Source: Candidatus Zambryskibacteria bacterium RIFCSPHIGHO2_01_FULL_46_25
Lineage (GTDB): Bacteria; Patescibacteriota; Minisyncoccia; Phycocordibacterales; Zambryskibacteraceae
DNA length: 64,000 nt
Reading direction: 5' to 3'
Assembly (NCBI GenBank): GCA_001825155.1
Contig: MHVH01000006.1
Coordinates: 4,939-68,938 of the forward strand
Shown here one piece after another: positions 1-64,000 of the stretch. The position numbers and the translations under genes are program-made. The notes beneath the pieces are model-generated. The model had not been told where the DNA came from. It worked only from the letters and a program-made list of their open reading frames with translations, and did not search any database. How positions within the stretch are numbered: the first letter of the stretch is position 1; every line of letters begins with the position of its first letter.

Positions 1-6
1 GTCATC

Positions 7-354
7 TTGGGTAACATTATTTTCGCCATCCTTGTCCTTACGGCAGTTTTTGCCTTGGCCATATTCATCAACCGACCGCCAGAGAACGTGCGCGTCACAG
101 TAGACGAGACGGGCATTACCCGTGGCAGAGTCCGCTATCCGTACGAGAGCCTCAAATCTTTCTGGCTTGACGAGGACCACCCCTTCCCGAAGATTATCCT
201 CCAGTCGACGAAGCCATTGATGCCACTCATCGTCGTCCCGCTGGGGAAAGAAGTTGACGCTATTAAAGTAAACGATACTCTCTCCCGCTTCCTCACAGAG
301 GAATACCACTCTTTGCCCTTCGTAGAGAAAGTGCTAGAGTATTTGGGATTTTAA
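7..354 (+). CDS. hypothetical membrane protein (N-terminal TM helix)
   Basis: ORF track; hydrophobic N-terminus; no recognisable family. Confidence 0.35.
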   Translation: MGNIIFAILVLTAVFALAIFINRPPENVRVTVDETGITRGRVRYPYESLKSFWLDEDHPFPKIILQSTKPLMPLIVVPLGKEVDAIKVNDTLSRFLTEEYHSLPFVEKVLEYLGF

Positions 355-358
355 ATTA

Positions 359-430
359 GCTCTCGTAGTTAAATGGATATAATGCAAGCTTGCGGAGCTT
401 GCGTTCCAGGTTCGATTCCTGGCGAGGGCA
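359..430 (+). tRNA. tRNA-Arg, anticodon GCG by manual fold
   Basis: Cloverleaf by hand: acceptor GCTCTCG/CGAGGGC with one G-U pair; D-stem GTTA/TAAT; anticodon stem CAAGC/GCTTG with loop TTGCGGA; T-arm CCAGG-TTCGATT-CCTGG; no encoded CCA. Confidence 0.55.
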
Positions 431-694
431 CTAGGAAAGCTTCCTAACCAGTTTAGAAAGGCGGGATTTCTTGCGAGATGCGGTATTTTTGTTCAAAGTG
501 TGAGACTTGACCGCCTTGTCGAAAGCCTTCTGGAGAATAGGCATCAGGGCCTGGGCGGCTTTCTTGTCGCCGGCGAGAACCAGCTTCTTTAGAGACTTAA
601 CTACTTTGGAAACAGCGTCTTTTCTCCGCAGATTGAAGACGCGCTTTTTTAGAGACGCGCGATGGGCTTTCTTGGCTCCTCGTGTTATAGGCAT
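431..694 (-). CDS. rpsT: 30S ribosomal protein S20
   Basis: 87 aa, lysine/arginine/alanine-rich; matches the S20 pattern (AKKAHRASLKKR ... AAQALMP ... HTLNKNTASRKKSRL). Confidence 0.8.
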   Translation of the reverse strand: MPITRGAKKAHRASLKKRVFNLRRKDAVSKVVKSLKKLVLAGDKKAAQALMPILQKAFDKAVKSHTLNKNTASRKKSRLSKLVRKLS

Positions 695-720
695 TGGAGA
701 GATGCTACACTAGTTATTAT

Positions 721-1305
721 ATGATTTCAAGCCTTTCCGGCACGGTAAGATACAAGGACCTCCATAGCGTTGTGATAGACATCGGCGGGGTCGGATATAA
801 GGTGGCTGTGACCACGGATGTGGCTCTTGAGGCGCAACCAAGCTCCCCCATCTTCCTCTGGACACACCTGGCTGTCCGCGAGAATGCTCTCGACCTGTAT
901 GGTTTCCCGGATAAGGAAACCTTGGAAGTCTTCGAGCTTCTTATCACTATCCCCGGCATTGGACCGAAAACGGCTCTCGGCATCATGAACGTTGCCTCCC
1001 CCTCCATGCTCCGCCAGGCTGTGGCGAGCGGAGACACCACATACCTCACTCGCGTCTCTGGCATAGGCAAGAAGAACGCGGAGAAAATTGTGCTCGAACT
1101 CAGGGACAAGCTCAAAATAACCGAGACGGACGCTTCGACGGGCTCAGCGCAGGTAAGAGCAGAAGGAGATGCTCTCGAGGCCCTGGTCTCTCTAGGCTAC
1201 AGCGAGCGCGACGCGCGCGAAGCGTTGAAGAGAGTGCCTAAAGAAATTCAAGGGGCTGCGGAAAGAGTTAAGCACTCTCTTAAAATCCTAAGCACCAAAT
1301 CCTAA
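721..1305 (+). CDS. ruvA: Holliday junction DNA helicase RuvA
   Basis: GYKV and helix-hairpin-helix IPGIGPKTAL motifs; start set at the internal Met (MISSLSGTV) of ORF 694..1305; last 8 codons are encoded by the AAATCCTAA repeat. Confidence 0.85.
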   Translation: MISSLSGTVRYKDLHSVVIDIGGVGYKVAVTTDVALEAQPSSPIFLWTHLAVRENALDLYGFPDKETLEVFELLITIPGIGPKTALGIMNVASPSMLRQAVASGDTTYLTRVSGIGKKNAEKIVLELRDKLKITETDASTGSAQVRAEGDALEALVSLGYSERDAREALKRVPKEIQGAAERVKHSLKILSTKS

Positions 1306-1372
1306 ACTCTAAACAAATCCTAATGTTCAAAATTAAAAATTTAGGATTTAGAAATTAGGATTTAGGATTTTA
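1283..1372. repeat. cluster of AAATCCTAA units (minus orientation) followed by TTAGGATTT units (plus orientation), forming an imperfect long inverted repeat between ruvA and fpg
   Basis: Read directly: aaaatcctaagcaccaaatcctaaactctaaacaaatcctaa ... tttaggatttagaaattaggatttaggattt. Confidence 0.8.
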
Positions 1373-1377
1373 CTTTT

Positions 1378-2235
1378 ATGCCTGAATTACCAGAGGTCCA
1401 AACTACGGTAAACGGACTCAACAGAACCGTGCGCAATAGAAAAATCGTTGAAGTCTCAACGAGCTACAAAAGCGCTTATCATGCAGGCAAAGACAATATA
1501 AAAAACCCCGCATTTTTCAAAAAATTCAAAGAAATTGTCGAGGGCAGGAAAATTTTAAAAGCTGAGAGAAGGGCAAAGAATGTTCTCATTCATCTTTCGG
1601 GCGGACACACCATCATCGCCCACATGAAGATGACCGGACACTTCGTTTACGACAGGCCGAATTATCCATTTGTTCGTCTACAATTTAACCTTGACAATGC
1701 CAAGACCTTGGCATTGTCTGACATGCGCAAATTCGCCAAAGTTACGCTGGTAAATACTGCCGATGTGAATAAAAGCATGCATCTGGAACATCTCGGCCCG
1801 GAGCCACTCGAGAAAAATTTTCAATTTCCAAATTTCAATTTACAATTACACAAAAGGCCGAGGGCAAAAATAAAAACGGCCCTTATGGATCAAATTCTCA
1901 TCGCCGGAATCGGTAACATTTATTCCGACGAGATTCTCTGGAGAGCCGGGGTGCACCCCCTATCCGCCGTAAGCAAAATTCCCGCCAAAAATTTTAAACT
2001 CATGTTCGCTGCTATGAAAAAAGTTTTAAAAGAGGGCATAGATTTCGGCGGGGACTCGATGTCTGACTACCGGAATATCAAGGGCGAGAAAGGGAAATTC
2101 CAAGAACGCCACCGCGCTTACCGTCGCACAGGCAAGGCCTGTGGAAAAAAGGGTTGTAAGGGTGTGATAAAAAGAATTGTCGTCGGCGCCAGGAGCGCCC
2201 ACTTCTGCCCCATTCATCAGAAATTATATAAATGA
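1378..2235 (+). CDS. mutM: formamidopyrimidine-DNA glycosylase (Fpg/Nei family)
   Basis: N-terminal MPELPEV catalytic motif; C-terminal zinc finger CGKKGCKG...CPIHQ. Confidence 0.85.
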   Translation: MPELPEVQTTVNGLNRTVRNRKIVEVSTSYKSAYHAGKDNIKNPAFFKKFKEIVEGRKILKAERRAKNVLIHLSGGHTIIAHMKMTGHFVYDRPNYPFVRLQFNLDNAKTLALSDMRKFAKVTLVNTADVNKSMHLEHLGPEPLEKNFQFPNFNLQLHKRPRAKIKTALMDQILIAGIGNIYSDEILWRAGVHPLSAVSKIPAKNFKLMFAAMKKVLKEGIDFGGDSMSDYRNIKGEKGKFQERHRAYRRTGKACGKKGCKGVIKRIVVGARSAHFCPIHQKLYK

Positions 2236-2717
2236 AAACCTGCATCCTGATTTTAGAAAATCTGCGAAGCGTTGAGAATACAGCCTCGATTTTCCGCACT
2301 GCGGAGGGACTTGGTGTATCGAAAATAATTCTAGTCGGCACAACACCTGCGCCGATAGACAGGTTCGGTCGGAAGCGCGCCGATTTTGCCAAAGTTTCTT
2401 TGGGTTCCGAAGATATGATTGAGTGGAGTTATGTTGGGCAGGAAAATTTTCAATTAACAATTTCCAATTTGCAAAAGGAGGGATTCAAAATTATTGCGTT
2501 AGAACAGGATAGGAATTCAAATCCTTTGCAAGCTGTAAGCTCTAAGCTACAAGCTTTTGCCTTGATTGTCGGAAGCGAGGTAGAGGGGGTATCAAGGGGC
2601 ACCCTTGACATGTGCGACGAGATTCTAGAAATTCCAATGCGTGGCAAGAAAGAGTCTCTGAATGTCTCCGTCTCCACAGGCATCGCGCTCTATATGTTAT
2701 TATTGAATCATGCTTAA
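2232..2717 (+). CDS. TrmH/SpoU-family RNA 2'-O-methyltransferase
   Basis: SpoU-type motifs (ENLRSVEN, LIVGSEVEGVS, EIPMRG...SLNVSVSTGIALY). Confidence 0.7.
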   Translation: MKTCILILENLRSVENTASIFRTAEGLGVSKIILVGTTPAPIDRFGRKRADFAKVSLGSEDMIEWSYVGQENFQLTISNLQKEGFKIIALEQDRNSNPLQAVSSKLQAFALIVGSEVEGVSRGTLDMCDEILEIPMRGKKESLNVSVSTGIALYMLLLNHA

Positions 2718-3114
2718 TCCATTCCCGGACCTACTCTCGTATTCCCTCTTGGCGCCGCTTATCTTGCGCCTGGTAATCGGCATCATCTTCATCGACCTTG
2801 GGCTACTCAAGTTCCGTTCGGAGAAAGAGAGATGGCTTGCCTCCTTTGAGGCTCTCCAGCTACGTCCTGCGGACTTCTTCGTATATCTCTACGGTTTCTT
2901 ACAGGTTGCGGGCGGCATCTTGCTCCTTATCGGTCTGTGGACACAAGTAGCGGCGCTCGCCTTCGTCATCTTTACCGGTATAGAACTATATATAGAATGG
3001 TCGGCGCGCGAGGTGCTCAAGCGCGACATCGTCTTCTACCTTCTCATCTTTGCCATTTCCCTGTCACTTCTCTTCACGGGCGCCGGCGCCTACGCCTTCG
3101 ACATTCCGCTTTAA
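2710..3114 (+). CDS. DoxX-family membrane protein
   Basis: 134 aa with four predicted TM helices, DoxX-like pattern. Confidence 0.5.
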   Translation: MLNPFPDLLSYSLLAPLILRLVIGIIFIDLGLLKFRSEKERWLASFEALQLRPADFFVYLYGFLQVAGGILLLIGLWTQVAALAFVIFTGIELYIEWSAREVLKRDIVFYLLIFAISLSLLFTGAGAYAFDIPL

Positions 3115-3138
3115 TTCTTGTATAGTTTTCTTGTTTTC

Positions 3139-3209
3139 GCCCCCATAGCTTAGTGGTAAAGCAGTTGCCTTTTAAGCAATTGACCTAGGTCCGATTCCTA
3201 GTGGGGGCA
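3139..3209 (+). tRNA. tRNA-Lys, anticodon TTT
   Basis: Acceptor GCCCCCA/TGGGGGC; anticodon stem GTTGC/GCAAT with loop CTTTTAA; T-arm CTAGG-TCCGATT-CCTAG. Confidence 0.7.
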
Positions 3210-3227
3210 CATAAATAAAGACGCACT

Positions 3228-3896
3228 ATGAAAATCATCGAGGAACATCGTTTGGCTCTCACTGTATTTGTAGTATATGTGATTGGTTTCTTTTCTTGGA
3301 ATCATTACCTGGGTAGATTTGGGTTTTTTGAATATGAACTTATACAAACTCGCTTTTTTTCTGCAGGTTTTATGTCAGTAACAATACTCTCTCTGATTGT
3401 TTTGGTTGTATGGCGATTATTAAAGACTGTCAATTATGAAAAAAGGTTGTGGAAAATTTTTCTTAATCTACCAATTTTGTATCAAATTTCCATATTGATT
3501 TTTATTCTCTGTACATGGACTCTGTATTTTTCCACTTCCGTCTTTCCTCTTCTTCCCCAACATTGGGGCGGAGCAAGACCCCAAATTGTAAGTATAATAG
3601 CGAGTTCTTCTACAATCGATTATTTGCGAGTAATGAACATACTTCCTGTAAATGCTGGGGCTGGCAAGAACCCAATTGAATCAGAAAAGATTTGTCTCTT
3701 ATATCAAAACAAGGAATTTTTGTTACTAGGTCATAGTAATGTGGAGATTAATCAAGAAGCTACCCTAGCAACAACTTCACCTAACCGAGTTTTAATCTTA
3801 AAACGCGAGCAGATAGAGGCATTGAGTGTTCTTCCTCTTGTAAACACCATTTGGGCAAGACAGCTTGGGTGTTCATTAATTGAACTGTATAAATAA
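3228..3896 (+). CDS. hypothetical polytopic membrane protein, AT-rich
   Basis: ORF track; several hydrophobic segments; markedly AT-richer than neighbours; immediately downstream of tRNA-Lys. Confidence 0.4.
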   Translation: MKIIEEHRLALTVFVVYVIGFFSWNHYLGRFGFFEYELIQTRFFSAGFMSVTILSLIVLVVWRLLKTVNYEKRLWKIFLNLPILYQISILIFILCTWTLYFSTSVFPLLPQHWGGARPQIVSIIASSSTIDYLRVMNILPVNAGAGKNPIESEKICLLYQNKEFLLLGHSNVEINQEATLATTSPNRVLILKREQIEALSVLPLVNTIWARQLGCSLIELYK

Positions 3897-3897
3897 C

Positions 3898-4701
3898 ATG
3901 ACAATAATTCTGGATGGAAAGAAATTAAGCGGGAAGATTGCAAGTAATCTCGAAGGAAAAATCTCAAAGCTCAGAAAGAAGCCCAAACTTGTCATTGTCC
4001 AAGTCGGCAGCACCGAAGAATCGAATAGATATATAAGAAGGAAGATTATTTTCGGAGAGAGAATCGGTGCGGAGGTCGCACACAGGAAATACCCAACGGG
4101 AATTACGGAAAAGAAGCTTATCTCCGAAATCGGGCTTCTGAATTCAGATAGAAAAATACACGGCATCATCGTCCAGCTTCCTCTCCCCTCGCATCTTGAT
4201 CAGGGAAGGATTATAGGCGCTCTGGACCCGGTCAAAGACGTTGACGGATTCCACGGGCTCTTCACTCCGGCCACAGCCAAGGGCGTCATAGTCATGCTCG
4301 ACAACTACAAAGTAGAGATTGCGGGGAAGAAGGCGGTGGTGGTGGGCAAATCCGAACTCGTCGGCAAGCCCATAGCGCTCGCACTCCTTCGCAGTGGGGC
4401 CACCGTTACCGTCTGCCACAAGCAAACCAAGAATTTAAAGCGAGAGACGATACAGGCGGATATCCTTGTCGTAGCCGCCGGACATCCGAAACTCATTACC
4501 AAGAGCCATGTAAAGAAAGGCGCCGTGGTGATAGACGTAGGCATAAACGTGCTGAAAAACGGGAAATTGTCCGGCGACGTCGATTTCAAGAAAGTCTCCA
4601 AAATCGTGAGGGCTATCTCCCCCGTCCCCGGCGGCATCGGCCCCATGACGGTCGCATCGCTTTTCGAGAACCTGCTCGAAGCATATTGTTTACAAACCTA
4701 G
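3898..4701 (+). CDS. folD: bifunctional methylenetetrahydrofolate dehydrogenase/cyclohydrolase FolD
   Basis: Start at MTIILDGKKL; NAD(P) fold GKSELVGKPIALALL; HPKLIT...VIDVGIN...GDVDF motifs. Confidence 0.85.
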   Translation: MTIILDGKKLSGKIASNLEGKISKLRKKPKLVIVQVGSTEESNRYIRRKIIFGERIGAEVAHRKYPTGITEKKLISEIGLLNSDRKIHGIIVQLPLPSHLDQGRIIGALDPVKDVDGFHGLFTPATAKGVIVMLDNYKVEIAGKKAVVVGKSELVGKPIALALLRSGATVTVCHKQTKNLKRETIQADILVVAAGHPKLITKSHVKKGAVVIDVGINVLKNGKLSGDVDFKKVSKIVRAISPVPGGIGPMTVASLFENLLEAYCLQT

Positions 4702-5157
4702 AAGAGTTTTCTCGATGAAAGTTTCCGTCTCTTCTTCCCCTCTTCTTACCCGGTGGTAACCCTTGACCAAGTTTTCGGACAAGAGTTCCAGTTCTCCGGG
4801 TTTGAAATTTTTAATAAAACTTTTTGCCTTGCTGTACGGATATGGCTTCATCTCCGCTTCTTCGGCAGTCTTGGTGCGACTGGCGAGAAGCATAGTCTTG
4901 ACCTGCCAGAAAACTTTGTAGAAAACTTCTTCCGCTACCATCCCGGAAGCAAGCGCCTTTCGATAAATCACCCAGGCTTCTCTCTTATTTCGCCTGCCGA
5001 TGGCATCGGTCAAAGCAAATATATTGAATTCTCCCCGGCTCTTTAAGGCAAGGCCTTGGGAATCATCCTTAAGGCCTTGCCTTTCCCCGCCGAAAAGATC
5101 TTCCGAAGCGACTGTTTCCCCGAATAAGTTTTTCATATCTTTTCCATTTCTCCCCAA
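4690..5157 (-). CDS. DNA polymerase III delta-subunit (HolA) C-terminal domain-like protein; truncated, possible gene remnant
   Basis: FNIFALTDAIGRRNKREAWVIYRKALASGMVAEEVFYKVFWQVKTMLLA matches the HolA domain-III pattern; only 155 aa; overlaps polA stop and folD stop. Confidence 0.4.
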   Translation of the reverse strand: MGRNGKDMKNLFGETVASEDLFGGERQGLKDDSQGLALKSRGEFNIFALTDAIGRRNKREAWVIYRKALASGMVAEEVFYKVFWQVKTMLLASRTKTAEEAEMKPYPYSKAKSFIKNFKPGELELLSENLVKGYHRVRRGEEETETFIEKTLLGL

Positions 5158-7505
5158 TTTTTACCCGAATGCGCTTCGGCTACGATAGGCACACCTCGAC
5201 TTACGCTCGGGGCAAGCACCCCTTCCATGATTTTTTTGAAATTCTTGGCCACCTCATCCGCCAGCTCTTCGGAAACTTCGAAAACCAGTTCATCGTGTAC
5301 CTGGAGTACCAGGCGAACCTTGCCAGCCTCCCCGTTCTTCCTTATGTAATCATCAACTTTTTTCATAGCAATCTTGATGATGTCGGCTTGCGTGCCCTGG
5401 ATAGGAGCATTTACCGCCATGCGCTCAGCTTGCGCTCTGACATAAGGCAGAGGAGATTTGAACCCGGAGAAATATCGGCGCCGACCGAACATTGTCTCCG
5501 TATAGCCTCTGCGCGCCGTCTCGGCCTTAATCTTGTCAATATAAGCCGCAAGCCCGGCAAAGGTGCCGAAGTATTGATTGTAAAATTCCTGAGCCTCCTT
5601 CCTGTCAGTGCCGAGATTTTTCTGCAGGGCAGTAACACCCATGCCGTAGAGAATGCCGAAATTAATGGTCTTCGCTTTGACCCTCATCCCCTTGTCTACT
5701 TTATCGGCCGGCACCTTGAAAACCCGCGAAGCAACGCCGGCATGCACATCTTCGCCTCGTTTGAAAATATCAATAAGTTTCTTATCCCCCGAGAGAATGG
5801 CCGCCAGACGCAGTTCGATCTGGGAATAGTCGAGGGAGACGAGCTTATGCCCGTCTTCCGCTACAAAAGCGTTTCTGATAGCGCGACCGAGCTCTGTCTT
5901 GTTCGGAATGTTCTGGAGATTTGGGTTATTCGAAGCCATGCGTCCCGTTACCGCTCCATTCTGGAGGAAGGTGGAGTGCAGGCGGGAATCCCTGTCCAAG
6001 AGGGGCGGTATGGCGTCGATATAGGTCGAGAGAAGCTTCGAAAGTTCGCGGTAGTCGAGAATCAGGGCGATTATGCGGTGTTTGTCCCGCAACTTTTCAA
6101 GCTCTGACTCTCTTGTCGAGAGGGCGCCCCCGGGAGTTTTCTTCTGCCTCTTATCGGCGAGGCCCAGCTTCTCGAACAGCACGCTACCAAGCACTTTGGG
6201 AGAATTAATATTGAATTCTTCTCCCGCCTCCCGCCAAATTTCTTTCTCCAGGCGGGAAAGTTCTTTGTGATACGCGGCGGACAAGCCGGACAAAATTTTC
6301 TTATCGACCTTGATGCCCGTTTCATTCATCTTCTCAACAATAGTCATGAGAGGTTTTTCTATCTCTTCGAAAACAAATCTTACTTTTCTCTTATCAAGCT
6401 CCTGCTCAATAACCTTCCTCGCCTCTTTAATATCCTTCGCTTTGGTAAAATTCATCACATCTTCGACGGTTGGCGCAGTAATGTTCGAATCAATTACCCA
6501 CAGAGCAAGCGCCAACTCTTTCTCCTCTTCATTATTAACCCCCTCCGGTTTCACCACCTCCCCCTTGACAGGGGGAGGGTCGGATGCGGCTATCAATTTT
6601 TTCACTCTCTCGCTCAAGGTGCGGAAACCAAGCTCTTTGAAAAGTTCGAGAATATTTTCGAGTTTGAAATTTTCTCTCCACTCGGCAGGCAATTTGAAAT
6701 TAATCGGCGCGTCTGTGCGAATAGTCGCGAGTGTTTTCGAAAAGAGCGCCTCTTCTTCGTTCTCCTGCAGAAGGTTCTTTACGCGCTCAGTAATTGCCGC
6801 CTTCTTCCAATCATCATTCTTTTTCTTCAGCACTTTGTAAATTTCTTCTATCGTGCCAAATGATTGGATAAGGGATGTAGCTGTTTTCTCTCCGATTCCT
6901 TTAACACCAATAATGTTGTCCGACGGGTCACCGCGCAAACCCTTGTAGTCTATGAGCTTGTCGGGGGCGAAGCCGAATCTCTCAACCACCCTATCTTCAT
7001 CATAAATAATGGTGTCGTTGAGCCCTTTTTTAAGCGTATAGACCCGCACCTTCTTGCCACTCACGAGTTGCATGGTGTCCATGTCCCCAGAGGCGATAAT
7101 AATTTCAAGATTTAGGATTTGGGATTTAGGATTTAGGATTTCATGCACTATGGTGCCAATGATATCGTCCGCTTCGAAGCCTGGGCAAGAATAAATCGGA
7201 ATGCCAAAAACTTTAAAAATATCTTTCGCTCGCTCAAGCTGGAGCTCCAAGTTGGCATCGTTTTCCTTCCGTCCAGCCTTGTAACTCTCCGCTGCCTCGT
7301 GGCGGAAGGTCGGACCATGGAGGTCGAAGGCCGCCACAATATAATCGGGTTTCAAATCGTTAACAATTTTTATAAGCATGGCAACAAGACCATAGAGAGC
7401 ACCAGTTGGCTCGCCGGTGGAAGAAGCGGTGAAGTCCGGCAGCGCGTGATAAGCACGGTGAATAATGGCGTGCGAATCAAGTAAAATTAATTTCTTAGCT
7501 TTCAT
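5133..7505 (-). CDS. polA: DNA polymerase I (5'-3' exonuclease plus polymerase domains)
   Basis: N-terminal 5'-3' exonuclease motifs (LLDSHAIIHRAYHALP, GFEADD); polymerase motifs DYSQIELR and QVHDELVFE; contains an in-frame TTTAGGATTT repeat at 7108-7142. Confidence 0.9.
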   Translation of the reverse strand: MKAKKLILLDSHAIIHRAYHALPDFTASSTGEPTGALYGLVAMLIKIVNDLKPDYIVAAFDLHGPTFRHEAAESYKAGRKENDANLELQLERAKDIFKVFGIPIYSCPGFEADDIIGTIVHEILNPKSQILNLEIIIASGDMDTMQLVSGKKVRVYTLKKGLNDTIIYDEDRVVERFGFAPDKLIDYKGLRGDPSDNIIGVKGIGEKTATSLIQSFGTIEEIYKVLKKKNDDWKKAAITERVKNLLQENEEEALFSKTLATIRTDAPINFKLPAEWRENFKLENILELFKELGFRTLSERVKKLIAASDPPPVKGEVVKPEGVNNEEEKELALALWVIDSNITAPTVEDVMNFTKAKDIKEARKVIEQELDKRKVRFVFEEIEKPLMTIVEKMNETGIKVDKKILSGLSAAYHKELSRLEKEIWREAGEEFNINSPKVLGSVLFEKLGLADKRQKKTPGGALSTRESELEKLRDKHRIIALILDYRELSKLLSTYIDAIPPLLDRDSRLHSTFLQNGAVTGRMASNNPNLQNIPNKTELGRAIRNAFVAEDGHKLVSLDYSQIELRLAAILSGDKKLIDIFKRGEDVHAGVASRVFKVPADKVDKGMRVKAKTINFGILYGMGVTALQKNLGTDRKEAQEFYNQYFGTFAGLAAYIDKIKAETARRGYTETMFGRRRYFSGFKSPLPYVRAQAERMAVNAPIQGTQADIIKIAMKKVDDYIRKNGEAGKVRLVLQVHDELVFEVSEELADEVAKNFKKIMEGVLAPSVSRGVPIVAEAHSGKNWGEMEKI
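7108..7142. repeat. tandem TTTAGGATTT units embedded in-frame in polA (translated ILNPKSQILNLEI)
   Basis: agatttaggatttgggatttaggatttaggattt read directly. Confidence 0.85.
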
Positions 7506-7932
7506 GGATTTCTATTTCTCTGGCACCTTCGTCGATAAATTTAAACGCAATTTTCCGTGCCGAGATAGGAATGGCGCCGGGCACATTCTCCGGCCATTCG
7601 ATAAAGACCAGATTTTCCGGCTCGCTTACTATTTCCTCCCAGCCCAAATGCAGAAGCTCCGAATCCCGCTCCAATCTATACGCGTCGACATGGATGAAAT
7701 TCTTGAATCCCTTAAAATCAATCTCATATATTTTCATTATGACGAATGTGGGGCTATGCATGTTCTCCACTACTCCCATAATTTTCCCCGCCTCTTGCGT
7801 AAAGGCGGTCTTGCCCGCGCCCAAATCGCCCTGCAGGGCGACCACGGTCGCCTTGCCACCCAGACTTATGGATTCGAGGAAATCCTTGGCGATTCCAGCA
7901 GTTTCCCCAAGGTTTTTGGAGAGGTATTTCAT
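7495..7932 (-). CDS. tsaE: tRNA threonylcarbamoyladenosine biosynthesis protein TsaE
   Basis: P-loop LQGDLGAGKTAFTQ; ~145 aa YjeE family. Confidence 0.8.
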   Translation of the reverse strand: MKYLSKNLGETAGIAKDFLESISLGGKATVVALQGDLGAGKTAFTQEAGKIMGVVENMHSPTFVIMKIYEIDFKGFKNFIHVDAYRLERDSELLHLGWEEIVSEPENLVFIEWPENVPGAIPISARKIAFKFIDEGAREIEIHES

Positions 7933-7990
7933 GAGGGCATTCTATCATTTCGTGGGCAAAAATGGACCTTTCGGGTTACAATGGAGCGGT

Positions 7991-9667
7991 ATGGTTACAT
8001 TCGATGAAGAGAAGCAGAATGAGCGCGTACGTTTACTGCGCGAGAAAGATGAAGAGAACCTGGCGGCAACCCTTGCGGAGCGCCATGGCGTTCCCTATAT
8101 AGACCTATCGGCCCACCCTATCAACCTCGACGCGCTTAGGGTGATGAAAGAGGCTGAAGCAAGAGAGGCTGGAGTGGCGGTGTTCAACGCCACGGACAAG
8201 AAGATAGACATTGCCGTCCTTTCCCCGCAGAACGAGAAAGCTCTCGTCGTCATCGAAGACCTGAAGCAAAGAGGCTACTTGCCAGAAATATTCATGGCCT
8301 CGCATCAGAGCCTGGAGAAAGTTTGGGAGCGCTACAAAGACCTCTCATACTCTTTCGAAACGAAATCCGGCGCCCTCGATATCTCAAACGAAGAGATTGT
8401 CGAAATAACAAGGAAAGTCCATTCGCTCGAGGATATAAAATCTATGATTGAGAGTGTTCTTTCCCTTAAGCGAGCCTATCGTATTTCGAAAATACTCGAA
8501 ATTATACTCGCGGGGGCAATCTCACTTAAGGCCTCCGACATCCACCTTGAGCCGGAGGACGAGAGTCTCCGCTTGCGCTACAGGCTCGACGGTGTGCTGA
8601 CCGACATATTGCATTTCGACAAAGAGACTTACGAACTTCTGCTCTCGCGCATTAAGCTTGTAAGCGAACTCAAGCTCAATCTCAAAGAGAAGGCTCAAGA
8701 TGGGCGCTTCTCGATTAAGCTCGGAGAAACGGAAATCGAGGTTCGCACATCCCTTCTACCCGGGCCATATGGCGAGTCGGTGGTATTGCGAGTGCTTAAT
8801 CCCGAGGCTATCGCTGTCGAACTCGACAAGCTCGGCATCCACCCTATGTTGCTTGAGATTCTCAATCGCGAAGTGCGGAAACCCAATGGCATGATTCTCA
8901 CCACCGGCCCTACCGGCTCCGGCAAGACAACCACCCTCTACGCATTTTTGAAAAAGATTTACAACCCGGAGATCAAGGTTATAACAATCGAGAATCCGAT
9001 TGAGTATCATCTCGGCGGTATTGTCCAAACCCAGACCGAACCGGAGAAGGGCTACACTTTCGCCGAAGGCCTTCGAAGCGCCTTGCGCCAGGACCCGGAC
9101 GTAATCATGGTGGGAGAAATTCGTGATGACGAGACGGCCGCCGTCGCGGTAAACGCCGCCCTTACCGGACACTTGGTGCTTTCGACTCTCCACACCAATA
9201 ACGCGGCGGGCTCATTCCCCCGCCTCTTGGACCTCGGCGTGAATCCCAAGGTCATAAGCTCCGCCCTAAACGTTTCTATCGCCCAGCGCTTGGTAAGAAC
9301 TCTCTGCCAGTCATGCAAAAAAGAAATCGCGCTTGATGGCACTGATAAAGAGAAGGTGGAAAGAATCCTTTCCGAAGTCGCCAACCATACATACCTTGAT
9401 GGTATTCAAAAAGAAAAAATTTGGGTTCCTGTCGGCTGCACAGAATGCAACAATCTGGGATACAAGGGTCGCATCGGCGTCTATGAAGCGATTCTCATAG
9501 ATGGGAAAATCGAGCAAGCAGTCATAAAGAATCCCTCCGAGCGCGATATTCGCGAAGCGGCCAAGGATCAGAAACTCCTGACGCTCGCCCAAGACGGCAT
9601 AATCAAGGTCCTAAATGGAGTTACTAGCATGGAAGAACTTAAGCGAGTTGTCGATATTGATATCTAA
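7991..9667 (+). CDS. pilB: type IV pilus / type II secretion assembly ATPase (PilB/GspE family)
   Basis: Walker A GPTGSGKTTT, Asp box, His box and C-terminal zinc motif CQSC...CTEC; start set at MVTFDEE because the longer ORF overlaps tsaE. Confidence 0.8.
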   Translation: MVTFDEEKQNERVRLLREKDEENLAATLAERHGVPYIDLSAHPINLDALRVMKEAEAREAGVAVFNATDKKIDIAVLSPQNEKALVVIEDLKQRGYLPEIFMASHQSLEKVWERYKDLSYSFETKSGALDISNEEIVEITRKVHSLEDIKSMIESVLSLKRAYRISKILEIILAGAISLKASDIHLEPEDESLRLRYRLDGVLTDILHFDKETYELLLSRIKLVSELKLNLKEKAQDGRFSIKLGETEIEVRTSLLPGPYGESVVLRVLNPEAIAVELDKLGIHPMLLEILNREVRKPNGMILTTGPTGSGKTTTLYAFLKKIYNPEIKVITIENPIEYHLGGIVQTQTEPEKGYTFAEGLRSALRQDPDVIMVGEIRDDETAAVAVNAALTGHLVLSTLHTNNAAGSFPRLLDLGVNPKVISSALNVSIAQRLVRTLCQSCKKEIALDGTDKEKVERILSEVANHTYLDGIQKEKIWVPVGCTECNNLGYKGRIGVYEAILIDGKIEQAVIKNPSERDIREAAKDQKLLTLAQDGIIKVLNGVTSMEELKRVVDIDI

Positions 9668-9696
9668 ATCAAATCGAGATAACTTGGAGGAAGATC

Positions 9697-9840
9697 CAGC
9701 CTATAAATCTCTAAGCAAAAGTCAAATGATTCTCTCGAGGATAACTCCAGTAAACCAGAGCGTCCTTAGAAAATTATCCGTTGCTTAGAGATTTATGTGC
9801 TGGATGATGTCTTATCCAAGTCTAGCACATAAACATTTTT
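9697..9840. other. structured intergenic element: 14-bp long-range inverted repeat plus a second hairpin, between pilB and ruvB
   Basis: aaatctctaagcaa ... ttgcttagagattt, then atgtgctgg ... ctagcacat followed by aaacattttta. Confidence 0.4.
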
Positions 9841-10872
9841 ATGTCAAGTAAGAAACCCGTGGTAAAAAACAGCATCGAAGAAGCCACCGCACCGTCACAT
9901 CTCGATAGAGAGCTTCGTCCATCACGCTGGGAGGACTATATCGGCCAGAAATCGGTCAAAGAAAACCTTAATATCCTGATAAGGGCGGCAAGCGAGCGCG
10001 GCGTGCCGCCGGAACACGTTCTTTTCTATGGTCCCCCCGGCCTGGGCAAGACTACACTCGCCCACCTGGTGGCGAAGGAAACCGGACGCAACCTTAAAAT
10101 CACCTCTGGCCCGGCAATAGAGAGAGTTGGAGACTTGGCATCAATTCTTACGAACCTCGCCGCCGGCGATATCCTCTTTATCGACGAGATCCACCGCCTG
10201 AATAAGACGATTGAGGAAGTCCTTTACCCCGCCATGGAATCCGGCGTACTCGACATCATCATTGGCAAAGGCCCTTCGGCCCGCACCATCCAGCTCGAGC
10301 TGCCCGCCTTTACTCTCCTTGCGGCCACAACGCGCGTCGCCATGATTTCTTCGCCCCTGCGCAGCCGCTTTTCCGGCGGCGTCTTCCGACTCGACTTCTA
10401 TACGGAAGATGAAATTGAGGAGATTCTTCGCCGCTCGGCAAGAATCATAGGCGTTGATATGGAAAAGGGCGCGGAAAAAGAAATCGCCAAGCGAAGCCGG
10501 TTTACTCCGCGCACCGCAAACTACTTCCTCAAGCGAGCGCGCGACTTCGCCCAAGTAGAAGGAGGAAAGTTGGATGCCGAGACTGTAATGAAGTCTTTGA
10601 AGCTCCTCGGCATCGACGATAAGGGCTTGTCCCCGTCCGACAGGCAACTTCTTCTCGTCATGGCGGATAAATTCGGCGGCGGGCCGGTGGGGCTCGGCAC
10701 CTTGGCGGCCGCGCTCTCGGAAGAAGAAGCAACCATTGAGGAGTTCAACGAGCCGTATCTTCTCCAACTAGGCCTCATCGAACGCACTACGCGCGGCCGC
10801 GCGCTCACGGCGCACGCCTACGAGCATTTAGGCAAAACTCCTCCTAAAAATTTGCAGAAAAAACTGCTATGA
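9841..10872 (+). CDS. ruvB: Holliday junction branch-migration ATPase RuvB
   Basis: Walker A GPPGLGKTTLA; RuvB-specific DEIHRL and sensor motifs. Confidence 0.9.
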   Translation: MSSKKPVVKNSIEEATAPSHLDRELRPSRWEDYIGQKSVKENLNILIRAASERGVPPEHVLFYGPPGLGKTTLAHLVAKETGRNLKITSGPAIERVGDLASILTNLAAGDILFIDEIHRLNKTIEEVLYPAMESGVLDIIIGKGPSARTIQLELPAFTLLAATTRVAMISSPLRSRFSGGVFRLDFYTEDEIEEILRRSARIIGVDMEKGAEKEIAKRSRFTPRTANYFLKRARDFAQVEGGKLDAETVMKSLKLLGIDDKGLSPSDRQLLLVMADKFGGGPVGLGTLAAALSEEEATIEEFNEPYLLQLGLIERTTRGRALTAHAYEHLGKTPPKNLQKKLL

Positions 10873-11399
10873 GTGGCCACAACAAATGGTCGAAAATTAA
10901 GAGGCAGAAGGCCGGTACAGATGCGGCCAAGTCGAAAATTTTTTCAAAAATGGCGCGGCTCATTTCTACCGCGTCCCGGCAAGTGAAGGGTGATGTAAAT
11001 TCTCCAATTCTAAGAACCGCCATAGATAAAGCGCGCGAGTTCAATATGCCAGCGGACAATATCGAGCGCGCGGTCAAGAAAGGTTCGAGTGCGACTATGG
11101 AAGCACTCGAAAATATTACGTACGAAGCATATGGACCGGGTGGCTCAGCTTTAATTATTGAGGCGCTAACTTCTAACCACAACAAAGCGGCACAGGAAGT
11201 GAAATTTATTTTATCCAAACACGGGTTCTCTCTCGCGGCGCCCCACGCCGCGAGCTGGGCCTTCACTCGCGAGCACCATGAATGGAAGCCAAACACGACC
11301 ATTCCCCTCTCGCCAGAAGACGAAAAAATTTTGGAAAACTTAATAGAAGAACTCGAAGAAAATGACGAAGTCCAGGAAGTTTATACCAATGCGGAGTAA
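10869..11399 (+). CDS. yebC: YebC/PmpR-family protein, short variant
   Basis: N-terminal MSGHNKWSKIKRQKA and YEAYGPGGSALIIEALTSNHNKAAQEVK YebC signatures; only 176 aa, middle domain apparently missing. Confidence 0.65.
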   Translation: MSGHNKWSKIKRQKAGTDAAKSKIFSKMARLISTASRQVKGDVNSPILRTAIDKAREFNMPADNIERAVKKGSSATMEALENITYEAYGPGGSALIIEALTSNHNKAAQEVKFILSKHGFSLAAPHAASWAFTREHHEWKPNTTIPLSPEDEKILENLIEELEENDEVQEVYTNAE

Positions 11400-11868
11400 A
11401 AGAGTTCTCGCTATAGACCCCGGTTTCGACCGCTTGGGGTTGGCGATTTTGGAGAGAAACACTCTTTTGCATTCAGAGTGCATTGTGACAAAGCCAAAAG
11501 ATTCCCATGACAAGCGGCTTTTGGTGATCGGCGAGAAGTTGCGTGAGACTATCGAAAAGTGGCAGCCCAAGGAACTTGCCATAGAGACCCTCTTCTTCAA
11601 TCAAAATACGACAAGTGCCCTAAAGGTCGCGGAAGCCCGTGGAGTGGCCCTGTACGAGGCTGCGCGGGCCGGACTTTCGGTATTTGAGTATTCACCCCAA
11701 GCAATAAAAATTGCCGTCACAGGCTACGGTAAGGCCGATAAAATCCAGGTGGGCATGATGGTCAAGAGATTGGTTCAATTACCGTTAAAAGACAGGAAGA
11801 TGCTCGATGATGAGCTCGACGCCATTGCACTGGGGATTACTCACCTTGCCACAAGAAGGAGTATCTGA
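11362..11868 (+). CDS. ruvC: crossover junction endodeoxyribonuclease RuvC
   Basis: VLAIDPGFDRLGLAIL N-terminal RNase-H-like motif; 168 aa. Confidence 0.85.
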   Translation: MTKSRKFIPMRSKRVLAIDPGFDRLGLAILERNTLLHSECIVTKPKDSHDKRLLVIGEKLRETIEKWQPKELAIETLFFNQNTTSALKVAEARGVALYEAARAGLSVFEYSPQAIKIAVTGYGKADKIQVGMMVKRLVQLPLKDRKMLDDELDAIALGITHLATRRSI

Positions 11869-11909
11869 TAAAAATATTAGCATTCGATTAAAAATAACCT
11901 GAGCCAAAC

Positions 11910-12086
11910 ATGGACGACGAAGTTTTAAAAGATGAGCCGGAAGAGATCGAGGACGAACCGCCTGTCGACGATGATCTCGAAGTGAAAAAAAAGATTCCCT
12001 CGGAAGAAGAGGAGGTCGAAAGCATTGACGAACTTGAAGAGCTTGAGGACGTGGAAGAGCCCTTCGATGATGTGAACCCAATCTAA
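11910..12086 (+). CDS. small, highly acidic protein (58 aa, about 50% Asp/Glu)
   Basis: Read directly: MDDEVLKDEPEEIEDEPPVDDDLEVKKKIPSEEEEVESIDELEELEDVEEPFDDVNPI; shorter than the ORF-track cutoff. Confidence 0.3.
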   Translation: MDDEVLKDEPEEIEDEPPVDDDLEVKKKIPSEEEEVESIDELEELEDVEEPFDDVNPI

Positions 12087-13213
12087 TCACTTCTCACTAT
12101 TTTGAGGAAACGGTGTTTGCCCACTCGGTAAACGCCGCTTTCTATTTCTTCTATCGCGCCGTCCTTATTTAGCCGGTTGAATTCGGTTTTGGAAGAAACG
12201 AGTCCTTCCTTAAGAAGAATTTCCACCAACGGCTCATCCTGTTGAGCCGTTACCGTTTTGACATCTTTGGGCATACCCCCCCTCGAGAAGGTTTCTGTAA
12301 AATTCTCCTGCGCCTTCTTTGCGGTCTCTTCTCCGTGATAAATTTTGGTAATTTCAAAAGCTAGCCGTATTTTGGCTTCTTTGGGATGCCCTGCCATAAT
12401 CTTCTTGATTTCTTTAATAGATACGCGCGTGCAAACTTCAAAGTAATTTTGAACTTGGCCATCCACCATACTCATGATTTTCCCGAACATTTCATTTGGC
12501 TCATCGCTAAAATTGATGGTATTGCCCCAGCTTGAGCTCATTTTGCGACCATCAAGACCTAAGACCGGGAAGGTTGTCATTACTATGGCTTGTGGTTCTT
12601 GTTTGAAATGTTCTTGGAGCGCGCGACCGGAAAGAAGGTTGAATCTCTGGTCAACTCCTCCCAACTCGACATCTGAGTTCACCGCCACGCTATCGTAGCC
12701 CTGCATCAAGGGATAGAGCATCTCTCGCAAAGATACTCTCTTCCCGTCATCCAACCTTCGCTTGATATTATCGCGAGCAATAAAGTCCGCGACAGAAAAT
12801 TGGTCCGCGTGTTCTCCGATTTCTCGATATGTCAAAGGCTCAAGCCATTCCGAGTTATATCTTAGTTCCGCCTTGTCCAAATCAATAAGCTTGCCGATTT
12901 GCGCAAAGTAATCTTTTTTATTTTTTTCAACCGCTTCGCGCGAAAGCATCGGTCGTTCGCTATCCTTATCCGAAGTATCGCCAATAACCCCGGTAAAATC
13001 TCCAACAATCAAAACAGCCTGGTGACCAAGATTTTGAAAATCTCTCATCTTTAAAATCGGAACGGAACGTCCCAAGTGAAGATTGGGGCTTGTCGGGTCA
13101 ATACCAAGTTTTATGCGAAGTTTCTTGCCTGAAGCGAGCTTCTTCGTCAGATTTTCTTTATCAATAACTTCAGCCACCCCTCTTGAAAGAAGCTCTTCTA
13201 CGTCTTTATCCAT
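12083..13213 (-). CDS. tyrS: tyrosyl-tRNA synthetase
   Basis: HIGH-like NLHLGR, KMSSS (KMSKS) motif, C-terminal S4-like domain. Confidence 0.85.
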   Translation of the reverse strand: MDKDVEELLSRGVAEVIDKENLTKKLASGKKLRIKLGIDPTSPNLHLGRSVPILKMRDFQNLGHQAVLIVGDFTGVIGDTSDKDSERPMLSREAVEKNKKDYFAQIGKLIDLDKAELRYNSEWLEPLTYREIGEHADQFSVADFIARDNIKRRLDDGKRVSLREMLYPLMQGYDSVAVNSDVELGGVDQRFNLLSGRALQEHFKQEPQAIVMTTFPVLGLDGRKMSSSWGNTINFSDEPNEMFGKIMSMVDGQVQNYFEVCTRVSIKEIKKIMAGHPKEAKIRLAFEITKIYHGEETAKKAQENFTETFSRGGMPKDVKTVTAQQDEPLVEILLKEGLVSSKTEFNRLNKDGAIEEIESGVYRVGKHRFLKIVRSD

Positions 13214-13249
13214 AAAGATATCTTAACATATGTTAAAATTAGGTTTCCT

Positions 13250-15388
13250 ATGAAAGATTTCTGGCGAAAAGCCCGTAATTCAAACCACTTTATAGCTCTG
13301 GGCGCGGTAATCCTCCTTATCGGTGGGCTCTTCATCCTATGGGTGGCCTCGCTCAGAATTCCCGCCCTTGAGAGTATATCCGAGAGACGTATAGACCAAT
13401 CAACCAAGATTTATGACCGCACGGGGGAAATCCTCCTCTACGACATGAGCAAAGACGTGCGGCGCGAGGCTGTGCCTTTCGAAGATATTTCTCCTTACGC
13501 CAAGGCCGCCACCATCGCCATCGAGGACAAAGACTTTTATTCTCACAACGGCTTTGTATTAAGCTCATTCATCCGGGCGGTGGTCGTGAACCTAACTTCC
13601 CTATCATTCAGTCAAGGCGGCTCGACCATTACCCAGCAAGTGGTCAAGAATTCCATTCTTACTAAGGACAAAACCCCGACAAGGAAGCTAAAAGAGCTTA
13701 TCCTCGCTCTCAAGCTTGAAAAGGTGCTGACTAAGGACGAGATTCTCTCCCTTTATCTAAATGAGATTCCTTACGGAGGCACGATTTACGGCATCGAGGA
13801 GGCATCACGAAGTTTTTTCGGCAAAAGCTCCTATGACCTTACCCTCGCGGAAGCGGCCTATCTCGCGGCGCTTCTCAAAGCCCCGACATATTATTCTCCA
13901 TATGGTTCTCATAAAGAGGAGCTAGAAGCGAGGAAGAACCAGGTCCTCTCCGAGATGTATAAGAATGAATTTATCACGGAAGATGAGCGTGACGCCGCCC
14001 TTGCGACAACAGTCGAATTTAAGGAGAGAAAAAATACCGCCAACATCAGAGCGGCGCACTTCGTATTTTTTGTCATTGAACACTTAACAAAGAAGTACGG
14101 CGAGAACACACTTACAAATAGCGGCTACAAAATTGTCACCACCCTCGACTACAAGATCCAAGAGGAAGCGGAAAGGTTGGCCAAGGAATACGGCGAACTT
14201 AACCAGGGAAAGTTCGACGCGGACAACAACGCCATTGTTGTCATGGACCCAAAAACCGGCGAGATCCTCGCCATGACTGGTTCCCGGGACTACTTCGATG
14301 ACGTGATGGACGGAAACTTCAACGCTGCCACGGGTTTCAGACAGCCTGGGTCTACCTTTAAACCATTTGTTTACTCCGTTCTTCTCAATAGGGGGTTTAC
14401 GGCGGAGACAATCCTTTGGGACGTGCAAACTCAATTCACGCCCTCTTGCGCGCCGGACAACTTCATTACGGATGATATTTGTTATTCTCCGGGAAACTAT
14501 GACGATAAGTTTAGAGGGCCAATGACTATAAGAAACGCCCTCGCCCAATCAATCAACGTTCCAGCGGTGGAAGCAAGTTATCTCGCGGGCGTCAGGAACT
14601 CGGTCAAGCTCGCTGGAGACATGGGTATTAAAAGTCTGACGAATGTATCGGATTATGGCTTGTCTCTTGTCCTTGGAGGAGGCTCCGTCTCCCTTCTTGA
14701 TATGGTCACGGCTTATTCCGCGTTTGCCAACGATGGGCTGGGCAATCCTTACACCTCAGTACTGTGGATAGAAGATGACAACGGTAATATTATAGATAGA
14801 TACTCTCTCTTCCCCACAAGAGTGTTGCCGGAAGAAACCGCCCGCACAATCTCCAGCATCCTCTCCGATAATGTGGCGCGCACGCCAGGCTATGGCACCA
14901 ATTCCCCTCTATACATCCCCTACCGCGATGTGGCAGTAAAAACCGGTACATCGGATGACTACCGCGATGCCTGGATAATCGGCTACGCTCCGAATCTGAC
15001 CATAGGCGCGTGGGTAGGCAACAACGACAACTCACCCATGGAAAAGAAGGTGGCTGGATTAATCGTTTCGCCACTCTGGAGAGACCTTATGGATAAGGTA
15101 CTTCCGAACTTCCCGGAGGAATCGTTTATCGACCCCCAGCCGGTTGACCCGTCAGAATTGAAACCGGTATTGCGTGGTGAGGTGGGGGCGGAACCGCACT
15201 CAATCCTTCATTGGGTAAGCAAAGACAATCCCCGAGGTCCAGTCCCCTCCAATCCCTCTAGCGACCCGCAGTATTCACACTGGGAATACGCGGTTAGAAA
15301 CTGGGTAAACGCCACTGGCTACGGCATGCCAGCGACTGAGCCCAACCCAGAGCTTCTCGTCCCACTCCCCGTACCAGCAGGATTCTAA
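13250..15388 (+). CDS. class A penicillin-binding protein (transglycosylase plus transpeptidase), PBP1A type
   Basis: N-terminal TM; GT51 motifs (IAIEDKDFYSHNG, GGSTITQQ); transpeptidase STFKP, SDN-like and KTGT motifs. Confidence 0.85.
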   Translation: MKDFWRKARNSNHFIALGAVILLIGGLFILWVASLRIPALESISERRIDQSTKIYDRTGEILLYDMSKDVRREAVPFEDISPYAKAATIAIEDKDFYSHNGFVLSSFIRAVVVNLTSLSFSQGGSTITQQVVKNSILTKDKTPTRKLKELILALKLEKVLTKDEILSLYLNEIPYGGTIYGIEEASRSFFGKSSYDLTLAEAAYLAALLKAPTYYSPYGSHKEELEARKNQVLSEMYKNEFITEDERDAALATTVEFKERKNTANIRAAHFVFFVIEHLTKKYGENTLTNSGYKIVTTLDYKIQEEAERLAKEYGELNQGKFDADNNAIVVMDPKTGEILAMTGSRDYFDDVMDGNFNAATGFRQPGSTFKPFVYSVLLNRGFTAETILWDVQTQFTPSCAPDNFITDDICYSPGNYDDKFRGPMTIRNALAQSINVPAVEASYLAGVRNSVKLAGDMGIKSLTNVSDYGLSLVLGGGSVSLLDMVTAYSAFANDGLGNPYTSVLWIEDDNGNIIDRYSLFPTRVLPEETARTISSILSDNVARTPGYGTNSPLYIPYRDVAVKTGTSDDYRDAWIIGYAPNLTIGAWVGNNDNSPMEKKVAGLIVSPLWRDLMDKVLPNFPEESFIDPQPVDPSELKPVLRGEVGAEPHSILHWVSKDNPRGPVPSNPSSDPQYSHWEYAVRNWVNATGYGMPATEPNPELLVPLPVPAGF

Positions 15389-15398
15389 AGACACCTAA

Positions 15399-15665
15399 TC
15401 AGAGGAGTTTCTTAATCGTTTGTTCGTTTATACCTGCCCGCCTTACAAATTCCCTTTTCTTTGAAATTTGACTGGTGGAAGTAAGCATCACAAGAACAGA
15501 ATCTATTTTAGGATTTTTATTAAGTACAACAAAATAGCGATTCTTAGATTGTCGACCATCCCCACTAACCTCTAATTTAAAATTAAAAACAGAACCCTGT
15601 TCTATAGTTAAGGGGATTCTGATTTTTGGAGGTATTTCCATCACCCAAGGAAGCTTACCCGGCAA
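15399..15665 (-). CDS. MazF/PemK-like toxin fragment (C-terminal half missing)
   Basis: GSVFNFKLEVSGDGRQSKNRYFVVLNKNPKIDSVLVMLTSTSQ parallels the PemK N-terminal core; 88 aa; overlaps the upstream Panacea gene by 11 nt. Confidence 0.4.
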   Translation of the reverse strand: MPGKLPWVMEIPPKIRIPLTIEQGSVFNFKLEVSGDGRQSKNRYFVVLNKNPKIDSVLVMLTSTSQISKKREFVRRAGINEQTIKKLL

Positions 15666-16257
15666 AAAATGCTGACACCTCCTCTAGTTCATTAAAGGAC
15701 TCTTTCGCGAGTGCTAAATTTATTTTTTTCTGTCCAAACACAGGATCTGTTTTGCCAGCTTCTGCAAAAAAATCCCTATAATTCATCTCGACTCTTTTTT
15801 TCCCAGACTCCAATTCTTTTTTATGTTTTTTCCACTCCGGATATTGGTGAGTTAATGTGGCCAACTCAAATTGGTCTTTGTCGCCAAAATTTTTGTAAAT
15901 AATTTCTAAACACTCTAAGTCTGTCTTAGAAAATAATTCAAGATCTGCTGGCTTTAGAGAAACAAAAAATTGCTTCTTTTCATCTCCCGGTCGGATATAT
16001 TTTTTTGTGTATGACAAAAGTTCAGTTGGCAGATCAAGTTCTGCCGCTCTTTTTGTTCGCGAACCTACAGGTCCTAGTTTCATAGCCCAATATAGATCGC
16101 CTACAATCGGACGCCCATATTTGCGTAGATGCAATTTGTCAGCAAGATAGATAAGCTTGATAGCTTTCATCTTATTGATTTGGCCGTCCTTCTTCTGGGC
16201 TAGAAAATTGAGTGCTTGGGTTGCCTTCTTATAGCTTGTTTCAGGTAAGGTTGCCAT
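15655..16257 (-). CDS. Panacea (DUF4065, SocA-like) antitoxin-domain protein
   Basis: MKAIKLIYLADKLHLRKYGRPIVGDLYWAMKLGPV resembles the Panacea core also seen in ORF 41242..41751. Confidence 0.5.
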   Translation of the reverse strand: MATLPETSYKKATQALNFLAQKKDGQINKMKAIKLIYLADKLHLRKYGRPIVGDLYWAMKLGPVGSRTKRAAELDLPTELLSYTKKYIRPGDEKKQFFVSLKPADLELFSKTDLECLEIIYKNFGDKDQFELATLTHQYPEWKKHKKELESGKKRVEMNYRDFFAEAGKTDPVFGQKKINLALAKESFNELEEVSAFFAG

Positions 16258-16344
16258 GTTTGTATGATATCAAAACTATCTATTCTTTAAAAGACTCAGT
16301 TTATGGCTAATTTAAAGGAACGATCGAAAAGGTCAAAAATTAGC

Positions 16345-16373
16345 TTGACAAGTTAAGAGCTTTATGCTAAGAT
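16345..16373 (+). promoter_or_regulatory. sigma70-like promoter TTGACA-N17-TAAGAT
   Basis: Read directly at 16345-16350 and 16368-16373, about 75 nt upstream of the 16447 start. Confidence 0.5.
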
Positions 16374-16446
16374 AGATAAAGGTCAAATTCCTGTATGTAT
16401 GTACAGGTCGCCCGAGAAGGGTAGGATGGAAAAAAGGATGTGATGT

Positions 16447-16764
16447 ATGTCACAGCACGAGTTTACGATCACAGACGGTCCTTGCAAACAGAATCTTCTC
16501 ACCGCCTTCGGCAACGCTTACGGGGGTAAAAAAAGCGATGAGATTGATACTGTTTACTTCCATTTCTTCATCCGCCAGACGCTAGGCGAGAACAAGGCAA
16601 TGATTCATACCAGAATTTTCACTCTCCAACATATCGCCCCGGGCTCAGGAGATAGTTGGAAATTCACCGGTATCGCAGAAATGCCGAGCGGTTACTACGA
16701 GCGCATCACTGGTCGCTACAACACTCACGACCGCACCGGCAACTTTTCTATCAATCCGAGATGA
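16447..16764 (+). CDS. hypothetical protein
   Basis: ORF track; bracketed by a promoter-like site and an intrinsic terminator. Confidence 0.45.
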   Translation: MSQHEFTITDGPCKQNLLTAFGNAYGGKKSDEIDTVYFHFFIRQTLGENKAMIHTRIFTLQHIAPGSGDSWKFTGIAEMPSGYYERITGRYNTHDRTGNFSINPR

Positions 16765-16782
16765 CCACAAAGCTCCACACTG

Positions 16783-16825
16783 AAAAGCTCCACAGCTTAC
16801 ACAGTGTGGAGCTTTTCTTTTTTGA
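16783..16825 (+). terminator. rho-independent terminator
   Basis: aaaagctccaca...tgtggagctttt hairpin followed by tttcttttttt. Confidence 0.7.
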
Positions 16826-16843
16826 GCAACTCAATAAACCAAA

Positions 16844-17104
16844 TTATTTATAAAGTACGCGGGAGATATTAATTTTATAAACTTCCCTGAGTTTTGTTTT
16901 TATAATTTCTTCTTTCAGTCTTATTTCATTTTTTGCCGGCGCGGAGGCGGAAATTTCGAGCACACCATTTTTGAGATAAATATTTTCCGGATCTAAATTT
17001 ACTTTAGCTAGATTAAAAACGGTTTCTGCGATATTTTCTTTGACCGCCGATCCTTTATTGAGAATTTTGGCAAATCTTTCGAGAAGAGAAGACAGATTGC
17101 GCAT
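16844..17104 (-). CDS. DUF721/DciA-like small protein immediately downstream of dnaN
   Basis: 86 aa; position and size typical of the DUF721 gene after dnaN; weak sequence support. Confidence 0.35.
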   Translation of the reverse strand: MRNLSSLLERFAKILNKGSAVKENIAETVFNLAKVNLDPENIYLKNGVLEISASAPAKNEIRLKEEIIKTKLREVYKINISRVLYK

Positions 17105-17107
17105 ATT

Positions 17108-18211
17108 CTATGCCTGGTTCATTGGCATGACTAGGTAAAGAAAACTCTGGTCCCCCACTCCGCGAATAACAATCGGTTTCGCCTGGCCGGAGAAACTTAG
17201 AGACAGGCTGTCTGTCATTACGGACTGGAAACAGTCAGTAAAATACCGGTGATTAACATTGATGGAAATATCTTCTCCCTCAAGAACAGCCTCAAGACTC
17301 TGGATACTTTCTCCAACAGTGGAGTTTTTCGACTCAATTTCAAACTTCTTTTCTTTTGGCACGAGTCTTAGAATGAGTTGATTCATCGAGTCTGAGAATA
17401 TTAAGCTTGTCTTTAGAGAGGCAATGAGGTCTTGCTTGAGCGTTACCGCCGTAGTTTTTGATTCCTTAGGAATAATCTGACGATAATCCGGAAAGTTGCC
17501 GTCAATAATGCGTGAAGTTATATAGACCCCATTTGATCGCAGAGCCATCTGATGTTCTTCTATGGAAATAGATACCTCCTCATCCCCTCGGTCGAATATT
17601 TTAACAATTTCCAAAGCGTTTTTCTGTGGAACAAGAATTTGCTTGAAGTGTGGGGCTTTCTTTATTTTTATTTTTTTCTCAGCAAGCCGGAATGAGTCCG
17701 TGGCGGCAAAAACTAAAAACTCTCCTTCGTGAGTGATGGATATGGAAGAGAGCTCTGGCTTAATACTTCCTACGGCCGCGGCATAAATAACAGATCTAAT
17801 TCCAAAAACGAAGTCCCGGGCCGGCATGGAGAAAGCTCCGTCATTACCGATCTCCGGAATTATAGGAAATTCTTCACTCGGAAGAGTATTGATACTTGTT
17901 TTGGTCGTCTTTGTTTTTATATCCAAAACCTGATTTTTCGTCTGGAGGGTAATGTTGCGATCGGAAACAAGAGAAGACACAAAAGAAGAGATGATATGGG
18001 CAGGCACCACGACTATTCCTGGTTCTATAACCTTAACAGGAATACTTACCGATATTCCCAAATCAAGATTGGTAGCCTTAACAATAAGAAGATTATCTCT
18101 AGCATCCAAATAAAAACCAGAGAGTACTGGTAGATTTTGATTCTTACCGGCAATCTTATCCGCCTTGTTGAATGCTTCCTCAAGTTGTCCTTTAATAGCT
18201 TCTATTTTCAT
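17108..18211 (-). CDS. dnaN: DNA polymerase III beta sliding clamp
   Basis: 367 aa three-domain beta-clamp pattern; N-terminal MKIEAIKGQLEEAF...LPVLSGFYLDA. Confidence 0.85.
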   Translation of the reverse strand: MKIEAIKGQLEEAFNKADKIAGKNQNLPVLSGFYLDARDNLLIVKATNLDLGISVSIPVKVIEPGIVVVPAHIISSFVSSLVSDRNITLQTKNQVLDIKTKTTKTSINTLPSEEFPIIPEIGNDGAFSMPARDFVFGIRSVIYAAAVGSIKPELSSISITHEGEFLVFAATDSFRLAEKKIKIKKAPHFKQILVPQKNALEIVKIFDRGDEEVSISIEEHQMALRSNGVYITSRIIDGNFPDYRQIIPKESKTTAVTLKQDLIASLKTSLIFSDSMNQLILRLVPKEKKFEIESKNSTVGESIQSLEAVLEGEDISINVNHRYFTDCFQSVMTDSLSLSFSGQAKPIVIRGVGDQSFLYLVMPMNQA

Positions 18212-18412
18212 ATATAAAATTTATTACTATTATTAGGGGTGTGTATACCGTGGATTATAAATAATACTTGAAAACAAAGGGTTTTTTGACCATACTGCCT
18301 GATTTGTTGGTGGATAGTGTCTTACAATTATACCCATAATTTCAACACCTCCTTTTTTATCCCCAACCCCAACCATCTTATTAACATTATTTGCACTATA
18401 TTTCCACATCTT
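18212..18412. other. candidate oriC / DnaA-box region (AT-rich dnaA-dnaN intergenic)
   Basis: About 68% AT; DnaA-box-like 9-mers cgtggatta, ggtggatag, ttatcccca, atttccaca. Confidence 0.4.
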
Positions 18413-19759
18413 CTACACAGTGATTAAGTTCCTGATTTGGCCAACCTCATCAACCAATGTTTGGTCAAGTTTGATGTCATTTTTTATTTTTTCGCATGAA
18501 TGGATGACTGTGGTGTGGTCCCTACCACCAAGCTTCTGCCCTATCGAGGGGTAAGATATATTGAAGTCCTCTCTCAAGATGTACATAATTATTTGTCTGG
18601 GGCGTATTACCTCCTTGTGGCGGGTCTTCTCATAAATACTCTCCTCTTTAATATTGTAGAAATCGGAAATAATTCTTACCACATCTTTTACCGCCACAAT
18701 CCTCTTGGGTTTTATGTTGTTTTTGATATAGTTTCTAACATCCGTCATAGAAATCTCCTTTCCCTTAAGTTCAAACTGGCACAAAAGGGAGTTGACCGCG
18801 CCCTCAAGCTCGCGGATATTGCCGTTAATGGAGTGGGCCAGGTAATCGATTATCTCAGGCGAGAGGGCTACTCCCTGCTGGACGGACTTTGCCGCTATAA
18901 TGGCGATTCTGGACTCTTTGTCAGGGGGAGGGATGTCGACAATCATGCCGGCGCTTAGGCGGGATTTGAGCCGGTCTTCAAGCCCGGTAATGAAATGTGG
19001 ATGTTTGTCGGATGAGAAGATGATTTGTCGGTTGTTGTCGTAAAGGGTGTTGAAGAGGTGAAAAAGCTCTTCCTGGAACTTCTGCTTATCGGAGAAAAAC
19101 TGGATGTCATCTACTATCAAAACGTCATATTTCCTGTATTTTTCCTTGAAAACATTCATTTTCTGGTGCTGAAGGGCGTTCATGCAGTCCTGACCGAATT
19201 GTTCCGAGGTCATATAATAAACCTTTTTGCCCGGGGACGTGGCCTTGATGTGGTTGCCGATAGCTTGGATCAAGTGAGTCTTGCCGTGGCCGGTAGATCC
19301 GTATATAAAGAGCGGGTTATACATGATCCCGGGCTTCTTGATGACCGCCTGGGCTGCCGCGTGCGCCAGTTCATTAAACGGTCCGATAACGAATGATTCG
19401 AAAGTGTATCTGGGGTTGAGGTTATCGTCCTTATTGACCTCGACCTCGGGCAAGGGCAGTTCGCGGGTATTAGTTTCCCTTCCGGGCCTCTCTTCTCTGC
19501 GGCGGGTTTCCTCCTTATTAACCACATACTCTATGGCGTGGACGGAGCTCTCGAGGTTCCTCAAACTTCTTAAGATTGTGTTATGGTACTTTGTCAGAAG
19601 CCACTCTTTGACAAAAGCATTGGGCACCGAGAGAACCACCACCCCACCCTCTTCTTTGACTATTCTTGTATCCTTAAACCAGGTGGTGAAGTTGGCGCTG
19701 GATATTCCCAATTCCATCTCGATAAGTACCTTCTGCCAGAGCTGTTTGTAGTCTGTCAT
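18413..19759 (-). CDS. dnaA: chromosomal replication initiator DnaA
   Basis: AAA+ Walker A GSTGHGKTHL; C-terminal DNA-binding signature (IGQKLGGRDHTTVIHSCEKI). Confidence 0.9.
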   Translation of the reverse strand: MTDYKQLWQKVLIEMELGISSANFTTWFKDTRIVKEEGGVVVLSVPNAFVKEWLLTKYHNTILRSLRNLESSVHAIEYVVNKEETRRREERPGRETNTRELPLPEVEVNKDDNLNPRYTFESFVIGPFNELAHAAAQAVIKKPGIMYNPLFIYGSTGHGKTHLIQAIGNHIKATSPGKKVYYMTSEQFGQDCMNALQHQKMNVFKEKYRKYDVLIVDDIQFFSDKQKFQEELFHLFNTLYDNNRQIIFSSDKHPHFITGLEDRLKSRLSAGMIVDIPPPDKESRIAIIAAKSVQQGVALSPEIIDYLAHSINGNIRELEGAVNSLLCQFELKGKEISMTDVRNYIKNNIKPKRIVAVKDVVRIISDFYNIKEESIYEKTRHKEVIRPRQIIMYILREDFNISYPSIGQKLGGRDHTTVIHSCEKIKNDIKLDQTLVDEVGQIRNLITV

Positions 19760-19856
19760 GATTTTTGTTGCTACAGTATAGCTTTTAAGCTACTGAGAAG
19801 AACTTGTGAAGAGGCAAAAAAATGTTTATAATATGTGAATAAACTGTTAAGAGAAA

Positions 19857-19991
19857 ATGTCCAGAACATACAATCCAAAAAAGCGCAAGCGGGCTAAGGC
19901 TCACGGCTTCCTTTCGCGAAGCAAAACATCTACCGGCAAGCGCACCATACGCAACAGGCGCAGAAAAGGACGGGCGCGCCTAGCTGTTTAG
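19857..19991 (+). CDS. rpmH: 50S ribosomal protein L34
   Basis: Translated by hand: [44 protein letters not shown] (44 aa); below the ORF-track cutoff. Confidence 0.85.
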
Positions 19992-19992
19992 T

Positions 19993-20256
19993 TTGACGGG
20001 CTCACTACAGGTAATGTCACACTTCTCAGTCAAGTTCGTTAAGGGCGAGAAAAAAGGAGTAGTTATTTCCGTTTCCAAGAAAATATCAAAGAAAGCCGTT
20101 ACTCGCAACACAATCAAACGCAGAGTGCGTGCCGTATTGCGTGATTTAGAAAAGAAGCAGGAACTCACTTCGTTTTTAATCATCGCCAGACCCGGTGCTG
20201 AAAATATCAAGGGTGATGAATTGAAAAAAGAGTTAAAGGCTCTTCTCGGGTTATAA
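19993..20256 (+). CDS. rnpA: RNase P protein component
   Basis: Directly follows rpmH; basic RnpA motif TRNTIKRRVRAVLR. Confidence 0.75.
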   Translation: MTGSLQVMSHFSVKFVKGEKKGVVISVSKKISKKAVTRNTIKRRVRAVLRDLEKKQELTSFLIIARPGAENIKGDELKKELKALLGL

Positions 20257-20286
20257 TGGTTCGACATCCTCACCACAAGTAATCCA

Positions 20287-21003
20287 ATGTCATATCTTTA
20301 TCACTCATTCTTCTTCGACCCGCTATACAATTCGCTCATATTTCTTTTTCAAATTCTTCCTTGGGCGGACGCGGGAATCGTGGTGGTTCTTCTTACGATA
20401 CTTGTGCGACTTATACTCTTCCCTCTTTCTCGTAAGGCCGTTGTGACGCAAGTGAAGATGGCAGAGATCGGACCGGAGTTGAGCGCCATTAAAGAAAAAT
20501 ATAAAAACAATTCTGAAGAACAAGCGAGAAAAACTCTAGCTCTCTATAAGGAGAAAGGGGTGAATCCCTTTTCCGGCATTCTCGTTGTCATCATTCAGAT
20601 TCCAATCATTCTCGCTCTCTACCAAATATTTCTCCACTTCCCTGAAGTAAACAGCGCCCTTCTCTACTCCTTCGTCTCCGTGCCGGAAAATATCAATACG
20701 ACATTCCTCGGGCTTGTCGACGTAAGCGCCAAGAGCGCCGTAATTGCTCTGCTTGCCGCCGCCTCAACCTATTTCCAGTTCCTGGCCTCGATGAAGGGGC
20801 AGAAAGAATCTAAAGGAACGTCTTTCGGTGACAATCTGACGAGAAGTATGCAAAAACAGATGAAGTATTTCTTCCCCGTACTGGTATTCTTTATCTCTTA
20901 TAATATCTCGGGTGTAATAGCTCTCTACTGGCTCACGACAAACCTCTTCAGCATCGCCCAAGAACTGTTTGTGAAAAGGAAAATCGCATCTACTGTAGCT
21001 TGA
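20287..21003 (+). CDS. yidC: membrane protein insertase YidC (short form)
   Basis: Conserved YidC/Oxa1 core (GVNPFSGILVVIIQIPIILALYQ, TFLGLVDVS, WLTTNLFSIAQ); canonical rpmH-rnpA-yidC order. Confidence 0.8.
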   Translation: MSYLYHSFFFDPLYNSLIFLFQILPWADAGIVVVLLTILVRLILFPLSRKAVVTQVKMAEIGPELSAIKEKYKNNSEEQARKTLALYKEKGVNPFSGILVVIIQIPIILALYQIFLHFPEVNSALLYSFVSVPENINTTFLGLVDVSAKSAVIALLAAASTYFQFLASMKGQKESKGTSFGDNLTRSMQKQMKYFFPVLVFFISYNISGVIALYWLTTNLFSIAQELFVKRKIASTVA

Positions 21004-22204
21004 ATGCCCAAAGACTTATATCTCGCTTATTGATGAAGATAAGGTAATCTTCGGAAGGGGAAATTTTTGGCTCGATGACATCGAGTTGTAAGCCAAAAGA
21101 AACATGGGGCTCTAAAAGAACTTGGGCAATTTCCTTATTGAGGTCGAATTCCCAAACCCGGTCATAAAAACTCGTTTTGCCTTGGTACCAGTCGTCCGGT
21201 TCGTTACCACCGACCTCATCTACTGGAACGCCGCAGAAAACAACGCCGGCTTTCTTGATGCTCCACACACATTTTTCTGCCAATGTAGCAGGAGAAGTTT
21301 CTGCTCCAGAGCCCGTTTTAATATTCTTGCCTGCTGACCTCGCCGATCCATTGTTGTATGAGTAGAAAACCCATGTACCTAAAGCATCGGGCATAACCGA
21401 GAGCCCGTTTAATGGACCAAGAATTTTACCAAGAGAGCCGTTTGTGACGTTGAGCGTGTACGCGTACCCGGGAGATTGGATACTTGCCTTGGTTTGCGCC
21501 ACAAGGTTATTGCCGAAAGACATCAGCCGCCAGTCTGTGAAGGGCGAATTCAAAACAGTTTTCGTTGGGCTACCACTAAATGGTAGCGAAACGATTGCCT
21601 TAGAGCCCTTATCGGAGTAGAAGAGCGTATTCCCCTGCCCGACCGCCACGCTTCCCATATCTCCACGCACATTGACAGCAGTGGAACTGGTGGCAGCAAG
21701 ATTCAAGATTATATTTCTCTGTGCGCCGGACTCACTCTCAAGCATGCGCAGGAGAACGGAGTTGCCGTCCGGTCGGAAATAAGCCTCGTAGACCTTCGGA
21801 ATGGTGTTATTGGTAATTTTCTTCTTCTCTAACGGCACAAGGGCCTTGCCGGCAGGTAGAACGGTTTCGTAAATATGTCCCGTAGCGCGGTCAGCGAAGC
21901 GCACTACAGTCTGCCCGCCGCGGGTGAAGGCGACTGCCCCGGCCACAGGTGCGTCAGAGATTTGGGAAATATCTGCTGTTGGTATCCCATTCTCGTCGAG
22001 CAACTGTTCCTGGTTGCTTGTCCCGAGCGAAGTCGAGGGGTCAGTCGTTGGTTGTCCCAGGTTATCTCCAGTTCCGAAAGGTAGAAGGTCTACTATTGCT
22101 TCTCCGGCAGGCACTGTTTTGTCCCGACCGATGAAGAACCAGGTGAAGAAGGCGACAAGTAGTAATGCAACTATTGTTATTGAAATATAAAGCGTTTTTT
22201 TCAT
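20990..22204 (-). CDS. hypothetical membrane-anchored extracellular protein
   Basis: N-terminal TM/signal anchor; first gene of a three-gene secreted-protein operon. Confidence 0.4.
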   Translation of the reverse strand: MKKTLYISITIVALLLVAFFTWFFIGRDKTVPAGEAIVDLLPFGTGDNLGQPTTDPSTSLGTSNQEQLLDENGIPTADISQISDAPVAGAVAFTRGGQTVVRFADRATGHIYETVLPAGKALVPLEKKKITNNTIPKVYEAYFRPDGNSVLLRMLESESGAQRNIILNLAATSSTAVNVRGDMGSVAVGQGNTLFYSDKGSKAIVSLPFSGSPTKTVLNSPFTDWRLMSFGNNLVAQTKASIQSPGYAYTLNVTNGSLGKILGPLNGLSVMPDALGTWVFYSYNNGSARSAGKNIKTGSGAETSPATLAEKCVWSIKKAGVVFCGVPVDEVGGNEPDDWYQGKTSFYDRVWEFDLNKEIAQVLLEPHVSFGLQLDVIEPKISPSEDYLIFINKRDISLWAFKLQ

Positions 22205-22205
22205 A

Positions 22206-23033
22206 TTATTGACATTTTGTTACATCCCAATGATTGCTTTCCAAACCATAGAGTGCCCCGCTTGGGGATTTATACATTTTTGCGCCGTCGCTACGATAAC
22301 CTATGTCAGTAAAATTTTTAGTAATGTAATCAGTTAGGGCTCGGCCCTCATTCTTATTTCTTAAATCAACCTTGTAGCCGTTTGCATGGCTACAAGTTCC
22401 TGGGTTATGAGAACCGCCTGTAGCTGAAGTAAGCACAACTTCACAACCGCACGAACTCTTAAGATTAATAATTTCATTAACAACAATTTCTTTCACGCCA
22501 GCTAGGTTTGGGGCGCCGGCAATTTTTATACCACCCTCTGTTAATTTATTGTAAGCCTCTTGGTGACTTAAAGATGGGGATGGGGTTGGTATTGTTCCGC
22601 CTCCTCCTAACCAAGGCGGTGTGGAGGTGGCGATTGGAAGTTTTTCAATATTAAAATTTATTTCTACCAGCTTCGGGTTGATGGTATAGAGGATTAGCCA
22701 CGAGGCTATGACAAGACCAAGACCCCAAAGAGTGTTTTCGATAATCTCCTTGGCCTCGTTCTTGCCCGAGAAGGCGTCTGTGGACATGTACTTTATGCCC
22801 GCATATATGAGCATGACGACAGCCAGCGCTCCCGCAAGACCGATAATAAGTCTGAAGAGGCCGGTAATGTATTGAACCGCGGTAGTCTTGGTGGTGACGT
22901 CTCCACTCGCGCTATCGAGAGGAATGGGTGCGAGGAGAGTATATTCGGTAGGTTTAGCATCTTGTGCCGATGCCAAAACTGGAACCATCATCGCAGTAAA
23001 CAAAATTGTGACCAGTAGCTTATTCATTGCCAA
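22206..23033 (-). CDS. VirB2/TrbC-like pilin N-terminal region fused to a putative M15-type peptidoglycan peptidase domain
   Basis: Signal peptide plus two hydrophobic helices (LFRLIIGLAGALAVVMLIYAGIKY ... LWGLGLVIASWLILYTI); C-terminal SATGGSHNPGTCSHANGYKVDLR...ESNHWDV resembles the M15 zinc-peptidase motif. Confidence 0.35.
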   Translation of the reverse strand: MAMNKLLVTILFTAMMVPVLASAQDAKPTEYTLLAPIPLDSASGDVTTKTTAVQYITGLFRLIIGLAGALAVVMLIYAGIKYMSTDAFSGKNEAKEIIENTLWGLGLVIASWLILYTINPKLVEINFNIEKLPIATSTPPWLGGGGTIPTPSPSLSHQEAYNKLTEGGIKIAGAPNLAGVKEIVVNEIINLKSSCGCEVVLTSATGGSHNPGTCSHANGYKVDLRNKNEGRALTDYITKNFTDIGYRSDGAKMYKSPSGALYGLESNHWDVTKCQ

Positions 23034-23706
23034 ATTGTATTAAAAATTTCCTTTCAATCGGGCGCGAGATTGTTCCGGAGTTCGAAAAGGTGAGGTTGAC
23101 GCTTGCCAAGCCGCCCGCATCTTCCGGCGCGCGGTACGTAACCGAGTTACCGCTCCATGCATCGCCGCTATTCGTGCTCCAGCGGTAAGAAAATGTTGCT
23201 GTTTCGCGCTCGGCGGGGCTCGCGAAGAGCGGGAAGGCGGCCAAGGTCGCCTCACTCTTCGCGAGTTTGAACGATTCTCCTACTTCGGAGTGGAACATGA
23301 ATCCATATAGAGGATTGTCTTCATAGACAAGAAGCATTGGGCCTTGAGCCGTGACTACAATCTCTGACTCTGCCAAAACTTCTTCGAATTGGTCTAGAAT
23401 CTCAACTCTTACCCTGTATGGTTTCGAAAATATTGAGTCTTTGAATGTAAGAGAATTCCTGCCTGTGCCGGAAACGCTTCCGAGCACCGTACCGTTCTGG
23501 GTCCATTTGTAATTTAAACTTGCCGGACTACCGAGGCCTTGAGGGATGGCTACAAAAGTTATTGCAGATTGCTTCGTCCAAAGGCTCTTGCCCTCATAAA
23601 ACGGCGGCACGTACCCCTCCCCCTGCCATAAGATGTCGACAGACTGGGCAAGCACTGAAGTAGATAGTAGGAAGTAGATGGTAGATAGAAGAAATACTTT
23701 TTTCAT
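23020..23706 (-). CDS. hypothetical secreted protein
   Basis: Signal peptide MKKVFLLSTIYFLLSTSVLA. Confidence 0.4.
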   Translation of the reverse strand: MKKVFLLSTIYFLLSTSVLAQSVDILWQGEGYVPPFYEGKSLWTKQSAITFVAIPQGLGSPASLNYKWTQNGTVLGSVSGTGRNSLTFKDSIFSKPYRVRVEILDQFEEVLAESEIVVTAQGPMLLVYEDNPLYGFMFHSEVGESFKLAKSEATLAAFPLFASPAERETATFSYRWSTNSGDAWSGNSVTYRAPEDAGGLASVNLTFSNSGTISRPIERKFLIQFGNE

Positions 23707-23746
23707 TTCCCATTCATTATACCCCGATTATTGATACAATTATCCT

Positions 23747-24151
23747 ATGTTTAAGGACTTTTGGAAATGGCATAAAAAGAAGGAGCTTGTTCATGAAGCA
23801 GGAGGAACCGCACTATTCCATGAACGTGAAGTCTGGTGGTGTACTCTCGGCACCAATATTGGATTTGAGCAAGATGGCAGCGGAGAATTATTTACACGTC
23901 CAGTGGTTATTCTCACAAAATTCAATCTAGACGCTTGCCTTATAGTTCCTCTAACCGCTAAACCAAAGAAAGGTAAGTATTATTTTGAGGTTGGAGATGT
24001 GGATGGTAAAAAGGCAGTAGCAGTGCTTTCACAGCTACGTTTTGTGGATAGAAAAAGACTCGCCGTCAAAATTACCACTTTAGACAGGGAAATATTTGAC
24101 AATCTTACCCGAGTAGCAGTAGGCGCCTGCTTCCCCGGTCTCTTTAAATAG
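23747..24151 (+). CDS. MazF/PemK-family endoribonuclease toxin (orphan)
   Basis: REVWWCTLGTNIGFEQDGSGELFTRPVVIL, LIVPLTAKPKK and VLSQLRFVDRKRL match the PemK fold pattern. Confidence 0.6.
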   Translation: MFKDFWKWHKKKELVHEAGGTALFHEREVWWCTLGTNIGFEQDGSGELFTRPVVILTKFNLDACLIVPLTAKPKKGKYYFEVGDVDGKKAVAVLSQLRFVDRKRLAVKITTLDREIFDNLTRVAVGACFPGLFK

Positions 24152-24154
24152 TTT

Positions 24155-24176
24155 TCCCCCGCCTTTTGGGCGGGGG
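24155..24176. terminator. GC-rich hairpin between convergent genes (possible bidirectional terminator)
   Basis: cccccgcc-ttttg-ggcggggg directly after the MazF stop; no clear U-tract. Confidence 0.3.
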
Positions 24177-24272
24177 CAGGCCGAAGCCGTTTGTATATAT
24201 AGACTATCAAATAGGCGTTTTCTGTCAAGTAGAAGTTGTTCACATCCTCAAACAAGCTGGATTGGAATATTT

Positions 24273-24797
24273 CTAAGAACGTGGTTTTTCAAGAGAATCC
24301 ACCGATTTTAACGGCTCAACTGGTTGTTTAACTTGAGTATTATCGATAGGAGCCGTTGGGGCGGGAGTATTGCCATACAGCTGAGGTTTAAGAGTATTGA
24401 GGGTGCGAATATGTTCCATCGTTGGTCGGGCGGGACGTTTTGGCAGAGGCGGACCTTTTTGCTGTATTGGCTGAGCGGTAGCGCCCAGTATTTTTTTAGC
24501 CTTGTAATCCAAAATCAAAACAACCACGGCTCCGGTCCAGGCTGGGAGCGCGGCAAGAATCGGCACAATCTCGATGATGAAAGCTCCGCCCATGGTGGCC
24601 AGGCGCTTTGGCGTCATAAACTTCATTCCGTAAAGTTTGAACCAGACAAAGAAGGTGAGAAAGGCAAATATGCTTACCAGCCAATCCATAAATACAAAAG
24701 CCAGAAGCCACTGGAGCACATCGAAAAAGAGCGCCGTACAAACCATTAGAGCGATCGTATGGTTCTTTAATCCCCTTTCTTTATTCTGTTCCGGCAT
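24273..24797 (-). CDS. hypothetical membrane protein downstream of virB4
   Basis: Three to four TM helices then a Pro-rich tail; overlaps virB4 by 17 nt. Confidence 0.4.
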   Translation of the reverse strand: MPEQNKERGLKNHTIALMVCTALFFDVLQWLLAFVFMDWLVSIFAFLTFFVWFKLYGMKFMTPKRLATMGGAFIIEIVPILAALPAWTGAVVVLILDYKAKKILGATAQPIQQKGPPLPKRPARPTMEHIRTLNTLKPQLYGNTPAPTAPIDNTQVKQPVEPLKSVDSLEKPRS

Positions 24798-26664
24798 TTG
24801 GGTTCTCAGCGGCTTGTTTTAAGCGCTCTTGTTGGGCGCGGATGGCCTCGTCTTTGTCCTCGATGGATTCTTGCCGGGCCTTCTTGATAGCCAGAACTTG
24901 TGAAGGGTCGGAAGTAATAATCTGATCTTCCGTATAAGAAGCAATAGCCTTGATGGCAACATGTTTGAGTCCCGCGAAGAAGATTCCTTCTCCGACATCT
25001 GATTCGAGCAGAAGATATTTCTCTTCGTCTGTGAGATTGAAAGTTTTTTGCAGCTCGTCAATCGTCGCCGGAGATTGCTTGAGAAGCATTTGGATGGAAG
25101 AGTTGGTAATGATGGGTATGCCGTATGGAGATTTGAGGAAGTCGCCAACATCTTGAGTAATAGTTGCCACACCGAGGAAATATTTGCGGCCCCTTTTAAC
25201 AAGGCCCATGAGGAATGAGGCCGTGTCCTCCGACTTCATCATCCACCAGGCTTCGTCGATGACGAGCAGGCGCTTCTTGAGCTCCTTCCTTATCGCGTTC
25301 CATATATAGTGAGTAACGATGTACATGGCGATTGGTTTTAGCTCATCTTCCATGTCTCGGAGAGAAAAGACGACAAACTTCCTGTTTATATCCACATTCG
25401 AAGGCCTGTTGATGAATCCGGCCCAGGTGCCTTTCGTGTACTTAGAGAGTCGTTGTGCCAGTGATTCTCCCCCATCCATGCCCGAGAGCACGAGCTCAAA
25501 GTCGCTCATGAGCGGTGGCTCAATGTTTCGGAAGTCGGAATCGGCGGTAATATCTTTCAAGGCGTATGTCTCGGTAATAGCTCGGTCGATAATGGCATCC
25601 TCTTCCGCGGTAAGACCGCCCATCATAAGCCGGAAGAGGCCAACGAGGTTAATGATGTTACTGCGCAAAATGTTTGCGGCGCTCTCATCTGGACCAGGTA
25701 TTGGTAGGTCGAACGGATTGATGTGGTGTTCGGAGTTAAGCGAGATGTTGAAGTATCGTCCGCCGGTCGCTTCGGCCATGTATTCGTACTCTTTCTCCGG
25801 GTCAATGACTATGACTTCCGTATCGAACATCAAGGTGCGGAGAATCTCAAGCTTCGTCGCGTATGACTTGCCGGCGCCGGCCTTGGCGAAGGTAACCGAG
25901 TTGTAGTTCTCGAGGGAGAAGCGGTCGAAGAGGATTAGAGACGAGTTGTGGCGGTTGATGCCGTAGAGAATACCCTTGTCCGAAGTGAGGTCGAAGGATG
26001 TGAATGGGAAAAGGGATGAGAGGGGCGAAGAATTGAGCTTCGAGTGGACGTTGAGCTGGTCGTTACCGAGAGGCAGGGTGCTCTGGTAGCCCTGCTCCTG
26101 CTGGAAGAGGGCCGGCTTCACGTATATAAGCTTTGCCTCAAGAATCGACTTAATCTCGCTCTCCACCTTGTCGAGCTCATCCGAGCTGTCGCCGTAGATT
26201 GTGATGTAGAGGCCCACGTCGAAGAGTTTCTCTTGCGCTTGTTGGAGCTGGTCACGCAGATTCTCGAGGTCTTGATAGGCGACATCAAGCATTGGGTCAC
26301 GCACAAGACCCTTTTCTTCCCTTGTATGAATCTGGCTTTGTACCTCGGCTACCTTCCTTTGGAATTGACGGAGCACCTTGGATGTCTCGATGGGGTGGAC
26401 GAAGATTGAGACGTCGAAAACCTTGTCCATGTTTATAATCGGCGAGAACCATCCTTCAGAGAGATAGCGCGGGTATGAGATGACGAAGAAGCTTCTAAGA
26501 ATTTTCTCCCCCAAGTTAATTTCCTTGGGACTTACCTTCAGCGCCGAGGGTGCGATGATGTCCTTGAGCTCGAGGACGCCCGCTTCAAAGATTTCTTTAG
26601 GCAAAATTGACGAAATTTTCGCCTCCTCTTCCTTCTTGCCGATTAATTTATCAAAAAATCCCAT
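24781..26664 (-). CDS. virB4: VirB4/TrbE/CagE-family type IV secretion ATPase
   Basis: Walker A FAKAGAGKSYATK; Walker B LLVIDEAWWMM; C-terminal VirB4 signature GVATITQDVGDF. Confidence 0.8.
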   Translation of the reverse strand: MGFFDKLIGKKEEEAKISSILPKEIFEAGVLELKDIIAPSALKVSPKEINLGEKILRSFFVISYPRYLSEGWFSPIINMDKVFDVSIFVHPIETSKVLRQFQRKVAEVQSQIHTREEKGLVRDPMLDVAYQDLENLRDQLQQAQEKLFDVGLYITIYGDSSDELDKVESEIKSILEAKLIYVKPALFQQEQGYQSTLPLGNDQLNVHSKLNSSPLSSLFPFTSFDLTSDKGILYGINRHNSSLILFDRFSLENYNSVTFAKAGAGKSYATKLEILRTLMFDTEVIVIDPEKEYEYMAEATGGRYFNISLNSEHHINPFDLPIPGPDESAANILRSNIINLVGLFRLMMGGLTAEEDAIIDRAITETYALKDITADSDFRNIEPPLMSDFELVLSGMDGGESLAQRLSKYTKGTWAGFINRPSNVDINRKFVVFSLRDMEDELKPIAMYIVTHYIWNAIRKELKKRLLVIDEAWWMMKSEDTASFLMGLVKRGRKYFLGVATITQDVGDFLKSPYGIPIITNSSIQMLLKQSPATIDELQKTFNLTDEEKYLLLESDVGEGIFFAGLKHVAIKAIASYTEDQIITSDPSQVLAIKKARQESIEDKDEAIRAQQERLKQAAENPNAGTE

Positions 26665-26673
26665 ATATTCATT

Positions 26674-26738
26674 ATAAACCCTAAACCCTAAATCCTAAAC
26701 TCTAAATAAGCACCAAATCCAAAATAATAAGTCCTAAA
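26674..26738. repeat. half MITE-like repeat (TATAAACCCTAAA terminus plus AAATCCTAA units) immediately upstream of the virB4 start
   Basis: tataaaccctaaaccctaaatcctaaactctaaataagcaccaaatcc; shares the 17-mer aaatcctaaactctaaa with 1309-1325. Confidence 0.75.
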
Positions 26739-27105
26739 CATTGACAGCCTTGGCTTTCTCTAAAATTGAGCCAAACATTTTTCTAAACTCCACAGCCTCT
26801 TGTATCAGATCATTTCTTACTGATATTTCCTCAGTGTTAGGTTCAGCCAAAGAAAGCCAGTACTCACTCTCCTTAGCTTCTTTTCTAGAAATTTTGATAC
26901 GCATAAAAAAGTCCTTTCTACTAAGAGATTCATTAGCTTCAATGTAGTTTGCTCCTACGGAACCCGAAGAACGTATCAATTGCTTGCCATACTCAAAGTT
27001 CGGAGTTGTTTTAGGCAGCTTTTTGGTATAGTCTCTTACTTTTCTTGCGAAAACTAAACATCTGTCTTCCAAGTCATATTTTTTAGGATTTTGAATTTCG
27101 GACAT
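26734..27105 (-). CDS. four-helix-bundle protein (23S rRNA IVS protein / Avd-like family)
   Basis: YGKQLIRSSGSVGANYIEANESLSRKDFFMRIKISRKEAKESEYWLSL matches the family; residues 4-9 (IQNPKK) are encoded by a TTTAGGATTTT repeat. Confidence 0.65.
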   Translation of the reverse strand: MSEIQNPKKYDLEDRCLVFARKVRDYTKKLPKTTPNFEYGKQLIRSSGSVGANYIEANESLSRKDFFMRIKISRKEAKESEYWLSLAEPNTEEISVRNDLIQEAVEFRKMFGSILEKAKAVNV

Positions 27106-27111
27106 TAAAAT

Positions 27112-27146
27112 TTATTTAGGATTTAGCGCTTAGAATTTAGGATTTG
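27112..27146. repeat. TTTAGGATTT repeat units plus an adjacent palindrome
   Basis: tttatttaggatttagcgcttagaatttaggattt followed by caaaatgcgctaacgcattttg. Confidence 0.75.
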
Positions 27147-27155
27147 CAAAATGCG

Positions 27156-27794
27156 CTAACGCATTTTGATTGGCTTTTCCGTCTCACCTGGATTGAATGC
27201 TTTGTAGAAAAGCTCGATAGTCTCCTCTGTCCCCAACCGTGCAACCCTAATGCCGGAGCGCACAAGGCCCTGCTCTACCACGGACATGCGCTCCTCAAGC
27301 TGGCTTCTCTCCTCTTCGAAGCTGCTATTGCTCGTTTTCTTGTCTTTCCTTCCGCCGCCGATGCCAAGACTTGAGACGAAGTTACCTGCCGCTCCGACGC
27401 TGAGCGTTGCCGGGTTGTAGGGTACCACGATGAAGAAGTGCTTGGTCATAATGTTGGCATCCTCGGTAAACTTCTTGATGAATTCGATATATTCCCTGAC
27501 CTGAATCTTCAAAAGGTTGTTGGTCTGCTTCGTTTCTTGCCCCTCAAGAAGCGCGATGTATGGGCGTATGTCGAGCTTCCTCGACTGGACAAGTATCTGG
27601 ACCGAGAAATCGAGGGAGTTAAGGAAGTCTTGGAATTGGAGAAGAATGGCGTTTCTCTCGTCCTCGCTCTTGAGGGAGAAGTTGAGTGAGGAACAGAGAA
27701 GAATAGCCCGCATGCCGCCGTCCTTAAGTATGACGACACCATCGCGCACCTCCTTGATGGGAACGAACTCTTGAGTGGCATTACTAGATGGCAT
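27156..27794 (-). CDS. hypothetical protein of the type-IV-secretion-like locus
   Basis: Start set at MPSSNATQEF (ATG 27792-94) rather than the TTG-extended ORF ending at 27830; no family recognised. Confidence 0.4.
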   Translation of the reverse strand: MPSSNATQEFVPIKEVRDGVVILKDGGMRAILLCSSLNFSLKSEDERNAILLQFQDFLNSLDFSVQILVQSRKLDIRPYIALLEGQETKQTNNLLKIQVREYIEFIKKFTEDANIMTKHFFIVVPYNPATLSVGAAGNFVSSLGIGGGRKDKKTSNSSFEEERSQLEERMSVVEQGLVRSGIRVARLGTEETIELFYKAFNPGETEKPIKMR

Positions 27795-27800
27795 ACATCT

Positions 27801-27924
27801 AGTATAAACCCTAAAATCATTAAATCCCAAATCCTAAGCACTAAATTCTAAATAAATCCCAAATTCCAAGTATAAAAGACCCAAACCATTTAGAGTTTAG
27901 GATTTAGGGTTTAGGGTTTATACT
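27801..27924. mobile_element. MITE-like element (~124 bp) with 15-bp terminal inverted repeats AGTATAAACCCTAAA / TTTAGGGTTTATACT and internal AAATCCTAA units
   Basis: Read directly; termini are perfect reverse complements; no coding capacity. Confidence 0.7.
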
Positions 27925-27930
27925 ATAGCC

Positions 27931-28368
27931 ATGCGATTCCAAGTACCGCAATTTATAGAAGTCGAGGATAAAATTTTCGGTCCTTTGACCTTCAAACAAT
28001 TTGTCTACGTTGCCGGCGGAGGAGGCATCTGCGTTATCCTCTTCGTTTTCCTGCCGAAATTCCTGGCCATTCTCCTGTCCGTGCCCATAGTTGCATTCGC
28101 TGGAGCACTCGCGTTTTACAAGCCCAACGACAAGCCCTTTATAAACTTTGTGGAATCATTCTTCCACTACAGCCTCAAAAGCAAGCTCTATATATGGAAG
28201 AAAACAGACAACTTACAACCAACAACCGACAACAAAATAAGCGCCAAGCCGATAGAACAGATTTACGTACCAAAGTTGTCGGAATCGAAACTCAGAGAGC
28301 TTACGTGGAGCCTTGATATCAAAGAAAACAGGAATCCCATCACAGACGAGAAATCCAATAGGATTTAA
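27931..28368 (+). CDS. PrgI/VirB3-like type IV secretion membrane protein
   Basis: VPQFIEVEDKIFGPLTFKQFVYVAGGGGICVILFVF resembles the PrgI N-terminal pattern; two TM helices; last 6 codons encoded by the TAGGATTT repeat. Confidence 0.5.
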   Translation: MRFQVPQFIEVEDKIFGPLTFKQFVYVAGGGGICVILFVFLPKFLAILLSVPIVAFAGALAFYKPNDKPFINFVESFFHYSLKSKLYIWKKTDNLQPTTDNKISAKPIEQIYVPKLSESKLRELTWSLDIKENRNPITDEKSNRI

Positions 28369-28386
28369 TGCTTAGGATTTAGAGTT

Positions 28387-28953
28387 TTACTGCAGTGGTT
28401 CCCTGTACGGATCGACTCCGCTTGGATAAGTGGATTTCAATGGCTCATTTACCGGCACCTGAGCCGTTTGGGATTTTTCTTCTTCCTTATTCAACTTATT
28501 AACCTTATTCAACTCGACGCTCGCGGCCTCGTGTACTCCCTCACCCGGCTTAGTCGCGAGCGTTTCTTTCGCAAAATCCGGTTCGAGTACGGGGAGAGTG
28601 GTGGGGGTTGTTGCTGTCGGTGCTTGAACAGATGTGTTTTTTTCCAATTCCTCGACTTTTTGAGAAATTACTTTAAAAATTTTCTCATTTGCCTCTGTTG
28701 CAATGTTGAATGCCAAGTTTTCATCAATTTCTGCCTCGCGCGCCATGTTTGCGACGTAATCATCCGGACTCTCGAAGCCATAGAGAATAAACATCGTTTC
28801 TCTCTCGACAATTTCTGCCTGCTCCAGCTTCAAATTATGCAGTCCGGCAATCTGGTTAACGACAGATTTCCACGGAACAGCGCTGAACGCCTTCTGCAGT
28901 GCCGGCGGCAGTTTTTTCAATTGCTCTTCAACCATAGAGTTCTCGTCATCCAT
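28387..28953 (-). CDS. hypothetical protein (acidic, Thr/Pro-rich linker)
   Basis: ORF track only. Confidence 0.4.
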   Translation of the reverse strand: MDDENSMVEEQLKKLPPALQKAFSAVPWKSVVNQIAGLHNLKLEQAEIVERETMFILYGFESPDDYVANMAREAEIDENLAFNIATEANEKIFKVISQKVEELEKNTSVQAPTATTPTTLPVLEPDFAKETLATKPGEGVHEAASVELNKVNKLNKEEEKSQTAQVPVNEPLKSTYPSGVDPYREPLQ

Positions 28954-29039
28954 AGTATTTATTACTCTATAATATCATCGATTCATTTAAATTAAATTGG
29001 ACGGCCACGTCATGGCCGTCCAATCCTTGCGGGATTTTC

Positions 29040-29585
29040 CTAACTAAACCAACTCATTATCTTATTGGCTACCTCCTGTAGTGTAAAAGCAATTGCCACG
29101 ACGAAGAGGATTAGAAGACCAAAACCGATCAAAAGAGCAAAAACAAGATCTACTTTGTTTTCCCACTCTTTCTTGGCTTCACGTATCCCCCTAACGATTC
29201 TCTCCTTCTCTTCTTGTGCTTTTCTTTTTTGTTCTTCAGTAGCTTGCCGCTGTTTTTCCTCTATTTCAGCCTTACGTTTCCTCGTCTCCTCCTCTTTTTC
29301 GGCAACTTGTTTCCAGTATTCCTCCGAAATGCTCGAGCGGCACATCGGACAACGCTTCGCGCCCTTTTTAAGGGTAATGAAGTAACACTCGGGGCACTTG
29401 TAATCGCCCGGGTTACTCTGCTTGTAAAGAAGAGTATCCAGTCTTTCTGATACTTCTTCTGTTTGCTCTGACAAGCTGCTTAGAATGCTCTGGCGATCCT
29501 CCTCAGCCTGGTCTCTTACACAAGCGGGGCAAACGCTGCTGTACTCAATGCCGTGTTCACTGCAATGGTATCTACCCATAACCAC
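29040..29585 (-). CDS. zinc-ribbon protein with coiled coil and C-terminal TM anchor
   Basis: Two CxxC pairs (CSEHG...CPAC; CPEC...CPMC), Glu/Lys/Arg-rich coiled coil, hydrophobic C-terminus. Confidence 0.4.
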   Translation of the reverse strand: MVMGRYHCSEHGIEYSSVCPACVRDQAEEDRQSILSSLSEQTEEVSERLDTLLYKQSNPGDYKCPECYFITLKKGAKRCPMCRSSISEEYWKQVAEKEEETRKRKAEIEEKQRQATEEQKRKAQEEKERIVRGIREAKKEWENKVDLVFALLIGFGLLILFVVAIAFTLQEVANKIMSWFS

Positions 29586-29693
29586 TCCCTGTTTGTTAAA
29601 GGGCCGAACGAGTTCACTCTATGGATATAATAACACTCATTTTCCATATGTCAATATTTATAAATAAATAAAAAATTTAATTTATTGTGATTC

Positions 29694-31937
29694 TTATTTT
29701 TTCTCTTCCTCTCCACCCTCAGCCTTCTCTTCTTTTGGCTTTTCTTCTCCGCCACCTTCCGCTTTTTCTTTTTCTTTTGCCTCTGCTACTGCTAGTTCTG
29801 CTATTTTTTCTGCGTTAGATTTTCCTTTAGCAGCCGCTCTTATCGCTGCCGCCCTATCCTTGCCACCAATTACATAACCAGAGCCCTTAATGGCGTAGTT
29901 AATAATTTTTTTGGTAAACGGTATTTTCGCGGCAACCCTAAGCGTAGGATTGCGTTTCTCAGAAGTTACTGCCATATTTTCCATTGATTTTTCAAGGGAC
30001 TGTCTTTGTGCCGCATTAGTATCGCGTCTCGCTCTGGTTTCGGCCACGGTAGGTTCAGAAGAATTTTCTGCGTACTCTTTTCTTTTCTTAGCCAATTCTT
30101 TCTCGTGCTCATCTACTTTTTCTTGAGTGAGTTTAATTCGCGCGGCGTGCGCGGTTGCTGCAGCATCATCCATGCCTTTTGTTGTTGTTCCTCTTAATGT
30201 CTTGAGATAATCTTCGTCCTCAGTATGTTCATTAGATTTTGTAATTGCTTTTTCAGCCAAGACATCTAATTTCTTCTGATTTTCAGCTTCATATCCCTTG
30301 TACTTATCGATTTCTTTTTTGTCTGGTTTATACTTCTCAAATTTCTTAGCCAAATCTTTTTGATCTTGGACCCAACCACCCTTTTGAGCCTTACCTGATC
30401 CCATAATTCCTCCTAAGCCTGTGGCACGCATATCAAAACTTGACTTCGCCACCTTGCCAGCGGTAGCGAGTTTAAGTCTCGCCCCCATATCTCCCTGTCT
30501 GGCTCGAGCTTTTAGATCCTCATCATTTAATGCGTTTCCACCCCAACTGCCGATGGTTTTTCTTCCAGTCCAACCAGCCACACCAAGCGTGGCTTTACCA
30601 GCCGCACCCGTCGCCCAGCTGGTGAGTTTGCCCACCTGTGGCCCGGCCTTGTTGGCCCATTCTTTGGCGATGACAAGAGAAATGATGATAAACGCTATTA
30701 CAATTGCAAAATTTATGAATGTGGCAACGATTCCTTCCGAGGCGCCGGAGACTGCCTGGTTACTAGCCACGGAACCTAAATTTCCGATTGCGGAAAAATC
30801 AGCAGCTTTCCCGAACACCGCCTTTTCAGCACCCATAATGCCCGCCAATATTTTGAGACTAATCCAAGTAAGGGCAAAATAGATGGGGGCAAAAAATGCC
30901 TGACCGGAAAGTGCTTTCCACCACTGGTCCCTATACTGATTCATCTCCGGCAGGACGAAGGATAGAAAGGCAATCGGAGAAAGGATGAGGACAATTATTA
31001 GAACAACGTACCGAATAATGAACATTAGGGCAACAGCGAAGAAGACGAACGCCGAGATGAGAAGCAAGATAGAACCCATTATGCCCATAGTGATTATTTC
31101 GCTCATGCTCAAATTTAAACCATTGGTTGATGAGCCGAAGAGAGAAGTCAGTTTAAGATATTGTGTAAACGCATGAGAAAGACCTGTTTCTGAAATTGAG
31201 AAGCCTGTAGCGGCAGCCCCTGGCACGATCGCATCATAAAATGCCAAAGCCAAAACATTTGAAATATCAATAATTACTTTTGTGAAGAAGAGACTGAAAT
31301 TAATGAGTATCGCCACTACTACAATTTTTACGATGAGCTCCTTATTGTTTTTTCCAGTTCCAAGTATTGTCGTTATAGCAGCATAAAGTAGGACGAAGAT
31401 AAAGCCCATATTCCCCAAGTCGCGAATTGTTTTCCAGGCAACGTTTATTCCTTCGATTTTGTCATAGTTTTCTTTAACGTTTACGATTGTATGATAAATA
31501 ACGCCATTCAGAATGATGCCAGCCAAGCCTGTTAGCAAGCTGACGAATCCTAGAACAACATTCACAATCCAACCGAAGAACGGTTTGAAAACTTTTTCTA
31601 CCCACCAGCCAGGATCGTCGGAAGTTGATGGAGCATTACTTACCTTGTTTTCATCGTTTGGAAACCACGCAGCAATTGTGCCATCTTGTTTCGCAAGGGC
31701 AACGCACGCTGGTTTCGTTATATTTTGCTGAACTTTACTTCCCCAAATACATTTCCCAATTTTTTCTTGCGGAGCTGGCACTTGTTCCCCTGGCAATGTA
31801 TCCCCTGGGATGCCCGGGGTTGTCGGTATACTTGGAATTTGTGCCGCAACTTCTTGAGGGGAAACAATTCCGCTTACCGCAAACACAAAACTTAGCGTAA
31901 GTAGGAAGGCTGTTAGTTTTTTGAAATAGCGGTTCAT
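29694..31937 (-). CDS. large polytopic membrane protein, VirB6/TrbL-like, with Lys/Glu-rich cytoplasmic tail
   Basis: Signal/TM start then at least six TM helices; long charged C-terminal tail (KEKAEGGGEEKPKEEKAEGGEEEKK). Confidence 0.4.
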   Translation of the reverse strand: MNRYFKKLTAFLLTLSFVFAVSGIVSPQEVAAQIPSIPTTPGIPGDTLPGEQVPAPQEKIGKCIWGSKVQQNITKPACVALAKQDGTIAAWFPNDENKVSNAPSTSDDPGWWVEKVFKPFFGWIVNVVLGFVSLLTGLAGIILNGVIYHTIVNVKENYDKIEGINVAWKTIRDLGNMGFIFVLLYAAITTILGTGKNNKELIVKIVVVAILINFSLFFTKVIIDISNVLALAFYDAIVPGAAATGFSISETGLSHAFTQYLKLTSLFGSSTNGLNLSMSEIITMGIMGSILLLISAFVFFAVALMFIIRYVVLIIVLILSPIAFLSFVLPEMNQYRDQWWKALSGQAFFAPIYFALTWISLKILAGIMGAEKAVFGKAADFSAIGNLGSVASNQAVSGASEGIVATFINFAIVIAFIIISLVIAKEWANKAGPQVGKLTSWATGAAGKATLGVAGWTGRKTIGSWGGNALNDEDLKARARQGDMGARLKLATAGKVAKSSFDMRATGLGGIMGSGKAQKGGWVQDQKDLAKKFEKYKPDKKEIDKYKGYEAENQKKLDVLAEKAITKSNEHTEDEDYLKTLRGTTTKGMDDAAATAHAARIKLTQEKVDEHEKELAKKRKEYAENSSEPTVAETRARRDTNAAQRQSLEKSMENMAVTSEKRNPTLRVAAKIPFTKKIINYAIKGSGYVIGGKDRAAAIRAAAKGKSNAEKIAELAVAEAKEKEKAEGGGEEKPKEEKAEGGEEEKK

Positions 31938-31940
31938 TTT

Positions 31941-34706
31941 TTAAAATTGATTTCTGGCCGCGTTTTCCGGCACTTTCTCCACCTTAAGCAAGCCCTTGTT
32001 GGTGTGGTGCGCGATGACGAAGTTCGTGCCGTCGAAGACCACGTCCACAGTTACAGAGCCGGAGTCAGGATTCCCCGTGTCGAGGACGATGGCACTTCTG
32101 CTGTTCCACGGTCTTAGGATAACGTATGATTTATTCGTCGAATTGCTTTCCACGGATGTGGCAATCCACGGAGCGCCTCTAACCATGAAGATGTCCGGTT
32201 TTCCCTCGAAGCTGAATGTTCCAATTTTTTTGTTCGTGTCGTTTCCATACGGGTCAACGCCCCGCACGCTTGACCCTCCCGCGTAGAGAATGTATCCGCC
32301 GTTTATGTATGTTTCATTGAACGCTATTTGAGCATCGATTACTTTGCTCAAGGTCGAGCCGTCCCAGACGCATAGGTCCGGGTTGTTGCTTCCGTCGCAG
32401 GCGTGCACTAGCGTATTCCCACCGATCGACAATGCTCCGCCCGGGCTGTTTGCCGCCAGGACGACATTGTCTTTCGTGATTCTTCCGGGATTGCTCGCCA
32501 GATAAGAGGCCCAGTGCCCATCTTTGGCGGCAAAAATTGTTGCGCGGACCAGACTTTTATCGTCATTGGTAATTCTTGGCACCCATTCCCCTACCTTTAC
32601 TTCGTATCTGGCCATTATGCCGTTGTCGACCAATTCGCAAACAAAGGTAAGTGTCGTAGCCGTTATCCATTCTCCAGCCCGGCATCCGGCTCCGGTAGTA
32701 ATTCCCGAGCCAGCCGGATTAGATAAATCCCAAGTCTGATTGGCCTGCAGGTCGGTCACCCAGTTTCCCCCGAAATTGCCGTAAGTTACATATCTTCCGT
32801 CAGGAGACAATTTTCCCCACCAGCCATTGTTGGTCTGCGGACTCCAGGTGCTTATGGGGTTCGCTGTAGTGATGCTTCCTACGCCACCGGAGCTGTTTAC
32901 AAGAATTAATATGCCATTCGACCAGATTTGATTGCCTTGGTAAATTTTAACCGTTGCGTTGCCTTGTGGTAAGTCGGCCGGTACAAGGACTGTTGTCTGC
33001 GTTTTGGCGGAATTGACCGTGCCGACTACGGTATTTCTCGCGCCGGCATTATCATAGAACGAAACTTGGTTCGTGAGATTGCTGCCGTTTATTGTAAGAG
33101 TGGTAACGCCTGCTTGCGCTGTTACCGGGTTAATAGATGTAATAACGGTATTGCTACCGGGAGTTGGATTAGGGTTAGGCCCCGGAGTGGGCGGTTCAGT
33201 ACCGCCTGAACTACATCCACAGTTCGTACCTCCGCCGGATGCCGTACAGTTGAGCGGAATGAATCCGGTGAAGTCGGTGGTAGCCGCCGCGCCTATGGTA
33301 GAAGCACTGCCAATAATTGCGTCATAGCGCTCCATCTTGCCGTCCCCGCTTCTCCAAACGGCAATCAGGTCGCCGGTATTGGGATTATTGTTGCCGTTCA
33401 GCACTTCGTCGGTGGCTTCGTAGCCCATGGAAATAAGTTTTGTTTCAACAAGCGCAAGGAAGGTTCTGGCGTTCTGCCTGCCGCCGGATTCTATGTTTGG
33501 CAGATTTGCCACATCGGGATTCTCCGAAAGAACCGCATTCATTGCGTTACGCAATTCTCCGGCGTACTGGTTCCCGGTCGCGTCGCACGTTCCTCCGCCC
33601 CCGCCTGGTTGTTCAAAGTTTGTTGAGCCCAAGCATGGCGGGCCTACCGTATCGTTCTCGCCACCGTAGAGGCAGATATCAGGCTCTCCGTCTCCGTCAG
33701 TATCCGTGCCGTCGATAATACCATCGCCGTCTATGTCAATCGGCAAGGCTCTTCTGGGGGGCTGCCCTGTCTCGCTTGAGCCTCCTCCTTCACCAGCCAA
33801 CCCTTTGCCACCGCTGAGAACTTTTTGAATTAATTGGGTTACCAGAGCGCCGACTATTTCATCGAATTCGTCTGCCAACTCAAGCTGTCTGATGCCTGTG
33901 CCGAGTACGTTTGCCATCTGGCTCTCGATAAGAGTGCCGGGGGTGGAAATTTTTTGTTCACCGGGGCCAGTGAGGTTTTTGTTGTAACAAACTTTCGTAG
34001 GCTTGCCTGTCCCAGGTTCGATACCATCCATCTCGACGCCATCGCATGTTTTCCAGGAGAGAATGCCTTTTCCCCAATCTAGTTCTTGATTTTTTAGTCC
34101 GATCGCGCTTGCGATACGGCTATCCATATCAACTCTTGCTTTCAGGTACGCTCCGTAAGGATTGTTTGTCGGGTTTTGCGTCATCGAGAACCACGCGTCC
34201 CATCCGCCCTGCGAGAAATCGTCGAAGAATCCCTCAATATTATCGGTTACCTCGCTCAAGGTACATTGATAAGGCAGGGGCTCGTAATATTCCTGCATAA
34301 GCGAAAGTCGGATGTTTGCCTGGAACGGTGAACAGAGTAAGTTAAGGTCACTGCTCATGATGAACTCCCCCGCCATTCCGTCGGCTATGTCCGTGAAGTA
34401 TTGTTTCGGGTTGTTCACATAAGCCGGATTGCCGTCGAAGCCACTGTTAATCCACTTGACGGTGGAGTTGACCAGTTTGTCTATCATGTGCTTTGCCACC
34501 ACCAGCGCTATTGAGTCCCAGCTTAAGCCGGGGACCGTATAGCCGAAAATGGTAATGCCGACCTCCTTCTGTCTTAAGGCGCTGTCGCTTACCGGCACCG
34601 AGGTTTGGGCCAATGCTATTGGAGCGAAGGATAGAAAGGATATCGAGAGAGCAAGAGTAAGAGCTGTAATTTTTTTATAACTCATTGATTGGGGTTGCTC
34701 GACCAA
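31941..34706 (-). CDS. large secreted surface protein (921 aa) with Asp-rich calcium-binding-like repeats and an Ig/IPT-like segment
   Basis: Signal peptide; DIDGDGIIDGTDTDGDGEPD repeats; TVITSINPVTAQAGVTTLTINGSNLTNQ IPT-like segment. Confidence 0.45.
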   Translation of the reverse strand: MVEQPQSMSYKKITALTLALSISFLSFAPIALAQTSVPVSDSALRQKEVGITIFGYTVPGLSWDSIALVVAKHMIDKLVNSTVKWINSGFDGNPAYVNNPKQYFTDIADGMAGEFIMSSDLNLLCSPFQANIRLSLMQEYYEPLPYQCTLSEVTDNIEGFFDDFSQGGWDAWFSMTQNPTNNPYGAYLKARVDMDSRIASAIGLKNQELDWGKGILSWKTCDGVEMDGIEPGTGKPTKVCYNKNLTGPGEQKISTPGTLIESQMANVLGTGIRQLELADEFDEIVGALVTQLIQKVLSGGKGLAGEGGGSSETGQPPRRALPIDIDGDGIIDGTDTDGDGEPDICLYGGENDTVGPPCLGSTNFEQPGGGGGTCDATGNQYAGELRNAMNAVLSENPDVANLPNIESGGRQNARTFLALVETKLISMGYEATDEVLNGNNNPNTGDLIAVWRSGDGKMERYDAIIGSASTIGAAATTDFTGFIPLNCTASGGGTNCGCSSGGTEPPTPGPNPNPTPGSNTVITSINPVTAQAGVTTLTINGSNLTNQVSFYDNAGARNTVVGTVNSAKTQTTVLVPADLPQGNATVKIYQGNQIWSNGILILVNSSGGVGSITTANPISTWSPQTNNGWWGKLSPDGRYVTYGNFGGNWVTDLQANQTWDLSNPAGSGITTGAGCRAGEWITATTLTFVCELVDNGIMARYEVKVGEWVPRITNDDKSLVRATIFAAKDGHWASYLASNPGRITKDNVVLAANSPGGALSIGGNTLVHACDGSNNPDLCVWDGSTLSKVIDAQIAFNETYINGGYILYAGGSSVRGVDPYGNDTNKKIGTFSFEGKPDIFMVRGAPWIATSVESNSTNKSYVILRPWNSRSAIVLDTGNPDSGSVTVDVVFDGTNFVIAHHTNKGLLKVEKVPENAARNQF

Positions 34707-35461
34707 ATTATACCATTGGTTGACATGGCAATTTGGACATTTAAGAACAATTCGTCTTCCTTTTTTGTATTCTGGACTTGCGTTTGAATTGCGGCATAGA
34801 TTTTTACCGGGTCGTCGGAAGATTCCGCAATTGTTTTCATAGCTTCGGCGCTCTGGAAATAGTTGTTGATAATCTCCAGGTGATTTTTGGCAAGCAATGC
34901 TGGCACTTTTATTTTCAGGAGCTCATTTGCCGAGTTAAGATACAAATCCCCGGCTTGCGAGATGAAATCATCAAAGTCTCCTTGGCTTAGATCCCCCGCA
35001 TTCTCGCTCTCTTCTTTGGCTGCCGAAGCATATTTACTGCGCAGGGCAATCATAGCCTTGCCATAATTAAAAATATTTTCCGCCGAGTCGGGAATGATTA
35101 TAAGTTCTTCGATAGCGGCAATCTTTGAGGTTCCGGGTTCTATATTCAAGATGCCGTCTGCGTATCTTTCTGCCAGGTAATCAAGGTTTTCAAGAGAAGT
35201 CTCGCCTCTTGACTTCAGATTGGCGTAATCGGCAAAAAGCTGTCTCGATAAAATGTCCGTAGTCGAGAGTGGGGTGCTACTTGAGGTGTTTAAATTGGTG
35301 TTCAAAAAAGCTTCTTCGCGCGTTGTTGCGGCGCTTTCAGGATTTAGAACGGCAACAATGTTTCCCGTCGGCTTATTGTCGGGAAGTCTGGACCAAAGTG
35401 CCGTCCCGACCATAATTAAAGAGACAATAAGAGCGGATAATATTTTAGCCCTCATAATCAT
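34682..35461 (-). CDS. hypothetical secreted protein
   Basis: N-terminal signal anchor. Confidence 0.4.
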   Translation of the reverse strand: MIMRAKILSALIVSLIMVGTALWSRLPDNKPTGNIVAVLNPESAATTREEAFLNTNLNTSSSTPLSTTDILSRQLFADYANLKSRGETSLENLDYLAERYADGILNIEPGTSKIAAIEELIIIPDSAENIFNYGKAMIALRSKYASAAKEESENAGDLSQGDFDDFISQAGDLYLNSANELLKIKVPALLAKNHLEIINNYFQSAEAMKTIAESSDDPVKIYAAIQTQVQNTKKEDELFLNVQIAMSTNGIIWSSNPNQ

Positions 35462-35506
35462 TAATTGTATCAGATAAATACGTGGTTTATTGTGTATAAT
35501 GAGGAT

Positions 35507-35878
35507 ATGAAAACCGCCTTGTTATCCGTTCTGCTCTCCTTTGCCATGTTATTCCCTGTTTCTTACGCAAAGGCACAAATAATGCCATTTGGCGGACTTT
35601 CTACTTTCTTCGTTCCATGCACTTGTTCGGGCAACCTAGCTATATGGTTTGCCCCATTTTTCCTCGGCGGACCAGCAATTGCGACTGGGTTCATCACTTA
35701 TTCGCCATATGCTACTTTCCAATACTCCGATTACATGGCTGGGATGCCTGATGTGTGGTATCTTGGGTCTTATATACCTGGAGTACAAGCTTGTTATATA
35801 TATGTGGGAGTGACTTGCACGTTATTTCCCACAATTGGGCTCATGACACAAGTTGGAACGGGTTTACCGGGGATATAA
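35507..35878 (+). CDS. small hydrophobic secreted protein (possible pilin-like)
   Basis: Start set at MKTALLSVLLSFAM; signal peptide then Gly/aromatic-rich hydrophobic body. Confidence 0.3.
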   Translation: MKTALLSVLLSFAMLFPVSYAKAQIMPFGGLSTFFVPCTCSGNLAIWFAPFFLGGPAIATGFITYSPYATFQYSDYMAGMPDVWYLGSYIPGVQACYIYVGVTCTLFPTIGLMTQVGTGLPGI

Positions 35879-36721
35879 TCAGCTGACGAGAAGTCTCGCC
35901 AGGGCTCCCCATTTTTCGGCTGGAAGGTCTTCAGCTCTCAAGTTTGGGTCCAAGTTGAGTTTTCCGAAAGCTTCATTCACCTTTTTCTTGTCAAAGTGCT
36001 TGGAAAGATTCGATGAGAGCTTCTTTCTCTTGGATTGGAAGCCTGCTTTGAGCAATTTGAAGAAAAATTCTTCCGAAATTGTGGACGCTCGGCTTCCACG
36101 ATTGAAGAAATTCCTAGAAATGTCCTCGACTGTGATGATTGCCGAATCCACCTTCGGCGCAGGAGCAAATGAGCCCGCCTTGACTGTTTCCACATACCGC
36201 GGTCTCCCGTAAACCTTGACCGAAATCGACAAAATACTCTCTTTCGTGAACGCCTGGCGTCCACGCCCACCCACTATTCTTTCTGCCACCTCTTTTTGAA
36301 CCAGAAGCACCATGCGCTTGGGCTGACACTCAGCGGACAAAAACTTTTTCAGAATCGCGCCGGTTATGTTGTAAGGAATGTTGGCGACAACTTTGTAATT
36401 TTCTTGCCTGCCGGCAGGCAGGGCAATTTTCAATTTAAAATTTTCAATTTCGAAATTCAGGATGTCATCATGAATCAGAATTAATTTCCCAGAATTTATC
36501 TCGTTTTGAAATTTGATTTTTAAATTTTCATATAAATTATCATCTTTCTCTACCGCGACAACTTTCGCACCGGTTTCCAAAAGTTTTTCAGTTAGTGCTC
36601 CCGTGCCGGGACCAATTTCTAAGACTGTGTCGCCGGAATTCAATCTTCCTGCCTCGACAATCGCGGCAAGAGCGCGTTCGGATTTTAAAAAATGCTGACC
36701 CAGAGATTTTTTCGCTCTCAT
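35879..36721 (-). CDS. ksgA: 16S rRNA (adenine1518/1519-N6)-dimethyltransferase KsgA/RsmA
   Basis: LGQHFL; SAM motif LEIGPGTGALT; NIPYNITG; carries in-frame repeat insertions at 36425-36458 and 36077-36100. Confidence 0.85.
   Translation of the reverse strand: MRAKKSLGQHFLKSERALAAIVEAGRLNSGDTVLEIGPGTGALTEKLLETGAKVVAVEKDDNLYENLKIKFQNEINSGKLILIHDDILNFEIENFKLKIALPAGRQENYKVVANIPYNITGAILKKFLSAECQPKRMVLLVQKEVAERIVGGRGRQAFTKESILSISVKVYGRPRYVETVKAGSFAPAPKVDSAIITVEDISRNFFNRGSRASTISEEFFFKLLKAGFQSKRKKLSSNLSKHFDKKKVNEAFGKLNLDPNLRAEDLPAEKWGALARLLVS
36077..36100. repeat. REP-like palindrome copy 1 (inside ksgA, translated RGSRAST)
   Basis: aattgtggacgctcggcttccacg; the 27-mer aaattgtggacgctcggcttccacga is identical to copy 2. 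Confidence 0.85.
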
Positions 36722-36735
36722 TTGATGTTTACCAA

Positions 36736-37392
36736 TTAAATCCCCGTTTCTTCCAACTCTTCCAATAAAATTTTTCTTTCAATAATACCCCGCAAACTCT
36801 CTTCAGCAAATTTTTTATACTCCGCTCTATTTTTAAACTGCTCCAAAATCCTTTCTTTAGCGCAAATCGGTTCGGGGAAATTTTTATTCATATACTCTTC
36901 CCAGCTTGTTTGACAAATTGTGGACGCTCGGCTTCCACGACTATGAGCTAGGTGATTTAAATTTATATATGCGCTCAAATGAAGCAAATATTCATTTGTG
37001 TCTATAAGTTTTGCCTTAAATTTCCCCTGGAATAAAGAACCGGATCTTTTATATTTCGCGTTGAAATACTTACTAAATCCGGTGCCTAAGCGATGCATAA
37101 ACTTTTCAATCCCCTTTTCTGATACTTGTTCAAGCATAAAATGAAAGTGATTCGGATTGATGCCGTAAACAGTGAACTTTACCAAGGGTTTTCCCTCAGT
37201 TGTGGAAGCTCGGCTTCCACGTTTGCGTTCCCTATTCTCGTAGATGCTTCCTATGGGCTTTATCGTGTTGAACTCTCTCATACTTTTTATGAATCGTTCT
37301 AAATCCTTATGTTCCAAAAGAATTTTTCTTCCGTCAACTCCACGGTTGTAAATGTGGTAATACTCTTTTTCTACAAATGGGATATCACGCAT
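36736..37392 (-). CDS. IS200/Y1 HUH transposase-like protein, probable REP-associated tyrosine transposase (RAYT)
   Basis: YHIYNRG N-terminus, HUH motif NHFHFML, C-terminal LSAYINLNHL tyrosine region; contains two in-frame copies of the palindrome. Confidence 0.55.
   Translation of the reverse strand: MRDIPFVEKEYYHIYNRGVDGRKILLEHKDLERFIKSMREFNTIKPIGSIYENRERKRGSRASTTEGKPLVKFTVYGINPNHFHFMLEQVSEKGIEKFMHRLGTGFSKYFNAKYKRSGSLFQGKFKAKLIDTNEYLLHLSAYINLNHLAHSRGSRASTICQTSWEEYMNKNFPEPICAKERILEQFKNRAEYKKFAEESLRGIIERKILLEELEETGI
36917..36940. repeat. REP-like palindrome copy 2 (inside the transposase ORF, translated SRGSRASTI)
   Basis: aattgtggacgctcggcttccacg. Confidence 0.85.
37198..37222. repeat. REP-like palindrome copy 3 (inside the transposase ORF, translated KRGSRASTT)
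   Basis: cagttgtggaagctcggcttccacgt; perfect 8-bp stem gtggaagc/gcttccac with 3-nt loop. Confidence 0.85.
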
Positions 37393-37409
37393 TCATAATA
37401 TCTTAACAC

Positions 37410-37434
37410 AATTGTGGAAGCTCGGCTTCCACAG
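37410..37434. repeat. REP-like palindrome copy 4 (intergenic, about 20 nt upstream of the transposase start)
   Basis: caattgtggaagctcggcttccaca. Confidence 0.85.
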
Positions 37435-37452
37435 GACCTGCACACACAGAAA

Positions 37453-39417
37453 TCAGAAATCTATCTCAAGTAAGGGTTTTCCTTCCCTTCTTCGCGAAGT
37501 TTCTTCGCTAACTTCTTCTTCCATCAGATTTTCCGGAATGTCGAAAATAAATTCCGACGGAGTATTGGCTCGTGTTCGGCCGAAAACGGTGCGCGTTTGC
37601 GCGTAAGTAAGAAAAACTTTTTTTCTCGCTCGCGTGAGCGCCACATAGAAAAGGCGGCGCTCCTCCTCCGCTTCTTCGGGTGTTATATACGTTTCCTTCA
37701 TCTTCTGATGCGGAAATAATCCGTCCTCTAGTCCGGCGACGAATACAATGTCGAATTCGAGCCCTTTTGCGGCGTGAACCGTCATAAGTCTGACCGCCCT
37801 TCTCTCTTCCTTCAGTTCGTCCTGGTCGCTCTGTAGGGCCGTTTCTGAGAGAAATGCCTGTACGCCTTCCTCACTAGGAAGCTCATTGTATCTGGTGGCA
37901 AAATTAACCAACTCGTACGCATTTTCGAGCCTTGCCGCACCGTCTTCTCCTCCCTCTTTCCACTCTGTTTCTAACCCAGACTCTTTGATAATAAAGAGAA
38001 TAGTTTCAGAAATTTTTTGCTCTTTGGCAATCATGGCAATTTTTTCCAACAGTTTACGGAAAGAACTGATTTTCGACTTCATGCCGATGGGCAATGCGGT
38101 TTCCTGGCCGGAGAACATTCTGACAATAGTCGTTTTACCTATGCCGCGCGCCGGCGTGTTGATGACGCGTTTGAGATCGGTAAGACACTCCGGGTTAAGG
38201 GCGGCGCGCAGGTAAGAAATAATGTCTTTCACTTCTTTGCGCTCGAAGAATCTGGTGCCGAGAATTTGGTACGGCACGCCCTCGTTCATAAAGGCTTCTT
38301 CGAGCGCTCGCGACTGAAAGTTGGCGCGGTAAAGCACGGCAATCTCGCCGGGGTCGGCGCTGGCGGCTATGAGATTCTTGGATTTTGAAGCGATGAAGCT
38401 TGCCTCGCTTGTTTCGTCGAGGCAAGAGACTGTACTAATTTTCTCTCCCGCCTGGTTTTCGGTAAAGAGATTTTTTTTCCGCCTGATTTTATTTTTCTCA
38501 ATGACGGCATTGGCCGCTTCGAGGATTGTCTTGGTCGAGCGGTAGTTCTCCTCAAGCGTGAATGTTTGCGCCCCCGGGTAGTCGTCTTCGAAGGCGAGAA
38601 TATTTTTGATATCCGCGCCGCGCCAGGAATAAATATTCTGGTCTATGTCGCCGACAACGCAGATATTTTGCTCGGGGCCGGTAAGCATGCGCGAAATTTC
38701 ATACTGCACTCTGTTCGTATCCTGGTATTCGTCGATGTGAATGTATTTCCAAACATTCTGGTAGTAACCACGCACGAACGAATCGTTTCTTAAAAGATTG
38801 CCGGTCTTGAGCAGCAAGTCATCGAAGTCGAGCGCGTTCTCCCGCTCAAGAGATTTTTCATATACCGGCCAGACTTGCCCCACTACGTCCATGAAGTAGC
38901 CTCCTTCGCCCACGCTTGCCCATTCCTCCACGCCTATGCCCTTGCCCTTGAGTTTTGAAATAATGCTTAAAATCGCGCCCGGTTCATGGGTTTTCGGGTC
39001 AAGTCCGATGGAAACAATCGCTTCTTTTACTGTTTTCTTGCTGTCATCTCGGTCGAAGATGGAGAAATGTTTCTTGAGCCCCGCCTTGCCGGCATGTTCA
39101 CGCAATATGTGGACGCCGAGAGAGTGAAAGGTGCTGACAAAAGGTCTTTCGCTCATCGAGATTGGGCGATTGATATCGGGGTCGGACGCAAGCCTTGCGG
39201 AAATGCGGTCGCGCATCTCCTTCGCCGCCTTATTGGTGAAAGTAATGGCAAGAATATTGGATGGCGCCACTCCGGAATGGACGAGATGGCGGATGCGCTC
39301 GGTTATAGTCTTGGTTTTGCCCGCTCCGGCTCCCGCCAGTATGAGAACCGGTCCTTCGGTTGCTTCGACGGCCCTTTTTTGCTCCGAGTTGAGAGAGTGC
39401 ATAAGGTACTGGCACAC
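37453..39417 (-). CDS. UvrD/PcrA-family ATP-dependent DNA helicase
   Basis: Walker A AGAGAGKTKTI; helicase motifs (DEYQDTN, VGDIDQNIY, VHAAKGLEFD). Confidence 0.85.
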   Translation of the reverse strand: MCQYLMHSLNSEQKRAVEATEGPVLILAGAGAGKTKTITERIRHLVHSGVAPSNILAITFTNKAAKEMRDRISARLASDPDINRPISMSERPFVSTFHSLGVHILREHAGKAGLKKHFSIFDRDDSKKTVKEAIVSIGLDPKTHEPGAILSIISKLKGKGIGVEEWASVGEGGYFMDVVGQVWPVYEKSLERENALDFDDLLLKTGNLLRNDSFVRGYYQNVWKYIHIDEYQDTNRVQYEISRMLTGPEQNICVVGDIDQNIYSWRGADIKNILAFEDDYPGAQTFTLEENYRSTKTILEAANAVIEKNKIRRKKNLFTENQAGEKISTVSCLDETSEASFIASKSKNLIAASADPGEIAVLYRANFQSRALEEAFMNEGVPYQILGTRFFERKEVKDIISYLRAALNPECLTDLKRVINTPARGIGKTTIVRMFSGQETALPIGMKSKISSFRKLLEKIAMIAKEQKISETILFIIKESGLETEWKEGGEDGAARLENAYELVNFATRYNELPSEEGVQAFLSETALQSDQDELKEERRAVRLMTVHAAKGLEFDIVFVAGLEDGLFPHQKMKETYITPEEAEEERRLFYVALTRARKKVFLTYAQTRTVFGRTRANTPSEFIFDIPENLMEEEVSEETSRRREGKPLLEIDF

Positions 39418-39450
39418 TATATCATATGGCGCTATAATGGGTTTACATCA

Positions 39451-40443
39451 ATGAAAAAACGTGCTCCCATGGCTCCGTTGAGCCATTTCGTCATATTAGG
39501 GCTTGTTCTCTCACCTCTCCTGGTTCTCGCCAGGAGCCAGGCTGGGCAAATATTACGCATGCCGGAAAGCAAAGAGTCGGGTAATTCCCAAACTATGAAT
39601 CTTCTTGAAGGCTATCTTAATTGGAACCCCGCCGGCATCGGCGGGCCTATTCTCGCGATAGTCGACAGCACTGCTCTCGAGGCGGGCAGAATAGGCGGCG
39701 AAACATTCGTAGAGCAAGGTGGGTTAGGCACCGGCCAGATTAGCATCTATGTCGTACAAGCGGACGATACTCTAAGCGAGATTGCCGAGACGCACAGGGT
39801 TTCCACAAACACTATAATTTGGGCCAATGATTTAAGGGGAAGTACCATTAAAGAAGGTCAAGAACTGCTTATTTTGCCTATCTCCGGCGTGCGCCATATT
39901 ATCAAGTCTGGTGACACACTACAGTCAATTGCGAAAAGTTATAAAGCCGAACTTGACGACATTCTTTCATACAACGACCTTTCAACCGACTCCAAAATTA
40001 AGGTGGGCGATGCGATTATCATTCCCAATGGAGTAATCAGCGCGTCAGCCAACATCAAGTCCTCTTTAACGCAAACCTCCTCAAGCCTGCCGACTTACTC
40101 CGGCTATTACTTGCGTCCGATAACTGGCGGTAGGAAAAGCCAGGGCATTCACGGCTATAACGGTGTTGATTTAGCCGCTCCGGCGGGCACTCCTATCATG
40201 GCTTCCGCGGACGGCACGGTCATCATAGCAAGAACAAGCGGCTACAACGGAGGCTACGGACTCTATGTCGTAATCAAGCACTCAAACGGCACTCAGACGC
40301 TCTACGCGCATATGTCGAAAGTAAATGTCGTGGTGGGCCAGCAGGTTTCCCAGGGTGAGATTATCGGCGCTGTCGGCAACACCGGCCACTCCACCGGTCC
40401 CCACGTCCACTTCGAAATCAGAGGAGCAAAGAATCCATTTTAG
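39451..40443 (+). CDS. LysM-domain M23-family peptidoglycan metallopeptidase
   Basis: Start set at MKKRAPMA (signal peptide); two LysM repeats; M23 motifs HGYNGVDLAAPAGTPI and GNTGHSTGPHVHFEI. Confidence 0.8.
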   Translation: MKKRAPMAPLSHFVILGLVLSPLLVLARSQAGQILRMPESKESGNSQTMNLLEGYLNWNPAGIGGPILAIVDSTALEAGRIGGETFVEQGGLGTGQISIYVVQADDTLSEIAETHRVSTNTIIWANDLRGSTIKEGQELLILPISGVRHIIKSGDTLQSIAKSYKAELDDILSYNDLSTDSKIKVGDAIIIPNGVISASANIKSSLTQTSSSLPTYSGYYLRPITGGRKSQGIHGYNGVDLAAPAGTPIMASADGTVIIARTSGYNGGYGLYVVIKHSNGTQTLYAHMSKVNVVVGQQVSQGEIIGAVGNTGHSTGPHVHFEIRGAKNPF

Positions 40444-40461
40444 AAATTTAAATTAAAATAT

Positions 40462-40773
40462 ATGGATCGAAAATTAGCTCAAGAAATTATTGATGAGCTG
40501 GCTCCATATAGACGAAATACTGGAGCGGTTTGGGGAATAGAGCATGATTTTGTTGATAAAATTCCAAACTCACGTATTGGGGTTTCTTTTTATGAAATGG
40601 ATCACGAACAAATCGAAGATTTTTTAAATGCTGATGATAAGGAAAAATTTGATATGGCTTATTGGGCAGAAAGATATAGAGAAAAAGTAGCATCAAGACA
40701 TGGATTTTATATAGGGATTTCTGTAGGAATAATAATCACTATTATATTTTTCTCCGTTGTTTTAAGTGGTTGA
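40462..40773 (+). CDS. small hypothetical protein with C-terminal TM helix
   Basis: ORF track; AT-rich. Confidence 0.35.
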   Translation: MDRKLAQEIIDELAPYRRNTGAVWGIEHDFVDKIPNSRIGVSFYEMDHEQIEDFLNADDKEKFDMAYWAERYREKVASRHGFYIGISVGIIITIIFFSVVLSG

Positions 40774-40784
40774 TTCAGTTTTAA

Positions 40785-41258
40785 TTATTTTTTATGTTTC
40801 TTCTGCCAGCTTCCTTTACTTGTATCATAATGAGTTCCTCGTACAGCAATCACGAAAAAGATTTTTTCTTTTTCCAGTAGACTAAAAAACATCCTTACAT
40901 CTTGTTTCTTTTTCTCATGAATAAACTTAATTTCATGGACCTCTTCGTCCTCGTATAGACCTCTGTATAAATCCTTATACTCCCCATCTCTCTTGATTGG
41001 TTTGATTTCGGTATGGCTAGTATTAGACAAAAAATTTGTTTTATTTGTAAAGTGCACGCCAACATCCCTCATAACATGAAGAGCTGCTTGAGAATTTTCT
41101 AACGTCATTCCATCGATTTGGCATTCTTTCTTTTTATATTTGATAAAAGACATATAGAAAGGGGAGGCTTCTGGTGCCTCATCTTCTTGTGGTAGAGTCG
41201 TGGCTGTTGGAGGGATTGGACCAGCTTGAACTGGCTCTGCACTATCTGTGTCTGACAT
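40785..41258 (-). CDS. candidate toxin partner of the Panacea antitoxin (no recognised family)
   Basis: 157 aa; overlaps the upstream Panacea gene by 17 nt, same strand; AT-rich. Confidence 0.35.
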   Translation of the reverse strand: MSDTDSAEPVQAGPIPPTATTLPQEDEAPEASPFYMSFIKYKKKECQIDGMTLENSQAALHVMRDVGVHFTNKTNFLSNTSHTEIKPIKRDGEYKDLYRGLYEDEEVHEIKFIHEKKKQDVRMFFSLLEKEKIFFVIAVRGTHYDTSKGSWQKKHKK

Positions 41259-41751
41259 TGTCAGCCGAGAGTTTCAATTTTGAATAAAAATCAAACATAT
41301 CCTTAATAGATATTTCCTTGTCAGTACCAATGTGGGCTTCTATTCCTACTCGGGCTTTCTTCCACGGATCTTCAGAGTGAGTTAGGTATTCTAAATATTG
41401 TCCGTCGTATGCACCATATACATTCCAAACATTCTCCATGTGCTCTATCTTATCGGACGAAATTGAATTGAATGTTCCTCCGTCTATCTTTTTGGTAATT
41501 GGCTCAAATCCGAATCTTTTGTATTCTAAATATATTTCTCTAACAGCTGGACCGTGTATCCAAGCTTCAATTTTTTCATCGAACAACTTTTCTTTTTTAA
41601 GGGCTACAAACCAGGCTTGAGCATAATAGATCAGCTTTTGGAGCTTTTTGTTGGTTATGGGCTTGCCATCAACCTGGGCTTTCCATATGAAGTACTCGGC
41701 AACTTGCTGAGCACTTAACAGTTTAGGTCGAGCCATTAGATAAAGTGCCAA
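41242..41751 (-). CDS. Panacea (DUF4065, SocA-like) antitoxin-domain protein
   Basis: KLQKLIYYAQAWFVALKKEKLFDEKIEAWIHGPAVREIY matches the Panacea core. Confidence 0.6.
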   Translation of the reverse strand: MALYLMARPKLLSAQQVAEYFIWKAQVDGKPITNKKLQKLIYYAQAWFVALKKEKLFDEKIEAWIHGPAVREIYLEYKRFGFEPITKKIDGGTFNSISSDKIEHMENVWNVYGAYDGQYLEYLTHSEDPWKKARVGIEAHIGTDKEISIKDMFDFYSKLKLSADNVRHR

Positions 41752-41865
41752 TACTATTATTACACTTCTAGGAAAAGCAGCAATAGCCTAATCCACAACT
41801 TTCTGCAATTTGTGCATAATAAGACTTAAAATAAGGGGAATTCTTACTGTTTACATGTTCGATTT

Positions 41866-43395
41866 CTATATATCAAATTTCTTCGGCCTGTACTCTACTG
41901 CTTCGAGGATGTGGGGACCCTTGACTATATCCGAACCCTCTAGGTCGGCGATGGTGCGGGCCACCTTTATCATCCGGTGATACACGCGGGGCGAGAAGCC
42001 AAGGCGTTCAGCCGCCATGTTGAGCATTTTCTCCGCTTCTTTCTCAAGCTTCACGTGCAAGACCAATTCTTTCGCGCCCATCTCGCCATTCTTTGTGATT
42101 TTCTTACCGGAGAATCTTTCTAACTGAATTTCCCTCGCTCGAGAAACTTTTTTTCTAAATATTTCACTTTCTTCCCCCGTCCTACCCTCACTCCCCAATT
42201 CGTGCGGTAGAATTCGGTCCACTTCGAGCCAGATGTCTATCCTGTCTATGATGGGCCCGGACATTTTTCTTCTGTATCTCTGGAGAGCGGAAGGCGTGCA
42301 GATGCATTGCTTGCCGCGGAAGCCGTAATTGCCGCAAGGGCATGGATTCATAGCGGCAATGAGGAGAACATTGGCCGGGAAATGCGCCGTGCCCTTCGCC
42401 CGTGCAACGGATATCACCTTGTCTTCCAAAGGCTGTCTCAAGCTTTCTATCACTCGCCTCTCGAATTCCGGGAATTCATCCATGAAGAGCACTCCATGAT
42501 GCGCCAGGGTAATCTCTCCGGGGCGTGGCGTGGCTCCGCCGCCAATGAGTGAAACGTATGAGGCGGTATGGTGTGGCGCCCGGAATGGCGGATTAGTAAT
42601 GAATGTTTCCTGCAACGTGCCTGCAACCGAGTGGATGCCTGTCGCCTCCAGGGCTTCTTCAAAATTGAGCTTGGGTAATATTCCGGCAAACGCTTTGGCA
42701 AGCATGGTCTTGCCCGTGCCCGGAGGGCCGTACATAGCCACGTTATGCCCGCCGGCGGCGGCGATGAGGAGACCCCTCTTCGCTCTCTCCTGCCCTCTCA
42801 CGTCGGCAAAGTCGGTGGGGGTAATGACTAGTTCTTCGTCGAGTTTGGTAAGTTCTTCGGCATCAAGCGCTTCTTCTTCGGTAAGATGTTCTATAACTTG
42901 TTTCAAACTAGAGATGGCATACACGAGGATACCTTCGATAAGCGCCGCTTCGCGCGCATTCTCGACTGGCACAAAAATTTCTTTGAATCCTTTTTCTTTC
43001 GCAAATCTCGCAATAGGAAGAATGCCACGCACCGGGCGAACTTTCCCATCGAGGGAAAGTTCGCCCAAGAAAATTTTCTTCTCCGGGTCGAACTCTATTT
43101 CATCATTTGCCAATAGATACGATAGCGCGATAGCGAGGTCGAAAGATGCGCCCGCTTTCTCGAGAGAAGCGGGCGCGAGCGATATGACAATCTTGTGATT
43201 ATTGTTCTTCGGCGATTTAAAACCGGAATTTTTTATCGCGGCGCTTACTCTGTCTCTCGCTTCTTCAACCGCTTTGTCCGGCAAGCCGACGATGGCAAAA
43301 GCAAAAAGGCTACCTCTCGTAATATCTGTTTCAACGGAAATCGGCGTGACATTAAGCAAACTCGTCTGCGCGGAATAAACTTTCGAGAAACTCAT
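41866..43395 (-). CDS. YifB/ComM-family Mg-chelatase-like AAA+ ATPase
   Basis: Start set at MSFSKVYSA; N-terminal Lon-like VGLPD; Walker A GPPGTGKTML; C-terminal ChlI-type motifs. Confidence 0.8.
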   Translation of the reverse strand: MSFSKVYSAQTSLLNVTPISVETDITRGSLFAFAIVGLPDKAVEEARDRVSAAIKNSGFKSPKNNNHKIVISLAPASLEKAGASFDLAIALSYLLANDEIEFDPEKKIFLGELSLDGKVRPVRGILPIARFAKEKGFKEIFVPVENAREAALIEGILVYAISSLKQVIEHLTEEEALDAEELTKLDEELVITPTDFADVRGQERAKRGLLIAAAGGHNVAMYGPPGTGKTMLAKAFAGILPKLNFEEALEATGIHSVAGTLQETFITNPPFRAPHHTASYVSLIGGGATPRPGEITLAHHGVLFMDEFPEFERRVIESLRQPLEDKVISVARAKGTAHFPANVLLIAAMNPCPCGNYGFRGKQCICTPSALQRYRRKMSGPIIDRIDIWLEVDRILPHELGSEGRTGEESEIFRKKVSRAREIQLERFSGKKITKNGEMGAKELVLHVKLEKEAEKMLNMAAERLGFSPRVYHRMIKVARTIADLEGSDIVKGPHILEAVEYRPKKFDI

Positions 43396-43413
43396 GCATA
43401 GATTATATATCAT

Positions 43414-43446
43414 GCAAACGAAAAGGCGCTGACCGGTGTCAGCGCC
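43414..43446 (-). terminator. intrinsic terminator-like hairpin plus U-tract on the minus strand, about 20 nt upstream of the yifB start
   Basis: Minus strand reads ggcgctgacaccggtcagcgcc then ttttcgtttg. Confidence 0.5.
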
Positions 43447-43615
43447 TCCGGTGTGCGTGTCTAGCCTAGATAGTACTTATAGTTATAAAAAATACTACCG
43501 GTGTCTTTCCTTATGTAATTTCACATTCCCTAAGAAATCCGGATTTTAGCGATAAGGCAGCGGGCGAAGCCCTACGCTGTCGCAAGGAGCTTGATAGTGG
43601 TATATTAGAAGTAAT

Positions 43616-43897
43616 ATGCGTAAGAAAAAGCAAAAACAAGTATCTCGTAATAACGGCTTATTGGCTTTAAAAACCGATGAAGCTTATATCACCTATGACA
43701 AAGAAGCTGATGCCGCCTATTTCTCCGTGAAAAAAGGCAAAGTGGCAAAAACTATTCAGTTGGACGAATGGCTTCTGGCTGACGTAAACAAGAAAGGGGC
43801 GCTTCTTGGTATTGAAATGCTTTTTGTTTCTCTTCGCGCTCCTAAACATTCAATAATTTCTTCTCTAAAGACTGGAAGAATTCCTGTTTTTGCTTAG
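43616..43897 (+). CDS. DUF2283-family small protein
   Basis: YDKEADAAYFSV...GALLGIEML pattern typical of DUF2283. Confidence 0.45.
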   Translation: MRKKKQKQVSRNNGLLALKTDEAYITYDKEADAAYFSVKKGKVAKTIQLDEWLLADVNKKGALLGIEMLFVSLRAPKHSIISSLKTGRIPVFA

Positions 43898-43903
43898 AAA
43901 ACT

Positions 43904-44272
43904 CTATACTACATCCACGTGTTCCTTGCATGTCCTTGCCGAGGGGTTCGCCTCGAGACGGTCTCCCTCGATTTCTTTCTGGCAGACTTGGCAGATGCCG
44001 TAGGTGCCATGCTTAATCTTGTCGAGACCACTTTTGACATCGTTGTAACGGGTCTCGAGCGTGGTAACAATTGCCTTATTACTGTCATATTCTTCTAGAT
44101 TATCAGCAGCGGTATTCTCATCAGCTTGCGAGGTGTCGCGATCTACGGGAGGCGTGGCTTCCCAGTCCGAAGGATTATCGGGATTGACGCGGCCGACCTT
44201 CTCAAGCTCTTTCTCAAGCAATTTTTTCTCGGCTTTGAGCTTCTCTTTGAAGTGTTCGTAATTGATAGTCAT
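43904..44272 (-). CDS. DksA/TraR-family C4 zinc-finger protein
   Basis: C-terminal CQVCQKEIEGDRLEANPSARTCKEH zinc finger; coiled-coil N-terminus. Confidence 0.7.
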   Translation of the reverse strand: MTINYEHFKEKLKAEKKLLEKELEKVGRVNPDNPSDWEATPPVDRDTSQADENTAADNLEEYDSNKAIVTTLETRYNDVKSGLDKIKHGTYGICQVCQKEIEGDRLEANPSARTCKEHVDVV

Positions 44273-44306
44273 ATATTGGATTTGAATAAGTGTATCAGAG
44301 TGAGTG

Positions 44307-45173
44307 TTAACGGGAAAGCCTTTCCCGGGTCAGCCGGTCTATGAGAGTCTGCAGGGCGTCAAAGCTGTCGGTAATAATGAGAAAATTGTTATCGAAGAAA
44401 GAATAAAGGAGAACGGGCGTAGAGCTGGCGTACAGGGCGCGGACATCCTTGTTTCTCACGGTAACATCTCTGAAGACGTATCCGGGTGCAATCACTTTCA
44501 ACTCCTCGCTCGCGGAGAAGAGAGGTAGAAGGTCTTCCGCCATGATGTTCTCCCAGGCAAGCATGCCAGCGAAAGCGTTTTCGAAAGAAGCGAGCTTCAC
44601 GAGTATGAAAGGATTCTTCCCCACTACTCCGAGCATGAATACTTTATCGAAGGCGCGAACGAGGCTGCCAGACGCGCGGCTCTGAAGAAGGGAAAAAAGT
44701 TCCGCGGTCGTGGCGAGTCGCAAGGGTGTTGTGGTGCCGACTCTTGCCACGAGGTGCACCAGTTCTTCATCGCCTGCGCCAGAGGCGATTTCTGCGAACT
44801 TGACGGTAAAATCCTCGCGGTTCATGAGGGAAATATTTATCTCCGTTTCTCGGTCTGGTGAGATGAGTCGGCTCTCCGGGGCGATAATTGCCGGCGGGGC
44901 CGTTCTCCTCGTGTATTCCCGGTAGCCGAACCACGCGCCGAGAGTTCCCACAATGATGAAGAAGACGCTGCCGATAAGAAGGAAGAGGAAATCATTTTTC
45001 TTCTTCCCCATTTCTATCTCCGTGGCGGAAGGCTCTGCTGGAATGCCGGTGGTTCTCCGCTTGAGCGCTTCTTGCTGTTGGATAGAGACAAGGGATTCGT
45101 TCTGTCTGCCCAGGGCATCGGCAACGTCGCCTTGGTAAGTGCGTATTTGTTTTAGAGGAGATTCGGGGTCCAT
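44307..45173 (-). CDS. hypothetical membrane-anchored protein
   Basis: Single TM (FLFLLIGSVFFIIVGTLGAWF); no family recognised. Confidence 0.4.
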   Translation of the reverse strand: MDPESPLKQIRTYQGDVADALGRQNESLVSIQQQEALKRRTTGIPAEPSATEIEMGKKKNDFLFLLIGSVFFIIVGTLGAWFGYREYTRRTAPPAIIAPESRLISPDRETEINISLMNREDFTVKFAEIASGAGDEELVHLVARVGTTTPLRLATTAELFSLLQSRASGSLVRAFDKVFMLGVVGKNPFILVKLASFENAFAGMLAWENIMAEDLLPLFSASEELKVIAPGYVFRDVTVRNKDVRALYASSTPVLLYSFFDNNFLIITDSFDALQTLIDRLTRERLSR

Positions 45174-45181
45174 TTATCCAT

Positions 45182-45727
45182 TTATTTTAGAGCCGGGCGG
45201 CGAGGGGTGCGCACAACTTCGCCCATAAGAAGATACTTTCTAGGGTTAAGGTCTAGGTCGAAGAAGTCGTCGGCCGCTTCTATGAGCTTAGCCGAGGAAG
45301 ATTTGCCGAAGGAGACCACTTCCACTTGCGTGCCGTGGGTATTCTGCAGATATTCGACGAGAGAGACGAAGTCGCCGTCACCAGACACGATTATAATCGT
45401 GTCCAACTTGGGCGCGAGCTTGACCGCGTCCATGGCAAGATCAATGTCCCAATTGGCCTTCTTGGCCCCGCCGACGAATATTTGCAGAGGCTTGGAGCGA
45501 ATCTCAATACCTACCTTGGCTAGAGCTTCGAAAAAGGCTTTTTCCTCGCCGGATTCCGTCGAAGCGACATAAGCGATGGCGCGTACAAGCACCCGGCTGT
45601 CGAGAGCGTCCTTGATAATGGCACCGAAGTTCGCCTTGGCGTGGTGAATATTCTTCGCGCTGTGATAAATATTCTGCGTGTCTATGAAAATGCCGACCCG
45701 CTGGGCTTTGTGCTTAATAACTGTCAT
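45182..45727 (-). CDS. NYN/LabA-like PIN-domain protein
   Basis: VGIFIDTQNIYHSAK...IIIVSGDGDF typical of the NYN domain. Confidence 0.65.
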   Translation of the reverse strand: MTVIKHKAQRVGIFIDTQNIYHSAKNIHHAKANFGAIIKDALDSRVLVRAIAYVASTESGEEKAFFEALAKVGIEIRSKPLQIFVGGAKKANWDIDLAMDAVKLAPKLDTIIIVSGDGDFVSLVEYLQNTHGTQVEVVSFGKSSSAKLIEAADDFFDLDLNPRKYLLMGEVVRTPRRPALK

Positions 45728-45751
45728 AAAAAATTATTTAAACTGGTAAAA

Positions 45752-46036
45752 CTATTTCTTCAGACCGAGTTTCTTCTGCAAAGCGAGAGCTCTCTTAGGG
45801 CTTTTCTTTTCCAAATATTTCATATGCGACTGGCGGTCTGCAACCATAGCCAATAGGCCGCGGCGCGAGTGATTATCTTTGGCGTGCGACTTGAGGTGTT
45901 TCGAGAGCTCCTCAATGCGCTTCGTCAGTATGGAAATTTGCACTTCGGGAGAGCCGGTATCACTTTCGTGAATGGCAACCTCCTTAATGAGCTTTTGCTT
46001 CTTGGTCTTTGAAATCACACTTCGACAATAGCACAC
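45752..46036 (-). CDS. rpsO: 30S ribosomal protein S15
   Basis: GSPEVQISILTKRIEELSKHLKSHAKDNHSRRGLLAMV matches the S15 signature; true start may be the GTG at 46018. Confidence 0.8.
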   Translation of the reverse strand: MCYCRSVISKTKKQKLIKEVAIHESDTGSPEVQISILTKRIEELSKHLKSHAKDNHSRRGLLAMVADRQSHMKYLEKKSPKRALALQKKLGLKK

Positions 46037-46103
46037 TTCGACTCGCCTTGCAAGGCAGGAAATCGCTTGACGATCCGTCTCTGATGATTATAATACTATT
46101 ATA

Positions 46104-46343
46104 ATGACACAAAAAGTAATAAAAGTAGGCGACTCCGTTGCCGTAGTCATCCCCAAGAAATCCCTTAAGGAGCTTGGTTTGAAGCTGGGAGACGAGGTCG
46201 TCGTTGACGTCAATCCCAAGAGTCAGTCAATGTCCATCCGTTCCCTCGCGAAGCCTTCTAAGCATCAGGAGAGGATTGCCGAGCTTGCGTACAACTTCAT
46301 TAATCGTTATCGCAAGGACCTTGAAGCTCTTGCCAATAAATAA
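46104..46343 (+). CDS. AbrB/MazE/SpoVT-family antitoxin (Phd-like partner of Doc)
   Basis: MTQKVIKVGDSVAVVIPKKSLKELGLKLGDEVVVDV swapped-hairpin motif. Confidence 0.65.
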   Translation: MTQKVIKVGDSVAVVIPKKSLKELGLKLGDEVVVDVNPKSQSMSIRSLAKPSKHQERIAELAYNFINRYRKDLEALANK

Positions 46344-46344
46344 C

Positions 46345-46725
46345 GTGGAGTATTTAGACGCGAAAGATATTCTCCGCATTCACTCAATGGCGGTGGATGA
46401 AACTGGTGGGTCTCATGGCGTGCGGGACATGCATACTGTTTTAAGTTTAGGAAATTCGCCCAAACAGGCGGTTTTTGGAGAAGAGCTTTATCCTACCGTC
46501 TTTCTAAAGGCATCTGTCTATGCCCGTGAAATTATTATGGGGCACCCCTTTCTGGATGGGAACAAAAGGACCGCCATGGTCTGTGCTTCGGTATTTCTTG
46601 AAGCGAATAATTACTTTTCAAATCTCAAAAAAGGTCAGATTGAAAAATTTGCTCTCAAAATCGTGAAAGAGCGGTTAGAATTGAATGACATCGCCAAGTG
46701 GTTTGAAAAACACTTCAATAATTAA
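46345..46725 (+). CDS. Doc/Fic-family toxin
   Basis: Doc active-site motif HPFLDGNKRTA; GTG start one nt after the antitoxin stop. Confidence 0.7.
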   Translation: MEYLDAKDILRIHSMAVDETGGSHGVRDMHTVLSLGNSPKQAVFGEELYPTVFLKASVYAREIIMGHPFLDGNKRTAMVCASVFLEANNYFSNLKKGQIEKFALKIVKERLELNDIAKWFEKHFNN

Positions 46726-46845
46726 AAAAGAATGAAACAGTTGACGGGACGAAACATAGGCGCTATAGTAGAAAGGTAATAGTTTGGTATGAAGGATCGC
46801 CTCGCGGCGGTCCTTCTGCCATAAAGAGGCTTAAAATATACATAT

Positions 46846-47976
46846 ATGTTCGACCTAAAAGTCATCAATTCGGTCCTAAGCGAGCTGGAAGAAGTGCGCG
46901 GTATTCCGCGCGCCTCCATTATCGATGCCATAGAAGCGGCTCTCGCTACTGCTTACAAAAAGGAGTACGGCAAGCGCGGACAGATTATCCGCACCACTTT
47001 CGATATCAATACCGGCCAGACGGAATTCTACCAAGTAAAGATTGTGGTTGACGGCACGCGGGTAATCTTTGACGAGAGCGAGGAGGTTCCGGCGGAAGAT
47101 TTGCGCGAATACTACAATCCGGAGAAGCACATTCTCATCGAGGACGCGAGGAAGATCAAGAAGGATGCTCAGCTTGATGAAGAAGTGGTCTTCCCTATCG
47201 AATCGAAGGGAGATTACGGCCGCATTGCCGCGCAGACCGCCAAGCAGGTCATCATGCAGAAAATCCGCGAGGCGGAGAAGACCTCTGTCGTCTCCGAATT
47301 CGGTGAACGAGAAGGCCAGATAGTGAACGGCACCGTGCAGAGAATCGAGCGTGGCAACATCTTCGTCGATATGGGGCGTGCGACCGGCCTCCTGCCTTAC
47401 GAGGAGCAGATTCCTGGAGAGCGCTTCTCTCAAGGTGAGCGCGTGCGCGCGTTTCTATACAGAGTGGAAGAATCTCCACGAGGCGTCTTTCTCCGTCTCT
47501 CGCGTTCTCATCCGAAGTTTCTTGAGAAGCTCTTCGAAGCGGAAGCGCCCGAACTCGCAAATGGCGCGGTTGTAATCAAGGCCATCGCCCGCGAAGCGGG
47601 GTACCGCTCTAAGATTGCCGCCGAGGCCAAGGATACTCATATTGACCCCGTTGGCTCCCTTGTCGGCCAGCGAGGCGTGCGCGTCTCGACCGTTATGTCA
47701 GAATTGCGCGGCGAGAAGATTGACATCATCGAGTGGTCCGCCGATTCGAAGAAGTTTATAGAAGAGGCTCTCTCTCCGGCCAAGGTGCTAGAGATAAAGG
47801 TCAATGAAGAAGAAAAGTCGGCTGTCGTCATGGTAGCCGAGGACCAGCAATCTCTTGCTATCGGCAAGGGCGGGCAGAACGTGCGTCTAGCGGCGAAACT
47901 TACCGGTTGGAAGATAGACATCCAGTCCGCCAAGGGAGAAGACCTTGCAACAGCGGAAGCACAGGCTAATATATAA
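46846..47976 (+). CDS. nusA: transcription termination/antitermination factor NusA
   Basis: N-terminal NusA domain, S1 domain, two KH domains (LAIGKGGQNVRLAAKLTGW). Confidence 0.85.
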   Translation: MFDLKVINSVLSELEEVRGIPRASIIDAIEAALATAYKKEYGKRGQIIRTTFDINTGQTEFYQVKIVVDGTRVIFDESEEVPAEDLREYYNPEKHILIEDARKIKKDAQLDEEVVFPIESKGDYGRIAAQTAKQVIMQKIREAEKTSVVSEFGEREGQIVNGTVQRIERGNIFVDMGRATGLLPYEEQIPGERFSQGERVRAFLYRVEESPRGVFLRLSRSHPKFLEKLFEAEAPELANGAVVIKAIAREAGYRSKIAAEAKDTHIDPVGSLVGQRGVRVSTVMSELRGEKIDIIEWSADSKKFIEEALSPAKVLEIKVNEEEKSAVVMVAEDQQSLAIGKGGQNVRLAAKLTGWKIDIQSAKGEDLATAEAQANI

Positions 47977-47999
47977 GCCATTAACATAATTAAATATTC

Positions 48000-50000
48000 A
48001 TGGAATCGACCATCTTGCTTTGGACTACCGTTTCGGGCCTGGTTGCGCTTATTTTCTCCGGTGTTCTGACCTTCCAGATTCTCTCCCTGCCGGACGGCAA
48101 CGAGAAGATGAATCAGATTGCCAATGCCATCAAGACCGGCGCCAACGCCTATCTCTGGAGACAATACAAGGTGGTAGCGGTGGTGGCGGTACTTGTCGCC
48201 CTCTTCCTCGGCATCTACCTTTCGTCCGTTGTGGCGGTTGGATTTATCATTGGCGCGGTAGTCTCTGCTCTTTCTGGCTACATAGGCATGGCGGTGGCGG
48301 TAAGAAGTAATGTCCGCACGGCTGAAGCGGCGAGGCATGGCATCCCGACGGCGCTTCGCACAGCCTTCAAGGCAGGGTCTATTACCGGTCTTACGGTGGC
48401 GGCGCTCGCTCTTCTCTCCGTAACCCTTTTCTATTGGACAACGGGTAATCTCGACGCCATGATAGGTCTCGCCTTCGGCTCATCTCTCATCTCCGTATTC
48501 GCCAGGCTGGGCGGAGGCATCTTTACCAAAGGGGCTGATGTTGGCGCGGACCTCGTCGGCAAGATTGAGGCGGGCATTCCGGAAGACGACCCAAGAAATC
48601 CGGCAGTTATCGCGGACAACGTGGGCGACAACGTGGGAGACACCGCCGGCATGGCCGCGGACCTCTTCGAAACCTATGTTGTCTCTGCTGTGGCAGTAAT
48701 GCTTCTCGGCTCGCTTATTCTCCCGGGTTTTGTCGGCGCGCTCATCTATCCTCTCGCTCTCGGAGCGGCGGCGCTCTTGGCATCCGTTATCGCGACATTC
48801 TTTGTCCGCGGTGGGACGGAAGATTCCATTATGAAAGTGCTTTATAGAGGACTCATCATTTCTGTTCTTCTCTCTGTCGCGGTTTTCTACCCTATCACCA
48901 GGTGGATTATGGAGGGCAATGGCCAATTCGAAATCATTAATCTCTTCTACTGCGCTCTTGTCGGCATGGGAGTGACCGCGGGCATGTTCGTTATTACCGA
49001 TTACTATACGTCGAAGAAATATAATCCCGTGCAATCCATCGCCAAGTCTTCCACCACCGGACATGGCACAAACATCATTACCGGTCTTGCCGTATCTATG
49101 CAGTCAACGGCGCTTCCGGTCATTCTCATCGTAGCGGGCATTCTCTCGGCGCATTACTTCGCCGGATTATACGGCGTGGCAGTAGCTGTCATGTCGATGC
49201 TCTCGCTTACCGCGGTGGTTGTCGCTATCGACGCTTTTGGTCCAATTACCGATAACGCTGGCGGTATCGCGGAGATGTCCGAACTGCCAAGCGAAGTGAG
49301 GAAGGTGACCGATGCGCTGGACGCTGTCGGCAATACCACAAAGGCGGTAACGAAAGGTTATGCCATCGCTTCCGCGGGGCTAGCCGCAACGGTACTCTTT
49401 GCTTCTTATACGCAGGAGCTTGGCAGGATAGGCATGGTAGACATCGCCTTCGACCTTTCTGACCCGAGAGTGCTCGTTGGTCTTCTTATCGGTGGCCTCC
49501 TTCCCTACCTCTTCGGCTCCATGGCGATGTCTGCCGTGGGCAAAGCCGGACACGCGGTGGTGGAAGAAGTGCGCCGACAATTTAAAGAAATTCCAGGTAT
49601 TATGGAAAGGACCGCCATGCCTGACTATGGCAAGGCAGTAGAGATAGTAACCGCCGCCGCGCAGAGACTCATGATCGTGCCGGCAATCCTCCCCGTGTTA
49701 GCGCCCGTTCTTGTCTGGTGGCTCTTGGGTCTAGAGGCTCTGGGCGGGCTCTTGGTGGGTGTAATTGTTACCGGTCTATTCGTAGCAATCTCCATGACCT
49801 CAGGTGGAGCAGCTTGGGACAATGCCAAGAAATATATTGAGGACGGTAATTACGGTGGCAAGGGCGGGCACGCTCACCACGCGGCTGTGACAGGCGATAC
49901 TGTAGGCGACCCGTACAAGGATACCGCCGGACCGGCTATCAACCCCATGATTAAAGTGGTAAACATCGTCGCGCTTCTAATCGTAAGCTTCTTAATCTAA
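48000..50000 (+). CDS. hppA: membrane-bound H+ (or Na+)-translocating pyrophosphatase
   Basis: [17 protein letters not shown] and DNVGDNVGD signatures; 16-TM architecture. Confidence 0.9.
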
Positions 50001-50017
50001 GTGCTATAATAAAAAAT

Positions 50018-50485
50018 ATGAAACAAAAAATACTCGCTATTACCGTACTGGCAACACTGCTTCTCGCCGCCATTCCCGTATCCGCGCAAAGTGTCCAGCG
50101 TGCACAGCAGAGAAATGCTTCTTCGACCGAGAAGAGGATGGAACTTCAAAGCAATATCGCTAAGAAAAGGGCGGTCAATACGTCTCGAGTACTTACGGCG
50201 ACTGTCGAGCGTCTTGGAAACATTGCTACCCGCATTGAGTCCCGCATTGCCAAGGTGAAAGCCGCCGGTGGAGATGTGACACAGTCAGAAGCTGCCATCG
50301 CGGAGGCAAGGAATCACCTCTCGCTCGCGAAGACCTCAATATCCGCCTTCACTTCAATCGACCTTTCGACCGGGGATGTGCGCGAGAAATACGACAGAGT
50401 GAAGGCAGTCGCCGCCGAAGTTAAGACACACCTTCGCGAAGCGCACCGGAGCCTTATGAAAGCGGTTGTTTCCCTCAAAAAGTAA
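50018..50485 (+). CDS. hypothetical secreted coiled-coil protein
   Basis: Signal peptide then helical repeats. Confidence 0.4.
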   Translation: MKQKILAITVLATLLLAAIPVSAQSVQRAQQRNASSTEKRMELQSNIAKKRAVNTSRVLTATVERLGNIATRIESRIAKVKAAGGDVTQSEAAIAEARNHLSLAKTSISAFTSIDLSTGDVREKYDRVKAVAAEVKTHLREAHRSLMKAVVSLKK

Positions 50486-50491
50486 AAATAT

Positions 50492-50761
50492 ATGGACGAA
50501 AATAATCAAAACGTAGTGCAAGAGGCGGGCAGTTCGGTAGGACCGATTATTGCCGGCATCGTCATCCTCGCCGTTATTATCTTCGGTGCGCTCTATTTCA
50601 TGGGCGACCGTGAAGGCAATAGGGCTCTTCAAGATCAACTCAACACCATTGACCAGCAGAGTGAGTCGGACGCCACAGCGGATATCGAAGCGGACCTCAA
50701 CGCGACCGATGTCGAGAATGTCGACTACAACCTCGACGAAGAGAACTTCACTTCTTCTTAA
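50492..50761 (+). CDS. small membrane protein with acidic C-terminal tail
   Basis: One TM helix, Asp/Glu-rich tail. Confidence 0.35.
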   Translation: MDENNQNVVQEAGSSVGPIIAGIVILAVIIFGALYFMGDREGNRALQDQLNTIDQQSESDATADIEADLNATDVENVDYNLDEENFTSS

Positions 50762-50840
50762 ATTCCCCTTCTCAATCTCAATCATTGCGTGATTGGGGGC
50801 AAACCTTGATTCAAGGGAAACTTTGAGTTAATCTACCCGC

Positions 50841-51416
50841 ATGACCTATTTAATTCCTACAGTAATAGAAAAATCTCAGTTCGGCGAGAGGGCGTACGAT
50901 ATTTACTCGCGGTTGCTTCGGGAACGCATCATCTTCCTTGGTGGACCTATAGATGACGGCGTGGCGAATATCGTGATTGCCCAACTTCTATTCCTCCAGT
51001 CTGAAGACCCGAAGAAGGATATTTCTCTCTACATCAACTCCCCTGGTGGCTCGGTTACCGCCGGTCTGGCTATCATCGACACCATGAATCACATTAAGCC
51101 CGACGTTTCTACTATGTGCGTGGGTATGGCGGCATCCATGGGGGCGTGGATTCTGTCCTCCGGGAAAAAAGGAAAGAGATTTGCCCTTCCGAACGCGGAA
51201 ATAATGATTCATCAGCCTCTTGGTGCGGCCGAAGGCCAGGCTACCGAGATAGAAATTGCGGCCAAGCGTATTATTGAGAACAGGAAAGCCCTTAACCGCA
51301 TTATGTCCGAGAATACGGGCCAGCCTATAGCCAAGGTTGATAAAGATGTCGACCGCGACCTCTTCATGACCGCCGAAGCCGCCAAGAAATACGGCATCAT
51401 AGACAAAATTTTGTAG
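50841..51416 (+). CDS. clpP: ATP-dependent Clp protease proteolytic subunit
   Basis: Catalytic Ser GMAASMG, His and Asp positions; YINSPGG. Confidence 0.9.
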
Positions 51417-51508
51417 AAGTAGTACACTTAGGTAGTTCACTTAAATATTAATTTGAAACGTTTCTGGTGCTTTCCGCCTGACCGCTCTGACTGATTGAGC
51501 TACTGCAA

Positions 51509-53038
51509 ATGTCCCTAAAGTTAGCCCTTCTTTTAGCATTGCTTGCCGCGTCGGCCGGTATCGGCTTCGGTTATTTGCTGCGCCTCCTAATCTCTCTCGG
51601 TAGGAAGGGTTCCATGGAGCTAGACATCAAGCAGATGGAGCTCCGAAGTCGCGAGGAGGCCTCGCAAATTCTTGAAGAAGCAGAGAAGAGAGCCGAGGAT
51701 GTCCTGAAGGGCGCTCAGTCCGAGCTCAAGGAGCGGGAGAATCGTCTTAAGGCGAGCGAAGACAGAGTGGTGAAGAAGGAGGAGTTTTTGGAAAAGCGCC
51801 AAACAGACTTGGAGGAGGAAATGGAGCACGTAAAGAGCCGTGCCGCGGAAGTGAGAACACTTAAGGATAAAATTGAAAAATTAGCGACCGAGAAAATCCA
51901 AGAATTATCCAAAGTCGCTAATTTTTCTCCCATTGAGGCCAAAAGTGAGCTCATGCGAGTAATCGAGCGTGATTTCGAAGAAGATTTTTTGGTAAAAATG
52001 CGCAAGCTCGAAACGCAAAACGCCGAGGATCTCGATAAAAGGGCAAAAGAGATTCTCTCTACAGCTATTCAACGCATGGCCGTATCCATTTCAAGTGAAG
52101 TAATGGCAACATCTATTCCTCTACCATCGGATGACCTCAAGGGCAAGATTATCGGCAAGGAAGGCAGGAATATCAAAGCTTTTGAAAGAGCGACAGGAGT
52201 GGAAGTGATCGTTGACGATACGCCAAATTCCATCACTCTCTCCTCCTTCGACCCGGTGCGTCGCGCGGTGGCGAAGATGGCGCTGGAAAATCTTATTGCC
52301 GACGGCCGTATCCAGCCGGCGAAGATTGAGGAATTCGTGGCCAAGGCGGGAGAGGAAATCAATAAAATTATTAAGGAGAAGGGCGAGGAGGCGGCAGTAG
52401 AGTGCGAAGTGTTCAATCTGGACCCGAAATTGCTCGCCATTCTCGGGCGACTTCACTTCCGCACCAGCTACAGCCAAAATGTTCTCGAACATTCGGTCGA
52501 GATGGCGCATTTGGCAGGCATGATAGCCGAGGAACTCGGCGCCAATGTGGCCATAGCCAAGGCTGGAGCGCTTCTGCATGATATAGGCAAGGCCCTCGAC
52601 CATGAGGTCGCTGGCACTCACGTTGAGATTGGACGAAGAATCTTGCAGAAGTTTGGCGTATTGGAAGATATCATCAAGGCTATGCAGGCACATCACGGCG
52701 AATATCCATACGAAACCCTCGAATCCGTCATCGTCCAGACAGCCGACGCTATATCTGGTGGCCGGCCTGGTGCCAGAAGGGATAATCTGGAGCACTACCT
52801 CAAGCGTCTTGAAGACCTCGAGAACATCGCCACTTCCTTCGAGGGTGTGGAGAAGGCCTATGCTCTGCAGGCAGGCAGAGAGATAAGGGTGTTCGTCACC
52901 CCGGAGAAAGTAAGCGACCTGGAAGCCAAGAAAATGGCTAGAGATATAGCTATTAGGATCGAACAGGAGCTCAAGTATCCAGGAGAAATCAAGGTAAACG
53001 TCATAAGAGAAGCAAGGTCCATAGAGTTTGCCAGGTAG
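51509..53038 (+). CDS. rny: ribonuclease Y
   Basis: N-terminal TM, coiled coil, KH domain (IIGKEGRNIKAFE), HD domain (LHDIGKA). Confidence 0.85.
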   Translation: MSLKLALLLALLAASAGIGFGYLLRLLISLGRKGSMELDIKQMELRSREEASQILEEAEKRAEDVLKGAQSELKERENRLKASEDRVVKKEEFLEKRQTDLEEEMEHVKSRAAEVRTLKDKIEKLATEKIQELSKVANFSPIEAKSELMRVIERDFEEDFLVKMRKLETQNAEDLDKRAKEILSTAIQRMAVSISSEVMATSIPLPSDDLKGKIIGKEGRNIKAFERATGVEVIVDDTPNSITLSSFDPVRRAVAKMALENLIADGRIQPAKIEEFVAKAGEEINKIIKEKGEEAAVECEVFNLDPKLLAILGRLHFRTSYSQNVLEHSVEMAHLAGMIAEELGANVAIAKAGALLHDIGKALDHEVAGTHVEIGRRILQKFGVLEDIIKAMQAHHGEYPYETLESVIVQTADAISGGRPGARRDNLEHYLKRLEDLENIATSFEGVEKAYALQAGREIRVFVTPEKVSDLEAKKMARDIAIRIEQELKYPGEIKVNVIREARSIEFAR

Positions 53039-53043
53039 ATTTT

Positions 53044-53334
53044 CTACTCGGCTTCCTGCATGTATTCTGTAACAATAGTAATTACTTTCTGGACAGTTTT
53101 ATTGCAATTTTTGAACTTTACTTTATCTAGTACATTATCACCATGTTTTCTAAACGGTTCGCTAATTAAAGCATGAATAAAGGACTGTGTTGCCCCATCA
53201 ACTCCTGTAAAGTCTATAATGATTTCCTCGCCTTTATTGAGTGTCGGTAGAATTGTATTTATTCTGAAGTCACGAGCAATGTCCTTATTTTCGGCAAATT
53301 CCCCCGCTTCTTGTTTGATATTAATAGTAATCAT
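53044..53334 (-). CDS. DUF4325 (STAS-like) protein
   Basis: 96 aa; resembles ORF 61142..61459; directly downstream of a GHKL-ATPase gene and overlapping it by 4 nt. Confidence 0.45.
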   Translation of the reverse strand: MITINIKQEAGEFAENKDIARDFRINTILPTLNKGEEIIIDFTGVDGATQSFIHALISEPFRKHGDNVLDKVKFKNCNKTVQKVITIVTEYMQEAE

Positions 53335-54290
53335 ATAAATATTGGTTTTTTGTATCTACCCTTCTTTCTTTCTCTAACTGCTCTAGTGTACACAGTTCTG
53401 ACGTGTTCCAACAGAGAAGTAAATTTTTCATGCTCATCGAGTTTCATATCGATCCCAATAGCAACCCCTTGCCAGTATGGGTAATTATTTTCTGCAGAGT
53501 GTCTATCACTGAAAGGATCTGCGTTTAGCAACTCTTTTTTATCTCGATCTTGCCTGAGTAATTTATAGAAAGCTTTTCCGCTATATATACCGAAGAAGTC
53601 TCCATTTACCGCAGCAATAGATTTAACGAAAAATAATCCTGCCCCAGCATTTTGCTCAGTGCCACCTTCGCGCGGTGTTGTGCCAGTTATTCCTGGGGTT
53701 AGGGCAAGTCTTAGAGCCTGCAAATCATCTATTGCTTTGTGCGATTTGCGTATAGTCTTTGTGATTCCGACACCGCTATCGCATATGCCAATTCTGATCG
53801 TATTGCTCTTATGATAATATTGCGCAGCAACGAATGCCCCGTTTGGTGATTCAGAATGTTCAAGCACGTTACGTACTAACTCACTCACAATATAACGAAT
53901 AGGTTCTGCATTGCTCGGCTCAAGGTGTAATAATGGGACCATGTCAGTTATGAATTCGCTAAGTGAAGAAGAATTGAGGATTTGCGTTATGGGGATAAAT
54001 CTACCACTTGGGTCATGTTCAGTGATGGATATTCCCGAACGCAATCCCAATGCCTTAAAGAGACCCATTCTTTCAAAATAATGCTTTGATTTAGCCTGAA
54101 GTACTTCAAATCCTACGTGTCCATGGGTAGATTGACCAAGAGCGGCAATCATTGTTAATACTAACGGATGTACTGATATCCATTTTTTATTTGAGGTCAC
54201 GTGTAAAATGGTTGAGTCGTTTGGGTCAAATCCCCTAAAAAAAGAATCAATATTTCCCAGGAAAGCACTATTTGGGAGATGAATTTTCAT
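53331..54290 (-). CDS. histidine-kinase-like (GHKL) ATPase-domain protein with unknown N-terminal domain
   Basis: N-box ELVRNVLEHS, G1 ICDSGVGI, G2 GAGLFFV. Confidence 0.55.
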   Translation of the reverse strand: MKIHLPNSAFLGNIDSFFRGFDPNDSTILHVTSNKKWISVHPLVLTMIAALGQSTHGHVGFEVLQAKSKHYFERMGLFKALGLRSGISITEHDPSGRFIPITQILNSSSLSEFITDMVPLLHLEPSNAEPIRYIVSELVRNVLEHSESPNGAFVAAQYYHKSNTIRIGICDSGVGITKTIRKSHKAIDDLQALRLALTPGITGTTPREGGTEQNAGAGLFFVKSIAAVNGDFFGIYSGKAFYKLLRQDRDKKELLNADPFSDRHSAENNYPYWQGVAIGIDMKLDEHEKFTSLLEHVRTVYTRAVRERKKGRYKKPIFI

Positions 54291-54496
54291 AAATATGGCT
54301 TAAATCACCGGGAATTCAATCATATATCATTTCCCGGTAAATAGCAATACAACACAATCGAATACAAAGCCAATGCTCAACAATACAACTTTATTTGGCG
54401 GTGGCGACAAAAAATGGCTAGGAGTATAATTAAATCAAGTCGATCCCGCCTTGGCGGGGCAGGCGCAAAAAAGATTATCAATAATTTAGCTAGATA

Positions 54497-54769
54497 ATGA
54501 ACAAAGTAGATATCGCAAACGCAGTGCACGCCAAACTCGGTGGCACGAAAGTCCAGGCGGAAGAAGTTGTCGACATTGTTATCGAATCTATCGTCTCCAC
54601 GCTGAAGAAGGGCGGAGAAGTTTCGATCGCCGGTCTTGGCATCTTCTCCACCAAGACGCGCGCCGCCCGCCAGGCAAGGAATCCTCGCACGGGTGAAGCC
54701 ATCTCGGTGCCCTCAATGCGCGTGCCGAAGTTCCGCCCGGCGAAAGGTTTGAAGGACGCAGTGAAGTAG
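54497..54769 (+). CDS. hup: DNA-binding protein HU
   Basis: 90 aa; MNKVDIANAV...GFGIFSTK...RNPRTGE pattern. Confidence 0.85.
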   Translation: MNKVDIANAVHAKLGGTKVQAEEVVDIVIESIVSTLKKGGEVSIAGLGIFSTKTRAARQARNPRTGEAISVPSMRVPKFRPAKGLKDAVK

Positions 54770-54780
54770 TTTCTTTCAAT

Positions 54781-54824
54781 AAAAAAGAATTTAGTTTCCT
54801 CATATACTAAATTCTTTTTTATTT
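54781..54824. terminator. bidirectional intrinsic terminator
   Basis: aaaaaagaatttagt...actaaattctttttt, U/A tracts on both sides. Confidence 0.65.
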
Positions 54825-54850
54825 TGCTATATACTGAAACAAATCCACCC

Positions 54851-55354
54851 ATGAATCCAGTCTATAACAAGATTATCATCACTGGAGATGCCGGGCGTGG
54901 TAAGTCTACGCTGGCAGAGAAGCTTTCCATGAAACTTGGTATCCCCTGCCATTCCACCGATGACTATTATTACGAATTCAAATTTTTCAAACCTAGAGAC
55001 AGAGAGAATGCGCTTGCGCAAATTACCAAGCTTTATCAAGAAGATAGGTGGATAGTGGAAGGTACAACCGCATGGCTGCTCAAACCGGGCATGGAAGCGG
55101 CCGACCTCATCATTCATCTACGGTACAAAAACATCTTTCATCAATGGTTTACCCTGTTTAAACGCTATTTACACAGAGAGGAAGAAACCTTGAAGGGCCT
55201 GCTTATCCTCATGCGCCATGTGTTCTATAAACGTTATGGTCTCGGCTATAAGAGGGGCAAAATGACCCATCTCGAGTTTGTCGCGCCGCACAAGAACAAG
55301 CTCATCACACTCTCTTCCTTTAATGAAATTGATGAATTCTTAAATACCCTTTAA
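54851..55354 (+). CDS. P-loop NTPase (nucleoside/nucleotide kinase-like)
   Basis: Walker A ITGDAGRGKSTLAEKL; start set at MNPVYNK after the terminator. Confidence 0.5.
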   Translation: MNPVYNKIIITGDAGRGKSTLAEKLSMKLGIPCHSTDDYYYEFKFFKPRDRENALAQITKLYQEDRWIVEGTTAWLLKPGMEAADLIIHLRYKNIFHQWFTLFKRYLHREEETLKGLLILMRHVFYKRYGLGYKRGKMTHLEFVAPHKNKLITLSSFNEIDEFLNTL

Positions 55355-55423
55355 ATATCCGGACTCTTTTATTGTAAAAATGAGCTACATTATAAAAGAA
55401 CGGTCGTCGGCTTATAATGTATG

Positions 55424-55711
55424 TTATTTTCCCAGTCTTTTCTTTGCGATTTTGTAAACTTCGCTTCGATGGCCGACGATGTGGATGAAAATCCCGTCCT
55501 TTTCGATGGAATAGATGACGCGGAAATCTCCGGCACGGAGCTTCCATAAATTCTTAAGGAAGCCGCGCATAGGCTCGCCATAAAGTTCCGGAAGTGTAAG
55601 AAGCCTTTGCTTGATTAACTTGTGTATTCGCTGACGAAGGGTGGAATCTAAACGAGGAAGGTCGTATTTTATAACCAACCGATGGAGTCTGATCTTATTT
55701 CCAGAACTCAT
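55424..55711 (-). CDS. RelE/ParE-family toxin
   Basis: C-terminal DFRVIYSIEKDGIFIHIVGHRSEVY pattern. Confidence 0.55.
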   Translation of the reverse strand: MSSGNKIRLHRLVIKYDLPRLDSTLRQRIHKLIKQRLLTLPELYGEPMRGFLKNLWKLRAGDFRVIYSIEKDGIFIHIVGHRSEVYKIAKKRLGK

Positions 55712-55919
55712 CTCTGTCTAAAATGTATTTACTGCCGTCATTCCTGCGCTGTTCGGCCGTATCCCCCAGTCTGAAGTCCTCTTCAAGTTCAAGTGCATCA
55801 TTAAGCAAGCGAGTTGTTATGGTCGCCTTGGGGACATTGGCTTTCTTGGCAAGGAGATTCAGGATTTTGTCCGTCTCTTTGTCAATTGTTATATTTATTC
55901 TTTTTTTCAACGTTGGCAT
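55695..55919 (-). CDS. ribbon-helix-helix (CopG-like) antitoxin
   Basis: 74 aa; KKRINITIDKETDKILNLLAKK RHH motif; overlaps the toxin by 17 nt. Confidence 0.5.
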   Translation of the reverse strand: MPTLKKRINITIDKETDKILNLLAKKANVPKATITTRLLNDALELEEDFRLGDTAEQRRNDGSKYILDRDEFWK

Positions 55920-55972
55920 AGATTAAGTGTATCAAAAGTGTATCACCCATGCAAGACGTTCCAAAATGCTGT

Positions 55973-57445
55973 TTATTTCACCTTGTATTCTTCTCGGATT
56001 TTTTCGACTTCTTTCTCGTCTTCGCTCGCGTTTTTTGCTCTCGCTTCCCTGCCGACACGGGCAAGTTCTTGCGGGTCGAGGTCGTATAGTTCCTTTACTC
56101 GCGTTTCCAAATAATTTTTGTCATTCTTCTTCGGTTCGTCGAGCACTTCGGAGAGAAGTATTTCGAGAATGAAGCCTACGTGCGGACCCGGGCCCGCTTT
56201 AGTCAGCTTCATAATATCTTCGCCACCGACACTAAGCTGTTTTACGGAAATGGGATCACGCATAACCTCTTCTATCATCGAGTGGTACTTGCGCAGGCGA
56301 TACGGCGTCTCCTTGGGTCTCCCGGTGCCTATTCGATCGGCTGCCCTCATGTTCATAAGGTCCCAGACAAGGTCCGGGCCGACATTTCTCACCATTCTTC
56401 GCACCGCGGAGAGCGTAATTTGCTCCGTATCGGAGAAGAACATGTGCCAGCGCACGAGCTTGTGTGTCTTCTCGATTATTTCCTTTGAGAATTTCAAATT
56501 CTCAAGGACTTTTCGCGTAATACGCGAACCCACCACCTCGTGTCCATAGAAAGTGGGCTGACCATTCTTCACGGCCTTGGTGTGCGGCTTGGCAATGTCG
56601 TGGAAGAGCGCGGACAAACGGACGTGGAGAGGAAAATTTCTCTTCGCGGCATGGTTAAGAGAGCGAAGTAAGTGCTCCCAGACGGTGTAGGCATGCGCCT
56701 GATTCTGTTCCACTCCTATCCCCTTCTCGAATTCTTCCGAAATATATTTGAGTATGCTGAGCCGCGCGCACATCTCGAGTGCTATGCCCGGCTCGGGAGA
56801 CATAATAATTTTTGCGAACTCGTCTCTTATTCTTTCTTTCGAAATTTTCTCAAGCAGGTGCGTGCATTTGCTTATCGCTTCCAGCGTTTCGTGTTCTACG
56901 GCGAAACCGAGCTCTGCCGAGAGGCGTAGCGCGCGGAAAATGCGCAAAGCGTCTTCGCCGAAGCGTTCCTCCGGCTTCCCCACCGTGCGAATAATCTTTT
57001 TCTCAATATCTTTCTGCCCGCCGAATGGATCAATAGGATTTAGGATTTGAGATTTAGGATTTATGTCCAGAGCAATTGCATTCATAGTAAAATCTCTTCT
57101 CGCCAGGTCGTCTTCGAGCTTGTTCGCCCACTCTATTTTGTCTGGATGGCGTGCGTCGGAATATTCTGACTCGAGTCTGTACGGAGTGACTTCAACAATG
57201 CCAGTCGTCTCAGTCTTCACTCCCACTGTGCCGAAATCGTTTTCGTAGAAAGAATCCGGGAAAAGTTCAATGATCTTTTCCGGCGTGGCAATAGTGGTGA
57301 TGTCCCAATCTTTCGGTGTGCGGCCCATAATCAAATCGCGCACGCATCCGCCAACGAGAAAATTCTCGAATCCGGCATCGCTCAAGACGCGCGAGATTTC
57401 TCTCACATCTTTTGGAATTTCAAATTTAGATTTAATGGATGCCAT
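55973..57445 (-). CDS. cca: CCA-adding tRNA nucleotidyltransferase (polymerase head plus HD domain)
   Basis: Start set at MASIKSKF; GGCVRDLIMG...DWDIT head motif; HD motif (HDIAKP); in-frame TTTAGGATTT repeat at 57034-57064. Confidence 0.8.
   Translation of the reverse strand: MASIKSKFEIPKDVREISRVLSDAGFENFLVGGCVRDLIMGRTPKDWDITTIATPEKIIELFPDSFYENDFGTVGVKTETTGIVEVTPYRLESEYSDARHPDKIEWANKLEDDLARRDFTMNAIALDINPKSQILNPIDPFGGQKDIEKKIIRTVGKPEERFGEDALRIFRALRLSAELGFAVEHETLEAISKCTHLLEKISKERIRDEFAKIIMSPEPGIALEMCARLSILKYISEEFEKGIGVEQNQAHAYTVWEHLLRSLNHAAKRNFPLHVRLSALFHDIAKPHTKAVKNGQPTFYGHEVVGSRITRKVLENLKFSKEIIEKTHKLVRWHMFFSDTEQITLSAVRRMVRNVGPDLVWDLMNMRAADRIGTGRPKETPYRLRKYHSMIEEVMRDPISVKQLSVGGEDIMKLTKAGPGPHVGFILEILLSEVLDEPKKNDKNYLETRVKELYDLDPQELARVGREARAKNASEDEKEVEKIREEYKVK
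57034..57064. repeat. tandem TAGGATTT units embedded in-frame in cca (translated INPKSQILNPID)
   Basis: taggatttaggatttgagatttaggattt. Confidence 0.85.
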
Positions 57446-57604
57446 TGGTTTAATTATACATTTTGTTGTGGTCAGGAATATTCTGCTCGCCGTCGCTCGC
57501 AGAATTTCACGACCCTGACTCGGCTGTTTTGCGAGGCCGCAAAACATGCCTCCGTCCCGCACTAGTAGCGGAAATCAGCAGCAGTGCTGATTTCCGGCTC
57601 TAGT

Positions 57605-57677
57605 GCGCCCAGAGGGACTCGAACCCCCAACCCCTTGTTCCGAAGACAAGTACTCTATCCATTGAGCTATGGGCGCA
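57605..57677 (-). tRNA. tRNA-Arg, anticodon TCG
   Basis: Minus-strand cloverleaf: acceptor GCGCCCA/TGGGCGC; anticodon stem CTTGT/ACAAG with loop CTTCGGA; T-arm GGGGG-TTCGAGT-CCCTC. Confidence 0.65.
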
Positions 57678-57739
57678 ACAAACATATCCTACAATAATAC
57701 TCGATTTTTTTCCTTTATTACGCTATTATCTTTTCACTA

Positions 57740-57810
57740 GCGGGTATGGTTCAGTGGCAGAACAATTGGTTGCCAATCAATTGACGGGAGTTCGATTCTC
57801 CCTACCCGCA
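57740..57810 (+). tRNA. tRNA-Gly, anticodon GCC
   Basis: Acceptor GCGGGTA/TACCCGC; anticodon loop TTGCCAA; T-arm GGGAG-TTCGATT-CTCCC. Confidence 0.65.
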
Positions 57811-57828
57811 CATGGTGGCGCTCATAGT

Positions 57829-57899
57829 CGGGGTGTAGTACAGCAGTAGTATACACGCTTCGGGTGCGTGAGACCCGAGTGCGATTCTCGGCACCCCGA
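57829..57899 (+). tRNA. tRNA-Pro, anticodon CGG
   Basis: Acceptor CGGGGTG/CACCCCG; anticodon stem CACGC/GCGTG with loop TTCGGGT; T-arm CCGAG-TGCGATT-CTCGG. Confidence 0.6.
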
Positions 57900-57917
57900 C
57901 TCTGAGCATCACCGAAG

Positions 57918-57988
57918 CGGGCTGTAGTATAGTGGTAGTATATATGCTTTGGGAGCATAAGGTCTGGGTTCGATTCCCAGCAGCCCGA
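57918..57988 (+). tRNA. tRNA-Pro, anticodon TGG
   Basis: Acceptor CGGGCTG/CAGCCCG; anticodon stem TATGC/GCATA with loop TTTGGGA; T-arm CTGGG-TTCGATT-CCCAG. Confidence 0.6.
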
Positions 57989-57996
57989 CACGTAAA

Positions 57997-58067
57997 CGGA
58001 GTATAGTATAGTGGTAGTATACATCCATGGGGTGGATGAGGCTCCGGTTCGATTCCGGGTACTCCGA
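57997..58067 (+). tRNA. tRNA-Pro, anticodon GGG
   Basis: Acceptor CGGAGTA/TACTCCG; anticodon stem CATCC/GGATG with loop ATGGGGT; T-arm CCGG-TTCGATT-CCGG. Confidence 0.6.
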
Positions 58068-58076
58068 AACAATAAT

Positions 58077-58147
58077 GCGGGACTAGTTTAGTGGTAAAAC
58101 AACAGTTTTCCAAACTGTGGTCGGGAGTCCGATTCTCCCGTCCCGCA
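58077..58147 (+). tRNA. tRNA-Trp, anticodon CCA
   Basis: Acceptor GCGGGAC/GTCCCGC; anticodon stem CAGTT/AACTG with loop TTCCAAA; T-arm GGGAG-TCCGATT-CTCCC. Confidence 0.7.
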
Positions 58148-58150
58148 CCT

Positions 58151-58549
58151 CTAAATCACTATATTCTCTATCATCTCCACCCTCGCTCTGCGGGTGGTCA
58201 TGTCCATTTTTACCGTAATAAGGTCCAATTGCCAGTCACATTCCAGTTTCCTGTGTAACAAATAGGTCTGGATTACCCTACCCAAACGCTTAAGCTTCCA
58301 AGGATGCATATTCTCCTCCGGCCTTACCAAGGCAAGGCCTTGGTAAGTTACACAAGAAACACTTTTTACCTCTACAAAGTGAATAATATTAGCTTTTTTA
58401 GTCACTATATCTATTTCGCCCCACTTCCTTAGATAATTGCGCTCAACTATCTCATACCCGTGTTTCTTGAGAAACTCGCAGGCGATATTCTCGCCGATAT
58501 CGCCCAGTTTGCGTTTAGGAGTTCTAGTATCGGGTTTCATGATTAACAT
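58151..58549 (-). CDS. YraN-family (UPF0102) endonuclease-like protein
   Basis: GEIDIV...FVEVK core of the YraN restriction-endonuclease-like fold. Confidence 0.65.
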   Translation of the reverse strand: MLIMKPDTRTPKRKLGDIGENIACEFLKKHGYEIVERNYLRKWGEIDIVTKKANIIHFVEVKSVSCVTYQGLALVRPEENMHPWKLKRLGRVIQTYLLHRKLECDWQLDLITVKMDMTTRRARVEMIENIVI

Positions 58550-59086
58550 TGAGTTATATGTTTCATATGAAACATAGTTTTTATAAATATGGCTTAAATT
58601 AGGGACATTTTAAGGGACTACTCTTAAATAATATGTCTTTTAGTACACATATTCCACATACTTATCCACAGTTTGTGAAATTCCTTGTGAAATAAGCAAG
58701 GGTTTAAGCAGTTTTATAAAAAGGACATACAAAAACCGCCAACGGGCTTATTGACGGTTTTTACCGCCTCCTTGTGTTTTGCAAGTTGGCGGGGAACTCT
58801 ATTAGTACCACTCGACGCACAACACCAAACAAAACGGTGAAAAGATAGTTCCAGTAAGAAAGAGGGAAGCAGTTACGCCTGGGATCTAAAATGAATGTTG
58901 AGGATCCGTCGTATGCTCCTGACTTCTCCAAACCAGAACAGCTTCTCGAAAAGTCGTACGTACGTAAAAAGAACGTAAAGAACGGAACCAATAGCATTGG
59001 CTTGCAGAAGGCAAGCACTGCCGGGCGTCTGTAGCCATCTTAATCCTTAAAGGACAAATATAAAAGACAAATCTGTGGACAGCACG

Positions 59087-59878
59087 CTAATCTTTCAAGG
59101 TTAGCTTCACGGGACAGTGGTCGGAACCCATAATTTCGTCAAGTATCTTAATAGATTTTACCTTCTCTAACATCTCGGGGGAGGCAAAGAAGTAGTCAAT
59201 CCGCCAGCCGACATTGCGCTCGCGAGCGAAGCTCTTCATATCCCAGTATGTATAAGCGTCCGTCTTCTCCGGGTGGAAGTGACGGAAGACGTCTGTCCAT
59301 CCGTGGGAAGCAAGTTTGTCTACCCAGGCGCGTTCTATGGGGAGGAAGCCTATGTGAGTTTCGTTCTCCTTGGGTCTGGCAAGGTCTATTGCTTTGTGAG
59401 CCACATTCACATCTCCACAGAAGATAATAGGCTTATTGAGCCTGTCCGCCTGTCCGGTGGCGGATAACTTATCGATAAATTCTAGGAAATAGTCATAGAA
59501 ATCAAGCTTATATCGCAATCTCTCTGGCGCTCCGCCGCCGTTGGGGAAATAGCAGTTTATCAAGATAAAATCCTTATACTCGGCCATTATTAGCCGCCCT
59601 TCTTGGTCGAAGGCCTCAATGCCAAGGTCTCGGGTAATCTTCAAGGGTTTCTCTTTGCTGTATATAGCAACGCCGCTGTAGCCCTTCTTGACGGTAGGGA
59701 AGTGGAAGTAGGAATGGTAGCCCTCCGGGTCCCTTGCCTCCTGAGGAAGCTGGTCGGGCAGAGCCTTGGTCTCCTGTAAGCATAGGATGTCTGGTTTCAT
59801 ATGGAACACTTCGGCCAAATTGCCTTTCTTATGCACCGCTCTGACGCCGTTCACATTCCAGGAGATGATTTCTCGCAT
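59087..59878 (-). CDS. xth: exodeoxyribonuclease III (AP endonuclease Xth family)
   Basis: MREIISWNVNG, LQETK, SDHCPV motifs. Confidence 0.85.
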   Translation of the reverse strand: MREIISWNVNGVRAVHKKGNLAEVFHMKPDILCLQETKALPDQLPQEARDPEGYHSYFHFPTVKKGYSGVAIYSKEKPLKITRDLGIEAFDQEGRLIMAEYKDFILINCYFPNGGGAPERLRYKLDFYDYFLEFIDKLSATGQADRLNKPIIFCGDVNVAHKAIDLARPKENETHIGFLPIERAWVDKLASHGWTDVFRHFHPEKTDAYTYWDMKSFARERNVGWRIDYFFASPEMLEKVKSIKILDEIMGSDHCPVKLTLKD

Positions 59879-59906
59879 ATGCTTATGTTACAATATTTAG
59901 AAATAT

Positions 59907-60293
59907 ATGACTAAGAAAATACTTGCTTACGTTCTCGTTATTGTGATTCTCGCCGTGGCCGGATTTGCCGCCTATCGCGTCTTCAATAAACCCGATGAGC
60001 TGTCGTCGGAAAAAGCGGTCAAGCTCAATCTCGCCGAAATATCGTTCGAAGGGCAAGTCATCTCGATTGCGGGAGGCGTTGTAACAGCACGTGCCGGCCG
60101 AGTGCAGAGGACGGACGAGGGTAATGCGCTGGTTATGTATGATAGGGAGATAATCTTCTCCGGCACGGAAGGCAAAAACATTTTCGATAATCTCAAAGTA
60201 GGGGACAAAGCGGTTTTTTACGGCAAGGGCGACATCAATTCCGCCACCGACAACTCCAAGTTCACGGCGTACAAAGTGGTGAAGATTAAATAA
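59907..60293 (+). CDS. hypothetical secreted/membrane-anchored protein
   Basis: N-terminal TM; no family recognised. Confidence 0.4.
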   Translation: MTKKILAYVLVIVILAVAGFAAYRVFNKPDELSSEKAVKLNLAEISFEGQVISIAGGVVTARAGRVQRTDEGNALVMYDREIIFSGTEGKNIFDNLKVGDKAVFYGKGDINSATDNSKFTAYKVVKIK

Positions 60294-60405
60294 AGGGTTG
60301 ATTGGAACTAGCAAGTACGGTTTTTACTAGGCATAGGTTTATGTGGAAAACCTACTAATTTTGCTTGACTTTAGTAGGTTTAGACATTAAACTTAGTAAA
60401 CTCCT

Positions 60406-61134
60406 ATGATTGACGGTAAAGTACGAATAAGTGAAGCGGCGAAGATACTTGGAGTATCCGTCTCGACTCTTCGGAATTGGGAAGGGTCTGGGAAGCTCTA
60501 TGCGGAAAGAAGTGTTGGAAACCAGCGTTATTACCACTTGGCGGAACTTAAAAAGTTTGCCGCCGATATAGAGGCTCTGGGATTAGTGTGGGCAACAAGC
60601 GCGATACCACCAGAACTTCCTCCCGAATATTATTGCGAGTTACCTGACCGTTTTACAAGTCGAGTGACAAAAATGGGTATGGAACTCCAAGGAGACGTTC
60701 GCTTCTCGGAAGAGTTGGATTCACTCATCACTCTGGTTGCGAGCGAGATTGGCGATAATTCTTTTGCCCATAATGTGGGTAATTGGCCAGATAGTCCAGG
60801 CGCGTTCTATGCCTATGACCTTAGAAAGAGAGTCATAGTGATAGCTGACCGTGGTCGAGGCGTTAAGGCAACTCTTAGACAAGTAAGACCATCTATTGCC
60901 ACTGATATGGAAGCTTTGAAGGTTGCCTTTACGGAAATTATTTCTGGAAGAAATCCAGAAAAAAGAGGACAGGGGTTGAAGGTTGTACTTAAAGTTCTTG
61001 AGTCACGTGAAGTGGGACTTTTTTACCGTTCTGGTATTGGAGTCGTTACCGTCCCGGTTAAGAAGCCGGGCTATCTCAGTATTGGCCTGGCGGACCAAAA
61101 TGTGCGAGGCACATACTGTGTTATAAAGTTCTAA
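60406..61134 (+). CDS. MerR-family HTH fused to a GHKL (histidine-kinase-like) ATPase domain
   Basis: HTH ISEAAKILGVSVSTLRNWE; ATPase-like ASEIGDNSFAHN...IADRGRGV...RGQGLKVV. Confidence 0.5.
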   Translation: MIDGKVRISEAAKILGVSVSTLRNWEGSGKLYAERSVGNQRYYHLAELKKFAADIEALGLVWATSAIPPELPPEYYCELPDRFTSRVTKMGMELQGDVRFSEELDSLITLVASEIGDNSFAHNVGNWPDSPGAFYAYDLRKRVIVIADRGRGVKATLRQVRPSIATDMEALKVAFTEIISGRNPEKRGQGLKVVLKVLESREVGLFYRSGIGVVTVPVKKPGYLSIGLADQNVRGTYCVIKF

Positions 61135-61141
61135 AATCATT

Positions 61142-61459
61142 ATGCAAACAATTCATCTCAAAAGATTCGGTAACGTGCTAGTGGGACGGCCCAATGGGCA
61201 AGAAGCCTTTAACGCGATTCGTCCTCAGCTAAATCAAAATATGCTTGTTCAGATCAACTTTGACGACGTTCTTACGGTCAATCCTTCTTGGCTTGATGAA
61301 TTTATTACGCGCCTTGCCGACTTCAATCACGGGAAGGTTGAGTTACTTCCCACAAATAATGCTTCTGTACGCATAGCACTTCCCGTAATAGCGAAGGAAC
61401 GCAAAGATTATGTAGCTGACATAGTAAATCGAGCCGTTAAGCAGATGGGGTTGAATTAA
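61142..61459 (+). CDS. DUF4325 (STAS-like) protein
   Basis: 105 aa; resembles ORF 53044..53334; immediately downstream of the HTH-ATPase gene. Confidence 0.45.
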   Translation: MQTIHLKRFGNVLVGRPNGQEAFNAIRPQLNQNMLVQINFDDVLTVNPSWLDEFITRLADFNHGKVELLPTNNASVRIALPVIAKERKDYVADIVNRAVKQMGLN

Positions 61460-61568
61460 AGGTTGATTTTTCTAGGAATAAGCGTTTAATATATACAGAT
61501 TAAGATTGGTCCGTATCTTTGAGAGGGGGACTCTGGAAGTTTCCCTTGAGGAAAGGAGGTAAAAAGTC

Positions 61569-61799
61569 ATGAAGAGAAAGAGAATCAGCAAGCCCTTCAG
61601 TTTCCCGGTGCAGAATCAGGACTTCGTCAAGTCGTGGAAATCCGGGAAACACAACTACTGCGTGGAAGTTGCGCAGAAGCCGGAAGGTGTCGCCGTGCGA
61701 GACAGCAAGAATCGCAGTGGCGCGACTCTGTTCTTCACGAACGCCGAGTGGAGCGCCTTTCTCGCAGGCGCGAAGAGCGGTCAGTTCGACACCAGGTAG
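61569..61799 (+). CDS. DUF397-family protein
   Basis: KSWKSGKHNYCVEVAQ...VAVRDSKNRSGATLFFTNAEWSAFLAGAKSGQFD matches the DUF397 pattern known from Actinobacteria; GC content above local average. Confidence 0.5.
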   Translation: MKRKRISKPFSFPVQNQDFVKSWKSGKHNYCVEVAQKPEGVAVRDSKNRSGATLFFTNAEWSAFLAGAKSGQFDTR

Positions 61800-61837
61800 G
61801 ACGAAGAGGAGGACTCCGTGTCCTCCTCTAAGTTTTT

Positions 61838-62284
61838 ATGTATTCATTTATGCATTCAAAAAAAAGAAACAAAAGAATAAATTTTTTCTACGGGCTAGGC
61901 GATAAACCATCTGATTATGGGGCGCTTTCCAAATATCTAAATATCATAAAAATCGATTGGAATAATCCAGGCAGCGAGAAGGTACCTCAGTGTGACACCG
62001 TTGTCGGATTTTCCATGGGATGTTTCTTGGCGTTGGATTATGCAGAGAAGCATCGGATCAAAAAGTTGGTACTGTGTTCTCTCCCCGTGTGCGAGAACGT
62101 AGGTCCAGTCAAGGCAGATGAAATAATTTTCTTAGTCGGAGAAAAGGAGAAATGGATTCTGAAAGAGATAAACCGAGTGCGTAAAAGTATGAAAAGTAGG
62201 AGCCAGCTATTCATGATACTGGGTGCAAAACATAAAATAACAGGGAACTATAGAAAAAAATTGTTAGAGGTTATCGGCAATTAA
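61838..62284 (+). CDS. hypothetical protein, possibly alpha/beta-hydrolase-like
   Basis: GFSMG pentapeptide resembles the GxSxG nucleophile elbow; weak. Confidence 0.3.
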   Translation: MYSFMHSKKRNKRINFFYGLGDKPSDYGALSKYLNIIKIDWNNPGSEKVPQCDTVVGFSMGCFLALDYAEKHRIKKLVLCSLPVCENVGPVKADEIIFLVGEKEKWILKEINRVRKSMKSRSQLFMILGAKHKITGNYRKKLLEVIGN

Positions 62285-62389
62285 CAGAAAATATTGTGGA
62301 TATAGAAGATTCTTGGAAAGTGAGTTGGGGATAACTTTATTAAAAGTGGCTTAAAATATGGATAAAGTGAGTAAGGGGGAAGATTTGAC

Positions 62390-62418
62390 TTGACTTTGCG
62401 AAAGAATGGAGGTATGCT
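62390..62418 (+). promoter_or_regulatory. sigma70-like promoter TTGACT-N17-TATGCT
   Basis: Read directly; about 55 nt upstream of the 62475 start; the 5' UTR contains the palindrome ccggaattctccgg. Confidence 0.45.
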
Positions 62419-62474
62419 AGATGCAGACAGTAAACCGTAACTTGCCGGAATTCTCCGGCGGAAAGTAGGGTCAC

Positions 62475-62843
62475 ATGACCAGCAGAATGCTTCGACAGCT
62501 TCTCGTCGTTGTGACGCTGGTTGTGATGACCAGCGCCTGTGAGCAGATGGCGCGCTCGACGGTTTCGCCTTCGCCCGTAGTCGTGCCCACGACGGGCACG
62601 GTGACAGCGAGTCCGGGCAGCACTTCGCTCGGGCACTCCGTCAACGTCTCGTGGACTGCCACTTCGTCGGTGCGCGTGGATGTCTGCAATGTGCAGTGCA
62701 GCACGCTCGCAACCGCCACGGTCTCCGGGCAGACCACGCACACGCCGTCTGCTCCGGGTGAGTGGCGGTACGTACTCTACGGCGTGGCTGCTCAGCCGGA
62801 CGTCTTCGTCCGTTTGGCGGAAACCTCGGTGACCGTTCGTTAG
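62475..62843 (+). CDS. GC-rich putative lipoprotein (Thr/Ser/Val-rich)
   Basis: Signal peptide with lipobox-like LVVMTSAC; followed by an intrinsic terminator; chosen over the antisense 62340..62849 ORF. Confidence 0.4.
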   Translation: MTSRMLRQLLVVVTLVVMTSACEQMARSTVSPSPVVVPTTGTVTASPGSTSLGHSVNVSWTATSSVRVDVCNVQCSTLATATVSGQTTHTPSAPGEWRYVLYGVAAQPDVFVRLAETSVTVR

Positions 62844-62875
62844 AGTCACCTAGTCGCGGTTCGTCCGCAGTTCGA

Positions 62876-62911
62876 ACTCCTCACACGCGCACGTGTGAGG
62901 AGTTTTTCTTA
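62876..62911 (+). terminator. rho-independent terminator
   Basis: aactcctcacacg-cgc-acgtgtgaggagtt then tttct. Confidence 0.65.
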
Positions 62912-62919
62912 TGATAATT

Positions 62920-63402
62920 TTAGGAGGGGGATTTAATTTTTTCATAAATAGTTCTGATCTCAACGATAAAGGGTCCTTCGAGGTAAAAAACAGGAATATT
63001 AATTGATTTTGCGAAATCATGTTCCCATTTGCTGCCAACACTCGTTTCCCACAGCGGGAGAAACAAGAGTGCCCCAATTTTTCCGGACTCAAGTATTGGT
63101 TTATAAAAGAATTCTAATAAAGGATAGTCGTATCCAGTGTGATTCTCAAGTATAAGATCCATCCTACGTTCGTAGGCCATTTGGTTGAATACGGGAATTC
63201 CAATTTTTTCCGCGGCTTGTATTGTGGAAGAAATACACTCGATGTTTTCGTCTATGTTGCCGAATCCTCCTGTTGAGATAGGTCCGCAGAATTGAATCAC
63301 AGATCCCTTCTTGACCTCTATCTCCTTTATAGCTTGTAGTGCGAGTTCAAAGAGAGATTTTTCAGCCCCGGCTGATTTTGTGGTCAATCTTTGACTATTC
63401 AT
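62920..63402 (-). CDS. hypothetical protein
   Basis: ORF track; no family recognised. Confidence 0.4.
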   Translation of the reverse strand: MNSQRLTTKSAGAEKSLFELALQAIKEIEVKKGSVIQFCGPISTGGFGNIDENIECISSTIQAAEKIGIPVFNQMAYERRMDLILENHTGYDYPLLEFFYKPILESGKIGALLFLPLWETSVGSKWEHDFAKSINIPVFYLEGPFIVEIRTIYEKIKSPS

Positions 63403-63430
63403 TTACTTCTATTGTAAAGTAGAGTTTAAC

Positions 63431-64000
63431 ATGATTTCTTTGAGAGAACAGCAGAAAAAGCTATCTATAAACTTAATAAATTACGATCTTGAAAGGATGT
63501 GGAGTGCGCACCCTCTTATTTCAGAATTAAGGAAGCGAATTCTTCCTTTATTTCCCAAAAATGCAATATATGATCCCCAAGATTTGGAACATCAAGTTCT
63601 CTTTCGTCTCACGACCTTTGACCCAAAAGATATTAATGATGACCTCATACAATTTATAATTGATGAACAGTATCGTATTGTGCGGGACCGCCTTGATAAT
63701 TTAAAAGGTAAATTTGATATCGATTATCTTTTCAGGGGCTTAACCGAGAAATATCATGACCTTAATGTAAGTGACAGATTGGAATTAAAGTGGGAGGGTG
63801 AAAATCTTGTGGCAAAAAATGACAAAAGGTCTTTCAACATAGATTTTAGAGTGGTTCACGATGAGGATATCATAAGTCTATTCTCAAACGAACTTCACTA
63901 TATTCATAGGGATCGTCCGCGTGGCGAGACTTTCGGTTTTTATTTTGCTGGCGATGATATCCCGTGGGCTATAGAAACTACAGAGCCTTCTCCTATCGCT
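63431..64000 (+). CDS. hypothetical protein, 3'-truncated by the window edge
   Basis: Open frame from ATG 63431 to the end of the window (MISLREQQKKLS...). Confidence 0.4.
   Translation, partial: MISLREQQKKLSINLINYDLERMWSAHPLISELRKRILPLFPKNAIYDPQDLEHQVLFRLTTFDPKDINDDLIQFIIDEQYRIVRDRLDNLKGKFDIDYLFRGLTEKYHDLNVSDRLELKWEGENLVAKNDKRSFNIDFRVVHDEDIISLFSNELHYIHRDRPRGETFGFYFAGDDIPWAIETTEPSPIA

Follow-up and report, generated by a model that had tools for sequence, protein, structure and literature searches.

In-frame hairpins in and around a RAYT-like Y1/HUH gene of a Zambryskibacteria genome: a variant of a known REP/RAYT arrangement in the CPR lineage

How did one short palindrome come to lie both within and upstream of a gene for a RAYT-like Y1/HUH protein and, again in-frame, within the adjacent ksgA gene? 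The locus that raises this question belongs to Candidatus Zambryskibacteria bacterium RIFCSPHIGHO2_01_FULL_46_25 (Patescibacteriota; Minisyncoccia; Phycocordibacterales; Zambryskibacteraceae), and the DNA analyzed here, hereafter the window, is a stretch of 64,000 nt from contig MHVH01000006.1 (GCA_001825155.1; positions 4,939 to 68,938, forward strand). Three genes are concerned, all encoded on the minus strand:

37453..39417, minus strand: pcrA/uvrD-type helicase gene, the conserved upstream neighbour (PF00580 and PF13361; synteny)
36736..37392, minus strand: RAYT-like Y1/HUH gene, 218 aa (PF01797, fold match, invariant catalytic residues)
35879..36721, minus strand: ksgA/rsmA, 280 aa, directly downstream of the RAYT gene, with two hairpin-encoded inserts (TIGR00755, PF00398)

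The assignment of the last gene is based on TIGR00755 (217 bits, cutoff 171) and PF00398 (E 1.6e-50). An Rfam search of the region 35500-38000 gave no meaningful match.

A pattern search with GTGGAMGCTCGGCTTCCAC recovers four matches within 36081-37432, against zero expected and none in 100 shuffles, in agreement with the first-pass annotation, which had reported four palindrome copies in 1.4 kb. The four exact copies are all in one orientation, with the loop TCG on the plus strand. That annotation had overlooked a fifth copy, which has one mismatch and belongs to an older type. A search of the other 62 kb of the window yielded no additional copy, all five being located at this locus:

36081..36099, no strand assigned: copy 1, carrying one C.T mismatch; ksgA hot spot B, in-frame, encoding NRGSRASTI after ISRNFF
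36246..36264, no strand assigned: copy 5, decayed, GTGAACGCCTGGCGTCCAC, with one mismatch; in-frame in ksgA hot spot A, encoding GGRGRQAFT after QKEVAERIV
36920..36938, no strand assigned: copy 2, carrying one C.T mismatch; RAYT site 2, in-frame, encoding RGSRAST (residues 152-158)
37202..37220, no strand assigned: copy 3, a perfect hairpin; RAYT site 1, in-frame, encoding RGSRAST (residues 57-63)
37414..37432, no strand assigned: copy 4, a perfect hairpin; in the 60 nt that separate the stop codon of pcrA/uvrD from the start codon of the RAYT gene

The described fold, an 8-bp stem with a 3-nt loop, is recovered for copies 3 and 4 (DNA folding energies of -8.1 and -9.1 kcal/mol, z -4.5 and -5.6), whereas copies 1 and 2 carry a C.T mismatch at pair 6 (-6.5 and -4.9 kcal/mol). 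Copies 1-3 encode R-G-S-R-A-S-T in one codon phase of the minus strand, and the end of copy 4 is separated by 21 nt from the ATG at 37392. Copies 1 and 2 are identical over 26 nt (36076-36101 and 36915-36940), not 27 as originally stated, and this shared stretch implies recent copying. On the coding strand, copy 5 reads GTGGACGC-CAG-GCGTTCAC, an older hairpin type, the stem and loop of which are those of the RAYT hairpin of a homologous locus, L039. There is no downstream hairpin between the RAYT gene and ksgA in the window, and the role of such a hairpin falls to the two in-frame ksgA sites.

The ORF 36736..37392 encodes a Y1/HUH protein, as had been proposed from its motifs. PF01797 (Y1_Tnp) matches residues 71-144 with 27.8 bits (cutoff 23), a partial match, as the N-terminal part is broken up by site 1. 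The HUH motif is H82-F-H84, and the catalytic-type tyrosine is Y142, within YINLN; the spacing between the two motifs is normal (58 residues). None of these residues varies among 81 homologues, the ORFs of which are all intact (208-235 aa); the family counts 4854 homologues in total. In the AF2 model (pLDDT 80.7), the HUH motif is placed on the strand 83-89 and the tyrosine on the helix 133-144. A PDB profile search by sequence with the family alignment retrieved nothing relevant, and the fold search alone succeeded: the top Foldseek match in the PDB is the E. coli RAYT 4ER8 (E 6.4e-5, TM 0.45/0.57), followed by the TnpA proteins of IS608 and ISDra2. The curated RAYT model of NCBIfam, REP_Tyr_transpos (NF047646), scores 24.9 bits, below its cutoff of 80. 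The tyrosine motif is YINLN[HD], with the Asn kept in 81 of 81 homologues, rather than the Y---NP signature of class 2 RAYT/TnpAREP proteins (PMC6006769); other features of the family are the motifs NHFHF and LFQGKF and a C-terminal helical extension in a protein of about 218 aa. Site 1 lies between helix 1 and the strand preceding HUH, where residues 49-65 have pLDDT below 50, and site 2 directly after the tyrosine helix (residues 151-160, mean pLDDT about 60); in the model, both sites are predicted to be low-confidence, poorly ordered loops.

The two copies inside the RAYT gene had been taken for insertions of the palindrome into this particular transposase gene. This interpretation is not supported: homologues throughout the family carry hairpins at the same codon-aligned positions, with other sequences. 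In 81 homologous loci, codon-aligned zones and six control zones of the same genes were searched for hairpin stems of 9 bp or more. Such stems are present upstream of the gene in 69 of 80 loci, at site 1 in 44 of 81, at site 2 in 46 of 81, and downstream in 52 of 76, compared with 0-3 of 81 in the six control zones of the same RAYT-family genes. The offsets of the in-gene hairpins are nearly all multiples of 3, and the codon phase is thus common to the loci. The peptides encoded at sites 1 and 2 of the homologues are unrelated (LGSKASK, RGHRVST, GGLTA and others), and residues at these sites co-vary among homologues as complementary codons; the covariation count (A2) is strong, yet its sequences were chosen as palindromes, and the unbiased zone test was relied on instead. 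Copies 2 and 3 are not recent insertions; the two in-gene positions are old, and replacement affects the hairpin unit only. Loops that are stop codons (TGA, TAA) number 0 in coding sequences and 10 in flanks, which points to selection on the frame.

Across the family, the hairpins are perfect or one-mismatch palindromes of 19-27 nt with a foot at both sides. In the window, the form is GTGG-NNNN-loop-NNNN-CCAC, and in most relatives ACTTGG...CCAAGT; on both arms, the stem begins with GTGG or GTAG in the subclade of the window and with CTTGG or CTTAG in most other loci. Variation between loci is confined to the loop and the inner 4 bp, the outer stem ACTTGG/CCAAGT being conserved. The loci that lack perfect hairpins mostly have imperfect hairpins or loops of 5-9 nt; catalytic decay was sought in these loci and none was found, the catalytic residues being intact.

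The situation in ksgA is different: here the copies genuinely are in-frame inserts, and many orthologues have none at the two hot spots concerned. That the ksgA palindrome (copy 1) was inserted in-frame, as proposed, is borne out: it accounts for about 6 residues absent from most orthologues. At hot spot B, most of 120 orthologues are empty and read FF-x-x-F-S-E, and in about a third the inserted residues are encoded by palindromes that differ in sequence and in phase. At hot spot A, 43 of 121 orthologues have the short form (ARDGKES), and the rest have palindrome-encoded inserts of 5-10 aa. In the ksgA gene of locus L037, the same 19-mer type is found at the copy 1 site with the loop flipped. 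The mismatch-bearing 19-mer is present unchanged in ksgA of L038, in the opposite orientation, as well as in parB of L005, tsaD of L026 and gyrB of L032. In related MAGs, copies of the exact 19-mer lie in parB, tsaD, gyrB and ksgA, read in two frames and oriented either way; the status of an insert relative to orthologues was established for ksgA. Elsewhere, other reading frames of the 19-mer encode VDARLPQ and VEAERPQ, and the 19-mer is also found outside genes. A comparison of filled and empty ksgA sites at the DNA level revealed no conserved target or cleavage motif; the boundaries between filled and empty sites are blurred because the neighbouring codons differ too. These observations explain why certain conserved CPR proteins (KsgA, GyrB, TsaD, ParB) contain short inserts that vary, a class of inserts that influences alignments, phylogenies and gene calls; some database ORFs, for example, run through flanking hairpins.

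The hairpin type turns over between loci as a set. In 61 of 65 loci, all perfect copies have one and the same loop or its reverse complement, and 40 loci contain both orientations; at the same time, 48 stem-plus-loop types occur among the 65 loci, and 25 of 2080 locus pairs have a type in common. Since copies are alike within a locus and differ between loci, the hairpins change in concert; a unit that is the same within a genome, in both orientations, and different between genomes implies copying and replacement as a set. Such a replacement is seen in the syntenic loci L043 and L062, where the gene is 78% identical and the flanks 75% and 68%, and every copy has switched from TGGAAGC/tca to TGGGTGC/gga. 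The hairpin type is also discordant with the RAYT tree: the 19-mer of the window is found in MAG WC_11 (RAYT identity about 58%, estimated from partial sequence), not in L038 (77%) or L039 (72%).

The number of copies is small. Classical REPs, by which RAYTs are defined, are present in tens to hundreds of copies across the genome. Here, scans of whole assemblies detect four copies of the exact 19-mer in WC_11 and three in MFD03282, and dispersed perfect copies amount to about one per 15 kb in the flanks of the 81 loci; about 29 19-mer matches from high-GC taxa were left out of account as probably unrelated or due to chance. Unlike a classical REP, the palindrome is thus low-copy: the exact 19-mer recurs 3-4 times per related genome, and the 64 kb of the window contain five copies.

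The model that appears probable to us, with some reserve, is that of a REPtron specific to a CPR/Patescibacteria lineage, comprising a single-copy, vertically inherited gene for a RAYT-like nuclease and low-copy, double-footed hairpins that are probably copied by this nuclease. We infer that the RAYT-like protein is what copies the hairpins, and the putative steps can be modelled on TnpAREP and the IS200/IS605 enzymes: the protein would bind a hairpin folded in single-stranded DNA, cut its foot via a phosphotyrosine intermediate and rejoin the ends, such that units would be moved or exchanged between sites. In-frame copies would persist because both loops seem to accept almost any 7-9 residues and because selection on the reading frame would guard against deletion. 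In favour of this model are the profile and fold matches, the invariant catalytic residues, the fixed positions of the hairpins and their concerted change; the 26 nt common to copies 1 and 2 and the unchanged recurrence of the mismatch-bearing 19-mer in other genes speak for copying as a unit. The low copy number, the NCBIfam score, the tyrosine motif, the lack of a target motif, the discordance with the RAYT tree, the missing canonical promoter in the window and the intact catalytic residues of loci without perfect hairpins count against it.

An alternative explanation for the concerted change is that host processes alone, namely intramolecular template switching at quasi-palindromes, by which the two arms come to match, and short-patch conversion between neighbouring copies with a common outer stem, homogenize the copies, the Y1 protein binding the hairpins without moving them. 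The restriction of variation to the inner 4 bp and the loop within a conserved ACTTGG/CCAAGT stem would fit this explanation, as would the low copy number, with most copies clustered within about 1 kb, and the failure to find a target motif in the comparison of filled and empty ksgA sites. Nevertheless, we consider it improbable, given that the same unit is found kilobases away, in unrelated genes and in both orientations, that loops differing at all three bases (TCG/CGA, GAA/TTC, CTT/AAG) need inversion of the whole unit, and that the 6-8 bp of common homology are very short for conversion; moreover, the catalytic residues are strictly kept in all 81 homologues.

The element TAnnnT is located 5 nt past the upstream hairpin in 35 of 66 loci and within 2-16 nt in 55 of 66, and often ends 6-7 nt ahead of the start codon. 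In L084, the top promoter-like candidate, TTGGAA-17-TATAAT (10 of 12 positions), overlaps the hairpin. In the window, a consensus promoter scan of the minus strand at copy 4 found no canonical site, and the promoter argument therefore rests on the homologous loci; by analogy with these, one candidate element can be read in the window:

37400..37408, minus strand: TGT TAAGAT, a possible extended -10 element with its end 7 nt from the ATG (sequence reading)

Such an extended -10 element would be compatible with a leaderless mRNA. Under the favoured model, the upstream copy would hold the -35-like box and spacer of the RAYT gene promoter, and binding of the protein or extrusion of the hairpin at this copy would repress the RAYT gene, resulting in autoregulation. 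As a second alternative, it is conceivable that all the hairpins are immobile cis-regulatory elements (an operator, roadblocks or mRNA structures, a 3' stabilizer), which are alike only to fit one protein. This reading, which explains the fixation of four gene-relative positions across the family and the overlap of the upstream copy with promoter-like elements, and to which the terminator-like scores of copy 4 (for pcrA) and of similar copies also lend some support, has a low probability in our view. It is at odds with the presence of the same units in-frame in ksgA, gyrB, tsaD and parB and with the occurrence of the unit in both orientations relative to transcription, and 48 types are unlikely to have arisen through double substitutions made independently at each of four sites. 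Furthermore, the one-mismatch hairpins in coding sequences display no excess of G.U pairs on the sense strand (G.T 6, A.C 4, other 5), although these counts are too few to decide between selection on RNA and on DNA.

That the RAYT gene is an active IS200/IS605-type insertion sequence, in which the outer hairpins would mark the left and right end and those inside the gene would be incidental, is very improbable. The gene is bordered by hairpins as in an IS200 element, and the protein shares its fold with TnpA of IS608 and ISDra2. However, the window contains a single copy of the gene and has no downstream hairpin ahead of ksgA; the order uvrD-RAYT-ksgA is found again in 9 loci; near-identical copies in different contexts were not seen; and the sequences flanking closely related RAYT genes are homologous and about as diverged as the genes themselves, which supports vertical inheritance. 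This candidate was rejected. The proposition that RGSRAST reflects a motif at the protein level or a repeat arisen by chance, with the palindrome incidental, has practically no probability left and was rejected too: the three coding copies in the window do give the same frame and peptide, but zero matches are expected by chance, the homologues have varied, unrelated peptides with residues co-varying as complementary codons at the same sites, and the same DNA occurs elsewhere in other frames and outside genes.

The preferred reading, a REPtron with a hairpin-copying nuclease, can be extended by the suggestion that the nuclease gene is a protected store of its own substrate, with the in-frame positions more than merely tolerated. 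This extension is tentative and, as it stands, doubtful. With master hairpins kept in the frame of the enzyme and in its promoter, specificity and hairpin identity would be inherited, regulated and switched together, and replacement of the whole set of hairpins would be the normal evolutionary route of this nuclease/hairpin system. If true, the protected store would provide a compact natural model for the dissemination of REPs and their matching to RAYTs. How REPs spread and how they are matched to RAYTs is still unresolved (PMC8266576). The present family offers an unusually simple case for REP spread: the unit has 19-27 nt, its four positions within the enzyme gene and next to it are fixed and can be aligned, and the 4854 homologues amount to thousands of natural variants in which whole-set hairpin switches are mappable on a tree. 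It also extends REP/RAYT biology to CPR/Patescibacteria.

Among known systems, IS200/IS605 elements have in common with the window family the Y1 HUH fold and subterminal hairpins at both sides of the gene; in this family, unlike in those elements, there is no sign of multiple copies or changing context, and hairpins are also located inside the gene and in other genes. The Rickettsia palindromic elements and the intragenic REPs, the latter described in several phyla (Di Nocera et al., 2013; PMC3733652), resemble the units described here in being inserted in-frame in housekeeping genes, often those for DNA or RNA metabolism, in loops that tolerate them, and in being present or absent among orthologues. 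In contrast to these elements, the present units are much shorter, adding 6-9 residues. They are linked to a RAYT-like gene that resides in the genome and itself contains the unit, and within a single gene they are found repeatedly at two hot spots, in differing phases.

By its motifs (NHFHF, LFQGKF, YINLN), the window family resembles subclass 2.1 (RAYT group 1, TIRYT), a group of proteins of about 238 aa with NH[YF]H, FQ in place of WQ/WE, a Y[IV]HLNP-like motif and a C-terminal extension, the likeness being one of motifs only. Subclass 2.1 is reportedly devoid of REP-like sequences near the gene (PMC6006769), whereas the window family has hairpins at almost every locus; a RAYT group with subclass-2.1-like motifs, reported as REP-less, can thus have REPs. 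With the REPtrons of the E. coli type (subclass 2.2, 4ER8), the window system shares the HUH-Y1 fold, cognate hairpins bordering the gene, a single-copy, vertically inherited gene, a genome-specific hairpin that changes with the gene lineage, and a GTGG/GTAG-like foot (PMC6006769). It differs from them in that the hairpins are short (19-27 nt), double-footed, low-copy and in many cases intragenic, and in the protein of about 218 aa, with its C-terminal helical extension, the YINLN[HD] motif and a score that does not reach the NCBIfam RAYT model.

A similar arrangement is already on record. The combination of a RAYT with in-frame copies of its cognate hairpin had been put forward as unusual and, for CPR-type genomes, undescribed, but Quentin et al. 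(2018) reported in-frame REPs inside the tnpAREP genes of subclass 2.4 (PMC6006769), and intragenic REPs were on record from several phyla (Di Nocera et al., 2013; PMC3733652). In this subclass (RAYT group 4), as in the window system, cognate REPs lie in the enzyme's own frame, which remains unbroken, in peripheral loops, and the GT[AG]G...C[TC]AC double foot is common to both (PMC6006769). The inserts of subclass 2.4 are situated between HuH and Y, with variable length and irregular spacing (PMC6006769), whereas the sites of the window family precede HuH and follow Y at fixed codon positions, a distinction drawn from the published description of the subclass rather than from subclass profiles. 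Subclass 2.4 is known from Cyanobacteria and Bacteroidetes, not from CPR (PMC6006769). What is new here is a variant of this known in-frame REP/RAYT arrangement, in a CPR lineage.

The 19-mer GTGGAMGCTCGGCTTCCAC has four exact matches in the window, all in one orientation, and none in 100 shuffles; a loop-independent search added a fifth, older copy and found no further unit in the 64-kb window.

36081-36099: copy 1, in ksgA (35879..36721, minus strand)
36246-36264: fifth copy, older, in-frame in ksgA
36920-36938: copy 2, in the RAYT-like ORF 36736..37392 (minus strand)
37202-37220: copy 3, in the same ORF
37414-37432: copy 4, ending 21 nt 5' of the ATG of that ORF

Copies 1, 2 and 3 share a phase, each being translated as RGSRAST, and 26 identical bases are common to copies 1 and 2. 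Folded as ssDNA, copies 3 and 4 form perfect hairpins with an 8-bp stem and a 3-nt loop (-8.1 and -9.1 kcal/mol; z about -4.5 to -5.6), and the stem of copies 1 and 2 contains one C.T mismatch. Copies 3 and 4 are perfect units of the AAGC type, copies 1 and 2 hybrids with one ACGC arm, and the fifth copy is of the ACGC/CAG type, which is the type at the RAYT gene of the relative L039. Copy 4 (37413-37433) also scores as terminator-like; it lies 20 nt past the stop codon of pcrA/uvrD, the helicase gene, and could serve that upstream gene too. Within the helicase gene, a match to Rfam sR38, an archaeal C/D-box sRNA (37499-37558, minus strand; 19 bits vs a gathering cutoff of 50; E 0.18), is almost certainly due to chance.

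The first-pass annotation had described a palindrome inserted in-frame into ksgA and twice into the adjacent transposase gene; the observation is real and more general than noticed, and its interpretation was partly right. In an alignment of 34 homologues, a short block recurs in every protein at two shared positions, site 1 before the HUH motif (copy 3 in the window) and site 2 after the Tyr (copy 2). These blocks vary among proteins and match within one (RGRQAST/RGRQAST, RGHRVST/RGHSVST, LGSKASK/LGSKASK), with the residue pairs S..A, H..V, R..A, R..T and L..K that complementary palindrome codons produce. The DNA of 80 metagenomic loci encoding RAYT-like homologues was fetched and inspected; the usual layout comprises a hairpin 18-37 nt before the start codon, intragenic hairpins at about nt 156-203 and about nt 432-504, and a downstream hairpin 12-65 nt past the stop, with a stem that is common to all copies of one locus and varies among loci. 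When fixed, codon-aligned zones were scored whether palindromic or not, stems of at least 9 bp were found in 69/80 upstream, 44/81 site 1, 46/81 site 2 and 52/76 downstream zones, compared to 0-3/81 in six control zones from these genes; the seemingly hairpin-less loci mostly have imperfect hairpins or loops of 5-9 nt. Alignment A2 gave a very strong covariation count, which is descriptive only, the sequences having been picked as palindromes. Judging from these sequences, the hairpins inside the RAYT-like gene are ancient in position.

The hairpins themselves change in concert. Of the 65 loci that have two or more perfect copies, 61 contain a single loop or its reverse complement alone, and both orientations occur in 40. 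In loop pairs such as TCG/CGA, GAA/TTC and CTT/AAG, all three bases differ, and inversion must therefore have involved the whole hairpin unit. These loci represent 48 stem-plus-loop types, and just 25 of 2080 locus pairs have a type in common. Loops that would read as stop codons number 0 within the RAYT-like gene vs 10 in the flanks. In the orthologous loci L043 and L062 (gene identity 78%, flanks 75% and 68%), every copy differs, TGGAAGC/tca in one and TGGGTGC/gga in the other. The hybrid 19-mer is also found elsewhere with mismatch and TCG loop intact: in ksgA of locus L038, where it occupies the fifth-copy site (hot spot A) in opposite orientation, and in the parB, tsaD and gyrB genes of further CPR MAGs. 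It is thus a stable copied unit and not merely a transition state.

Most of 120 CPR KsgA orthologues have ISKxFF-x-x-F-S-E at the copy 1 site, and about a third contain inserts there. As these are translated from palindromes that differ in sequence and in phase (RGSxAST, VQSSALD, LEVELPS, VDTECL), they indicate independent insertion events. At the fifth-copy site, 43/121 orthologues have the short form and the others 5-10-residue inserts. Comparison of filled and empty sites at the DNA level confirmed palindromes at both sites and revealed no common target sequence; in a comparison with solved KsgA structures, both sites fall within length-variable segments. Other recurrent palindrome-like peptides occur at hot spot A in other CPR lineages (KPFDSAQGK, KPHSAKASRGK, SPRHGVSGK, PLGGSASKW; P0122-P0240), and therefore several unrelated hairpin families use this loop. 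The uvrD-RAYT-ksgA order was found in 9 loci, and many of the database hits to KsgA and to the RAYT are on contigs that match in length. In L112 (1-2625), uvrD adjoins ksgA directly and the RAYT-like gene is 7 kb off, so that its insertion between the two genes is lineage-specific.

An insertion sequence was rejected: the gene is single-copy in the window, and around closely related genes the flanks are homologous, with a divergence about equal to that of the gene itself. The exact 19-mer occurs just 3-4 times per related assembly, and the hairpin family is thus low-copy. Across 702 kb of loci, 47 perfect 9-bp/3-nt palindromes lie farther than about 120 nt from the RAYT-like gene (about 3 expected by chance, by our estimate), 27 of them inside long ORFs, as judged by ORF length as a proxy for gene calls. 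Locus L107 has two more copies of its hairpin 7.4 kb downstream (14670-14690, 14816-14836), one in a short ORF reading HKLGGLTAKLARSSWNE that resembles site 2 of another RAYT-like gene, present as a fragment. The whole window contains 26 perfect palindromes (8-bp stem, 3-5-nt loop) vs a shuffle mean of 3.3, a general excess that extends beyond the family studied. One perfect palindrome, TACCAAGGC-AAG-GCCTTGGTA (58325-58345, within a 152-aa ORF), is akin to two TACGAAGGC...GCCTTCGTA units in L057 and a TACCAAGGG...CCCTTGGTA unit in L088, and together these may be a second hairpin family. The non-CPR hits among L001-L036 comprise about 29 exact 19-mer matches in high-GC taxa, six Solirubrobacterales MAGs among them; a conserved gene, rather than chance, may account for some of these.

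ORF 36736..37392 matches Pfam Y1_Tnp (27.8 bits, cutoff 23) and falls below the cutoff of the NCBIfam RAYT model (24.9 vs 80); a profile search of PDB sequences with the family gave no match. The AlphaFold model (34 homologues as input; pLDDT 80.7) fits the E. coli RAYT-REP complex 4ER8 best among solved structures and, next, the transposases of IS608 and ISDra2, and the hairpin-encoded blocks lie in its two least confident loops (residues 49-65 and about 151-160). H82, H84 and Y142 are conserved, and the ORF is intact, in 81/81 homologues. The 4854 homologues of the ORF are, where the source is named, essentially all from Patescibacteria. One 182-aa variant on a 1032-nt contig (P0002, 83% identity to the window protein) lacks 36 residues, the Tyr helix and site 2 among them, and may reflect either a deletion or an assembly error. 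In P0012, P0034 and P0041, N- or C-terminal extensions with WTPGVH or WTLGVH are the flanking hairpin translated in another frame; hairpins thus mislead gene callers.

In 55/66 loci a TAnnnT box lies 2-16 nt past the upstream hairpin (5 nt past it in 35/66), and the 5' arm of the hairpin supplies TTGGNN at 17-nt spacing; the best promoter-like match within 1 kb in L084 is TTGGAA-17-TATAAT (10/12 positions, with TG). The box often ends 6-7 nt 5' of the start codon, which suggests, from its spacing, leaderless mRNAs. In the window, a consensus scan found no canonical promoter at copy 4; a weak TGT-TAAGAT lies 7 nt 5' of the ATG. As the mechanism, we infer copying of the hairpins by the RAYT-like nuclease, together with autoregulation.

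It is established that REPs flank RAYT genes (REPtrons), with a GTAG/GTGG foot, and co-evolve with the enzyme (PMC3333891, PMC3479197, PMC8266576), and in-frame intragenic REPs are known in several phyla (PMC3733652). In-frame REPs within subclass 2.4 tnpAREP genes, between HuH and Y, and "double-foot" REPs have been described (Quentin et al., 2018; PMC6006769), and therefore a RAYT with its own hairpin in frame, which the first-pass annotation considered novel, has a precedent in kind. The combination that we did not find in the searchable literature is any such system in CPR bacteria, with a fixed four-site layout, sites before HuH and after Y, a promoter-embedded copy and family-wide set-wise replacement. 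By motifs alone, the family is similar to subclass 2.1 (NHFHF, FQ, YINLN, about 220 aa, C-terminal extension); that subclass, however, is reported without REPs, whereas the RAYT-like family of the window possesses hairpins.

Follow-up and report, generated by a model that had tools for sequence, protein, structure and literature searches.

Panacea-domain proteins (PanA) are paired with toxins of the MqsR-like, Fic/Doc, toxSAS, PemK and ParE kinds (Kurata et al. 2022, PMC8832971). In the dataset of that study, the PanA-paired toxin clusters include some that match HigB-2, YoeB, ParE and RelE by HHpred. Cluster T14 (HHpred 99.7%) includes Candidatus Saccharimonas, and its PanAs carry an HTH. Cluster T28 (HHpred 89%) is proteobacterial and has standalone PanA, labeled 'noNTD'.

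Standalone Panacea antitoxins bind and neutralize their toxins, in one case via the unstructured N-terminus of the toxin (Ernits et al. 2023, PMC10440598). In NetFlax, RelE/ParE is among the commonest toxin folds (PMC10440598). Ultra-small Patescibacteria genomes have been hypothesized to largely lack toxin-antitoxin systems (PMC12455944).

Here we describe a panA-panT gene pair of Candidatus Zambryskibacteria, a member of the Patescibacteriota. 'The window' refers to the whole 64,000-nucleotide stretch of DNA that was analyzed. A Panacea protein joined with a RelE-fold toxin is a known kind of system, because such pairs have already been published (PMC8832971), and the locus is very probably a PanAT module of this kind.

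Gene layout and insertion site

The earlier note had read two overlapping ORFs on the same strand, 41242..41751 and 40785..41258, sharing 17 nt, and both are present on the minus strand. The features of the locus are as follows.

41242..41736, minus strand: panA, 164 aa from the ATG at 41736, a standalone Panacea-domain antitoxin
TTG at 41751, minus strand: alternative panA start, giving 169 aa as in the ORF listing
40785..41258, minus strand: panT, 157 aa with an ATG start, a putative toxin with a predicted RelE/ParE fold, from a sequence family that lacks annotation
41242..41258, minus strand: overlap of the panA stop and the panT start, 17 nt
41163..41258, minus strand: panT residues 1-32, an acidic, Pro/Thr/Glu-rich N-terminal extension of low model confidence
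40815..41162, minus strand: panT residues 33-148, the predicted basic RelE-like core
40830..40979, minus strand: candidate active-site span of panT, containing four near-invariant codons
40977-40979, minus strand: candidate codon Y94
40932-40934, minus strand: candidate codon E109
40893-40895, minus strand: candidate codon R122
40830-40832, minus strand: candidate codon H143
41737..41865, 5′ of panA: presumed (inferred) promoter region, 129 bp
40444..41865, no strand: lineage-specific insertion of 1,422 bp between the stop codons of convergent ComM and M23/LysM peptidase genes, containing orf103, panT and panA
40462..40773, plus strand: orf103, a co-inserted orphan ORF whose C-terminus has a hydrophobic helix

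The ATG at 41736 is the more likely start of panA, as it is used by public gene calls and agrees with the N-termini of homologues. The 17-nt overlap of panA and panT suggests translational coupling. The 157-aa PanT has the same sequence as 'hypothetical protein UX71_C0002G0220' from Parcubacteria group bacterium GW2011_GWA1_47_10. The window has a match in contig LCNF01000002.1 (assembly GCA_001003005.1), and the panA-panT locus was found again in several groundwater metagenome assemblies.

The upstream ORF had been credited with a Panacea (DUF4065/SocA-like) core, and the motifs quoted for it are there. PanA matches PF13274 SocA_Panacea over the entire model (positions 1-113 of 113) with an E-value of 1.6e-18 and 68.1 bits, where the cut-off is 25.7, and it matches phrog_1281 with an E-value of 5.7e-48. 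These profile matches identify the panA product, at the sequence level, as a Panacea (PanA-type) protein. PanA shows no HTH, PAD1 or zinc-binding domain. Here 'standalone' is used because no domain besides Panacea is present. Among solved structures, none is sequence-related to the PanA subfamily of the window.

PanA also has a partial match to the NCBIfam model SocA_antitoxin (NF047745, E 3.6e-17), and the Panacea family is named after SocA. Both would fit a SocAB-like type VI system, in which PanA would be an adaptor that delivers PanT to ClpXP for degradation, with no inhibitory binding. We hold this to be highly improbable. The match reaches 62.6 bits, far under the equivalog cut-off of 190; PanT is modeled with a RelE fold, unlike SocB, and has no NCBIfam match; and the PanAs tested so far form complexes with their toxins and directly neutralize them (PMC8832971; PMC10440598).

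A simple scan found no sigma-70 site on the minus strand 5′ of panA. A promoter and terminator scan of the coding strand gave nothing beyond chance, and an operator was likewise not found. Incidentally, a putative extended -10-like sequence, TGtAATAAT, is seen by eye about 20 nt 5′ of the panA ATG.

The module had also been described as AT-rich relative to its flanks, which was taken to be consistent with acquisition. Its GC content is indeed 0.378, compared with 0.469 for the window; over 40500-41750 the values are 0.33-0.39, compared with 0.45-0.56 in the flanks. Acquisition was established from an empty site in sister species. Among 80 ComM-related metagenome loci, four sister loci (L095-L098) extend past ComM, which is 76-82% identical to that of the window. 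They have the gene order of the window, NYN-orf288-DksA-ComM-M23, with M23 convergent; UvrD comes next in L095, L096 and L098, and KsgA is present in L096 and L098, while L097 stops within M23.

The distance between the ComM and M23 stop codons is 1-43 nt in L095-L098, as against 1,422 bp in the window (40444-41865), and panA, panT and orf103 are in none of the 80 ComM loci. Because the sister loci have the empty site, the AT-rich orf103-panT-panA segment is a lineage-specific insertion. The panA-panT module was acquired, as the empty site directly demonstrates. Thus, a recent toxin-antitoxin gain by an ultra-small Patescibacteria genome is documented with its exact empty site.

Neither end of the insertion is marked by an integrase, a tRNA, a direct repeat or an RNA family. 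Near the insertion there is no Rfam family and no tRNA, so that nothing points to an RNA antitoxin or to integration targeted at a tRNA.

A 13-nt inverted repeat occurs on either side of the insertion, at 40396-40408 and 41907-41919, and was rejected as a mobile-element end. It sits in the coding ends of ComM and M23, both of which encode Gly-Pro-His, and chance alone would give about one repeat of this kind. Three of the four insertion-free sister loci keep the M23 Gly-Pro-His, while their ComM ends are Asn/Thr-His. Because the M23 Gly-Pro-His is kept without the insertion, the repeat is a product of the coding sequences and does not mark the insertion ends.

The co-inserted orf103 has no match in Pfam, NCBIfam, PADLOC or PHROGs. 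It was considered as a third component of the module and rejected, as no homologue is present in 86 other PanAT loci.

The PanT family and its pairing with PanA

The 157-aa PanT has no significant match in Pfam, NCBIfam, PADLOC, PHROGs or PDB sequences, and PADLOC models match neither PanA nor PanT. A word-indexed homology search returned PanT itself only, or seven proteins only when the alignment was used. On the other hand, an exhaustive phmmer search of 1.84 billion representatives, each standing for a cluster at 50% identity, found 98 cluster representatives homologous to PanT at E ≤ 1e-3, 40 of them reaching 1e-10 or below and 6 reaching 1e-30 or below. Residues ~10-150 are covered by these matches. 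With these 98 homologous representatives and the near-invariant residues described below, the PanT ORF is far beyond chance. PanT is no orphan; its gene is real, and its family is of considerable size.

Members of the family remain apart from known sequence families. A Pfam scan of 156 members yielded noise and two lone marginal hits to Gp49 (HigB-like), with E-values of 0.0042 and 0.0066, and none of them reaches any Pfam threshold for RelE/ParE families (PF05016, PF06769, PF05973, YafQ and others). PDB sequences searched with the family HMM gave only spurious matches to spectrin and uL22. In tblastn searches of phage and plasmid collections with PanT, no family member was found.

Conservation was examined first in an alignment of 82 sequences and then in a set of 154 members, in which that alignment was joined by 72 members from genomes. 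In the 82-sequence alignment, there is no exception to Y94 and H143, and conservation is 90% or above at S37, Y41, C46, G67, E109, R122 and F124. In the 154-member set, the counts are 153/153 for Y94, 150/150 for H143, 150/151 for R122, 148/152 for E109, 145/152 for Y41 and 144/153 for C46.

The N-terminal extension is of low complexity and is not random, as I15 is conserved in 69%, P16 in 71% and E30 in 81% of the 154 members. The annotated start of panT is therefore supported. Residues 1-32 of the PanT of the window have a net charge of -7, compared with a family median of -4, and 80% of the members are negative in this part. Residues 33-157 of the PanT of the window have a pI of 9.3, and the median pI of the core in the family is 8.8.

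Seven PanT homologues were located by exact sequence, one of which is alone on a 503-nt contig without neighbors. In all six informative loci, a Panacea (PF13274) gene lies directly upstream on the same strand. The PanT proteins of these loci are 27-48% identical to that of the window. The partner PanAs, that of the window included, are 42-56% identical to one another and the cognate toxins 26-47%, the toxins being less conserved. The six neighborhoods are unrelated to one another and include a serine recombinase, a phage integrase, a restriction-modification (R-M) system, and a ribonucleotide reductase with a Mu-like transposase.

In the other direction, at least 201 relatives of this PanA subfamily came from a search of species-level genomes with the PanA alignment. 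Among the best 80 of these loci, 72 have a PanT-family ORF immediately downstream of PanA (E 1e-15 to 1e-57), and 7 of the other 8 have a sister toxin family instead. PanT and the sister family are linked by hhalign (probability 93.6%, E 2e-7, 133 columns) and also by direct HMM cross-hits. The sister family keeps R122 and H143, and has an invariant Gln at the position of E109. With PanT or its sister present in 79 of the best 80 PanA loci, this PanA subfamily is tied to one toxin superfamily, as opposed to the reputed hyperpromiscuity of the Panacea domain.

These counts support the 157-aa ORF as the conserved partner of PanA in a toxin-antitoxin-like bicistron. The earlier note had named, as a ground for refutation, homologues that never occur next to antitoxin-like genes, and the loci show otherwise: Panacea adjoins in the 6/6 informative loci and in 72 of the best 80 PanA loci.

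By record titles, 54 of the 72 PanT-positive loci are labeled as Patescibacteria/CPR and 11 as other phyla, and 7 are unlabeled. PanT loci outside Patescibacteria come from Gammaproteobacteria, Alphaproteobacteria, Chlamydiae, Ignavibacteria/Melioribacteraceae, Bacteroidota and Thermodesulfobacteriota.

The spacing of panA and panT, available for 71 pairs, is operon-like. The genes overlap in 45 pairs and are separated by 0-30 nt in 23 and by more in 3, so that 68/71 are overlapping or within 30 nt. Of the 72 PanT-positive loci, 66 have an intact copy of each gene, and two more loci are divergent and apparently intact. A frameshifted toxin accompanies an intact PanA in two loci, and both genes are degraded or cut by a contig end in another two. 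None of the 72 is a clear case of a broken antitoxin gene next to an intact toxin gene. This direction of decay is that expected of a toxin, with numbers too small to carry weight.

Predicted fold and candidate active site of PanT

The RelE/ParE fold is a small alpha/beta fold with an N-terminal strand, a helical hairpin and an antiparallel sheet of three or four strands. When PanT was modeled by AlphaFold from its single sequence, the model was uninformative (pLDDT 49.9). When AlphaFold2 was given the 82-sequence alignment, pLDDT rose to 87.7 with a pTM of 0.76. In this model, pLDDT is above 90 at residues ~30-140, 85 at residues 141-150, and 60-70 in residues 1-32. The elements come in the order of strand 35-37, helix 53-69, helix 73-79, strand 83-88 and helix 92-98, followed in the C-terminal part by strands 107-114, 119-128 and 133-140. 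The model thus has the elements of the RelE/ParE fold, and the layout given earlier for the ORF, an N-terminus rich in Pro, Thr and Glu with a folded domain after it, is as described.

A Foldseek search with the model ranked RelE, HigB2 and YoeB first. The scores are weak in E-value (0.02-0.1), with a probability of up to 0.99 and a target-normalized TM-score of ~0.6. A search of viral folds in BFVD gave nothing significant. We conclude from a confident model, with moderate fold similarity, that PanT is predicted to have a RelE/ParE fold.

At the level of profiles, when the PanT family was aligned by hhalign with RelE, with YoeB and with a YoeB profile, the probabilities were 0.7-3%, which is not significant; the YoeB profile is too shallow, because all of its listed hits are at least 82% identical to the query. 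With a confident RelE-type model and no sequence-level link, PanT would therefore be a known fold in a sequence family not yet modeled.

The earlier note had called the 157-aa ORF unclassified and had proposed it as a good candidate new toxin domain. The first part stands at the level of sequence and does not stand for the fold. As for the second, the lack of any match in Pfam, NCBIfam, PADLOC and PDB sequences and the uninformative single-sequence model would both be consistent with a structurally new domain. The confident alignment-based model, however, has a RelE/ParE fold, the commonest fold of type II toxins and hence not a new one, and combinations of Panacea with HigB/YoeB/ParE-like toxins are already catalogued (PMC8832971). 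A structurally new toxin domain is thus disfavored and very improbable. Rather, PanT is, by its model, very divergent and a new sequence family of the known RelE/ParE fold, and it represents no new toxin type and no new principle.

The near-invariant residues of PanT can be placed on the model. Of the three strands that form the C-terminal sheet, the first carries E109 and the second R122, and H143 lies past the last strand. The context of R122, 'R-hydrophobic-aromatic', is like 'RLVY' of YoeB and 'YRLVY' of RelE, and that of H143, 'IAVRGTHY', recalls the C-terminal 'IAACRYHY' of YoeB. In the weak hhalign alignments, R122 is opposite R61 of RelE and R65 of YoeB, and 'HEIKF' of PanT is opposite 'YKIKL' of RelE (K52, K54). 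The catalytic residues are E46, R65 and H83 in YoeB, and K52, K54, R61, R81 and Y87 in RelE. Placed from secondary structure and these weak alignments, Y94, E109, R122 and H143 would form a candidate active-site cleft.

On balance, we consider it likely that the locus is an acquired type II PanAT operon, in which a RelE/ParE-fold PanT would act as an RNase and PanA would neutralize it. As an endoribonuclease, PanT would belong with RelE, YoeB and HigB, and its most likely action would be to cut mRNA on the ribosome. The basic PanT core is as expected of the RNA- or ribosome-binding toxin proposed here. R122 would take the role of the catalytic Arg, and H143 that of the C-terminal His of YoeB. 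E109 and/or Y94 would complete the active site, although a general-base role of E109 is weakened because the sister family has an invariant Gln there.

The same fold is used by ParE-like DNA gyrase poisons, and PanT could share their target instead. RNase-type members outscore ParE in the fold comparison, and we regard gyrase poisoning as distinctly improbable.

By analogy with other standalone Panacea antitoxins, PanA would neutralize PanT by direct binding, possibly gripping the conserved acidic N-terminal extension. The acidic tail is a candidate handle, speculatively, because a published standalone Panacea binds the unstructured N-terminus of one toxin. The module would serve as other chromosomal toxin-antitoxin modules do, in addiction or stabilization, or in abortive phage defense.

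We also considered that PanT could put the RelE scaffold to another, perhaps new, use, for example by cutting tRNA or rRNA independently of the ribosome or by acting on some other substrate. The module would then serve mainly in phage-triggered abortive infection, with Panacea as the sensor. The invariant Y94 and the conserved C46 and Y41 are unusual among RelE relatives, PanT has an extra strand-helix insert at residues 83-98 besides its conserved acidic extension, and known families have no sequence link to it. A sensory role of Panacea has been proposed by Ernits et al. (PMC10440598), and R-M and mobile-element genes adjoin other loci of the family. However, there is no positive pointer to another substrate, and the absence of PADLOC matches for both proteins and of family members in phage and plasmid collections argues against this reading. 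Such an activity seems unlikely, and a PanT that acts as an RNase of the RelE/YoeB/HigB type is preferred. A family of at least 98 cluster representatives, publicly annotated as 'hypothetical', gains a predicted fold and a testable mechanism.

Comparison with described systems

What is new here, going by sequence and model, would be the predicted fold for an unannotated family, the size of that family, its bias to Patescibacteria, and a PanA subfamily that is not promiscuous. The atypical length of PanT, its acidic tail, its Tyr and Cys conservation and the clean insertion site are new as well.

We suggest only tentatively that PanT and the sister family make up a distinct, undescribed branch of RelE/ParE, with a catalytic set of its own and an acidic tail as the handle for a dedicated Panacea. 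The catalytic set may consist of the invariant Tyr94 and His143, the near-invariant Arg122, Glu109 (Gln in the sister family) and Cys46. PanA-PanT may be one of the commonest toxin-antitoxin or defense modules of genome-reduced Patescibacteria, considering the at least 201 PanA relatives and the 54 Patescibacteria loci among the 72 PanT-positive loci of the best 80. The substrate or the trigger of PanT might be unlike that of classical RelE/YoeB.

With SocAB of Caulobacter, a type VI system, PanA has the Panacea/SocA domain in common. The toxin SocB is unrelated to PanT, and a protease-adaptor mechanism is not expected for PanA.

From the ParE gyrase poisons (PF05016), whose structural scores against PanT are lower than those of RNase members, the PanT family also differs in having a conserved catalytic-looking residue set. 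To the mRNA endonucleases YoeB (PF06769) and RelE, PanT has no significant sequence or profile similarity. It is ~60 residues longer than these, with the N-terminal extension and the extra strand-helix insert, and its invariant Tyr94 and conserved Cys46 have no known counterpart in them. Its partner antitoxin is Panacea and not YefM, RelB or HigA.

The closest likeness is to PanAT systems. In common with them, the locus has the antitoxin gene first, encoding Panacea, and the toxin gene immediately downstream and overlapping; the toxin is of a RelE/ParE-type fold, as predicted for PanT; and the occurrence is patchy, with ties to mobile elements. T14 and T28 were compared by their published descriptions. 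The PanA of the window resembles that of T28 in being standalone ('noNTD'), although T28 is proteobacterial whereas the family of the window is mainly from Patescibacteria, and it differs from the PanAs of T14, which carry an HTH. Compared with the catalogued PanATs, toxins of the window family are longer (about 140-175 aa) and have an acidic N-terminal extension. Unlike promiscuous Panacea, finally, the PanA subfamily of the window keeps to one toxin superfamily in 79 of its best 80 loci.

The insertion and its ends

Besides panT and panA, the putative toxin and Panacea-domain antitoxin genes, the 1,422-bp insertion between ComM and M23 holds a third ORF, orf103, which is convergent with panT at a distance of 11 nt in the window.

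40462-40773, + strand: orf103, orphan 103-aa ORF with a hydrophobic helix at its C-terminal end
40396-40408 and 41907-41919: 13-nt inverted repeat bracketing the insertion, each arm within the coding end of a flanking gene (ComM, M23)

No family match was found for orf103, and no homologue of it in other PanA-PanT loci. The inverted repeat was considered as a mobile-element end and rejected as a coding-sequence coincidence on the basis of the ComM and M23 ends of the sister loci. At the repeat, both gene ends encode Gly-Pro-His in this genome; the Gly-Pro-His of M23 is retained in three of the four insertion-free sister loci, where ComM ends in Asn/Thr-His.

Other features near the module

36736-37392, - strand: IS200-like Y1 transposase-family ORF (PF01797, E 2.9e-6)
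43616-43897, + strand: DUF2283 ORF (PF10049, E 5.5e-11), between DksA and ComM
46104-46343, + strand: AbrB/MazE-like protein, 79 aa
about 46345-46725, + strand: Fic/Doc-domain protein

The IS200-like ORF, harboured by a low-GC patch (~0.38) between UvrD and KsgA, is a further lineage-specific insertion, because UvrD and KsgA are adjacent in sister loci L096 and L098. The DksA-ComM intergenic slot is variable as well: the two genes abut in L098, and the slot has content different from the DUF2283 ORF in L095-L097. About 5 kb from panA-panT lies a second toxin-antitoxin-like pair, in which the Fic/Doc gene follows that of the AbrB/MazE-like protein (PF02661 match and weak PF04014 match on public gene calls).

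Duplicated and decayed modules

The small genome of the MAG Candidatus Zambryskiibacteriota nzgw494 has the PanA-PanT module twice, as separate copies (L016 and L023) that do not share a contig. The loci below carry decayed modules.

L019, 678-1126: toxin frameshifted, PanA intact
L041, 3459-3907: toxin frameshifted, PanA intact
L064, 3208-3760: both genes truncated

A sister toxin family

A sister toxin family, found beside 7 of the best 80 PanA loci, is related to the PanT family (hhalign probability 93.6%).

L083, 998-1456: sister toxin
L085, 2108-2698: sister toxin
L086, 3429-3899: sister toxin
L090, 3422-3892: sister toxin
L092, 3437-3877: sister toxin
L093, 3434-3934: sister toxin
L094, 3453-4115: sister toxin

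Its motifs are 'FSFKHLD', 'WQF', 'GRVHG' and 'VWLDPxHxLY', and, as for the PanT family, no Pfam model was found for it. The family is located downstream of more distant PanAs from non-CPR phyla. One copy, on a Parabacteroides distasonis plasmid (NZ_OY725750.1), has a neighbouring gene that carries a SocA-domain antitoxin annotation.
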